Part shown: one piece after another, positions 1-32,000 of the stretch
How the letters are laid out: every line of letters begins with the position of its first letter
Numbering within the stretch: position 1 is the stretch's first letter
NCBI RefSeq assembly: GCF_030389965.1
Contig: NZ_CP128399.1
Span: 2,670,799-2,702,798, forward strand
DNA: 32,000 bases
DNA from: Candidatus Chlorohelix allophototropha
GTDB lineage: Bacteria; Chloroflexota; Chloroflexia; Chloroheliales; Chloroheliaceae
Direction of reading: 5' to 3'
The notes under the pieces: generated by a model
The model's database searches: none
The model's input: only the letters and a program-made list of their open reading frames with translations
What the model was told of the DNA's origin: nothing
Program-made: the position numbers and the translations under genes

Positions 1-2
1 CG

Positions 3-1835
3 CTCGGTAAATTCGGGGGATTGGGTGCGCTATTGGTGCTGTTGTTATTGGCAACTACACGCGCGGTTTTACTTCGAAAAAGCGTTTATCTCGACCTAGC
101 AATTTTTTGCGGAGTGGGCGCAATATGGGTAGCGATTAATACCGAGGCACAAGCAGCCTTCCCCCCGCCGCCTACCACAGTTATTCAGTGGGAAAACCTT
201 TTATTCAGTCTTTTCTGGTTATCGCTCTTTTTAGGCAGTACCGCAATTAGCTTAAGCCTGTTGCCAAAAGCGCGTTGGGTGGCAAGCTCATTCTGGCGTT
301 GGTCGCTTGCCTGTAGCAGCAGTGGATTCGGATTAGGTTTTTTCTTCGGGCAGAGCGAGATTGCTATATTTTGCGGAATAGCCTTACTGATTGGGTTGGG
401 ACTGACAAGCTATTTCAAGTTGAGACATAGCACAAACAAAAGGTTGGCATTGATAAGGCAAGGGCTGATACAGTTTGGCGGAATAATCCTGATAATCTTC
501 AGCCTTGCAATTGCCTTTATAGCCGTATCTGAGCAACTCGAAGCGGTTTTACTGCGCAATACGCTGGAACGTTACGCCCAAAAGGGCTGGTGGTGGGCTT
601 TCGGGGAAGACCGTTTCCCAGAACAGCGCGGTCTTAAGATTGACCCGAAACCAACAGGAGCATTGACCGGGTTAATTACCGATTTACAGGGCAAACCAAT
701 CGAGGGCGCGAACGTGGTACTGACCGATGCGGCAGGCTTTACCTTTACTACCGCCAGTGGCGCAGATGGACGCTACAATTTGCCCGGTGTTCAGGCTGGC
801 AACTATTTGCCGATGGTAGCGCGGGCAGGGTATCTTGACGCGGTTTCCACTTCCAATAGCCCTTTCGGACACTGGCGGATGGTGGCTACCGTGCGCTGGA
901 ACGCCATCACTTCCAACGTGGATTTTGTAATGCAACCGCGCGAGGAGTATCGAATACAACCCGGTAACTCGCTTAAGCTAGAGGATTCCACCGAAACTTA
1001 CCGTGATAACCCTGTGCCAAGTCCAGCGTTAAGACGCATTTTCAGCTTTGAGAATAACGGGCTGACCAAAAGCGGGATAGTGTATGAGCCGATGCCCGAT
1101 AAAGGGGCAGGGCCGTTTCCTATTCTGTTAATCGTATATCCCGGTGCGGCAAATGCTTGGGAAGGAGTTTCAATACCACTGGCAGCGCAAGGCTTTGTGG
1201 TAATTGCCTACCAACCTGAGCTATTCGGTGAGCATCCCGAACGCGGTTTGAACCTACGCGGTGATGTGAACGATATGTTGCAAATCTACAATTACGCCAA
1301 AGCGGGACAGTTCTCGACAAAAGGCGACCCGCAAAGAGTGGTCATAACCGGGGGTAGCGTTTCCACCGTCTATACCTACTTGCTATTGCGCGAGATTGAA
1401 AATAGCGCTCCCGCTGAGAAAGCAGCCGTAAAAGGGGCAATCAAATACGGGGGGCTGGCTGATTTATACCGCTACCACTACGATTGGGACAGAGGCGCAC
1501 TTTATATTGATCCCGGTATTCAGGATTTGGAAAGCCTGTTGATTGCCTTTGGACGACCTGATTTGCGCCCGGAAATATACATGCTTTTCAGCCCGGTCTA
1601 TCACCTGCAACAGGGTTCGTTGCCACCCTTGCTGGTAGTACATACCAGCAAAGATACCATCGTTCCGGTGATCCAGACTGAAATTCTAGCGCAAATTATG
1701 GAAAAGCTTAATGTGCAGCATAAGCTCTTGATTTATAAAGACATTGAGCATTATCTGGATACCAGCAAACGAGACCCCGCCCAACTGGACATGCTAAACC
1801 AGACTATCGACTTCCTGAAACAGGTCACCAATTAA
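3..1835 (+). CDS. Membrane-anchored protein with several N-terminal TM helices, a carboxypeptidase-regulatory-like (CarboxypepD_reg) domain and a C-terminal alpha/beta-hydrolase domain; 5' end probably outside the window
   Basis: ORF is open to the window edge (first listed start is TTG at 21). TM-rich N-terminus; 'GALTGLITDLQGKPIEGANVVLTDAAGFTFTTASGADGRYNLPGVQAGNY' resembles CarboxypepD_reg; 'LLIVYPGAANAWEG...VVITGGSVSTVYTYLL...PLLVVHTSKDTIVP...IEHYLD' has hydrolase character. Confidence 0.7.
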   Translation, partial: LGKFGGLGALLVLLLLATTRAVLLRKSVYLDLAIFCGVGAIWVAINTEAQAAFPPPPTTVIQWENLLFSLFWLSLFLGSTAISLSLLPKARWVASSFWRWSLACSSSGFGLGFFFGQSEIAIFCGIALLIGLGLTSYFKLRHSTNKRLALIRQGLIQFGGIILIIFSLAIAFIAVSEQLEAVLLRNTLERYAQKGWWWAFGEDRFPEQRGLKIDPKPTGALTGLITDLQGKPIEGANVVLTDAAGFTFTTASGADGRYNLPGVQAGNYLPMVARAGYLDAVSTSNSPFGHWRMVATVRWNAITSNVDFVMQPREEYRIQPGNSLKLEDSTETYRDNPVPSPALRRIFSFENNGLTKSGIVYEPMPDKGAGPFPILLIVYPGAANAWEGVSIPLAAQGFVVIAYQPELFGEHPERGLNLRGDVNDMLQIYNYAKAGQFSTKGDPQRVVITGGSVSTVYTYLLLREIENSAPAEKAAVKGAIKYGGLADLYRYHYDWDRGALYIDPGIQDLESLLIAFGRPDLRPEIYMLFSPVYHLQQGSLPPLLVVHTSKDTIVPVIQTEILAQIMEKLNVQHKLLIYKDIEHYLDTSKRDPAQLDMLNQTIDFLKQVTN

Positions 1836-1860
1836 AAAGGGATGCGTTTGTTGCATCCCT
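1834..1860 (-). terminator. Rho-independent terminator for the iorAB transcript (minus strand)
   Basis: AGGGATGC (1838-1845) / GCATCCCT (1853-1860), 7-nt loop; the minus-strand read ends in TTTTTAAT. Confidence 0.75.
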
Positions 1861-1869
1861 TCCGATTAG

Positions 1870-3774
1870 TTAAGCTTTAGTGGAAAGTGTTTTGGCTTTT
1901 GGTTCGAGACCCTTAATTATCTCAGGGATAGGCGTGTTATTCTTAAACTCGCCCAACGCCCAATCAGCCAATTGCTCCGCCCAACCGCTGCCCCGGTCGT
2001 CCTGCGCCACCAAACGTAAGGCGCGTTTTCCCAACGCAAGAGTGAGCGGATAAGCTGATTCCTCATTCCCGGTTTTGCATTTAGATTCTACCTTGATTGA
2101 AACCTCTAACACCTTTATAACAAAGCGGTCGTGCGCTTCAAACATCTTGCGGCGAGTATCGCCATAGCCTTTTACTAGCCTGCCGCTTTCCACCACCAAC
2201 ATTGCTAGTTCATAATCCAGCAAGGCAAATTTCTCTACATCGCGCGTGAAATTGCCTATTTGTTTCCACTCGCGGTTAGCGCGATGCGAAACCGGACGCA
2301 GAGGCTTGAACCAAGTCAGGAAAGCAAACGTTAGGTAACCGCTAAAAGTGTTGGGCTGTGGGTGTAATTGCAAGGTGAAATATTTCTTTTCAGCCCAAGT
2401 CCCAATCCCGGTGAGCTTACCTAACAATAGCATTGGGCTGACCAATGCGTTTGGAAATATCCCATAAATTTCAGGTGCATCCGGTTTCAGGTAATCAGTC
2501 AACACCAGCACTTGCCCATCCGCGACCTTCATCTCCTGCCGGATGCGGCTAAAGCGACCATGCTGAATTTTAAGGCTTGCCACCCGCACTGCATCCTCAT
2601 AAGTAGTACGCATAGACAGTACACGTGCGTAGGCTTCGGTAAGTTTCCATGCGTGAGTTTCACTATCCAGCTTAAAAACTCGCGCTACTTCTTTCAGATA
2701 GCGACGAGCGTAAGCTAAATTCTGGTAATCAGCGCACTGGTAAGCCGCTTCAATCAACGCCCAGTGCAGTTTTTCAGGGAATTGCGCCTGAATCTCCGCT
2801 GTCAAAGCGCGAAAATCAGCTTTCCATTTTAGCGGCAACTCGTTGCTGTGCCGTTCTATTAGTGCCGCTACATCTTTCTTTTCAGCCCGGTTGCCCGAAG
2901 AATGAGCGACAGGGATCAAGTTGATAGTGCGGCGCGGTTTGGCAGGAACAGGTTCACCGCTATCCGCCGCGCCATTAGCATTAAAGAGCGGTTTGGGAAG
3001 CGCGGCTAGCGAACGAGGCAAAGGGTCTTGTGCCGGTTCCGGTTTGGCTTGGGTAGCGTTAGCCTCACGTTGTAATTCTTCGATTTGATAGCTACGCCCA
3101 ACCTCAAAGGCTTTCAGGTTCATCTCCACCGCCAGTCCGAATTGTTGGATGGCGTTGCGATATGCCTCTACCGGGATTGGCAGCACACCGGGCAAAACCG
3201 ATAGTGCCCCTAACATAAGGGCGTTAGAGGAGAGGTCGCCCAAGCCATGCTGCCGGGCGATTTGCGGAACATCAATTATCGAATATGCTCCCGACATTTG
3301 CGCTACCGCTTCAACTATTTTTTCGGTGGGATAGCGCCCATCAAAAGCGGGCATTTTCTCGCTGGTAGTATAAAAACGCTGGCTATTGGCAACTACGGTC
3401 GTGCGCTTGCTGGCATAACCCTGTTGCACCAACCGCCCCAGTTCCAGCAATTCCTGACCAAGCAGCACATCCACCATGCCGGGGAAAGGGTGTTGCCCGA
3501 ATACTGCTTTCTCCAATTCGGCAATAGGATTCTCTATCTTGTTATTCTCCGGCAACGAGGCGATTTCCATGTAATAGCTGGTAGCCCCGCCACGTTGGGA
3601 AAGACCCGGCAGCGAAACCGACTGAGCGCGAAAACCGCTCAAATCGGCGGCAAGAAATAGCCATTCTACCAACACATTGCCGCCCTGCCCACCGATAGCC
3701 CCCACCAGAATCGTGGTAATCTGGATGGTGGGTTTATACCTTAAACGCTCTATTTGGGTTACATCCTGAAGCAT
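1870..3774 (-). CDS. iorB: Indolepyruvate:ferredoxin oxidoreductase beta-subunit-type protein (2-oxoacid oxidoreductase gamma domain) with a long C-terminal extension
   Basis: N-terminal 'VGAIGGQGGNVLVEWLFLAADLSGFRAQSVSLPGLSQRGGATSYYMEI' is the gamma/catalytic-adjacent domain; directly downstream of iorA. Confidence 0.85.
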   Translation of the reverse strand: MLQDVTQIERLRYKPTIQITTILVGAIGGQGGNVLVEWLFLAADLSGFRAQSVSLPGLSQRGGATSYYMEIASLPENNKIENPIAELEKAVFGQHPFPGMVDVLLGQELLELGRLVQQGYASKRTTVVANSQRFYTTSEKMPAFDGRYPTEKIVEAVAQMSGAYSIIDVPQIARQHGLGDLSSNALMLGALSVLPGVLPIPVEAYRNAIQQFGLAVEMNLKAFEVGRSYQIEELQREANATQAKPEPAQDPLPRSLAALPKPLFNANGAADSGEPVPAKPRRTINLIPVAHSSGNRAEKKDVAALIERHSNELPLKWKADFRALTAEIQAQFPEKLHWALIEAAYQCADYQNLAYARRYLKEVARVFKLDSETHAWKLTEAYARVLSMRTTYEDAVRVASLKIQHGRFSRIRQEMKVADGQVLVLTDYLKPDAPEIYGIFPNALVSPMLLLGKLTGIGTWAEKKYFTLQLHPQPNTFSGYLTFAFLTWFKPLRPVSHRANREWKQIGNFTRDVEKFALLDYELAMLVVESGRLVKGYGDTRRKMFEAHDRFVIKVLEVSIKVESKCKTGNEESAYPLTLALGKRALRLVAQDDRGSGWAEQLADWALGEFKNNTPIPEIIKGLEPKAKTLSTKA

Positions 3775-3798
3775 CTTATTTATCCTTCCTTATGAGCT

Positions 3799-5934
3799 TT
3801 ATACTTCTGCTCCAAAAACCAGCTTTATCAATTTCTGATTGACTTTCTGTTTGAGCCGTTCCAGCCGAGAAGGATTAGTGACCACTTTCGCCTCATAGAA
3901 GGAAGGACATAACACGGCGGCGTGTGCTACTTCTCCACACAAACCGCAACCGACACATGTATTGCTGATAGTAGCGATAGGGTCAGCGCGCAAGGGGTTG
4001 GGATTATCCTTTATGGTCAGTGAAGGGCAGCCGTTCACGCGAATACAGCTATGGTCGCCGGTACAAACCGCGTCATCTATCCCAAAACGCGATTGCTCAA
4101 CCCGCTTGCCCTCATCCAACCGCTCTTTCTTTTCCACCTTTTCGTGGCGTTGTCGCTCTAGCATACATTCGCCCACCGAGCGAATGACCTTTAACTCCGA
4201 TTCTTCGCTGGAGAAAGCCTTGTCCAGCACTTTTACCACTTCGCCCACTTTGTAGGGGTTTACCTCCACCACATTTTTAACCCCTGCCGCATGCAACGCC
4301 ATTTCAATGTCCATTGCTTTAAACTTTTCGTGACGGGCATTTTCTTCGGTGCCGGGGTTTTCCTGCTGTCCGGTCATAGAAGTCCAGCCGTTTTCAAAAA
4401 TAACCATTGTGGCATCTTGACTGTTAAAAGTGGCGTTGGCAATGCTGGTGGTTAGCCCGCTGTGCCAGAAAGTGCCATCTCCCAGAAATCCGACTGTTTT
4501 CTGCTCGGTCATTCGCGCCATTGCTCCGGCGCTGGCAAGCCCTGTGCCCATTCCGGTACAGGTATCGGTCATTTCAAAAGGCGCGTACATACCCATAATG
4601 TAACAGCCGATGTCTCCGGCATAATGCGGTAAGCCGTGCTTCTTCTCGGTCAATTTGAGAGCAGAAAAGATGGGACGCTCTGGGCAGCCAGTACAAAAGT
4701 GGGGCAAGCGTAAAGGCAAGCTATCTTCAAATACATTCGCCGCATCATGCAAGTGCTGTGCCAGTTCCGCAGCAATACCGGAGAAATACGTAGCGCCACC
4801 TGGATACACTTCTTTAGAAAGCCATGCAGTTACACTATTCAAAAGAACTGTCGGGGAATATTCCCCCGCTTCGGGCAATACGCCTTTGCCGAATATCTGC
4901 AAGTCGTGCAAGCGATGGCTCTGGGCAATCGCCCTGATTTGAGTTTCAAGGCTATCCGGCATGCCCTCTTCTACTATCAATACCTTTTCTTTATCGCGCA
5001 AAAACTCCACGATTTCTTCGGGAACCAGCGGGTGTATCACATTCAGGTTATAGATTGGGAAATTGCACTGCCCGGTATTATCGGCTTCGCCCAAAACCGT
5101 AAGCGTCCGCAGCAAGGTGTTATAAAGCATGCCCTGTGTAATAAAACCGATGCGTTCATTTTTGCCGGGGAAAAAGTCGTTCAGCTTATTCTCGCGGATA
5201 TAGCGACGGGCGGCAGGCATGCGCTCTTCAAATTTGCGTCTTTCCTGCACCTGACTATAAGGAGGTAAGGGGATTTTGGTCAGTTTATCTTCCCAGCGGG
5301 TTGCCTTGTGGTTCATATTGAACTGCGGAGTGGCATTATCTTCACAAACCAGCGAACCTTTCATGTTTCCAGTGCGAGTGCGGAAAAGATACATTGCGAT
5401 TGTGCCGCTCACTTCGCTCAACTCGAAGCCCTTTTTCACCATATCTGCCATAAGCTGAGAATCGGCACGGGGATCAATACATAAAAGACCCGATTTGTGA
5501 GCATAGGGTAAGGTCTTTTCGGCAACGCTAGTGCTGTTCAAACCATAATCTTCGCCTACGAACACCATTGCGCCCCCGATTAAGCCGGGTTGCGAAATAT
5601 GCGCCAGCGCGTCTGCACCTACGTTGTTGCCGACCACCTTCCAGTTTACGGCACCGCGCACGGGGTTATTGACCGAAGCCTGCAATAAAGCTGCTGCCGC
5701 TGCCTCATTTATCGAGCCTTCAACGTATACGCCGAGAGGTTTTAGAAATTCCTGATAACTGTCTGAAATTGCATCATAGAGGGAAGAGGTGGGCGCACCG
5801 GGGTAACCGCCGAGGTAACTAACACCGCTTTCAAGTAGCGCCTTTAGCACCACCACTGCCATGTCGCCCTTAAGCACCTGCCCCTTTCCGAAATTGAGTT
5901 GACGGAGGGTTTCAGTGGAAAAATTTCTGCCCAT
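3799..5934 (-). CDS. iorA: Indolepyruvate:ferredoxin oxidoreductase alpha subunit
   Basis: 'GDMAVVVLKALLESGVSYLGGYPGAPTSSLYDAI', TPP-binding 'HFCTGCPERPIFSAL...GDIGCYIMG...GFLGDGTFWHSG', C-terminal ferredoxin-like 'CTGDHSCIRVNGCPSL...CVGCGLCGEVAHAAVLCPSF'. Confidence 0.93.
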   Translation of the reverse strand: MGRNFSTETLRQLNFGKGQVLKGDMAVVVLKALLESGVSYLGGYPGAPTSSLYDAISDSYQEFLKPLGVYVEGSINEAAAAALLQASVNNPVRGAVNWKVVGNNVGADALAHISQPGLIGGAMVFVGEDYGLNSTSVAEKTLPYAHKSGLLCIDPRADSQLMADMVKKGFELSEVSGTIAMYLFRTRTGNMKGSLVCEDNATPQFNMNHKATRWEDKLTKIPLPPYSQVQERRKFEERMPAARRYIRENKLNDFFPGKNERIGFITQGMLYNTLLRTLTVLGEADNTGQCNFPIYNLNVIHPLVPEEIVEFLRDKEKVLIVEEGMPDSLETQIRAIAQSHRLHDLQIFGKGVLPEAGEYSPTVLLNSVTAWLSKEVYPGGATYFSGIAAELAQHLHDAANVFEDSLPLRLPHFCTGCPERPIFSALKLTEKKHGLPHYAGDIGCYIMGMYAPFEMTDTCTGMGTGLASAGAMARMTEQKTVGFLGDGTFWHSGLTTSIANATFNSQDATMVIFENGWTSMTGQQENPGTEENARHEKFKAMDIEMALHAAGVKNVVEVNPYKVGEVVKVLDKAFSSEESELKVIRSVGECMLERQRHEKVEKKERLDEGKRVEQSRFGIDDAVCTGDHSCIRVNGCPSLTIKDNPNPLRADPIATISNTCVGCGLCGEVAHAAVLCPSFYEAKVVTNPSRLERLKQKVNQKLIKLVFGAEV

Positions 5935-6025
5935 TTACACTACTCCTTGATTCTCTCAAGACCACCTTGTCATGAGATTGGGCGATAAACTTGTTAAGTA
6001 AATCTCCAGAAAATGTTGTATTATA

Positions 6026-6054
6026 TGAATAATACATTAATGCTTGTATGTCAA
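6026..6054 (-). promoter_or_regulatory. Sigma-70-like promoter for iorAB with overlapping dyads
   Basis: Minus-strand TTGACA (6054-6049), 17-nt spacer, TATTCA (6031-6026); about 85-90 nt upstream of the iorA ATG. Confidence 0.6.
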
Positions 6055-6180
6055 GCAACTTTCCGACAATCTGACAAGTGTTATAGATAAATTCTATGCA
6101 AAGCGTCGCCACTTGAGCCTATTTTGTTGCATAGTTAATAAGCGAATAGTAGCGTTAGAAGTTTTGTAGGGGGAATGGTA

Positions 6181-6813
6181 ATGGCTGATAATTTTAACGG
6201 TAAGGAAAAATATCAAAATGAATTAAAATGGGGGCGTATGCCCGAAAGCTGGAGAGTAGGCGCACGCGAAGATGCCGGAATCGAATCGGCAGGGCAACCA
6301 CCGCTTGACCAGTTAGATACTGCCATTGCACGTGCCCTCGAAAAGGATAGTCGGATTAGCTTGCTGGAATTATCGCGGCAGCTTGGCACTTCTCGCACCA
6401 CCATCTCGGAACGACTAAATCGGCTGATTGAGCAAGGTGTCATCAAAGGTTTTCATGCTCGACTGGATTACCGAAGGCTTGGCTACCCGATAATTGCTTT
6501 TGTAGGGTTACAAACTTCGCAATCGCAAAAAGCGGTAGAAGTAATCGAGGCGTTAAAGCAAATACCCGAAGTGGAAGAACTGCACACTGTTACCGGGCAA
6601 ATCGATATGCTGGTTAAGTTGCGTGCGCGAAGCACCGAACATTTGCAGCACATCCTGATCTTCAAAATCCAATCTATCCCCGGCATCGGGCGCGGCGAGA
6701 CCATGCTGGCGCTTTCTTCACACCAAGAATGGGCGCCTATCGGTATCGCCCGTCAGCCTGAAACCGATATGAACGGCACAGAGTTTGTCTCGGATGAGGA
6801 AGCCGCGAAATAA
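6181..6813 (+). CDS. Lrp/AsnC family transcriptional regulator (N-terminal HTH, C-terminal RAM/ligand domain)
   Basis: 'LDTAIARALEKDSRISLLELSRQLGTSRTTISERLNRLIEQGVIKGFHARLDYRRLGY' plus 'EVEELHTVTGQIDMLVKLRARSTEHLQHIL'; GGGGG Shine-Dalgarno better placed for ATG at 6181 than 6175. Confidence 0.92.
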   Translation: MADNFNGKEKYQNELKWGRMPESWRVGAREDAGIESAGQPPLDQLDTAIARALEKDSRISLLELSRQLGTSRTTISERLNRLIEQGVIKGFHARLDYRRLGYPIIAFVGLQTSQSQKAVEVIEALKQIPEVEELHTVTGQIDMLVKLRARSTEHLQHILIFKIQSIPGIGRGETMLALSSHQEWAPIGIARQPETDMNGTEFVSDEEAAK

Positions 6814-6821
6814 CGGGATAT

Positions 6822-7301
6822 TCAATCTTTAAGAGTCTGCAATAACCGGGCAGCCTCTTCCCTGATTCCAGAGTCAATGTGGGTTCGAGCCATCTTTAGC
6901 GGCGCAATGGCGCGCCTATCTCCCATACGCCCCAATGCAATAGCTGCATCGTAATAAGCCCCATCTGCCGGGTCATGCAAGACCGCCAGAAGTGCGGATG
7001 AAGCATGCACATCCGCAATCTGCCCCAACGCCCACACCACAACCCGGCGTGGAGCAGTATCATGCTTATCCACGCTAGTCAGCAATTTCACCAGATAACT
7101 TACTGCCAGCGGGTCACCAATCTGACCGAGCGCCGCCGCCGCAGTAAAGCGCACATTCGGTACACTATCTTTCAGCAACTCGATGAGATACGAAACGGCG
7201 CGCTCATCCCGCATCCGTCCAAGGGCAGAGGCGGCTTGTCGGCGCTTTTCAGGGTCATAGTCGTGCAAAGAACTTATAAGAGTGTCAAATTGATCGTTCA
7301 T
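6822..7301 (-). CDS. HEAT/PBS-lyase-repeat protein
   Basis: Repeats 'KRRQAASALGRMRDERAVSYLIELLKDSVPNVRFTAAAALGQIGDPLAVSYLVKLL...RRVVVWALGQI'. Confidence 0.85.
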   Translation of the reverse strand: MNDQFDTLISSLHDYDPEKRRQAASALGRMRDERAVSYLIELLKDSVPNVRFTAAAALGQIGDPLAVSYLVKLLTSVDKHDTAPRRVVVWALGQIADVHASSALLAVLHDPADGAYYDAAIALGRMGDRRAIAPLKMARTHIDSGIREEAARLLQTLKD

Positions 7302-7409
7302 AGGATAGCTGCCAGTATTAGAAACCTTGTAGTGTTTTTAAAGTTAGGTCAATTTTATAGCGATTCGAGGTTTTTATCAATCCTTTTAAAGGAAGAGGCT
7401 GAAGGAATT

Positions 7410-7898
7410 TCAGGGAAGGTGCTCTTGCTCGATTTCTACGCCCAGATAGCGGGTTTCTAGCGAGTCGGAGGAAATATCATCCCAAAAGCGATCTTTCAAA
7501 TAGGTGGGATAGACCGGGAGGTTTACTAATTCGTGGGCATGGAACCAACGGGTGTGCCTTTCCAATTGTTGCGGGTCGGTAACATCTGCAATAGTGGTGG
7601 CGCTCAGTTCACCCGTAAAGCGGCTGATTAGAAAAGCTAACTCAAGATGGTGGCGATGGCGGCTTGGTTCAATAAATTCTCTGAAATATAAAAGCCGACC
7701 TTCGGTTTCTACTTCAAGCCCTGTTTCTTCTCGAAATTCTCGGCGCAACGCCTCAAAAACCGATTTGTCCTGTGATTCTTGCCCACCGCCCGGTAATGTC
7801 CAGAATTCTTCGTGGCTATCGGGAGTATGCTCGTGTACCAGCAAAAGCCTGTTCGCCGCATCAAGCATGACTCCGGCTACTCTGATACGATAATTCAA
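7410..7898 (-). CDS. Nudix hydrolase
   Basis: Nudix box 'GGGQESQDKSVFEALRREFREETGLEVETEG'; overlaps the upstream gene stop by 4 nt. Confidence 0.92.
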   Translation of the reverse strand: MNYRIRVAGVMLDAANRLLLVHEHTPDSHEEFWTLPGGGQESQDKSVFEALRREFREETGLEVETEGRLLYFREFIEPSRHRHHLELAFLISRFTGELSATTIADVTDPQQLERHTRWFHAHELVNLPVYPTYLKDRFWDDISSDSLETRYLGVEIEQEHLP

Positions 7899-9373
7899 TT
7901 GAACTCCAACTCCTTATCCTGAGTGTAGTTCAAACCCAGCTTTAGCGCAATTTCCGCTTTCTGCAACTCGCGCCCCAAATAGCTGTAATGCTCTTCCAGC
8001 GAAGCCAATTTTTCGTGGGCAATCAATAGGCAAAGCTGACGGGCAGTTTTCCCCTCAAAATAATAGGGTGTATTACCTTCGATGGTGCTATGCTGCACCT
8101 TAATCAAACTCCGTTCGCGTTCAAGCTCGATGATAAAATAACCACGCGGGTCGCTACGCCAATCTAAGCGGCGTTTCTTGAAAGAGTCGATGGTATCGAG
8201 CGCGAATTTCCACTTATCGGCATAAATATGTGCCGAGTGTGAAATGATGGTAAGCGCACCAAGCCTCAAGCCCGTGTCGTCCGCGATTTCCTTTTGCAGT
8301 TTGCGCAAGGCATAGGTATTTTGTGCCCACGCGGTGTAAATATCGTGACTACGGAAACGGGCGGTCATATAAAGTGCGCCATCCTGTACCCCTGCCGAAA
8401 CTTCCAGCAAACAGGGCGGGTTATCACCCACGCTATCCTGTTCGACATCCCACGTCACCGCCACGGCGCGGCGGGTATGGTGCGCCTCGCGCAAACGCTC
8501 TTTCATCCGCGCAATTTGGTCGTGACCTTCCTCACCGAATGAACGCAGCCGTTCTCCATAGGTATAGGCTATTCCGGGTTCTTTCTCCGCGCTCAGGATT
8601 TTGGGATAGTAATTTTCTAGTTCGGCGCGACTAAAAGGCAAGTAATCAGCCCAAACGATGTCATCAGGGTTTTCATCGGTGATTACCGCTACCGTATTGT
8701 AAATCTCGCGCTGTTGCTGAGAATACTCAGTAGGCTTGATTTGCCCGAAGCGCATCACCAATTGCATTACTTCCAGCCATGTTTCGGCAACAGTTTCGCC
8801 CTGTACCCGAAATCCGGTGCGTTCGCTGGGTAGCGCCTTGCCGCCTTCTGGGGCAAGTTCGGGGAAAGTGCGAGGTTCGGCAAAAGGAGGAAGCGTAGCC
8901 AACTTAGCCAGTTCTAGCTTGATTTGCTCGGCAATTGCTTCGGGGTTTTTAGGATAGCCTTTAGCCGGACGCAAGTCAATGAGTTGCACCTGTTGGCGCA
9001 ATTCCTCCCACGCTTCGAGGGGAATACCTTCATCCAGTTTAGCCTGTGTGCCGGGAATAGTATGGTTCGCGCCAAGCCCTTTGGCAAAAAAGCTTGCCAA
9101 CGCTTCCCCGGTAGAGGATTGGTCAGCGCCACAAAGTATAAGGTAGCGTATTTGGGGAAACATGAAGATATTACGCGCCATCAGGTTGATACCCGCAAAG
9201 CTGTAAAGGTTGGCGCAGATGAAATAATCCGCAGTATCCAGTTTTTGGGCTATCAGATGACGCTGAGTCCAGAGGGTGCAAATGCCCACATTAGATTCAG
9301 GGTTGCCGATTTGGAGGTCTTTATAACTTATAAGATCGGTCAAATTATAAGTTGCGCCAAGTTCTGCGGTCAT
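7895..9373 (-). CDS. Thymidylate-synthase-like protein with N-terminal MtrA-like (tetrahydromethanopterin S-methyltransferase subunit A) domain
   Basis: N-terminal 'GNPESNVGICTLWTQRHLIAQKL...YLILCGADQSSTGEAL'; C-terminal 'QDGALYMTARFRSHDIYTAWAQNTYALRKLQKEIADDTGLRLGALTIISHSAHIY' is ThyA-like (R-S-x-D...N...G.L...S.H.Y). Confidence 0.8.
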   Translation of the reverse strand: MTAELGATYNLTDLISYKDLQIGNPESNVGICTLWTQRHLIAQKLDTADYFICANLYSFAGINLMARNIFMFPQIRYLILCGADQSSTGEALASFFAKGLGANHTIPGTQAKLDEGIPLEAWEELRQQVQLIDLRPAKGYPKNPEAIAEQIKLELAKLATLPPFAEPRTFPELAPEGGKALPSERTGFRVQGETVAETWLEVMQLVMRFGQIKPTEYSQQQREIYNTVAVITDENPDDIVWADYLPFSRAELENYYPKILSAEKEPGIAYTYGERLRSFGEEGHDQIARMKERLREAHHTRRAVAVTWDVEQDSVGDNPPCLLEVSAGVQDGALYMTARFRSHDIYTAWAQNTYALRKLQKEIADDTGLRLGALTIISHSAHIYADKWKFALDTIDSFKKRRLDWRSDPRGYFIIELERERSLIKVQHSTIEGNTPYYFEGKTARQLCLLIAHEKLASLEEHYSYLGRELQKAEIALKLGLNYTQDKELEFN

Positions 9374-9395
9374 TTATTGCTATCCCAAAGCTTTG

Positions 9396-10463
9396 TTAAT
9401 TATATTTTGTAGTTGGAAGATGAGGACCAATATATCCAATTATAATTTTACTTTCTGTAGTGGTTTGATATGGATAAAAATGCAATCTCCAAGCATTTTG
9501 TGGGAGTGAACAATGCCATTCAAACGTTCTAGTTTGACCATCGGGACAAACAAAAGTTCGTTTAGACGCATATTCTGCATTATTCATTGTAGACTCGCTT
9601 TCCTTTCGAGGTTCTCCACTTACTTGTGAAAAATCAAATGATCCTCGAGTCCGAGTACATGCTACCCTTTCAAGCTCTAATAATCGTTTTTTTATTGATC
9701 CAACCAGCTGATTTCCGTTAAGTAAGCCTTTTAGAGCATTACCAACTGAATCACAAAAATCTAATGATGGGAAAAATTCGTGTATGTTATCCCATAAATC
9801 TTTACCGTTATTAATCTTATCCAGCCGTTCAGCTTGTTCGGATGGAAGGTCGGTAGGTGAGAAAATTAGTGGGAATTTTTCCCGGATAATTTTGTCTGTA
9901 GGTAATTGTATATTTGGATCGATGGTTTCAATTTCTACCTCTATGTCAAGATGAGTAGAAACAGAAGTTAATTTTAATGTTGCTATATTTAATCCTATAC
10001 CAAAACTATGTTGGTGAAATTTACAGGCTGTTGCAGTTGTTAATAACTCACCAATTCGCTTTTTATTTTCTTCAAGAATTTGTCTAAAAATAAATTCATT
10101 TGGCAAAATTTCAATTGTTTTATGTATGGCTAAATGCCCTAAGGCATCAAATTTATTTTCTATGTCACCAATAATGGACTCTTCATCATTATTTTTATCC
10201 CTAAAAAACTGATTCAATTTTTGTGTAATCGATATAATTCTTTTGCTATTAATCCCATATCTTCTAAAATCTTCAAACATAGGGAATTTTTGATTATTTA
10301 TAAGATTGTATGTACATTTCGTGGAATGGAACCATTTATATGGCGAATTTGTGGCTTCAATAAGCCATGCCTCAAGAGCATCTACCCATTCTTCAACTGT
10401 AATTTTTTCAGCAGTATCAGAGGGTAATGTCAAAATATGAGGGTCAATAAGAAAACTTATCAA
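9396..10463 (-). CDS. Hypothetical protein, partner of downstream-encoded-first AAA ATPase; putative effector
   Basis: 355 aa ORF; TTG start (10463) overlaps the ATPase stop (TTGA) and is preceded by GGAGG, indicating translational coupling; no family recognised; C-terminal '...TFEWHCSLPQNAWRLHFYPYQTTTESKIIIGYIGPHLPTT'. Confidence 0.75.
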   Translation of the reverse strand: MISFLIDPHILTLPSDTAEKITVEEWVDALEAWLIEATNSPYKWFHSTKCTYNLINNQKFPMFEDFRRYGINSKRIISITQKLNQFFRDKNNDEESIIGDIENKFDALGHLAIHKTIEILPNEFIFRQILEENKKRIGELLTTATACKFHQHSFGIGLNIATLKLTSVSTHLDIEVEIETIDPNIQLPTDKIIREKFPLIFSPTDLPSEQAERLDKINNGKDLWDNIHEFFPSLDFCDSVGNALKGLLNGNQLVGSIKKRLLELERVACTRTRGSFDFSQVSGEPRKESESTMNNAEYASKRTFVCPDGQTRTFEWHCSLPQNAWRLHFYPYQTTTESKIIIGYIGPHLPTTKYN

Positions 10464-12334
10464 GACCTACCCTCCACTCGACTAATAATACTCTCTGATG
10501 TAATGATGCTTTCTTGAATTAAGGTTTCATCAAAGAACCCTTCAGGCCAGTTTTCGATAGCGCCATCTGATGAAATTTGGATTTTTTCAAAAGTGGTAGA
10601 GCCTGAGTCATCTTGCTTGGCAAAATATATAACGCAGTCACTTTTTTCCTGACCACCCGCTTGGACAATATGTAAACGAAGTTGGTTAATTAGGTTTTCA
10701 CTATGAGTTTCAACCAAACATTGTTTGCCACACTTAACCAATCCCACTAGAAAATCTCCTAATCTTGATTGTACTCTAGGATGCAAGTGGAGTTCCGGTT
10801 GTTCTACAATTAATAGTGTTCCTTTTGGGGCTAATAAACCCATTACCAGAATTGGGAGTATTTGGCTTACACCTACGCCAACTGCAGTTAGAGGCAAAGG
10901 GGCATTACCTTGCTTTGGAATAATTTGCCAAATTACGCCAGTTTGTCCTGCAACCTCAATTTGGACGCGCTCTCCGACATTTAAATACTTAACCCAATTA
11001 TCCAATGCATTTTTTAATTTATCCTTGTTTATATGTGATTCATAAGGATTATAATACTCTACAAAGTTATTTTGATTCGTATCATAAACATAGGCTGCAT
11101 ATTCTCCTCTGATACCAACATCATCAACTTCACTGCTTGGAGAAAATCTTTGCGCAGCTTGGGGATCTGCACGTAATGGACCTAAATAGCGAATTCGTCG
11201 TGTGAAATATTTGGCGATGTAATCTGATATTCGCTGCCATACTTCTAATTCAGGATTTTCAAAGGAAATTATTTCAATTCCCTCATCACTGCTATTAGGA
11301 AGTTCTTCATGTTTTAAGTATTCTTCGGTTATTAACGCTAGTATTAATCTATAGGCTGAAATAGTATTCCTTCTAAGGTGTAAGAGTTGTATTTTTTGGA
11401 GCCACTTGAATAAATCAAGTAATTTATCTCCTTCAAAGGAGGGGCTTATTTCAAGTTTATTCAACAAATCAAAGAAGTTTTGTTTGAAGTCTGAATCAAG
11501 CTCGATATCTTGAATCTCTTTATTTAAGGCAGTTGATCGCGTTGTTTTAGGAAAAGAAGTCATTTCTCTTAAATTCACTCTTCTCTCGAATAAATCAGAA
11601 AAGTATCTTTCATACTCTCTTTTTTTACGTTCTACCAACGAGTATTTTCCATAAAATCTTCTCGGGATAAAATGAGAAAGAGAAACTAAATATTCTTTCT
11701 TTTGTCCACCTTTATCAACTTTTACGAAGTAAGTTTTGTCGTCATCACCAAACAAGGATTTATAAATATTGTCTGGGATAACATTCGAAAAAAAAGTTCC
11801 CCTTAGTGTTTGATCCATTTCGGCAATATTTAATTGGTGCAGATTTTTAGGATTATTTTCTTCCGGGAAAAGCTCCATTTGATATAGCAACGATCTAGTT
11901 TCTAATTTTATAGATTTAAGAGATATTTTTGAAGCTTGATCACTTGAAACAGTTTGTTTATTTGGGATTAAACCACTAAATTTAGCGGAAACCTTTACAG
12001 TATCATTCAATGATTCTCTGGGTTTTCGCGAGGGAGCTCGGTCTATTGGTACTATTTGATCTAAATCCAATTCAAAATCAAGCTCGATAGTTTTATTTCT
12101 TGATTTGTTTTTTAATATATCCTTAAATTGACCAAGTTGAAGAAATAATCCATTAATTATCAACGGGCGATCAGCAATTGGGTTACTCAGTGTTTGAGCA
12201 ACCATCAAGATTGACTGTAGAATACTACTTTTCCCTGAGCTATTCTGTCCCGATAGCACAGTAAGCCCTGCTAATTCAAGCTCACCTGAGTCATCTATTG
12301 GTTTAAAACGTTTTATTCTCCACATCTTTAGCAT
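10460..12334 (-). CDS. AAA family ATPase (OLD/SMC-like, DUF3696-like C-terminus)
   Basis: Walker A 'GLTVLSGQNSSGKSSILQSILMV', signature-like 'TAVGVGVSQILPILVMGLLA', Walker B 'GTLLIVEQPELHLHPRVQSRLGDFLV', H-loop 'CLVETHSENLINQLRLHI', tail 'DGAIENWPEGFFDETL'; no TOPRIM motif seen. Confidence 0.88.
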   Translation of the reverse strand: MLKMWRIKRFKPIDDSGELELAGLTVLSGQNSSGKSSILQSILMVAQTLSNPIADRPLIINGLFLQLGQFKDILKNKSRNKTIELDFELDLDQIVPIDRAPSRKPRESLNDTVKVSAKFSGLIPNKQTVSSDQASKISLKSIKLETRSLLYQMELFPEENNPKNLHQLNIAEMDQTLRGTFFSNVIPDNIYKSLFGDDDKTYFVKVDKGGQKKEYLVSLSHFIPRRFYGKYSLVERKKREYERYFSDLFERRVNLREMTSFPKTTRSTALNKEIQDIELDSDFKQNFFDLLNKLEISPSFEGDKLLDLFKWLQKIQLLHLRRNTISAYRLILALITEEYLKHEELPNSSDEGIEIISFENPELEVWQRISDYIAKYFTRRIRYLGPLRADPQAAQRFSPSSEVDDVGIRGEYAAYVYDTNQNNFVEYYNPYESHINKDKLKNALDNWVKYLNVGERVQIEVAGQTGVIWQIIPKQGNAPLPLTAVGVGVSQILPILVMGLLAPKGTLLIVEQPELHLHPRVQSRLGDFLVGLVKCGKQCLVETHSENLINQLRLHIVQAGGQEKSDCVIYFAKQDDSGSTTFEKIQISSDGAIENWPEGFFDETLIQESIITSESIISRVEGRS

Positions 12335-12425
12335 AAATCAACCTGCCTTACTTGTTATAAATTATAAAAATTTCTTAACATTTGGATTTTTCAGTGCAAA
12401 AATAAGTTTAGAGCAATTCTGAAAA

Positions 12426-12587
12426 CTAGAGCGCAAAGAAGGTTAAATAAGTCGCGTTTGTAACAAGCAAGTCATTACAATGTAAATATTCACTTCCAAA
12501 TTTTGTAGATTCAGAACTGCCGATTTGTAGGTCTTTAAAACTGATAAGGTCGGTAATGTTAAAAGCTGCGTCAAGCTCTGCGGTCAT
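12426..12587 (-). pseudogene. Truncated, diverged copy of the 5' end of the thymidylate-synthase-like gene (first 27 codons homologous, then unrelated sequence to TAG)
   Basis: Minus-strand translation MTAELDAAFNITDLISFKDLQIGSSES... versus MTAELGATYNLTDLISYKDLQIGNPES... of the intact gene; 67/81 nt identical by hand alignment; GGGAGG Shine-Dalgarno upstream. Confidence 0.85.
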
Positions 12588-12743
12588 TTATAACTACCTC
12601 CCTGAAAACGACTAATCCACAAATTTGTGTGGTTATCCACAACTGCTAGGCACAAGGCATTAAAAAATTACTATATATTGTGGATAACTTAGAAGGTCTA
12701 ACATGTTTTACCATAATGAGCGGGATATGTCAATATAATTCAG

Positions 12744-12773
12744 TGGGTAAACGGTGGGTAAATATATTTACCT
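12744..12773. promoter_or_regulatory. Operator-like cluster: tandem GTGGGTAAA (12744-12752, 12755-12763) overlapping perfect 16-bp palindrome GGTAAATATATTTACC (12758-12773)
   Basis: Direct reading; lies 17 bp upstream of the -35 of the next promoter. Confidence 0.6.
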
Positions 12774-12790
12774 GATTTTCAGGTTATACC

Positions 12791-12819
12791 TTGACAGCCC
12801 CCGCAACGGGGAACATAAT
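12791..12819 (+). promoter_or_regulatory. Sigma-70-like promoter of the paa-type operon
   Basis: TTGACA (12791-12796), 17-nt spacer, CATAAT (12814-12819); the spacer contains the dyad CCCCG-CAA-CGGGG (12799-12811). Confidence 0.65.
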
Positions 12820-12907
12820 ATGCTACAGAATTTTCACTATCGTGCAAATTTCGTTGTATGTTGTGAGAAAAGACTCAAGCAGCTATATTTGCTCTGAGGT
12901 AGTACAA

Positions 12908-13177
12908 ATGCTCCCGCGTTCAATGTTCTTTACGCTTTACGGGGTTTATATCCGGCATTTTGGTGAAGAAATCCGCATGGGCAGCCTGATAAGATTGCTG
13001 GCAAAGGATTGGCGCGGCGGTGAAGCTTTTGACCTTTTCCGGCGCTATGACGGTTTGTTAGCTGAAGGAGCAGGACGTTATTTTTATCGGCTTTATACGC
13101 CTGATGTTTCAGCCGCCCTCGATGAAAAAGCTATTAGAGGGTTACGCGCTCAGCTTGACCCTTTCAGCGTTAGTTGA
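12908..13177 (+). pseudogene. Short PaaX-like ORF (89 aa), apparently internally deleted transcriptional regulator remnant
   Basis: 'MFFTLYGVYIRHFGEEIRMGSLIRLLA' resembles the PaaX N-terminus and 'LLAKDWRGGEAFDLFRRYDGLLAEGAGRYFYRLY' resembles its C-terminus; the full protein should be about 250-300 aa; gAGG ribosome-binding site 8 nt before the ATG. Confidence 0.55.
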
Positions 13178-13195
13178 AAATATGACAAAAGTGAG

Positions 13196-14539
13196 ATGAA
13201 TAGAATGTATTTCAACGCCGAAATAGAAACTATGCCCCGCGATGAGTTGCGGAAATTGCAACTGGAACGCCTTAAACAAACGCTTGGCTATGCTTATACA
13301 AAAGTGGCTTTCCATCAGCACCAGTTTCAACAAGCCAATGTTACGCCTGATTCGTTGCATACGCTGGAAGATTTGAACAAATTCCCCTTCATAACCAAAC
13401 CACAATTGCGAGAAAATTACCCGTTCGGGCTGTTCGCGGTCAAGCCCAACGATAAGGATAAAATAGTGCGTCTGCACGCTTCCAGCGGCACAAAAGGCAA
13501 ACCGACAGTAGTGGGTTACACCGCCCACGATATAGAAGTATGGGCGGAGAGTTGCGCCCGCGCAATCGCCTGCGCGGGAGGCAAACCCGGTGATGTGTTG
13601 CATGTGGCATATGGCTACGGGCTTTTCACGGGCGGGTTAGGCTTGCACTACGGAGGCGAGAAACTCGGCGCGTGTGTGATACCCGCATCTGGAGGCAATA
13701 CGCCACGTCAGATATTATTGATGCAAGATTTTCAAGCGCAAGGGCTGTGCTGTACCCCTAGTTATGCCTTGAATCTGGCAGAATATCTCAAAGAGCATAA
13801 TATCCCGTTGGAAAGTCTGAATCTCAAGTACGGTATTTTGGGTGCAGAACCCTGGACTGAGGAAATTCGGGTCAAGGTTGAGGAGGGCTTGGGCTTGATT
13901 GCGCTGGACATCTACGGGTTGAGCGAAATCACCGGACCGGGCGTATCAATGGAATGTCCGTACAAACAGGGCTTGCATATCTGGGAAGATTATTACCTAC
14001 CGGAAATAATAAACCCTGCTACCCTCGAACCCTTACCGGACGGTGAAATCGGCGAACTGGTCTTTACTACGCTGGCAAAAGAAGCCATCCCTATGATTCG
14101 TTACCGCACCGGCGACTTGTGTAACCTAACCTACGAAAAATGCGATTGCGGACGCACGCATGCCCGCATGGGCAAAATCAAAGGGCGCATAGATGACATG
14201 CTGATTGTGCGTGGCATCAATGTTTTCCCTTCCGAGATTGAGCGCGTGCTACTGGAATTTGAGGAACTCGCGCCACATTATCAGATTGTGCTGGAGCGCC
14301 CGGAAGTGCTGGATGTTGTGACGGTTCATTGCGAATCCACCACCGCCTTTACAGTGAGTGTCTTCGGAGATGCCGAGCATGACGAGGAACATCATCTTTT
14401 GAGCAGTTTGCGTCAACATATTATGTTGAAACTGAGAGAGGGTCTGGGAGTCAGTTTGCAGGTGAAAATCAACCCACCTCACACCATTCCCCGCAGCGAA
14501 GGCAAAGCGGTGCGCGTAGTGGATAATCGACCAAAATAA
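13196..14539 (+). CDS. paaK: Phenylacetate-CoA ligase
   Basis: 'VRLHASSGTKGKPTVVGYTAHDIEVWAE...YGLFTGGLGLHYGGEKLG...GLSEITGPGVSMEC...RYRTGDL...GRIDDMLIVRGINVFPSEIE'. Confidence 0.95.
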   Translation: MNRMYFNAEIETMPRDELRKLQLERLKQTLGYAYTKVAFHQHQFQQANVTPDSLHTLEDLNKFPFITKPQLRENYPFGLFAVKPNDKDKIVRLHASSGTKGKPTVVGYTAHDIEVWAESCARAIACAGGKPGDVLHVAYGYGLFTGGLGLHYGGEKLGACVIPASGGNTPRQILLMQDFQAQGLCCTPSYALNLAEYLKEHNIPLESLNLKYGILGAEPWTEEIRVKVEEGLGLIALDIYGLSEITGPGVSMECPYKQGLHIWEDYYLPEIINPATLEPLPDGEIGELVFTTLAKEAIPMIRYRTGDLCNLTYEKCDCGRTHARMGKIKGRIDDMLIVRGINVFPSEIERVLLEFEELAPHYQIVLERPEVLDVVTVHCESTTAFTVSVFGDAEHDEEHHLLSSLRQHIMLKLREGLGVSLQVKINPPHTIPRSEGKAVRVVDNRPK

Positions 14540-14571
14540 AATTCTTATAGCTAATAATCGTGAGGAAAAAC

Positions 14572-14880
14572 ATGGTTGTTATGGTAGCGCTGTACAAAGA
14601 ACCCGCCAACCGGGCAGAATTTGATAAATATTATTGGGAAACACATTTGCTGCTTGCCGGAAAAATCCCCGGCTTGTTAAAAAGTGAAGTATGCACCTTT
14701 TACGAACTAGAGGGCGGGGGTGAGCTTCCCTATTACCTAATGACCAAACTTTATTTTAACAGCAAGGAAGAAATGGCAGCCGCTTTCGCCACCCCTGAAG
14801 GACGCGCTACCGCCAAAGACCTGCGGAATTTCACCACACCGAGCAGTGTCACCATCACTTACGCCGAAGTTAAAGAATAA
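14572..14880 (+). CDS. EthD-domain (dimeric alpha/beta barrel) family protein
   Basis: 'MVVMVALYKEPANRAEFDKYYWETHLLLAGKIPGLLKSEV...PYYLMTKLYFNSKEEMAAAFATPEGRATAKDLRNF'. Confidence 0.8.
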   Translation: MVVMVALYKEPANRAEFDKYYWETHLLLAGKIPGLLKSEVCTFYELEGGGELPYYLMTKLYFNSKEEMAAAFATPEGRATAKDLRNFTTPSSVTITYAEVKE

Positions 14881-14896
14881 GAAAGGGTATGGATAA

Positions 14897-15673
14897 ATGG
14901 GCTTTGAGAATATTATCTATGCGAAAGTGGGAGTAGGTATCGCTAAGGTAACGCTGAATCGCCCCGAAGCGATTAACGCTTACACGCTGCTGATGCTAGG
15001 CGAGATGGCAGAGGCGTTTGCACAAGCCAAAGCCGATTCTGAAGTTCGCACCGTTATTCTGACCGGGGCAGGGCGTGGTTTCTGCGCAGGGGCTGACCTA
15101 CGCACCACCAGCACAATGGATTTTGAGAACGCACTACGTACCTATTATCGCCCTATGATTGAAGGCATTACCGGAATGGGTAAACCTGTAATCGCAATGG
15201 TAAACGGAGTAGCAGCGGGCGCGGGTATGTCCACCACTCTCGCTTGTGATTTCCGGGTAGCAGCTACTAACACACGCTTTGTAACCGCCTTCTCTAAAAT
15301 AGGGTTAGTGCCAGACGCGGGTATGTCATACCATCTACCGCGCCTTATCGGAATTGCCCGCGCTCAGGAAATGATTTCTCTGAACCGGGATGTGAGCGGG
15401 GAAGAAGCGGTATCAATAGGCTTAGCAACCAAAGTAGTAGCCCCTGAAGAACTTGAAAAAGCTACGCTGGAAATGGCGCACTCGCTGGCTAATACCACTA
15501 CGCTGGCTTTTGGCATAACTCGCCAGATGTTGCATAGCGCCTTGCAGATGACTCTGGATGAAGCGTTGGCACAGGAAGAAAAGAATCAGGCAATTGCCGG
15601 AGCGAGCGAAGATTTCAAAGAAGGGGTAGCCGCCTTTATGGAGAAACGCGCCCCAAATTTCAAAGGGAAGTAA
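14897..15673 (+). CDS. Enoyl-CoA hydratase/isomerase (PaaB/PaaG-like)
   Basis: Crotonase signatures 'TVILTGAGRGFCAGADL...IEGITGMGKPVIAMVNGVAAGAGMSTTLACDFRVAATNTRFVTAFSKIGLVPDAGMSYHLPRL'. Confidence 0.93.
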   Translation: MGFENIIYAKVGVGIAKVTLNRPEAINAYTLLMLGEMAEAFAQAKADSEVRTVILTGAGRGFCAGADLRTTSTMDFENALRTYYRPMIEGITGMGKPVIAMVNGVAAGAGMSTTLACDFRVAATNTRFVTAFSKIGLVPDAGMSYHLPRLIGIARAQEMISLNRDVSGEEAVSIGLATKVVAPEELEKATLEMAHSLANTTTLAFGITRQMLHSALQMTLDEALAQEEKNQAIAGASEDFKEGVAAFMEKRAPNFKGK

Positions 15674-15704
15674 TTTTTTGAAGTAGTTGTAAGGAGAAGT
15701 ACAA

Positions 15705-16523
15705 ATGGCAACCACTATTACTATGAGTGAAGCTGAGATTGAAGCGGCAATGCTGGCAAAAATCGAGAATGGCGAAAAGCTTGAGCCAAACGACCCGATG
15801 ACCGCCGAATACCGCGAGTTGCTGCTGAACCTGCTTACCATGCAAGCGGATAGCGAGCTTTCCGGCGGGTACGGCTATATCCCATGGATTAGCCAAGCGC
15901 CCACCATCGAGGAAAAATTGATTGTTGCCAATATTGTGCGGGACGAGATTTTGCATGGCAAACGCATGTATAAATTGCTGGAAGATTTGGGGGTAGAAGT
16001 CGATTCGCGTATCAGGGAAAACGATGAAGCTTTTCTGTATCGGCTGGACGATAACAGCGCCAACATCGGGACACAACGCGCCAAAACCGATAAGCGGGTT
16101 AACATCTTCTACTACCCGATTGAAACTTGGACTGATTTTATAATGTTCAATTTCTGCATGGATCGCGGAGCGGGTCACCAATTGCATGATGCGCTACATT
16201 GCAGCTACGCACCATGGGCGCGGGTCACCGAACAAATCTTCAAGGAAGAGGTAACACATGTGGCGCATGGCGAGAAGTGGGTAAAGAAATTGGCACAAGA
16301 CCCCGCAACCCGCGAGGAATGTCAGCAAACCTTTAACAAATGGTATCTGCGCACGATGAACATATTCGGGCGCGGTAACAGCCCCAAAAACGCGCTGTAT
16401 CGCAAATATCGCCTCAAGTTGCGCGATAACGATGAAGTGCGCGATACTTTTCATCGGGAAGTGGTTGAATTGGTTACAAAGTGGGGGCTGACCGTACCGG
16501 AATGGAAACCGGAGAATATATAA
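15705..16523 (+). CDS. PaaA/PaaC-like di-iron protein (phenylacetic acid catabolic protein family)
   Basis: Ferritin-like di-iron ligand pattern: 'QADSELSGG', 'VRDEILHGKRMYKLLEDLG' (ExxH), 'EQIFKEEVTHVAHGEKWV' (ExxH). Confidence 0.8.
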   Translation: MATTITMSEAEIEAAMLAKIENGEKLEPNDPMTAEYRELLLNLLTMQADSELSGGYGYIPWISQAPTIEEKLIVANIVRDEILHGKRMYKLLEDLGVEVDSRIRENDEAFLYRLDDNSANIGTQRAKTDKRVNIFYYPIETWTDFIMFNFCMDRGAGHQLHDALHCSYAPWARVTEQIFKEEVTHVAHGEKWVKKLAQDPATREECQQTFNKWYLRTMNIFGRGNSPKNALYRKYRLKLRDNDEVRDTFHREVVELVTKWGLTVPEWKPENI

Positions 16524-16566
16524 CGAGCGTTATATATTCAGCCGAGAAAAATAAGGGAAATAGGCG

Positions 16567-17766
16567 ATGGAAGAAGCGGTAATTGTCTCGGCAGTGCGCA
16601 CCCCTATTGGGCGGTATGGAGGCGCATTGGCAACAGTGCGCCCGGATAATTTGGGCGCAATCGTTATTGCCGAAGCAATCAGGCGCACAGGTATAGAAGC
16701 AAGCATGGTTGAAGATGTAATCTTCGGCTGTGCCAATCAGTCGGGCGAAGATAACCGCAACGTGGCACGTATGAGCCTTTTGCTGGCAGGCTTGCCCATT
16801 GAAACGGCGGGTGTAACGGTGAATCGTTTGTGCGGTAGCGGACTGCAAGCGGTAAACGATGCGGCACGTGCCATCAAAGTGGGCGAGGGCGAGGTACTAA
16901 TAGCTGGCGGAGTAGAGAGTATGACCCGCGCTCCTTTTGTAATGGCAAAACCCACCGAGGCATGGCAGCGGGGCAACCCAACTTTGCATGATACTACGCT
17001 CGGTTGGCGTTTCATCAATCCGCGCCTTTCCGAGATGTACTACCCTTACAACATGGGCGAAACCGCCGAAAACGTGGTGGACAAGTATAAAATCAGTCGA
17101 GAAGATCAGGATTTGTTCGCCTACAATTCGCAGAAGCGCGCCACCAATGCTATCGGTGAGGGAAAGTTCAAAGCAGAGATTGTTCCGGTGAAAGTGCCCC
17201 AACGCAAAGGCGAACCGTTTCTGTTTGATACGGACGAACACCCCCGCGCCGATACTACTTTGGAAGCTCTTGCAAAACTCAAACCCGCTTTCCGCAAGGA
17301 TGGAACTGTAACCGCCGGAAATAGTAGCGGCATCAATGATGGGGCTGCTGCGCTGGTGCTGATGTCCGGCAGCAAAGCAGCACAATTGGGTTTGAAACCT
17401 TTGGCGCGGATAGTGACATCAGCGGTGGCAGGGGTTGACCCGGCTACTATGGGGCTTGGACCTATTCCTGCCAGTCGCAAGGCGTTGCAACGCGCCGGGC
17501 TTACGGTAGCTGACTTAGATTTAATTGAGATTAACGAAGCCTTTGCTAGCCAAAGCCTCGCATGTATGCGCGAACTAGGACTCGACCCCGAAAAGGTGAA
17601 CGTGAACGGCGGCGCAATCGCGCTAGGGCACCCGCTTGGTTGTAGCGGGGCGCGCATGCTTACTACTCTTTTATACGAGATGGAACGGCGCGGCTCAAGA
17701 TATGGGCTGGCGACTATGTGCATCGGGGTAGGGCAGGGCATCGCAACTATCATAGAACGACTATAA
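16567..17766 (+). CDS. Acetyl-CoA acyltransferase (thiolase, PaaJ-like)
   Basis: '[33 protein letters not shown]...[14 protein letters not shown]...[24 protein letters not shown]...[16 protein letters not shown]'. Confidence 0.95.
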
Positions 17767-17792
17767 ACTCCCTTATCTCCTGCTTTTAAAAG

Positions 17793-17825
17793 ACCCTCGG
17801 CTTGTTATTTTACCGAGGGTTTTTA
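17793..17825 (+). terminator. Rho-independent terminator of the paa-type operon
   Basis: ACCCTCGG (17793-17800) / CCGAGGGT (17813-17820) followed by TTTT. Confidence 0.85.
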
Positions 17826-17907
17826 GTTTCTCCAATTTTATAACTTGTCGAGGATTAGTGCGTTTTATTATTTAGAGAATCAATTATTTACTCTTAAAGA
17901 GGTCAAT

Positions 17908-19767
17908 ATGAAAACTCCACTAATCCGGTTTGTATCAATCCTTCTTTTTACCGCGCTGTTGTTACCCCTTGTTACGCAACCAGTTTCTGCCACACAACCT
18001 TTTAAAATTTGGGAAGCAACCGCACTGGTTCTCAAGAATAGCGAGTCATATTGCCTTGATACCGGGCAACCGAATCGTATGCTGGTTTATCAGTATGACG
18101 CAACCACTACCACTTTAAAAGAAACTTATCTGGTTGATTTGAAAACCGGACAACGCACTTTTCTAAATAGCCATGCCTTTTCACAGTGCGCCCCCAACGG
18201 CATAGTTTACGCTGAACCGCAAGACCGCAACGATCCGGGCGTTTTTCGTTACAGTACCACAGAAACGGGCGAATCTAAGCTCGCCTACAAACCCACCTTC
18301 ATTGCGCTCGATGGCAGCCGTTATCTTTACAACTTTACCCCGGTTTCTAACAACGAAAGCCAAAAATCAAAAATTCTGGTGAGCCAAGATGGTGGCTTGA
18401 ACTGGCAAGAGATAGGACAGCAATTTAACGGTATGGTGCGTTCCTTTGTTGTAACCAACAGCGATGCTCGTTCAGCTTACGCGCTAGTACAAGACCCGCA
18501 AACAGGGTCTGATAGTACGCGTAATATTGCAATTTACCTCACTCAGGATGCCGGGGCAAGTTGGAGCAAACGTTTTGAAGGAACCGCGCCCTATGATTTC
18601 TCACGCGCCGGTATTGCGGTTTACCTGACTAATTTGAGCCAGAATCCACAAATACCTGTAAACGTTATCGGGCTTATATATGAGGGAGGTGGATTCGGTT
18701 CCAGCAATGTACGGGAACTAAAAGTATCCGTCAATGGCGCGGCTTCCTTTACCTCGCTAGGCTTCAATAGAATGTCAAGCGCCGTAACAGCTTATTATAG
18801 CAATGGGAAATTGCTACGAATTAGCAAAGGGTATCCTTATAGCCCGGCTAATACCAAACTGGATTATTCAAGTGATGGGGGTGTAAATTGGCAAAATTTG
18901 AGCTTACCGAACGAGTTGGCAAGTGGTAGCGATTATAGTGTTTATTTGCAATTTTACCAATCACCGGTAGTCACATCCAACATCTATGCCAGCCGCAAGG
19001 AGGGCATCTGGATGTCGCCTGATTTGGGGCAATCGTGGCAAAAAATAACCGGAAACCCGCCCGGTCTGGGGCTTATATTTTCACCTTACGCGCCTTCCCG
19101 AATTTATACATTGGGAGAAGACCAACGTTTCTACAGCCTAGATGTTTCCGAATACGACAAATCGCTTACAGCAGTAGCGCCTGATAACGACCTTTCCGGC
19201 GAGAATTTCTTTTTCCCTCAAACCGGGCATAACCTGAACGGGATATTCAAACAATACTGGCGGGACAAAGGTGGGCTAATGCAATTCGGTTACCCTCGCA
19301 CAGAGCCTTTCTATGAGGTCAATCCCGCCGATGGCAAAATCTATCTAGCGCAGTATTTCGAGCGCAACCGTTTTGAATACCATCCCGAATTGTCCGGGAC
19401 TCCCTACGAAGTGATGTTTGGTTTGCTGGGCAACCAGCTAACGGAACCGTTACGCCAAGCCGGGCATGGGGCATTCAACCGCTTCGAGGATATGCACTAT
19501 CCGAACGCAACATGGTTCCCCGAAACCGGGCATAACCTACGCAACTCTTTTAAAGGTTACTGGGAAAGTCACGGTGGACTGTTTATGTATGGCTATCCTA
19601 TCAGCGAGGAATATTACGAGCTTAACCCGGATGACGGTAAAAGCTACGTGGTACAATACTTTGAGCGGGCGCGCCTTGAATGGCATCCTGAGTTAAGCGG
19701 AACTCCATTTGGGGTGTTGATGGGCTTGCTGGGCAACGCTCTATTAAGAAACAAAGAGTGGCTATAA
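17908..19767 (+). CDS. Secreted BNR/sialidase-like beta-propeller protein with two C-terminal about 79-aa repeats
   Basis: Signal peptide MKTPLIRFVSILLFTALLLPLVTQPVSA; BNR-like 'ILVSQDGGLNWQEIG', 'YLTQDAGASWSKRF', 'YSSDGGVNWQNLS', 'WMSPDLGQSWQKIT'; GAGG before ATG 17908. Confidence 0.8.
   Translation: MKTPLIRFVSILLFTALLLPLVTQPVSATQPFKIWEATALVLKNSESYCLDTGQPNRMLVYQYDATTTTLKETYLVDLKTGQRTFLNSHAFSQCAPNGIVYAEPQDRNDPGVFRYSTTETGESKLAYKPTFIALDGSRYLYNFTPVSNNESQKSKILVSQDGGLNWQEIGQQFNGMVRSFVVTNSDARSAYALVQDPQTGSDSTRNIAIYLTQDAGASWSKRFEGTAPYDFSRAGIAVYLTNLSQNPQIPVNVIGLIYEGGGFGSSNVRELKVSVNGAASFTSLGFNRMSSAVTAYYSNGKLLRISKGYPYSPANTKLDYSSDGGVNWQNLSLPNELASGSDYSVYLQFYQSPVVTSNIYASRKEGIWMSPDLGQSWQKITGNPPGLGLIFSPYAPSRIYTLGEDQRFYSLDVSEYDKSLTAVAPDNDLSGENFFFPQTGHNLNGIFKQYWRDKGGLMQFGYPRTEPFYEVNPADGKIYLAQYFERNRFEYHPELSGTPYEVMFGLLGNQLTEPLRQAGHGAFNRFEDMHYPNATWFPETGHNLRNSFKGYWESHGGLFMYGYPISEEYYELNPDDGKSYVVQYFERARLEWHPELSGTPFGVLMGLLGNALLRNKEWL
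19210..19749 (+). repeat. Two in-frame protein repeats (period 101 codons) 'FFPQTGHNLNGIFKQYWRDKGGLMQFGYPRTEPFYEVNPADGKIYLAQYFERNRFEYHPELSGTPYEVMFGLLGN' / 'WFPETGHNLRNSFKGYWESHGGLFMYGYPISEEYYELNPDDGKSYVVQYFERARLEWHPELSGTPFGVLMGLLGN'
   Basis: Repeat starts at 19210 and 19513; aligned by eye without gaps. Confidence 0.9.
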
Positions 19768-19782
19768 ATAACGCAATTAAAA

Positions 19783-19814
19783 ACCCCTCTCCTTTTTACA
19801 GAAGAGGGGTTTTG
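19783..19814. terminator. Bidirectional terminator between convergent genes
   Basis: ACCCCTCT (19783-19790) / AGAGGGGT (19803-19810) flanked by AAAA and TTTT. Confidence 0.85.
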
Positions 19815-19840
19815 TTATTTCAAAGATAACTTGTGCTGGA

Positions 19841-22795
19841 CTAGGATTTCCCGGTCTTTACACAAGTCATTACGTCTCGCCCAGCGTTGGCTACTATCTC
19901 TCTACCAGTAAAGTGGTGGACATAGAGACCAAATAAGGTGACCCCGTTCAATTTCAAACCATCTAACTGCATTGAACCGGGTAATAAAACGCCATTACCA
20001 TCTAGCTCCACACCGGGACCAGTTGAGCAACTACCAACAATAGTTGTGCCTTGATTGACGGTGGCGAAAGCAGCAGTAGGACTTGTTATAGTAACCTTGG
20101 TTACACTAAAGGTTATTATTTTATTGGTAGCGCTACCATTAGCTTGTGCAATTGCCCAAGATAATGTATTGGCGGTATTACCAGTACCGTCGTCAGTTCC
20201 TACACTCACAACCCACGGCGTAGCGCCCGGTGTGGTAAGTACACCCGCTTGTGGAGAAGGATCTGAAGCTCCATCGGATGTTGGCGCTGAAGCACGTACA
20301 AGGCTTGAATTAATTGCTTTTACCCGATATAGGTACAATTTACCAGCAGTTAGCCCGGTATCGCTGAACGTGGTAGTGGTTGGGCGACTGGCAGGGTTGC
20401 TAACTTCCGCCCAGCCTGAACTTACACCTACTTGCATACGCTCTACCACATAACTACTAGGAGAACCAGAGGGAGCAGTCCAATTCACCGTTAGAGTGGT
20501 GCCAGTAACACTTGTAAAGTTAACCGCTGTGGGCGGTGCAAAGGCAGTAGTAGCAGCGACAGACCCCGATGCGGTGCCGTTGCCAGACGAAAAACCTTGT
20601 ATCTGAATATTGTAGTTTGTGTTAGCGGCAAGACCGGTTGCTAAAAAACTGTCGGTCGCACCCGTGCCGGCAAGAGGCCCTACGCTAAAGGTAAGAACCG
20701 GAGAAGCGCCGATTTGGAAGATGATTCTATAACCGTCTTCAAAAGTTGAGTTATCAGTCCACTGAACCAATTCTTGACTGCTACCACGAGAAGCGGCAAT
20801 CACATTATTCGGGGCGGTAGGCGCTATTTCTGAGTACACAATATTGGAGTAATCAGAATAGATAGTGCCTTCCGTTGAGCTAGGAGCGGTTTCATAAGCC
20901 TTTACGCGGTAAAGGAAACAACACCCACCAGCCAAAGCGCTATCAGGATAACTGGTAACGTCACTTTGAGAAGGTCCTATTTGTGAAAAAACAGGGGGAG
21001 ACGTTAAAGTGCTACGCTCAACAATGTATCCTGTATTATGTGTTGAATTATCAGTCCAACCCACAGTAATAGAACTCGCAGTGGAAGTGACAGGTTGTAG
21101 ATTGGAAGGCGCATTCAGCACTGTAAATTGATGGGCAGAAGAAGAGACTAGATCACCTGCAGGCGCTCCCAACGCCGTCACCTGATATTCGTAGCCTGTA
21201 CCTTCTGATAAGCTCGTGTCATCAAAGCTGGTTTTTGTGTTGCCAGTAAAGGGACTGCCGGTTACCGATGTCCAAGTACCACCTGCCGGGTAAGGGCGAC
21301 GTTCAACTTTAATGCTTGTCGCGTTAGGCGAATTATTTTGCCAAGACAGAGTCAGAGAAGAATTTGTTACATTAGAGAAAGTCAGGTTCGAGGGTGCAGC
21401 ATCAAAATAGCCACCGCCTGCACCCGTTACTCTTGAAATGTAAAAACGGAAGCCCCCGGAGGTGGTTACTTTCTTACCTGCAATTGTCAGTTGATTATTG
21501 TACCAACCAATGCTGGCTCTATCAATATTGGTACTGGAATCGGCAACACTGCTGTTAACATCGCCGGGACCAAAGGTAACGCCACTATCGCTGGTATACA
21601 GGTAAAAAACCCCGCGAACGTTTACCTGGAAAGCAACATAGACTGAGCCGTCGCCCGTACTCACTGCCGAATAATATTTTATGAGATTATCGTAGTTATT
21701 GGGGTTAACAACATTAAGCGTGCCAGTTACGCAGCTTCTAGTCGGATTATTGATGGGGTTAACAGTATTCCCGGCAGAACCACTCCAGCCGGTTGTTTTG
21801 TCATATTTAATCATGCTGACACAGGTTTTCCCGGCAAAAACAAAGGCGTTGCCCTTGTTATCCACCCCAATACCGGGCCAAGGGGATAAACTTTCGAGGT
21901 TATAAGAATAAATTGGTCCCCATGCTCCACCTATCCGCGCGATTGTTTTGTGACAAGGGAACTTAGTGCCAGTGCTGGTAACCGAATAATCTTCTCCGCA
22001 ACGGTATGCTAAAAACAGGTTACCGTCCTTATCAGCCACCATATTAGGATATCTGAAGAAGGTAGTATCGGTTGGTGAAACCCCAACGCCGGAATTGCCA
22101 TTATTGATGGGGTCATTACCCCAGTTTGGGCTAAGAGCGCTGGTCTCGGTTACATCTATCCGCCAAGTATCACCATAATTTTTTCCGGTTTTGGCGCTAT
22201 AAGCTAGATATAGCTTATCAGGAGCATTCGGATATAAACTGGTGGTAAGTGATACATATTCGCAAATTAAGGCACCACATACATTGTTCATTATTTGTAT
22301 GCGTGAGGAAGGAGCCTCTACATAACTAGAGCCGTTCCAATTATATTTAACATAGTACAGCCTGTTTGATCTGCTATAGACAATGTGAAGGTCGCCACGG
22401 CGATCAAAAGCCCCGCTAAAGTTAGGGTAACTAACTCCACCATTAGGCCATGAGTTTACTTCGACATAACTGCTATAGTTATCATGGCTGGAAAAAAAGA
22501 AAACCCCACCCGTTGCACTAAAACTTATGGGGTTACTGTTAGGATTATCAGAACTGAAAAAGCCCAATACTACAGTATGCCCGGTTACAGGATTAATAAG
22601 AGTCTGTGGAAAATCCAGCGTTGCCATAAGCCCATTGGTAGGGACTTGTGGCTGAGGAGTCCAAGTTACGGCAGCATGGGTCTGGTTTGATGTGCTAAAA
22701 AAAGTGAGAAAACCGAGGAAGGCTATTAGCAAAAAGGCTATACCGCCGATTAAAAGAGTTCGGCGGCTCAAACGAGGCGATTCGGTTCTAACCAT
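19841..22795 (-). CDS. Secreted multi-domain protein: sialidase-like N-terminal region, about 4-5 fibronectin type III domains, short C-terminal beta-helix/'choice-of-anchor Q'-like segment
   Basis: TM/signal 'RRTLLIGGIAFLLIAFLGFLTFFSTSNQTHA'; repeated FN3 pattern 'APSNLQPVTSTASSITVGWTDNSTHNTGYIVERS...'; C-term 'TLSWAIAQANGSATNKIITFSVTKVTITSPTAAFATVNQGTTIVGSC..GPGVELDGNG'. Confidence 0.8.
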   Translation of the reverse strand: MVRTESPRLSRRTLLIGGIAFLLIAFLGFLTFFSTSNQTHAAVTWTPQPQVPTNGLMATLDFPQTLINPVTGHTVVLGFFSSDNPNSNPISFSATGGVFFFSSHDNYSSYVEVNSWPNGGVSYPNFSGAFDRRGDLHIVYSRSNRLYYVKYNWNGSSYVEAPSSRIQIMNNVCGALICEYVSLTTSLYPNAPDKLYLAYSAKTGKNYGDTWRIDVTETSALSPNWGNDPINNGNSGVGVSPTDTTFFRYPNMVADKDGNLFLAYRCGEDYSVTSTGTKFPCHKTIARIGGAWGPIYSYNLESLSPWPGIGVDNKGNAFVFAGKTCVSMIKYDKTTGWSGSAGNTVNPINNPTRSCVTGTLNVVNPNNYDNLIKYYSAVSTGDGSVYVAFQVNVRGVFYLYTSDSGVTFGPGDVNSSVADSSTNIDRASIGWYNNQLTIAGKKVTTSGGFRFYISRVTGAGGGYFDAAPSNLTFSNVTNSSLTLSWQNNSPNATSIKVERRPYPAGGTWTSVTGSPFTGNTKTSFDDTSLSEGTGYEYQVTALGAPAGDLVSSSAHQFTVLNAPSNLQPVTSTASSITVGWTDNSTHNTGYIVERSTLTSPPVFSQIGPSQSDVTSYPDSALAGGCCFLYRVKAYETAPSSTEGTIYSDYSNIVYSEIAPTAPNNVIAASRGSSQELVQWTDNSTFEDGYRIIFQIGASPVLTFSVGPLAGTGATDSFLATGLAANTNYNIQIQGFSSGNGTASGSVAATTAFAPPTAVNFTSVTGTTLTVNWTAPSGSPSSYVVERMQVGVSSGWAEVSNPASRPTTTTFSDTGLTAGKLYLYRVKAINSSLVRASAPTSDGASDPSPQAGVLTTPGATPWVVSVGTDDGTGNTANTLSWAIAQANGSATNKIITFSVTKVTITSPTAAFATVNQGTTIVGSCSTGPGVELDGNGVLLPGSMQLDGLKLNGVTLFGLYVHHFTGREIVANAGRDVMTCVKTGKS

Positions 22796-23147
22796 TAAAT
22801 AAACTCTCCTCTAAAGGTTGCCACAAATGACAATCTCTGGTAATTCATGCAGTTTGAAGCAGCTTGTGAAATGCAAGCTCAGCCTCATACTACAATCCCT
22901 CTTGGTTCATTTGTACAGGAGCTTTAAAGATCACGATGTCGAGTATATCACAAAGCTAATTTTCAATTATTAGATAGGCTCACAATAAATGCAGCCTACT
23001 TAGTAGTTAATTGTTATTATAACATACCTGAAAAAGCCGGGTTTCACTATAAAATAGGCTGTAAGAACAAAAACAATGCAGATTAGCTAAAAAGTACTAT
23101 GCCACTATTTAGCGATAGGGATATTTCTGAACACTTGTTTATGTAAC

Positions 23148-23177
23148 TTGTCAGCCGGGCAAGCAAACGCTTATAAT
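23148..23177 (+). promoter_or_regulatory. Promoter of metal transport cluster
   Basis: TTGTCA (23148-23153), 18-nt spacer, TATAAT (23172-23177). Confidence 0.65.
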
Positions 23178-23250
23178 ATAATTAACCAGCCTACTATCCA
23201 GTGAAACTACTCAAATCTCATTCTCAGCACATAAGCTCGAGGAAATCCAG

Positions 23251-24567
23251 ATGAATTTAATGTTCTTCAGTTTGCTGGTTGGCAAATCTATACTTGACAG
23301 AAATGGAGAGAAGATTGCCAGCCTTAAAGATTTGATTGTGCGTATAAATCCAATCGTTGGTAAAAGCGAAGAGAAATACCCACCTCTCGCCGGAATATTG
23401 GCGCACTCCAATAGCCGAGAATTCTGGATTCCGGCTTCACAGGTGCAAGAATTTGAGCAAGGTAAAATCAGACTGCATGATGCGAAGGTGAGCCTTGAGC
23501 GATTTGAACGCCGAGATGGCGAAATTCTACTGTACAAGGATGTACTGGATAAACAGTTAGTAGATGTTGAGGGGCGGAGGGTCATTCGGGTAAATGATTT
23601 GGCATTGGGCAATGCTCCCAACGAATTAACGCCCCGTTTGGTAGGAGTAGATATTTCTTTTCAAGCGTTGGTACGGCGCATTTTACCGTTTGGCGGAACC
23701 CCCAGAGTAAGTCGCTTGAGCCGAAATGAAAACCTGCTCGACTGGGCAGATGTAGAGTATTTTGCGAGCAGCGCGCCAAGCGTGCGTCTCAATGTTTCTC
23801 ATGCGCGCTTGGCAAAAATGCATCCGGTGGATATAGCGCGGTTGCTGGACGAGCTTTCCTACGTGCAGGGCGCAGAAATTGTGAACGCCCTTGATGATGA
23901 AACTGCCGCCGATGCGCTTGAAGAGATGAACCCGGATTATGCTGCCGATATTCTGGAAGGTTTGAGCGAAGACCGCGCCGCTGATATTCTGGAAGAGATG
24001 CAGCCGGACGATGCTGCGGATGTTATTGCCGATTTGGACGAAAATAAAGCACAGGCATTATTGGAATTGATGGAAGAAGAAGAATCAGAAGAAGTGCGGG
24101 AACTGTTGGCTTATGATGAGGATGCCGCCGGTGGTATCATGACCAACGATTTCCTGATGTTACCTGATAATCTTGGTGCTTCCGAAGCGCTCCAAACCAT
24201 TCGTGAACTTGAAACCCAACCCGAATTTGTAGATTATATTTATGTGGTTGAACCGGATAGTGAAAAACTGGTGGGTGTAGCAGCGCTTCGGGATGTTGTT
24301 TTCTGCCAACCGCGCACTACCTTACTTTCCGAATTGATTGTACGTAATTATATAAGCATGAAAACCGATTCAAAAGCAGAGGATGCAGCGGCAGTGTTAG
24401 CAGATTACGGCTTTCGTGCCTTACCAGTGCTTAATGAGGAAGGCGAAATCAAAGGTATTATCACGTTTGATGATGCGCTTGATCTAATCTTACCTGAAGA
24501 TTTGCGACGACGACTGCCGAATATTTTTAAGAACCATCGGGGTATGGTAAGTTTCGTCAAAAAATAA
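23251..24567 (+). CDS. Soluble PRC-barrel-like / MgtE_N / CBS-domain protein without MgtE transmembrane domain
   Basis: MgtE_N repeats 'HPVDIARLLDELSYVQGAEIVNALDDETAADALEEMNPDYAADILEGLSEDRAADILEEMQPDDAADVIADL', 'YDEDAAGGIMTNDFLML', two CBS-like motifs, ends without hydrophobic helices. Confidence 0.88.
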   Translation: MNLMFFSLLVGKSILDRNGEKIASLKDLIVRINPIVGKSEEKYPPLAGILAHSNSREFWIPASQVQEFEQGKIRLHDAKVSLERFERRDGEILLYKDVLDKQLVDVEGRRVIRVNDLALGNAPNELTPRLVGVDISFQALVRRILPFGGTPRVSRLSRNENLLDWADVEYFASSAPSVRLNVSHARLAKMHPVDIARLLDELSYVQGAEIVNALDDETAADALEEMNPDYAADILEGLSEDRAADILEEMQPDDAADVIADLDENKAQALLELMEEEESEEVRELLAYDEDAAGGIMTNDFLMLPDNLGASEALQTIRELETQPEFVDYIYVVEPDSEKLVGVAALRDVVFCQPRTTLLSELIVRNYISMKTDSKAEDAAAVLADYGFRALPVLNEEGEIKGIITFDDALDLILPEDLRRRLPNIFKNHRGMVSFVKK

Positions 24568-24579
24568 AAGAAGGGTTTC

Positions 24580-25944
24580 GTGGCAAAAGAAAATCAGGAC
24601 AAGGTAGGGAATGTAATTACAACCCCCAATGAAACACCCGAGAAGAATGAGCCGCGTCCGGTAAGAAAAGGGCGGTTTTTCTTTTTTCTTGGTATGCTCG
24701 GTCCGGGATTAATTGCGGCAAACGCCGGGAATGATGCCGGAGGAATTGCTACCTATAGCCAAATGGGGGCGCAATACGGTTACAACCTCTTATGGGTGAT
24801 GATTGTCATTACCTTCTCACTGGCAGTAGTGCAAGAAATGTGCGCCCGCTTGGGGGCAGCAACCGGTAAGGGCTTAAGTGCGCTGATTCGCGAAAACTTC
24901 AGCATTCGCTGGACTACTTTCCTCATGTTGGCGCTCCTGATTGCCAATGCCGGAACAACAATTTCAGACTTTATCGGTATCGCCGCCGCGATGGGCATCT
25001 TCGGTGTGCCTGCGTGGATTAGCGCGCCGGTTGCCGGGTTAACGCTGTGGTTCTTCATTGCACGCGGTTCTTATGGTAGAGCCGAAAAAATCTTCCTGTT
25101 TATGACCTTTGCCTTTTTTGCTTATGTATTCGCCGCAATTGTAGGGCATCCTAATTGGGGCGAAGTTGCTACCCACGCCCTTACCCCAACCATAAAAAGT
25201 GATAGCGCTTATATTCAGACCATTATGGCGGCAATAGGTACAACCATTACCCCCTATATGCAATTGTTTTTGCAAAGCGCGGTGGTGGAAAAAGGGGTGA
25301 CGATGCGAGATTATGGCTACCAGAGATTGGAAGTTTATCTAGGGTCTATCTTCTCAAATACAATCTCCGCCTTTATTATAATTGCTTGCGGCGCCACTAT
25401 TTTTATGAGCAGCCCGATTATAAACGGTGAGCATCAGGGCGTGGAAATAAATACCGCCAGTGATGCAGCCAAAGCGCTTGAGCCGCTTTTGGGTAGCTAT
25501 GCTACGCAGGTGTTCGCGTTAGGTTTATTGGGCGCATCGCTACTTGCCAGTGGCGTGTTACCGCTGGCTACTTCTTATTCGATTTGTGAAGCATTCGGTT
25601 TCGAGAACGGCATTTCCTTCAAATGGAAGGAAGCGCCCGTCTTTTGGAGTATTTTTACCTTCCTGATAGTCGCCGGGGTGGGTGTCACTATTATCCCCGG
25701 AGTTTTGAATTATACCGTAGCGATATTGCTCATAATCCAGATTGTCAACGGTATGATTTTACCCTTAATACTGGTAGCTATTTTGTTGCTCATCAACAAA
25801 AAATCCTTAATGGGTAAATATATCAATGGTAAAATTTACAACATAATAGCGTGGACAACCGCTGTAGGCGTGGGAATTCTTTCAATTATACTCCTGACCG
25901 TGACTGTTTTTGGACTCTTCAATGTAAACATATTGCCTTCATAG
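24580..25944 (+). CDS. NRAMP-family divalent metal transporter with non-canonical binding-site motifs
   Basis: 'LGPGLIAANAGNDAGGIATYSQMGAQYGYNLLWVMI' (TM1) and 'GTTITPYMQLFLQSAVVEKGV' (TM6); multi-TM. Confidence 0.88.
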   Translation: MAKENQDKVGNVITTPNETPEKNEPRPVRKGRFFFFLGMLGPGLIAANAGNDAGGIATYSQMGAQYGYNLLWVMIVITFSLAVVQEMCARLGAATGKGLSALIRENFSIRWTTFLMLALLIANAGTTISDFIGIAAAMGIFGVPAWISAPVAGLTLWFFIARGSYGRAEKIFLFMTFAFFAYVFAAIVGHPNWGEVATHALTPTIKSDSAYIQTIMAAIGTTITPYMQLFLQSAVVEKGVTMRDYGYQRLEVYLGSIFSNTISAFIIIACGATIFMSSPIINGEHQGVEINTASDAAKALEPLLGSYATQVFALGLLGASLLASGVLPLATSYSICEAFGFENGISFKWKEAPVFWSIFTFLIVAGVGVTIIPGVLNYTVAILLIIQIVNGMILPLILVAILLLINKKSLMGKYINGKIYNIIAWTTAVGVGILSIILLTVTVFGLFNVNILPS

Positions 25945-26026
25945 CAAGGTATAATCAAAAATGGGTATTCCCCCCTTTTTCAGCGGTTTCTAATAACTTT
26001 ACCCTCAATCTAATGGAGTAAAGCGT

Positions 26027-27004
26027 GTGATAAAAGCCTTAGTAGCGGATACGCAGACTCATAACTCCCGCAATTTTCAAGATTTGGATAAGATTAGCGA
26101 CTTGTTGAGCGACTCTGCTAATTTTTTCTGGCTCGACCTCTCTTCCCCCTCGGAGGAAGAGTTAAATATGGTGGCAAAGGAATTCAACTTCCACCATTTA
26201 GCCATGGAAGATGTCACTCATCGTCTCCAACGCCCCAAGATTGAAGAATACGAAAACTATTTTCTGGGAATCTTTTACTCTATCAGTTTGAAGGATGAAT
26301 TTAAGGAACTAGTTTTCCATGAATTAGCCTTTTTTATCGGGGCAAATTATTTGGTAACTATACATTATGAGCCAATTCCTGAATTGGCAGAAGCAGAGGC
26401 GCGCTGGAAACGTAACAATGTGCAGACAGTCAAAATGATAGGACCAGTTGTCTATGCCATGCTTGATACGTTGGTAGATAACTATTTTCCGATTATGGAT
26501 AAAATGGTGGATTATGCCGAAGAGTTAGAGGATGATATTTTTCAAGGCAATGGCATGCACACCAAAGTAACCGGCAAACTGTTAGAGCTTAAAAAGTTGT
26601 TTTTGCAAATGCGCCGGATAATAGCGCCTGAACGTGATATTCTCAATGTGCTGACCAATCGCGATAACCGGATTTTTGGCGACGATGCCCTGTTTTACTT
26701 CCGGGATGTTTATGACCACCTAACGCGGGTCACCGATACCCTTGACCTATACCGCGACCAGATTGGTAGCACTATGGAAGCAAATCTATCGGTTGCGTCA
26801 AACGATCTCAATAGCGTGATGCGTACTCTTACTGCTTTTTCCATTATCCTTATGACCGATGCCCTGATAAGCGGGATATATGGGATGAATTTTGAGAATA
26901 TACCCGAACTCAAATGGAGTTTCGGCTACTATGGCGCGTTATCTTTAATGGTGGGCATCACCGTAGGGCTTGTATTTTATTTCAAAAGAAAGAAATGGCT
27001 TTGA
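26027..27004 (+). CDS. corA: CorA-family magnesium/divalent cation transporter
   Basis: C-terminal 'LTAFSIILMTDALISGIYGMNFENIPELKWSFGYYGALSLMV' containing the GMN motif; GTG start preceded by TGGAG. Confidence 0.93.
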   Translation: MIKALVADTQTHNSRNFQDLDKISDLLSDSANFFWLDLSSPSEEELNMVAKEFNFHHLAMEDVTHRLQRPKIEEYENYFLGIFYSISLKDEFKELVFHELAFFIGANYLVTIHYEPIPELAEAEARWKRNNVQTVKMIGPVVYAMLDTLVDNYFPIMDKMVDYAEELEDDIFQGNGMHTKVTGKLLELKKLFLQMRRIIAPERDILNVLTNRDNRIFGDDALFYFRDVYDHLTRVTDTLDLYRDQIGSTMEANLSVASNDLNSVMRTLTAFSIILMTDALISGIYGMNFENIPELKWSFGYYGALSLMVGITVGLVFYFKRKKWL

Positions 27005-27025
27005 GTAATTGCGTCTTTACTCGAT

Positions 27026-27057
27026 AACAGGATGCACACCTGTTCTTTTTCATTTTT
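27026..27057 (+). terminator. Rho-independent terminator after corA (overlaps 3' end of convergent gene)
   Basis: AACAGG (27026-27031) / CCTGTT (27039-27044), then CTTTTTCATTTTTT. Confidence 0.65.
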
Positions 27058-28063
27058 TGTTCCAAGCTTCAAGAACTTCTCGTTCTTTATCCAAAGAGAT
27101 TCCGGCGTAGCGCAGCACTTCCGACGGGCGCACCCTATCCCACTCAAAGGTAGCTCGAACAGTTTCCGCCAACGGGCGGATGGTCAAGCCTTTTGAAAGC
27201 GCTTTGGTGATATTTGTTGCGCCCAAAGCTCTGGACATTGGATCAGAGGCGGGAATCCAAAGCGGTAAACCCAACCATGGCATTATTTTCTCATCCAATA
27301 TAAATTGATCGTCCACCCAAGTTAAGTGAGCGTTACCGCCACAAACTCGATTAGATTCTTCGAGGAACACACCCATTGTCAGGGTATAATCTGGTCCGGT
27401 AAAGTTAAAGACCCCTGTTTCAAGCTTCTCCGCCAGACGCAGCGTACCCTCGGCTAAATCGCGCACATCAATAAACTGAACTGGACGCGCAGGTGAACCG
27501 GGAGCAAGCACTTCTCCACCTTGCGGCAGCCGATGTACCCAATAGGTGAAGCGATCGGAGGGGTCGTAGGGACCAACAATCAAGCCCGGTCGAATTATCA
27601 ACGCGCCGTCCGAAAACTGCGCCTGTACCTCTTTTTCGCAAAGGGCTTTTAGTGGACCGTAATTCTCCGGCGAAATCTCACGCGGGGAGGAGGTTTTTTC
27701 TACTTCCTCCTCAGAAATTGTAGCCAGTTCGTCTTCCTCAACCAAGCCAGTTTTACCTTGATCGGCATAAACCGAAATGGTAGAGATAAATACATAGAGT
27801 CGAGCGGAACCTGCAAGCAAACTTGCTGTTTGGCGAACCGCGCCCGGCAAATAGCCACAGGTATCAATTACTATATCAAAGCTACGCCCTGTTAGTGCGC
27901 TTAAATCTTGTTCGCGATCACCTAATAGCTTTTCGACTTGGGGAAACTGGTCAGGATTAGTGCGCCCCCGGTTAAAGGTGGTAACGTTATGCCCGGCTTT
28001 GAGAGCTGCTTCTATCAAAGGATATCCCAAAAAACGAGGACCACCGATCAATAGTAGCTTCAT
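27050..28063 (-). CDS. NAD(P)-dependent epimerase/dehydratase (SDR family)
   Basis: 'MKLLLIGGPRFLGYPLIEAALKAGHNVTTFNRG...FISTISVYAD...ENYGPLKALCE' Rossmann and YxxxK motifs. Confidence 0.9.
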   Translation of the reverse strand: MKLLLIGGPRFLGYPLIEAALKAGHNVTTFNRGRTNPDQFPQVEKLLGDREQDLSALTGRSFDIVIDTCGYLPGAVRQTASLLAGSARLYVFISTISVYADQGKTGLVEEDELATISEEEVEKTSSPREISPENYGPLKALCEKEVQAQFSDGALIIRPGLIVGPYDPSDRFTYWVHRLPQGGEVLAPGSPARPVQFIDVRDLAEGTLRLAEKLETGVFNFTGPDYTLTMGVFLEESNRVCGGNAHLTWVDDQFILDEKIMPWLGLPLWIPASDPMSRALGATNITKALSKGLTIRPLAETVRATFEWDRVRPSEVLRYAGISLDKEREVLEAWNKK

Positions 28064-28082
28064 TATTCAATCCGCTTTCTTT

Positions 28083-28117
28083 ATAAAAAAGAAACCCGCC
28101 CCGTAAGTGGAGCGGGT
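28083..28117 (-). terminator. Rho-independent terminator downstream of the pucC-like gene
   Basis: ACCCGC (28094-28099) / GCGGGT (28112-28117); minus-strand read ends ...GGGTTTCTTTTTTATA. Confidence 0.75.
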
Positions 28118-28134
28118 AAGAATTCTGAATTATC

Positions 28135-29700
28135 TTAAGCAACACCACCGGCATTAGTCCCTGAAGCTACAGCAATAGCCTCTTCTGGATGAATTGCGGC
28201 AGTAATTTCAGCAATCTCTTTCTGGAACTGCGGAACACTTACTCTAGTAAACAAGGCAAGCGCCAGAGCCGTACCAATTGCCTGAGTGAGAAATACAAAG
28301 CCATAGCCTACGCTCAAGTTATTGGGGAAAGCATTGAAGGCGAAATCTCGCAACGCCCCTGCGCCCAAATTAGCCAGTCCGGTTCCAAACGCCTGAGCAA
28401 TACCCCAAACCCCGATGTACAAAGCCGCGTTCGCCTTATCAGTAATATCCATCATTGTACCGATTAGACCGGGAACACTTGTGCCTAAACCCAATCCCAT
28501 AATTATCAGCCCAATGGTAAATATTGATTTATCGCCTGCAATTGCGGCATCCCAAGCTTTGCGAGCCGCTGCGTAAGCATCTTCACTGATCAAACCGCTG
28601 GCATGAGCATTGTTGGCAGCATCATAAGCTTGAATTGCCGCCTGATCTACTTTGAAGATGAAACCAGAAACAGCTTGGAGAAGCATTCCAATAACTGCTA
28701 CCCCCAAACCGCCATAAATTGAATAGCGTTTGTTTATCCACAGGGTTACTACCCCGGCTCCGATCATAGCCACCAAAATCGGCCCATTGAGAGTTGCCTG
28801 AATTGCGCTCCGTTCGGCGACGGTCATACGATACACATTACCGGCATAAGCAGGCGCGAGGATATCACGCATAAAGGTAAAAGCGCAATAAACAAATAGG
28901 AAGCTCAAAAAGACCCGCGCTTGCCTGATACTGGTAACTACCTTAAATGCCTGCCTGAAATTGACATGGGTACGTTTGTGGTCAATTGCACCCTCACGAC
29001 GTGGCTCTATCATAGAAGTTCCAATAACCGACAGAAATACTAGTACCAGTAATATTGCCGGGAAAAGGAAAAGGAAAATAGGATACAGCGAGTTGTAATC
29101 AAAGCTGCGTCCTTCGTTCTCCGGCAGAATAACCCGTCCTACAATGGAACTGATAATTATTCCGGCAATTAGCAAAGTCCAGCCGATAGAAGCCAGAAAA
29201 CCGCGCACCCGTTCGGAGGTGGTATCCACCAAAACTGCCAGCGCAGCAGTACCCATTATGGAAATGCCGGTGCCGTTTATCAAGAATACCAGAATGGCTA
29301 CAATAACCCAGAAAAAGTTACTTTGATAATTGCCGGTATTGGCTACTTCTCCGGTAATACGATGGAAGTTCGGGTCGCGCAATTGCTGCACCACCAGCAA
29401 GATAAGCGGATATGAGCCGGCTAGAGTTATGCCGCCAATCGCTATGAAGGGCGCGCGGTGCATTTTGAAAATGGAATAGCGGTCTGACAAAGAGCCGATA
29501 TAACTTCTGATAGGTTCAATGAAATAGTGGCTACCTAGCAAAACACCAACAAGAATAGCAGGTACGCCCAGTTCGTTTATCATAACCGGGTCAAGGATAC
29601 TACTTATAATTCCGGCGGAGAAACCGGAAGCCACCTGAAACATCAGAACTAGGAAGAAAACCAGCCCAACCAGAAATTTATTTCTTTTCGCTATTACCAT
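28135..29700 (-). CDS. BCD/PucC-family MFS protein (bacteriochlorophyll/light-harvesting assembly type)
   Basis: 12-TM-like; 'GILDP..LGVPAILVGVLLGSHYFIEPIRSYIGSLSDRYSIFKMHRAPFIAIGG' and 'RVRGFLASIGWTLLIAGIIISS...' are characteristic; ATG 29700 preceded by GGAG. Confidence 0.8.
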   Translation of the reverse strand: MVIAKRNKFLVGLVFFLVLMFQVASGFSAGIISSILDPVMINELGVPAILVGVLLGSHYFIEPIRSYIGSLSDRYSIFKMHRAPFIAIGGITLAGSYPLILLVVQQLRDPNFHRITGEVANTGNYQSNFFWVIVAILVFLINGTGISIMGTAALAVLVDTTSERVRGFLASIGWTLLIAGIIISSIVGRVILPENEGRSFDYNSLYPIFLFLFPAILLVLVFLSVIGTSMIEPRREGAIDHKRTHVNFRQAFKVVTSIRQARVFLSFLFVYCAFTFMRDILAPAYAGNVYRMTVAERSAIQATLNGPILVAMIGAGVVTLWINKRYSIYGGLGVAVIGMLLQAVSGFIFKVDQAAIQAYDAANNAHASGLISEDAYAAARKAWDAAIAGDKSIFTIGLIIMGLGLGTSVPGLIGTMMDITDKANAALYIGVWGIAQAFGTGLANLGAGALRDFAFNAFPNNLSVGYGFVFLTQAIGTALALALFTRVSVPQFQKEIAEITAAIHPEEAIAVASGTNAGGVA

Positions 29701-29855
29701 ATTTCCCAACTCCTAAAATATATCGCTAAAGGTGCAGATCACTTCCCCCGAACATTGATTATTTTTAAATAAAGGGTCAACCCCTTCTAGCTTGTGCAGA
29801 AAGGGTTGGGATGTAAAAAATTTCAATTTTAAACGGATTGCTCGGCTTTTTGACG

Positions 29856-30350
29856 CTAGACTGCCGGTTTATCAACCGTTTCCAAAGTAGCCATAGTGCC
29901 GCGTTTCTTGTGATGCTGACGATTTACAAGCCATTTCAAAACGTATTGTGCAGCATTTAGCAGATAGCTTACATAAGCTATTACTACCAGCAGCAACAGG
30001 GTTTTATGATCCCTGACCCCAAATAACAAAGCTACCAAATAGATTGAGTGTGCAACCATTACAATGGTAGTAATAAAATCTTCCCAGAAAAATTGGGGGG
30101 CAAAATACCAATGATCGAAAACATCTTTCTCCCAAAACATTCCGGTAATGCACATGAAATAGAGAAAAAGGATTTTGAATATAATAGTAGCATTGGTAAT
30201 GTCGAACAGGCTATCGGAGAAGAAAGTGCCGATTACAAATCCGAGGCTTATGAGGAAAACCAGAAATTGAAAGGGCGCACCCCAGATTTGTACTTTTGTC
30301 CAAACACTGTTAGCTCTTCGTGCGTACTGTTCAGGTGTGTAGGTACTCAT
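29856..30350 (-). CDS. bchF: 3-vinyl bacteriochlorophyllide hydratase (BchF/BchV family)
   Basis: 'YTPEQYARRANSVWTKVQIWGAPFQFLVFLISLGFV...TGMFWEKDVFDHWYFAPQFFWEDFITTIVMVAHSIYLVALL...LNAAQYVLKWL'. Confidence 0.85.
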   Translation of the reverse strand: MSTYTPEQYARRANSVWTKVQIWGAPFQFLVFLISLGFVIGTFFSDSLFDITNATIIFKILFLYFMCITGMFWEKDVFDHWYFAPQFFWEDFITTIVMVAHSIYLVALLFGVRDHKTLLLLVVIAYVSYLLNAAQYVLKWLVNRQHHKKRGTMATLETVDKPAV

Positions 30351-30416
30351 CTTTTACCTTTTTGGGTTTGATGTGAAAAAAATTCAGGCTTCTATAAAAA
30401 TCTTACTAATGAAAAG

Positions 30417-30454
30417 AGGTGTAGTATGTAGTGGCAACTACAAAAGCTACACCT
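30417..30454. promoter_or_regulatory. Nested inverted repeat upstream of bchF (operator, 5'UTR element or terminator of upstream gene)
   Basis: Outer AGGTGTAG (30417-30424) / CTACACCT (30447-30454); inner TGTAGT (30427-30432) / ACTACA (30437-30442). Confidence 0.6.
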
Positions 30455-30488
30455 CGGTACCTCACCTGGAATTTAAAATAAAACCCTT

Positions 30489-30998
30489 TTACTTGTTCGG
30501 CATGTCTAGTTTGGAACCAAGCTTTCCAAGCATAGTACCCCGATCAACTGGCAAGTCAAACTGGGATACTTCATGTTCTTCTTGGTCTTCTTCGAAAAAG
30601 GAAAAAGGCGCACCGGGACTCGAAGGACTGAGCGAATGTGCTTGGAAATAGTTAGCATGCCAAACCGCATGTATTTCGGAACCTTGCTGAATTTCCTCTT
30701 CAGTAGGAGCCGGAGCTACCTCGGCAAGCCCGGTATAAAGCTTTATGCGTTCTTCTTCGGTGAAAAGTTCCGGCGGAACTTCATGACGCAAATACTCTTC
30801 CATCCGTGTGTAGAAAAGAGCGCGTTCAATTACCGGAAAAGAACCATTTATCAAGCGCAGATTGCCCAGATACGCAATAGTACGCTGGCGAGGCTCACCG
30901 GCGCCGTTTTTATAGCTTTGAACGAGGTAAGCATCGTAAAAGGTAATTTTAGCAAGGTCTTCGTTCTTGTGACGTCTAATTACCCATTTTACATACAT
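30489..30998 (-). CDS. Hypothetical protein with N-terminal segment resembling IS1634/IS4-type transposase N-termini
   Basis: 'AKITFYDAYLVQSYKNGAGEPRQRTIAYLGNLRLI' resembles '..S.R..GK.RQRTI..LG.L'; no DDE catalytic domain follows. Confidence 0.55.
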   Translation of the reverse strand: MYVKWVIRRHKNEDLAKITFYDAYLVQSYKNGAGEPRQRTIAYLGNLRLINGSFPVIERALFYTRMEEYLRHEVPPELFTEEERIKLYTGLAEVAPAPTEEEIQQGSEIHAVWHANYFQAHSLSPSSPGAPFSFFEEDQEEHEVSQFDLPVDRGTMLGKLGSKLDMPNK

Positions 30999-31355
30999 AT
31001 AATCTATTCCCCTAGACCGTTTATCCAGTATTTGAGATGCAAATCTTACTTCAACTTCACTCGAAGAGGTATTCGGTTGCAGATAGGCTTAGTATAGCAA
31101 TGAAAATTAGGGGTTTTATGTAGTTGGGACTACCAAACTGGGGCTTAATAGATTGCCAACTGCATGATTAAATTAAGCCTTGTAAGGCTATCCCTTCCCT
31201 AGAATCGTAGTTCACGCTACAGACTGACTATCTGTTTACCTATAAGCTATTGGTAATCAACCCTTACCGGCTTTTGCCAGTTCTAATTTTCTTTTGCTAT
31301 TCATATTTTTTACCCCTAGAGGGTACTGTGTTTTAGTATCCAGGGAGATGTCACT

Positions 31356-32000
31356 ATGCGAGTCATTTTATATGTAGGTAAAGGTGGGGTCGGAAAAACC
31401 ACCATTTCAGCAGCTACCGCTGTACGCGCCGCCCAAATGGGCTACCGTACATTAGTTGTAAGCACGGATACAGCACACAGTTTAGCTGATGCCTTTGATC
31501 TTAACCTTAAATCGGTTCCAGATAAAGTAGCAGATAACCTTTGGGCACAAGAGATAAACGTTCTGGATGAAGTACGCTCGAATTGGGGCAAGCTGGAAAG
31601 CTATTTTGCTACCATGCTTAAGAAAAAAGGCGCTGATGATGTTATTGCTGAAGAATTGGCGCTTCTGCCCGGTATGGATGAATTGATCAGTTTGCTTCAA
31701 ATTCTACGGCATAGCCGGAGTGGTGATTATGATGTCATCTTTATTGATGCTGCCCCTACCGGTGAAACTGTCCGGCTTTTAAGTATGCCCGATATGTTTA
31801 CTTGGTACTCTGATAGGGTTGCAACTTGGCATAATAGCACCATGAAATTAGCAGGGGCTATAATCAAACCGTTAATGCCGCGCAACAATGTTTTCGACGC
31901 AATACCCGATATAACCCAACAGGTTGATTTGCTGCGCACTACACTTACCAGCCCTAAACAAGCCTCTTACCGGATAGTAGTTAATCCCGAAAAGATGGTG
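31356..32000 (+). CDS. ArsA-family (anion-transporting/GET3-like) ATPase, 3' truncated by window end
   Basis: 'MRVILYVGKGGVGKTTISAATAVRAAQMGYRTLVVSTDTAHSLADAFDL' deviant Walker A and switch I; 'DYDVIFIDAAPTGETVRLLSMPDMFTWYSD'; open through 32000; GGGAG ribosome-binding site. Confidence 0.9.
   Translation, partial: MRVILYVGKGGVGKTTISAATAVRAAQMGYRTLVVSTDTAHSLADAFDLNLKSVPDKVADNLWAQEINVLDEVRSNWGKLESYFATMLKKKGADDVIAEELALLPGMDELISLLQILRHSRSGDYDVIFIDAAPTGETVRLLSMPDMFTWYSDRVATWHNSTMKLAGAIIKPLMPRNNVFDAIPDITQQVDLLRTTLTSPKQASYRIVVNPEKMV

Follow-up and report, generated by a model that had tools for sequence, protein, structure and literature searches.

A Menshen-type defence cassette between two copies of the start of a thymidylate-synthase-like gene in Candidatus Chlorohelix allophototropha

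Features of the locus

The window, i.e. the whole stretch of 32,000 nucleotides of Candidatus Chlorohelix allophototropha that was analyzed, contains an intact gene for a thymidylate-synthase-like protein (the target gene), a second copy of the start of that gene and a foreign cassette of two genes. The relevant features are all found on the minus strand:

7895..9373 (-): target gene, 492 aa, intact; fusion of an MtrA-like N-terminal domain, a thymidylate-synthase-like domain and DUF4346
9292..9386 (-): repeat copy I, the working 5' end; weak Shine-Dalgarno (SD) sequence GGGA at 9386-9383, TAGCAATAA, ATG at 9373, codons 1-27
9396..10463 (-): nsnC-like gene of a putative effector, 355 aa, TTG start, 4-nt overlap with the stop codon of the ATPase gene
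10460..12334 (-): long nsnB-like ABC ATPase gene with a DUF3696 tail, 624 aa
12335..12505 (-): island leader, 171 nt, non-coding except for the out-of-context tail of the remnant ORF
12426..12587 (-): remnant ORF, 53 aa, made up of 27 native codons, 26 unrelated codons and a stop
12506..12602 (-): repeat copy R, the original 5' end, displaced and decaying; SD GGGAGG at 12602-12597, ATG at 12587, codons 1-27
12603..12885 (-): native promoter region of the target gene, aligning to L001:9711-10000 (see below) at 81% identity

The target gene is recognized by the profiles PF04208, PF00303 and PF14251 of Pfam and by TIGR03283 of NCBIfam (1.2e-48). A repeat search identified its duplicated start as a direct repeat of 91 nt (window positions 9292-9382 versus 12506-12596; 82% identity, spacing 3214 nt), which comprises codons 1-27 and the nucleotides immediately preceding the ATG. 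Within the coding part 67 of 81 nt match (82.7% identity, 14 differing sites), and upstream of the ATG the repeat extends through TAGCAATAA/TAGTTATAA and probably into the SD sequence (GGGA versus GGGAGG). Local alignment of flank against flank yielded a score of 51, compared to 10.1 +/- 0.9 for shuffled flanks, and the chance of finding at least 75 matches in 91 nt is about 5e-27. The encoded amino acids differ by Y/F (twice), L/I, G/D, T/A, N/S and P/S. The similarity between remnant and gene ends exactly at codon 27, where DNA of low GC content starts. The preliminary description of an island flanked by a duplicated gene start was thus confirmed, including the good SD sequence of the remnant, the divergence of its frame after codon 27 and the location of the two-gene cassette exactly between the copies.

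The segment between the repeats (3.1 kb) has a GC content of 33-37%, within a range of 0.27-0.41, versus around 0.50 in the flanks, and the drop is limited to the insert and an AT-rich native intergenic region. This composition supports a foreign origin of the segment.

The cargo of the island

The two genes constitute a Menshen-type defence cassette, composed of a long NsnB ABC ATPase and an NsnC-like protein. The ATPase matches AAA_15 (1.7e-24), AAA_21 and DUF3696 (2.6e-11) of Pfam as well as the PADLOC profile for NsnB (1.6e-77). More specifically, positions 1-108 of the NsnB profile correspond to residues 1-133 and positions 69-335 to residues 344-604, so that the protein has an insert of some 210-260 aa relative to canonical NsnB. 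Its structural model (pLDDT 81) shows a head like that of Rad50/SMC/PtuA. The second protein matches the PADLOC profile for NsnC over residues 214-354 (7.8e-39), and residues 205-355 are modelled by AlphaFold with a pLDDT above 90. The best PDB folds for this C-terminal domain are the YoeB/ParE toxin 6n90_A (probability 0.82) and RelE, at weak E-values (0.35-0.7). On the basis of the model we propose that the NsnC-like protein is a predicted RNase effector of the RelE/YoeB fold. Residues 1-205 gave no family match and no detectable similarity to inPIN, and are poorly modelled (pLDDT mostly below 60). NsnA is absent from the island, as it contains neither a third ORF nor a match to DUF262/GmrSD_N. 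The leader in front of the cassette carries a perfect TATAAT (12366-12361) without a good -35 element, and an Rfam scan of positions 9000-13400 returned no match.

The empty site in a sister species

The closest relative, Ca. Chlorohelix sp. ELA319 (contig L001, identical to L004), carries an orthologue of the target gene (92% identical in amino acids, 88.2% in nucleotides) that is uninterrupted, and hence has an empty site. Its promoter, DnaA boxes and SD sequence correspond in the alignment to the sequence ahead of the remnant and lead directly into the gene. The empty site and the alignment of the promoter on the remnant side together identify the remnant, as judged from this comparison, as the displaced original 5' end of the target gene, as had been supposed. 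The remnant does not belong to a paralogue or a small conserved protein, considering its absence from ELA319 and the change of its conserved GNP motif to GSS. The comparison rests on one close relative genome: the scan of genome contigs retrieved ELA319 and only two distant MAGs (65-71% amino acid identity, different neighbours), and the metagenome scan only one contig identical to ELA319 and one short distant contig. Other assemblies of the same strain (L006-L008) all carry the island. The Logan contig among them (L008, identical protein) was considered as an empty-site variant and rejected, as it derives from the same strain and has the same nsnC junction.

The preliminary description anticipated an empty site in which the gene lies directly next to paaX/paaK. 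The empty site was found, but with a BNR/sortilin-like gene as the neighbour, and a 4.9-kb paa module is itself missing from ELA319. The paa genes are a separate indel, and the boundaries of the module showed no convincing duplication. The suggestion of a cargo-swapping hotspot found no backing, since the site was seen either empty or with this cargo. The locus illustrates clearly, and in a natural setting, how a chromosome acquires a small defence system without the loss of an important gene, the occupied and the empty site both being available in sister species.

Promoters and expression of the target gene

The native promoter region contains a candidate promoter (TTGACA-17-TAAAAC, 12733-12705) and three sites resembling DnaA boxes, two of which are perfect (12679-12687 and 12633-12641; TTATCCACA) and conserved in ELA319, while the third (12613-12621) matches at 8 of 9 positions. 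The earlier idea that the element brings along a promoter was not supported: between the stop codon of nsnC and the new ATG, which are 22 nt apart, no promoter-like site was found, and only 9-15 nt of native-like sequence (with the weakened SD GGGA) precede the ATG. The target gene is most likely expressed by read-through that starts at the native promoter, in the cassette or at both. The four frames of remnant, cassette and gene are co-directional, and no strong terminator lies between them. A single transcript starting at the native promoter probably covers both cassette and gene, and a weak promoter in the leader may contribute to it. Through the insertion, the RNase-based cassette and the thymidylate-synthase-like gene behind it have come to lie downstream of a promoter with conserved DnaA boxes, which represents a testable regulatory link.

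Mobility functions

No integrase, excisionase or transposase gene was found in the island or in the whole 32-kb window when the island ORFs and all large ORFs of the window were searched with Pfam, NCBIfam and PADLOC. A tRNA gene was not found in the window either. The earlier remark that no integrase is visible thus holds for the entire window. A transposon or insertion sequence was rejected, as there is no transposase, terminal inverted repeats are absent at 9383 and 12505, and the duplication is diverged and 91 nt long instead of short. The resemblance to dif-like (Xer) sites was weak, as judged by eye, and lends no support to an IMEX-type element. A scan of viral contigs for the attachment-site sequence of codons 18-27 yielded no copy and no cognate integrase-bearing element with the same site as the island. 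Since the island encodes no recombinase, it would be either a decayed element or a non-autonomous one that is moved by an enzyme encoded elsewhere. The island is of a familiar kind, and the absence of an integrase is its unusual feature.

The cassette family at other loci

Pairs of a long NsnB and an NsnC-like protein form a widespread two-gene family of their own, mostly on Chloroflexota-like contigs, in which the ATPase insert is conserved; more than 800 loci with a long DUF3696 ATPase were found. The DNA that related cassettes have in common runs only from around position -25 relative to the ATPase ATG to the stop codon of the second gene; the leader is not conserved, and no recombinase-binding repeats and no conserved att site common to the cassettes were found. 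The closest NsnC relative (39% identity) lies on a 1.7-kb contig and adjoins an alpha/beta-hydrolase gene, the closest ATPase (55% identity) is found in a Chloroflexota MAG without a flanking repeat, and viral contigs yielded only distant DUF3696 ATPases (25-42% identity).

A duplicated host-gene end flanks the cassette at two of the seven other loci, again without an integrase, which brings the total to three of eight; no flanking repeat was found at the other five. At L019/L020 the repeat consists of 29 of 33 nt of the 3' end of an aminotransferase gene (score 21.5 versus 10.4 +/- 1.0 for shuffled sequences). At L022 it consists of 20 of 22 plus 13 of 13 nt of the 3' end of a HAD-hydrolase gene and begins 3 nt past the cassette stop codon (score 17 versus 10.8 +/- 0.9). 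The repeats of L019 and L022 have a common core, CTGTGAAG(G)CGC, and this core (CTGTGAAGGCGC) was not found at the other family loci. At L023 a related cassette adjoins an HTH_17 gene and a large serine recombinase gene; no site is common to L023 and the island described here. If these elements had decayed independently, the lack of an integrase at three separate loci of one family of small cassettes would be odd.

A tentative, rather speculative generalization is that the family consists of mobile Chloroflexota defence cassettes of around 3 kb that lack a recombinase and rely on an enzyme acting in trans. Their targets would be the 5' or 3' ends of housekeeping genes, entered co-directionally, and just past the stop codon of its second gene each cassette would bring along a replacement for the gene end. 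If so, the cassettes would plug into the transcription unit of the host gene, in this case behind the DnaA-box-controlled promoter of a nucleotide-synthesis gene. If the gene-end repeats at the three loci share one mechanism, they would define a minimal mobile unit without an integrase, and such a unit bears on how defence genes move between genomes without visible mobility genes. The duplicated gene ends at the two other loci make the cassettes worth surveying as a possible non-autonomous mobile unit.

Origin of the working 5' end

The two copies were compared with the 5' end of the ELA319 gene. Over the 81 nt there are seven sites unique to copy I, six unique to copy R, one unique to ELA319 and one with three different states. 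With respect to ELA319, the two window copies thus have hardly any change in common, despite a divergence of 11.8% between the genes. Copy I differs from ELA319 at 9 sites and copy R at 8, where 9.6 are expected. As both copies are at background distance, the distances alone cannot separate an imported from a duplicated copy. At codon 11, copy I (TTG) and all ten outgroup proteins that can be aligned at this position have Leu, whereas the remnant (ATT) and ELA319 (ATC) have a derived Ile. These states group the remnant with ELA319 and place copy I outside them. Moreover, eight of the nine differences between copy I and ELA319 fall on the branch of copy I (binomial P around 0.02). Copy I is identical to ELA319 over 34 nt (-9 to +25) and then has its seven unique sites between nt 26 and 72. 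The informative sites are ordered RRRRR IIIIII RR I R (runs test P around 0.07-0.12). This mosaic order is no more than suggestive, and the same holds for the distance, runs and breakpoint tests on the alignment of the three sequences.

The site patterns, together with the single codon 11, favour a foreign origin of the working 5' end. The earlier reading of this end as a replacement is favoured on the same grounds; that it was imported rather than duplicated in place falls short of proof.

On balance we consider it probable that a foreign segment with its own copy of the gene start recombined into the 5' end of the target gene and stranded the original start. In the lineage of Ca. Chlorohelix allophototropha a 3.1-kb segment with the Menshen-type cassette would have entered, carrying its own ribosome-binding site and the first 27 codons of the gene, derived from a Chlorohelix-like genome. 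An exchange within some 95 nt of homology, either of the attP x attB type or a Campbell-type single crossover, would have left two copies, with the original start stranded behind the native DnaA-box promoter and the substitute start fused to the gene body. The element would since have decayed, or would be non-autonomous with its enzyme encoded elsewhere. In line with this explanation, copy I has kept the frame, a usable SD sequence and only conservative amino acid changes (F9Y, L11, F17Y). The remnant has eight changed codons, four of them non-synonymous. G6D, T8A, N24S and P25S are unique to it, and N24S and P25S affect the conserved IGNPxSNVG motif. The duplicated gene ends at L019/L020 and L022, the common core of these repeats and the serine recombinase gene at L023 also speak for the explanation.

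The lack of a mobility gene in the window and the five of eight family loci without a flanking repeat, which speak against import together with the lack of a common att site, fit a duplication in place, an explanation that we nevertheless hold to be unlikely. In this scenario the foreign DNA would have entered at a staggered break, or a template switch during replication would have copied it in, and around 95 nt of host DNA, from the SD sequence to codon 27, would have been duplicated upon insertion. Both copies would be native and have diverged later, one under selection and the other freely. Insertions into gene ends would survive only if the duplication restores the gene, so that the repeats seen are gene ends. 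The varying repeat lengths (91, 33 and 22+13 nt) agree with this, and the distance of copy I to ELA319 matches that of the rest of the gene, as fits the host's own 5' end. Nevertheless, relative to ELA319 the copies have no more than one derived site in common, so that the duplication would need to date back roughly to the split of the species. At codon 11, copy I would have had to revert in two steps from ATY (Ile) to the ancestral Leu codon TTG, and the excess of changes on the copy I branch stands against it as well. Moreover, we know of no bacterial insertion mechanism that yields target duplications of 30-90 nt, and the L019 and L022 repeats would have their common core by coincidence (estimated at <1%).

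Alternatively, the cassette and both copies could have been present in the common ancestor, ELA319 having lost them by recombination between the copies to leave a single chimeric 5' end. We regard this as quite improbable, although the 5' end of ELA319 is indeed mosaic-like (equal to copy I at nt 1-25, to copy R at nt 26-59 except nt 33, and to copy I at most later sites) and the copies diverge more from each other (17%) than the species do (12%). A simple R-then-I crossover predicts an R-like 5' end and an I-like 3' end, whereas ELA319 is I-like at nt 1-25, so that extra later changes in copy R must be assumed. In addition, recombination between 91-nt repeats that had already diverged would be inefficient, and the origin of the repeat would be left unexplained, the event being only shifted back in time. 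Finally, that the upstream copy is a functional small gene, a leader peptide or part of a paralogue instead of an insertion scar is highly improbable despite its strong SD sequence and open frame of 53 codons, given its absence from ELA319, the lack of a Pfam or NCBIfam match, the end of similarity exactly where the low-GC DNA begins and the non-synonymous changes that include the loss of the GNP motif.

Comparison with known systems

The cassette resembles the Menshen system (NsnA-NsnB-NsnC) in that an NsnB-type ABC ATPase (AAA_15 with a C-terminal DUF3696 helix) is followed by a translationally coupled NsnC-type protein with a BECR/RelE-like C-terminal domain; the assignment of the latter as a nuclease effector, of which a BECR RNase is the archetype, is based on the PADLOC match and the model. 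In Menshen the ATPase is proposed to act as the transducer and NsnC as the effector (PMC12065111). The cassette differs from Menshen by the lack of NsnA, the sensor with ParB-DUF262 and ParBDB domains that is encoded in the operon at the canonical loci L011-L015. It also differs by the conserved insert in the ATPase, and it may differ in the N-terminal half of NsnC, an inactive-PIN (inPIN) domain in Menshen, for which no similarity to inPIN was detected here.

Compared with site-specific integrative elements, the island has the flanking 91-nt repeat and an unoccupied site in a relative (L001, L004), but no integrase of its own. In this respect it is reminiscent of the cis-mobilizable elements (CIMEs), decayed integrative elements that have kept attL and attR and lost their integration genes, and for which movement is considered to require a related incoming element (PMC5704250). 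CIMEs were defined in Firmicutes, beside or derived from identifiable ICEs or IMEs, unlike the island described here.

A close parallel for a displaced gene start is offered by the SXT/R391 ICEs at prfC, in which the element provides a new start that keeps the gene functional and the old start ends up at the far end. SXT is reported (1999) to be around 100 kb in size, to encode Xis and a tyrosine integrase of its own along with conjugation genes, and to supply a promoter. The island, in contrast, measures 3.1 kb, carries two cargo genes and no recombinase, and supplies at most a weak SD sequence and 27 codons. The cryptic prophage e14 and phage 21 at icd carry a diverged copy of the end of their target gene, and integration results in a working hybrid gene and a displaced remnant, the two copies of which differ mainly at synonymous sites. 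These elements target the 3' end of the gene and encode their own integrase, in which they differ from the island; the combination of a hybrid working gene with a displaced remnant is what they have in common with it.

Duplicated gene start and empty site

The start of the thymidylate-synthase-like gene, the target gene, is present twice in the window, which belongs to Candidatus Chlorohelix allophototropha.

7895..9373, minus strand: target gene, 492 aa, with an MtrA-like N-terminal domain, a thymidylate-synthase-like core and DUF4346
9396..10463, minus strand: nsnC-like gene
10460..12334, minus strand: nsnB-like gene
12426..12587, minus strand: remnant ORF, 53 aa, with codons 1-27 of the target gene

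The working 5' end (copy I) and the co-oriented second copy about 3.2 kb upstream (copy R, the remnant) agree at 67/81 coding nt, within a direct repeat of 91 nt (9292-9382 versus 12506-12596, 82% identity), which confirms the duplication claimed in the preliminary description. The repeat probably extends into the Shine-Dalgarno sequence (SD), which is GGGA in copy I and GGGAGG in copy R. Aligned with each other, the flanks score 51, against 10 +/- 1 for shuffled flanks, and past codon 27 the remnant is unrelated to the target gene. As also described, a two-gene cassette occupies the space between the copies; its genes overlap. The target protein (NWJ44649/WJW66538) and the NsnC-like protein (NWJ44650/WJW66539) are encoded on the same 3.29-Mb contig.

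The one close relative compared, Ca. Chlorohelix sp. ELA319 (locus L001; an identical metagenome contig is L004), has the empty site. Its orthologue (92% aa and 88.2% nt identity) is uninterrupted, and the 290 nt or so that precede it align in the window to the sequence ahead of the remnant rather than to that ahead of the intact gene. The remnant is thus the displaced original 5' end, still joined to its native promoter. The changes unique to the remnant include N24S and P25S, inside the family-wide conserved motif IGNPxSNVG. As far as a single relative allows, the refuting outcomes listed in the preliminary description are excluded: a remnant shared by all relatives, one that is part of a paralogue and one that is a conserved small protein.

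The cassette between the copies

Between the copies the GC content drops from about 0.50 to 0.27-0.41. The nsnB-like gene encodes an ABC ATPase of 624 aa whose tail is DUF3696 (PADLOC NsnB, 1.6e-77). The profile matches in two separate pieces (residues 1-133 and 344-604), and the ATPase thus contains a large insert; the structure model (pLDDT 81) has a Rad50/SMC/PtuA-like head. In the 355-aa partner, the NsnC match is confined to the last 140 residues (PADLOC, 7.8e-39), a part modelled at pLDDT above 90, for which the top solved folds are the YoeB/ParE toxin and RelE, with weak E-values. The predicted fold agrees with the assignment of the NsnC C-terminus as a BECR RNase (PMC12065111).

The canonical loci of the anti-phage system Menshen that were compared consist of a DUF262 NsnA, an NsnB of about 380 aa and an NsnC of 317 aa. 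NsnA is absent from the window; the cargo is a derivative of Menshen. Relatives of the long ATPase are numerous (805 matches at E <= 1e-30) and the same pair, long ATPase and partner of about 350 aa, was found at every locus inspected; the two genes form a family that is widespread. Neither in the island nor elsewhere in the 32-kb window was an integrase, transposase or tRNA gene found, which bears out the earlier remark that no integrase is visible.

Another assembly of the same strain (L007:3041-4855, run SRR24769763) differs from the window and from a further assembly (L006) by an indel of 1 nt that shortens the ATPase to 604 aa with loss of DUF3696. The assembly is in error here, or the cassette is inactivated in a subpopulation. 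Among the relatives of the NsnC-like protein a single one is full-length (L016:1-1731, 39% identity). It follows a highly similar ATPase C-terminus, and an alpha/beta-hydrolase gene lies 175 nt downstream of it; the closest cassette thus occupies a different target.

Promoter region and expression

The promoter shared with ELA319 reads TTGACA-17-TAAAAC in the window versus TTGGCA-17-TAAAAT in ELA319.

12633-12641 and 12679-12687: perfect inverted DnaA boxes TTATCCACA, both kept in ELA319
12613-12621: third DnaA box, 8/9 match, in the window; not re-found in the ELA319 search
12791-12819: divergent promoter TTGACA-17-CATAAT, kept in ELA319

The 5' UTR of the target gene contains the DnaA boxes, after the -10 element and ahead of the SD (window 12603-12733, minus strand; L001:9890-9960), and the SD likewise falls within the common promoter region. 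This arrangement suggests that DnaA controls a nucleotide-synthesis gene and now the inserted defence cassette too.

The proposal that the element brings a promoter was not supported: no promoter for the gene is visible, and the 22 nt from the nsnC stop codon to the new ATG contain no promoter-like site. From the remnant ORF through nsnB, nsnC and the target gene to the NUDIX gene that follows, all frames run in one direction, and no strong terminator separates them. The target gene would be expressed by read-through from the native DnaA-box promoter, perhaps aided by an element of the leader that has a perfect TATAAT (12366-12361) but lacks a -35.

On the opposite side of the promoter region, between the divergent promoter and a BNR/sortilin-like gene, lies a co-oriented 4.9-kb phenylacetate-type module of host-like GC content (12886-17817; truncated 89-aa paaX, paaK, EthD, enoyl-CoA hydratase, a PaaA/C-like gene and thiolase). 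It is missing in ELA319, where the BNR/sortilin-like gene directly adjoins the shared promoter region; this arrangement mirrors the cassette insertion. The first 28 or so residues of paaX (12909-13177, plus strand) correspond to the N-terminus of PaaX (TIGR02277, 9.4e-06) and the remainder of the regulator of about 280 aa is missing, probably through an internal deletion or as a pseudogene.

Origin of the working 5' end

Over the 81 nt, seven sites are unique to copy I, six to copy R and one to ELA319, and one differs three ways. Hardly any change thus sets the two copies jointly apart from ELA319, despite a difference of 11.8% between the species across the gene; the copies are not recent sisters. 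At 9 and 8 differences from ELA319, against 9.6 expected, the copies stand at background distance. Codon 11 encodes Leu in 10/10 outgroup proteins alignable there (TTA and CTT in two loci read as DNA) and in copy I (TTG), whereas the remnant (ATT) and ELA319 (ATC) have a common derived Ile, which groups the remnant with ELA319 and leaves copy I outside. Copy I moreover carries conservative changes only and has kept a usable SD. Together, the site patterns, codon 11 and these features favour, on few sites, a foreign origin of copy I in another Chlorohelix-like genome.

The exchange that brought in a foreign copy may have been either site-specific or Campbell-type homologous. The order of informative sites (RRRRR IIIIII RR I R) and the identity of copy I with ELA319 over 34 nt (-9 to +25) hint at a crossover near nt +25, a point that runs tests (P = 0.07-0.12) do not fix. 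Had the working 5' end been duplicated in place, codon 11 would have had to revert in two steps.

The same geometry at other loci

Flanks were compared at seven other loci of the cassette family, two of which have a repeat.

L019, 5605-5652 and 9202-9249: 3' end of the upstream aminotransferase gene
L022, 5798-5860 and 8974-9021: 3' end of the upstream HAD-hydrolase gene

In a Ktedonosporobacter MAG (L019/L020), the last ten or so codons of the aminotransferase gene (RLLTAVKALFRG and stop) recur 210 nt past the cassette (GLLTAIKALF and stop; 29/33 nt, score 21.5 versus 10.4 +/- 1.0). At L022, the HAD-hydrolase 3' end is repeated, together with the stop codon and the sequence that immediately follows it, from 3 nt past the cassette stop codon (20/22 and 13/13 nt, score 17 versus 10.8 +/- 0.9). 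The two repeats have the core CTGTGAAG(G)CGC in common, and no integrase was found near either cassette. Here and in the window, a circular form would in each case run from the gene-2 stop codon through the gene-end copy and the leader to the ATPase. The cassettes may therefore travel as small non-autonomous units, which we regard as a lead, not a demonstration. The other five loci have no flanking repeat. At one of them, L023, the cassette is followed immediately by an HTH_17 gene and a large serine recombinase of 537 aa (L023:9050-11202), with an IS66 transposase upstream.

Comparison with known systems

The geometry of the island matches that of e14 and phage 21 at icd. It also matches that of SXT/R391 at the 5' end of prfC (PMC2791158), and an att-flanked island without integrase corresponds to a CIME (PMC5704250). 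Given these likenesses and a Menshen-derived cargo without NsnA, we file the island as a variant of an already known kind of element.

Follow-up and report, generated by a model that had tools for sequence, protein, structure and literature searches.

The locus: two coupled genes in a low-GC insertion

The window, that is, the whole stretch of 32,000 nucleotides of Candidatus Chlorohelix allophototropha that was analysed, contains a low-GC insertion whose gene content is just two genes, one for an ABC ATPase and one for a smaller partner protein. The features on which our argument draws are listed in the order of their coordinates, with the source of each in brackets.

9292–9382, no strand: proximal copy of a direct repeat, 91 nt (repeat search, family D1, and three-way alignment with the related contig L093)
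9383–12596, no strand: the whole insertion, 3,214 bp, GC 0.343 (comparison with L093 and composition)
9396–10463, minus strand: NsnC-like partner, 355 aa, a two-domain effector (PADLOC NsnC models)
9402–9824, minus strand: C-terminal effector domain of the partner, residues 214–354, of the canonical NsnC type (identity to the protein P0123, AF2 model, conservation)
9834–10463, minus strand: N-terminal domain of the partner, residues 1–210, specific to the two-gene family (conservation, co-evolution)
10460–10475, minus strand: translational coupling, with GGAGGG (10470–10475) followed by a TTGA start/stop overlap (10460–10463) (sequence)
10460–12334, minus strand: "long" NsnB-like ABC ATPase, 624 aa, carrying a DUF3696 tail (Pfam, PADLOC, AF2 model, Foldseek)
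10517–10645, minus strand: DUF3696 C-terminal tail of the ATPase, residues 564–606 (Pfam PF12476, 2.6e-11)
10694–10714, minus strand: H-loop VETHSEN, residues 541–547 (sequence)
10778–10816, minus strand: Walker B LLIVEQPELHLHP, residues 507–519 (sequence)
11222–12112, minus strand: enlarged first insert of the ATPase, residues 75–371 (BLASTP against canonical NsnB)
12224–12250, minus strand: Walker A GQNSSGKSS, residues 29–37 (sequence)
12506–12596, no strand: distal copy of the direct repeat, the other boundary of the insertion (repeat search and alignment with L093)

An earlier, sequence-only reading of this DNA had described the two open reading frames, the three nucleotide-binding motifs, the DUF3696-like tail and the overlap of the genes behind a GGAGG, and all of these were found where it had placed them. 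Its impression that the pair is more AT-rich than its neighbours is borne out by a GC content of 0.343 against 0.495 and 0.482 in the flanks, and it was also right to place the pair inside an insertion: L093, a related metagenome contig with ~88% nucleotide identity, is without the insertion and joins the flanks via a single repeat copy, window positions 12885–12508 running straight onto 9382–6822 through one shared segment of 89 nt. The two repeat copies are imperfect, being 82% identical to each other. The proximal one, which forms one boundary of the insertion, provides the start codon and the first ~27 codons of an intact thymidylate-synthase-like gene, and the distal one opens a fragment ORF of 53 aa (12426–12587) behind the native upstream region; set against the uninterrupted site of L093, the copies show a mosaic pattern in which the native copy is not distinguishable. 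A scan of the ORFs and repeats within the insertion found no integrase or att-type element, and a scan of the same stretch found no tRNA; an Rfam search of it returned no RNA family at E ≤ 0.1, and the promoter and terminator scan was uninformative, promoter-like sites occurring at chance rate. That the ATPase–partner module sits in a horizontally acquired insertion is supported.

In the window, the pair is surrounded by metabolic and housekeeping genes that form no defence island, and the same is true of the closest relatives. Such company, along with the likeness of the ATPase fold to Rad50 and SMC heads, might be taken as a sign that the pair belongs to the basic machinery of the cell, with the ATPase serving in DNA repair or RNA turnover in the manner of SMC/Rad50. 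We give this next to no credence: a relative as close as 88% nucleotide identity does without the pair, the GC content of the pair is 15 points under that of the host flanks, both a coiled coil and a partner of the Mre11 or kleisin kind are missing, the distribution is patchy with neighbour genes that change from locus to locus, and copies are found on a plasmid and in phages.

Homology to Menshen and the absence of NsnA

Menshen is a system of three genes, NsnA-NsnB-NsnC (Millman et al. 2022), the domains of which have been analysed in detail (Li et al., NAR 2025, PMC12065111). Both of our proteins are homologous to its components. In the ATPase, Pfam recognises AAA_15 (1.7e-24) and AAA_21 (4e-17) besides the DUF3696 domain that is also the tail of NsnB, and the best PADLOC match is NsnB itself (1.6e-77), followed by HEC-03B (6.5e-52) and PDC-M55A (4.3e-43). 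The AF2 model (pLDDT 79.7, pTM 0.80) has its fold matches in the PDB among Rad50/SMC heads and the retron PtuA (Foldseek, E from 4e-10 to 1e-7); a sequence search of the PDB gave no solved relative except for a Walker A match to an OLD nuclease, and the NCBIfam PtuA model gives just 2.4e-06 around Walker A and falls far short of its cut-off. Across 59 homologues, G29, N31, S32, S33, G34, K35 and S37 of Walker A, E511, Q512, P513 and E514 of Walker B, and E542, T543, H544, S545 and N547 of the H-loop are invariant. The Walker B motif thus carries E-Q in place of the D-E usual among most ABC ATPases; in addition, an invariant Arg in RYLGPLRAD replaces the Gln of the Q-loop and GVG replaces the SGG signature. 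The same peculiarities of Q-loop, signature and Walker B are reported for NsnB, the canonical form having E-N at the E-Q position (PMC12065111). The invariant E-Q might mean that ATP hydrolysis is weak or missing, which makes any switch mechanism uncertain.

The window ATPase differs from canonical NsnB above all in its size, 624 aa against 378–379 aa. BLASTP against the NsnB of a canonical operon (L011, 379 aa) aligns residues 1–74 with 5–78 and residues 372–603 with 130–365, so that 297 aa of the window protein stand opposite 51 aa and the first insert is ~245 aa longer; consistently, the PADLOC NsnB match is split in two stretches with a score of 260 bits, whereas a canonical NsnB scores 414 bits in one piece. 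In the AF2 model the insert consists of beta strands (82–232) and helices (233–341), and a Pfam search with the insert alone returned no match up to E = 5. We propose that it may be a built-in sensor or oligomerisation region. The DUF3696 tail is predicted, on the basis of published AlphaFold 3 models of NsnB4–NsnC2 (PMC12065111), to be the docking site for the N-terminal domain of the partner.

[quoted passage not shown] The PADLOC NsnC models (7.8e-39 and 1.1e-36) match over residues 210–354 only, and there the similarity is substantial: the C-terminal domain is 48% identical to P0123, the NsnC of the canonical operon L011, whose gene sits in a standard NsnA-NsnB-NsnC operon. AF2 models this domain with a pLDDT above 90, and for it Foldseek ranks YoeB/ParE and RelE highest in the PDB, the target TM-scores being 0.51–0.64 and the E values, at 0.5–1.7, not significant. 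Among 49 homologues, each of the residues E288, S289, R302, D308, R312, H317, R326 and H348 is kept in 90% or more, and H328 in 71%; the window partner has all nine, and the conserved H317, R326 and H348 resemble the H-R-H triad of PB-BECR1 NsnC effectors. The motif pattern, together with the fold matches to RelE/YoeB, leads us to infer that the effector domain belongs to the published PB-BECR1 family of RNases, and the partner is probably an RNase toxin.

The N-terminal domain of the partner is a different matter. It is kept across the two-gene loci, with D7, P8, W26, W33, W44, P61, C147 and others invariant, and bears no detectable sequence similarity to the N-terminal domains of canonical NsnC, which are of an inactive-PIN (inPIN) type and comparison with which by hhalign gave no signal (P = 0.21). 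In the AF2 model, strands and helices alternate (pLDDT 50–84), and we suspect a PIN-like fold. We propose that the domain is an adaptor that binds the ATPase, the layout of the partner, an adaptor at the N-terminus and a swappable effector at the C-terminus, being then as in NsnC.

The other difference from Menshen lies in NsnA (ParB-DUF262 plus ParBDB), whose gene in Menshen directly precedes that of NsnB and which the window locus and all related loci examined are without. Upstream of the window ATPase there are just 91 nt, the fragment ORF of 53 aa and native intergenic sequence. In the seven other assemblies of the closest set (L001–L009), which represent five distinct loci, the same two overlapping genes are found with no DUF262 gene and no PF03235 gene upstream; among the 66 nearest upstream neighbours in non-BREX loci, a GmrSD_N/DUF262 domain occurs once, on the opposite strand, and phmmer with the genuine NsnA of L011 gave no match over 80 loci. 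As NsnA is what defines Menshen, two proteins matching Menshen models without it, in an insertion that brings along no genes for mobility, could be the decayed and now non-functional remnant of a three-gene operon whose nsnA was lost during transfer. This is very improbable. Set beside their homologues, both ORFs are full-length (624 vs 626 aa and 355 vs 355 aa), and the catalytic and nucleotide-binding motifs are intact; the arrangement without NsnA recurs in at least 54 loci of many phyla, always with the enlarged ATPase. Moreover, the partner has a family of its own: a search of 1.84 billion representatives yields 675 clusters at E ≤ 1e-3, almost all of them 330–360 aa long, and a one-off deletion gives no explanation for the separate family of its N-terminal domain.

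The sequence-only reading had called the pair undescribed and had suggested a new effector. Neither description survives, both proteins matching named Menshen models and the effector domain being common to canonical NsnC. The pair nevertheless matches a named system only by half: the components are recognisably of the NsnB and NsnC types, but for the NsnA-free architecture, the extra ~245 aa of the ATPase and the N-terminal family of the partner, no name was found in the searchable literature. The published Menshen survey was seeded from NsnA and could therefore not have found this form, and catalogues seeded in this way undercount modules of the NsnB/NsnC type. The detection rules for Menshen require NsnA. 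Since, in addition, neither PADLOC nor Pfam has a model for the N-terminal family of the partner, current tools probably miss the pair; a model of this domain would let annotation tools detect the two-gene family.

Conservation, co-evolution and genomic company of the pair

Among the GTDB species genomes, the pair has at least 575 matching stretches. Directly downstream of almost every long ATPase examined lies a gene of ~350 aa (54 pairs analysed, from many phyla), and in 80 species-level loci an ORF of 330–360 aa follows nearly all long ATPases; the junction is also of a shared type in homologous loci, the start of the partner minus the end of the ATPase being -7, -3, 0 and similar. The ATPase and the N-terminal domain of the partner co-evolve (Mantel r = 0.87, p = 0.001, n = 54), which lends indirect support to a complex of the NsnB4–NsnC2 kind. 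The co-occurrence that the sequence-only reading had proposed to check is thus far above chance, and its broader suggestion of a two-gene defence-type module, with an OLD/SMC-type ABC ATPase coupled to a toxin-like partner, agrees with the company that the pair keeps in BREX operons and beside defence genes as well as on a plasmid and in phages.

In ~13 of the 80 loci (L024, L025, L041, L053 and L091 are examples), the pair is embedded in a type-3 BREX operon, the gene order being BrxC-PglXI-pair-(BrxHII)-PglZ-BrxA, and in L025 and L041 the pair has only a fragment of BrxHII beside it. Dyads of an OLD-ABC protein and a PIN endoRNase in BREX have been read as back-up suicidal effectors (NAR 2026, PMC12839542). 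The position between PglXI and PglZ, the BrxHII fragments and this proposal are all compatible with the pair being a supplementary or back-up layer of effectors that needs a methylation-based system such as BREX or R-M in order to act; the stand-alone copy in the window would then be inert or reliant on an unlinked methylase. We regard such dependence as distinctly unlikely, ~65 of the 80 loci, including the whole of the closest clade, being without an adjacent methylase or BREX gene; around the plasmid copy, too, the region examined has neither a BREX nor a methylase gene in its annotation.

That plasmid is a conjugative one from Acetobacter, in which the pair lies between IS5 copies and has as neighbours RelE/RelB genes and one whose annotation reads "plasmid stabilization protein". 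P2-like Klebsiella phages also carry the pair, and further genes found upstream of it have matches to the models of Cas1, pAgo, the GmrSD-like HEC-06 and a reverse transcriptase. The setting on the plasmid brings to mind an addiction module of the toxin–antitoxin kind, in which the ATPase neutralises an RNase toxin and the genes persist on mobile DNA chiefly by post-segregational killing, with no specific role against phages. The resemblance of the effector to the RelE/YoeB toxins, the tight coupling of the genes, the scattering of the Chloroflexota copies among housekeeping genes and even the Pfam label of AAA_21, "putative AbiEii toxin, Type IV TA system", fit with this. We nevertheless consider it unlikely as the chief role: the repeated embedding in BREX and the neighbours of the Cas1, pAgo and GmrSD-like types point to defence, and related dyads of an ABC ATPase and an effector (HEC-03, PARIS, Septu) are demonstrated defences. 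Furthermore, addiction and defence are not mutually exclusive roles.

Proposed mechanism and comparison with known systems

Overall, we favour the reading that the insertion carries a self-contained two-gene abortive-infection module related to Menshen, with a probability of roughly 60%. In such a module, the ATPase, with its NsnB-type head and DUF3696 tail, would form an oligomer and hold the partner inactive, the tails clamping the N-terminal adaptor domain as in the AlphaFold 3 models for NsnB4–NsnC2. The enlarged insert of ~245 aa might detect a cue of infection in place of a separate NsnA, a role modelled on the ATPases of PARIS and HEC-type dyads, which are thought to sense. The partner would then be released or activated once the ATPase binds nucleotide or switches conformation, and its RelE/YoeB-like (BECR) domain, with His317, Arg326 and His348, would cleave RNA and arrest the infected cell. 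A more far-reaching version of the idea, to which we assign slightly less than even odds, is that the ATPase with the enlarged insert is itself the infection sensor and NsnA is dispensable, the pair then being a distinct and widespread two-gene defence system, mobile among BREX operons, plasmids, P2-like prophages and sites on the chromosome and swapping its RNase effector domain with canonical Menshen.

The mechanism of Menshen itself is unsolved, and the published model sets NsnA on top as a DNA sensor. A widespread family without NsnA and with a remodelled ATPase insert provides a direct handle on the sensing part and on the way in which the ATPase gates the RNase.

The second-ranking of the PADLOC matches to the ATPase leads to HEC-03 (Hma-embedded candidate 03), a pair of an ABC ATPase and a PIN-domain protein that protects E. 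coli, needs both of its genes and is toxic on induction (bioRxiv 10.1101/2024.01.29.577857). It resembles our pair as a two-gene dyad of an ABC ATPase and an effector with no separate sensor protein, and like some copies of the pair it is embedded in another defence system, although its host is Hma, not BREX. The differences are in the proteins: the PIN domain of the HEC-03 partner is described as VapC-family-ribonuclease-like, whereas the effector of the window is a BECR-type C-terminal domain, and the HEC-03 ATPase profile has ~458 positions against the 624 aa of our ATPase. The HEC-03 partner models did not match the window partner at E ≤ 0.1, nor did they match the partners of L004, L020, L024, L038, L095 and L096. 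Because the partner is unmatched and NsnB scores higher, we rejected an identity with HEC-03 and likewise with PDC-M55.

PARIS (AriA/AriB), Septu (PtuA/PtuB) and Gabija (GajA/GajB) share the general design, an oligomer of an OLD-type ABC ATPase with a nuclease that it restrains; the trigger is sensed in PARIS by the ATPase. Beyond the fold matches to the retron PtuA, the window ATPase has weak PADLOC matches to AriA (1e-28), GajA and Old. The DUF3696 tail is not theirs, however, and the effector of the window is RelE/YoeB-like. As the sequence-only reading had observed, there is no TOPRIM and no HNH domain, in that neither protein has a Pfam or PADLOC match to them, and membership in Gabija, Septu and PARIS was rejected on these grounds. 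The BREX dyads of PMC12839542 are a category and not a defined family, and the likeness is one of general arrangement, an ABC ATPase and a small nuclease gene inside a BREX operon as in our five BREX-embedded examples; the window copy, in contrast, stands alone and outside BREX.

Menshen thus provides the closest comparison. Besides the homologies described above, the two have in common the order of the genes, B and then C, with the genes overlapping, and an association with BREX. In joining an N-terminal domain of the long clade to a canonical NsnC effector, the window partner represents a clear exchange of an effector domain between related defence systems.

An insertion carrying two genes

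The sequence-only reading had proposed an AT-rich, translationally coupled gene pair within an insertion, and each of these observations was borne out, as were the ATPase motifs and DUF3696-like tail it had recognized.

Features of the pair and its surroundings
7895-9373, minus strand: thymidylate-synthase-like gene, 492 aa (Pfam/NCBIfam domains)
9292-9382 and 12506-12596: direct repeat, 91 nt, copies 82% identical
9396..10463, minus strand: partner ORF, 355 aa (ORF call)
10460..12334, minus strand: ATPase ORF, 624 aa (ORF call)
ATPase residues 29-37: Walker A, GQNSSGKSS (sequence)
ATPase residues 507-519: Walker B, LLIVEQPELHLHP (sequence)
ATPase residues 541-547: H-loop, VETHSEN (sequence)
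ATPase residues 564-606: DUF3696 (Pfam, 2.6e-11)

The TTG start of the partner overlaps the TGA stop of the ATPase (TTGA, 10460-10463), with GGAGGG at 10470-10475 near the junction, and GC content is 0.343 in 9383-12596 versus 0.495 and 0.482 in the flanks. A metagenome contig, L093, carries an orthologue of the thymidylate-synthase-like gene (92% identical; nucleotide identity about 88%) and joins the equivalent of window positions 12885-12508 straight to 9382-6822, with just one copy of the repeat at the join; given this uninterrupted site, the insertion in the window measures 3,214 bp and comprises the ATPase and partner genes and no others. No integrase, tRNA or Rfam family was found in it. 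The repeat spans the start codon and first ~27 codons of the thymidylate-synthase-like gene, and its distal copy forms the start of a 53-aa fragment ORF (12426..12587) that follows the native upstream region. Upstream of the ATPase come 91 nt, this fragment and then intergenic DNA that is native. Compared with the L093 site, the repeat copies show mosaic differences, so the incoming copy cannot be told apart, and the incoming DNA probably brought its own version of the 5' end of the thymidylate-synthase-like gene. As the neighbors are metabolic (NUDIX, the thymidylate-synthase-like gene, PaaK and other phenylacetate genes), the pair forms an isolated islet, not a defense island.

The surroundings have peculiarities of their own. 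The 492-aa product is an unusual fusion: the N-terminal part is MtrA-like, the core is that of an archaeal-type thymidylate synthase (TIGR03283, 1.2e-48, just under the cut-off), and a pterin-binding domain, DUF4346, lies at the C-terminus. Since the gene now lies directly behind the partner stop codon, where only a weak GGGA ribosome-binding site is left, it may be transcribed by read-through from the pair. DnaA-box-like sites cluster just outside the insertion (12613-12687): TTATCCACA occurs without mismatch at 12633-12641 (+) and 12679-12687 (-), and with one mismatch at 12613-12621. Allowing up to one mismatch, 16 sites were counted in the window, where 7.05 +/- 2.45 are expected. The cluster falls at the cumulative GC-skew minimum (~12-12.5 kb) and a gene-strand switch, and may mark an origin-like region or else a promoter through which DnaA regulates the thymidylate-synthase-like gene. 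A second block of ~4.9 kb (12886-17817), with paaK, paaA/C-like and thiolase genes and an ORF judged enoyl-CoA hydratase-like solely by eye, is also missing from L093 (compared at L093 3204-5397): L093 3204-5377 corresponds to window 19965-17818, and the match to 12885-12508 follows almost immediately. With two blocks missing there, the intergenic stretch preceding the thymidylate-synthase-like gene is a site of repeated gain or loss.

Remodeled ATPase and chimeric partner

Menshen is a three-gene anti-phage system with the ATPase NsnB, the effector NsnC and a ParB-DUF262 + ParBDB protein, NsnA, as proposed DNA sensor (PMC12065111). The window ATPase matches AAA_15 (1.7e-24) and AAA_21 (4e-17) in Pfam, and its best PADLOC model is NsnB (1.6e-77), followed by HEC-03B (6.5e-52), PDC-M55A (4.3e-43) and AriA (1e-28). 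It shares all three oddities described for NsnB, namely Arg at the Q-loop Gln position, an altered SGG signature and a Walker B E-N (PMC12065111): the Q-loop Gln position of ABC ATPases is an invariant Arg (RYLGPLRAD), SGG is replaced by GxG (VGVGVSQ), and the Walker B Glu is followed by an amide residue, here E-Q for the canonical E-N. The invariant E-Q hints, more speculatively, at a switch driven by nucleotide binding rather than by rapid hydrolysis. The AlphaFold2 (AF2) model (pLDDT 79.7, pTM 0.80) resembles Rad50/SMC heads and the retron PtuA in a fold search (E 4e-10 to 1e-7); among solved structures, none was found to be related by sequence.

In size, however, the ATPase far exceeds canonical Menshen NsnB. 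In an alignment with NsnB (379 aa) from L011, a standard operon of a cyanobacterium, residues 1-74 correspond to 5-78 and residues 372-603 to 130-365, leaving 297 residues opposite 51; the extra ~245 aa separate the Walker A helix from the conserved RYLGPLRAD segment. The insert is modeled by AF2 as strands (82-232) and then helices (233-341), and a Pfam search with it gave no match at E<=5. The NsnB model scores canonical NsnB at 414 bits in a single stretch and long ATPases, as this enlarged form is called here, at 233-260 bits, in two stretches for five of the six scored.

Neither protein matches TOPRIM or HNH (Pfam, PADLOC), as the sequence-only reading had noted, but its suggestion that the partner may be a new effector does not survive: the C-terminal domain is 48% identical to a canonical NsnC (P0123). 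The partner's PADLOC models are NsnC (7.8e-39 and 1.1e-36), over residues 210-354 only. The first ~210 aa place it in the family of partners accompanying long ATPases (30-43% identity to the nearest loci), while its C-terminal ~140 aa show no sequence relationship (12-15% identity) to the corresponding domain of most of these, 48 of 54 long-clade loci having a 'GWRLHYWQI'-type domain instead. The partner is a chimera of a long-clade N-terminal and a canonical NsnC-type C-terminal domain, a combination seen among the loci only in the window, L001 and L089, and also in one database protein (P0122). Comparison by hhalign gave a weak signal between the window-type and 'GWRLHYWQI'-type C-terminal domains (P=0.006) and none between the long-clade and canonical NsnC N-terminal families (P=0.21).

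In the partner's AF2 model, pLDDT exceeds 90 in the C-terminal domain and is 50-84 in the N-terminal domain; the best PDB fold matches are YoeB/ParE and RelE toxins (target TM-scores 0.51-0.64, with E only 0.5-1.7). Across 49 homologues, residues E288, S289, R302, D308, R312, H317, R326 and H348 are each kept in 90% or more and H328 in 71%, and the window partner has all nine. These fit the H-R-H triad of the PB-BECR1 RNase domain of NsnC (PMC12065111), to which we infer that the domain belongs. The N-terminus, 'LIDPHIL' with an invariant D7, resembles strand 1 of PIN domains; the remaining PIN acidic residues are not conserved, and a putative inactive PIN would fit.

A conserved pair in defense and mobile contexts

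The ATPase and its partner are a conserved, separate module, and the co-occurrence elsewhere raised by the sequence-only reading is found. A homologue search returned 972 ATPase matches; of the best 120, almost every one is 600-660 aa long and aligns over its whole length with 40-55% identity. In Chloroflexota, including Ktedonobacteria (L001-L009; seven other assemblies, five distinct loci), the long ATPase overlaps a 351-355-aa gene, no DUF262 gene is present and the housekeeping neighbors differ at each locus; the operon of P0123 is textbook Menshen, with NsnA (416 aa, PF03235), NsnB (378 aa as called) and NsnC (317 aa). Scanning one GTDB genome per species, we found 575 stretches encoding a relative and kept 80 loci, spread over many phyla. 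In these, nearly all long ATPases have a 316-362-aa ORF after them, which starts -19 to +26 nt from the ATPase end, most commonly at -7 or -3. A phmmer search with a real NsnA found no match in these loci. Outside BREX, 66 nearest upstream neighbors were compared: one, on the opposite strand, has GmrSD_N, and no upstream family recurs beyond local synteny. The ATPase and the partner N-terminal domain co-evolve, as their identity matrices correlate (Mantel r=0.87, p=0.001, 54 loci). In 1.84 billion representatives, a partner profile matches 675 clusters at E<=1e-3 and 235 at <=1e-10; almost all of these are 330-360 aa and are matched over the full length. In many actinobacterial loci (L068-L090, Actinomycetota), a 295-360-aa ORF upstream overlaps or abuts the ATPase start (difference -3 or 0), and a ~350-aa ORF is frequently missing downstream. 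This suggests that the clade has its genes in reverse order or uses another partner.

Type-3 BREX operons enclose the pair in ~13 of the 80 loci, with the genes arranged BrxC-PglXI-[ATPase-partner]-(BrxHII)-PglZ-BrxA (full-length PADLOC matches); the pair's other immediate upstream neighbors, by PADLOC models, include Cas1, pAgo, a GmrSD-like protein (HEC-06), reverse transcriptase and BrxC. Directly after the pair, BrxHII is reduced to a fragment of 54 aa (L025, 8965-9129) or 127 aa (L041, 8971-9354), and two other pair-bearing BREX loci (L024, L056) have it in full length; the pair may have displaced, or substitute for, this helicase in some operons. On the Acetobacter ascendens conjugative plasmid pAP1447-2 (L095, 1945-8602), a 605-aa and 335-aa pair is flanked by two IS5-family transposase genes of the same protein accession in opposite orientation, which looks like a composite transposon; RelE/RelB genes adjoin the locus. 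Twelve Klebsiella phage records match the ATPase, the top eight listed with identical coordinates; the one examined, Kp4861-1 (L096; Peduoviridae, P2-like, unannotated), has a 648-aa and 338-aa pair at 4001-6947.

Proposed mechanism and relation to named systems

We read the pair, from its sequence relationships, as a widespread, mobile, Menshen-related dyad, predicted to be an ATPase-gated RNase without the NsnA sensor. By analogy with published AlphaFold 3 models of NsnB4-NsnC2 and structures of PARIS and Septu, and from homology, an ATPase oligomer would clamp the partner N-terminal domain with its DUF3696 tails and hold the RNase inactive; an infection cue, presumably sensed by the enlarged insert, would trigger a nucleotide-dependent switch that frees or activates the RNase, whose cleavage of RNA would abort the infection.

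The sequence-only reading had called this a candidate undescribed two-gene defense-type system. The two-gene, defense-type module stands, but its parts already have names, NsnB and NsnC. To call Menshen, PADLOC and DefenseFinder need the full set of three genes; the window locus would therefore probably be missed by both, and the NsnA-less pair exposes a gap in current annotation. A literature search found no paper naming or testing the long NsnA-less form, and the Menshen survey, being seeded from NsnA, could not recover it (PMC12065111).

In architecture, the pair comes closest to HEC-03, which combines an ABC ATPase with a PIN protein, is protective in experiments, needs both genes and is toxic upon induction (bioRxiv 10.1101/2024.01.29.577857), but the window partner gives no match to the HEC-03 partner model (PADLOC). 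A 2026 BREX survey describes, as a category, OLD-ABC ATPases with PIN endoRNases inside BREX loci (PMC12839542), which may or may not be of this family. Menshen is the nearest by sequence, but nsnA, one of its defining features, was searched for and is absent upstream of the window ATPase, and we therefore do not file the pair as Menshen. While an ABC ATPase with an effector is a familiar theme, the natural absence of NsnA, the remodeled insert and the exchange of effectors offer a useful handle on Menshen's unsolved mechanism.
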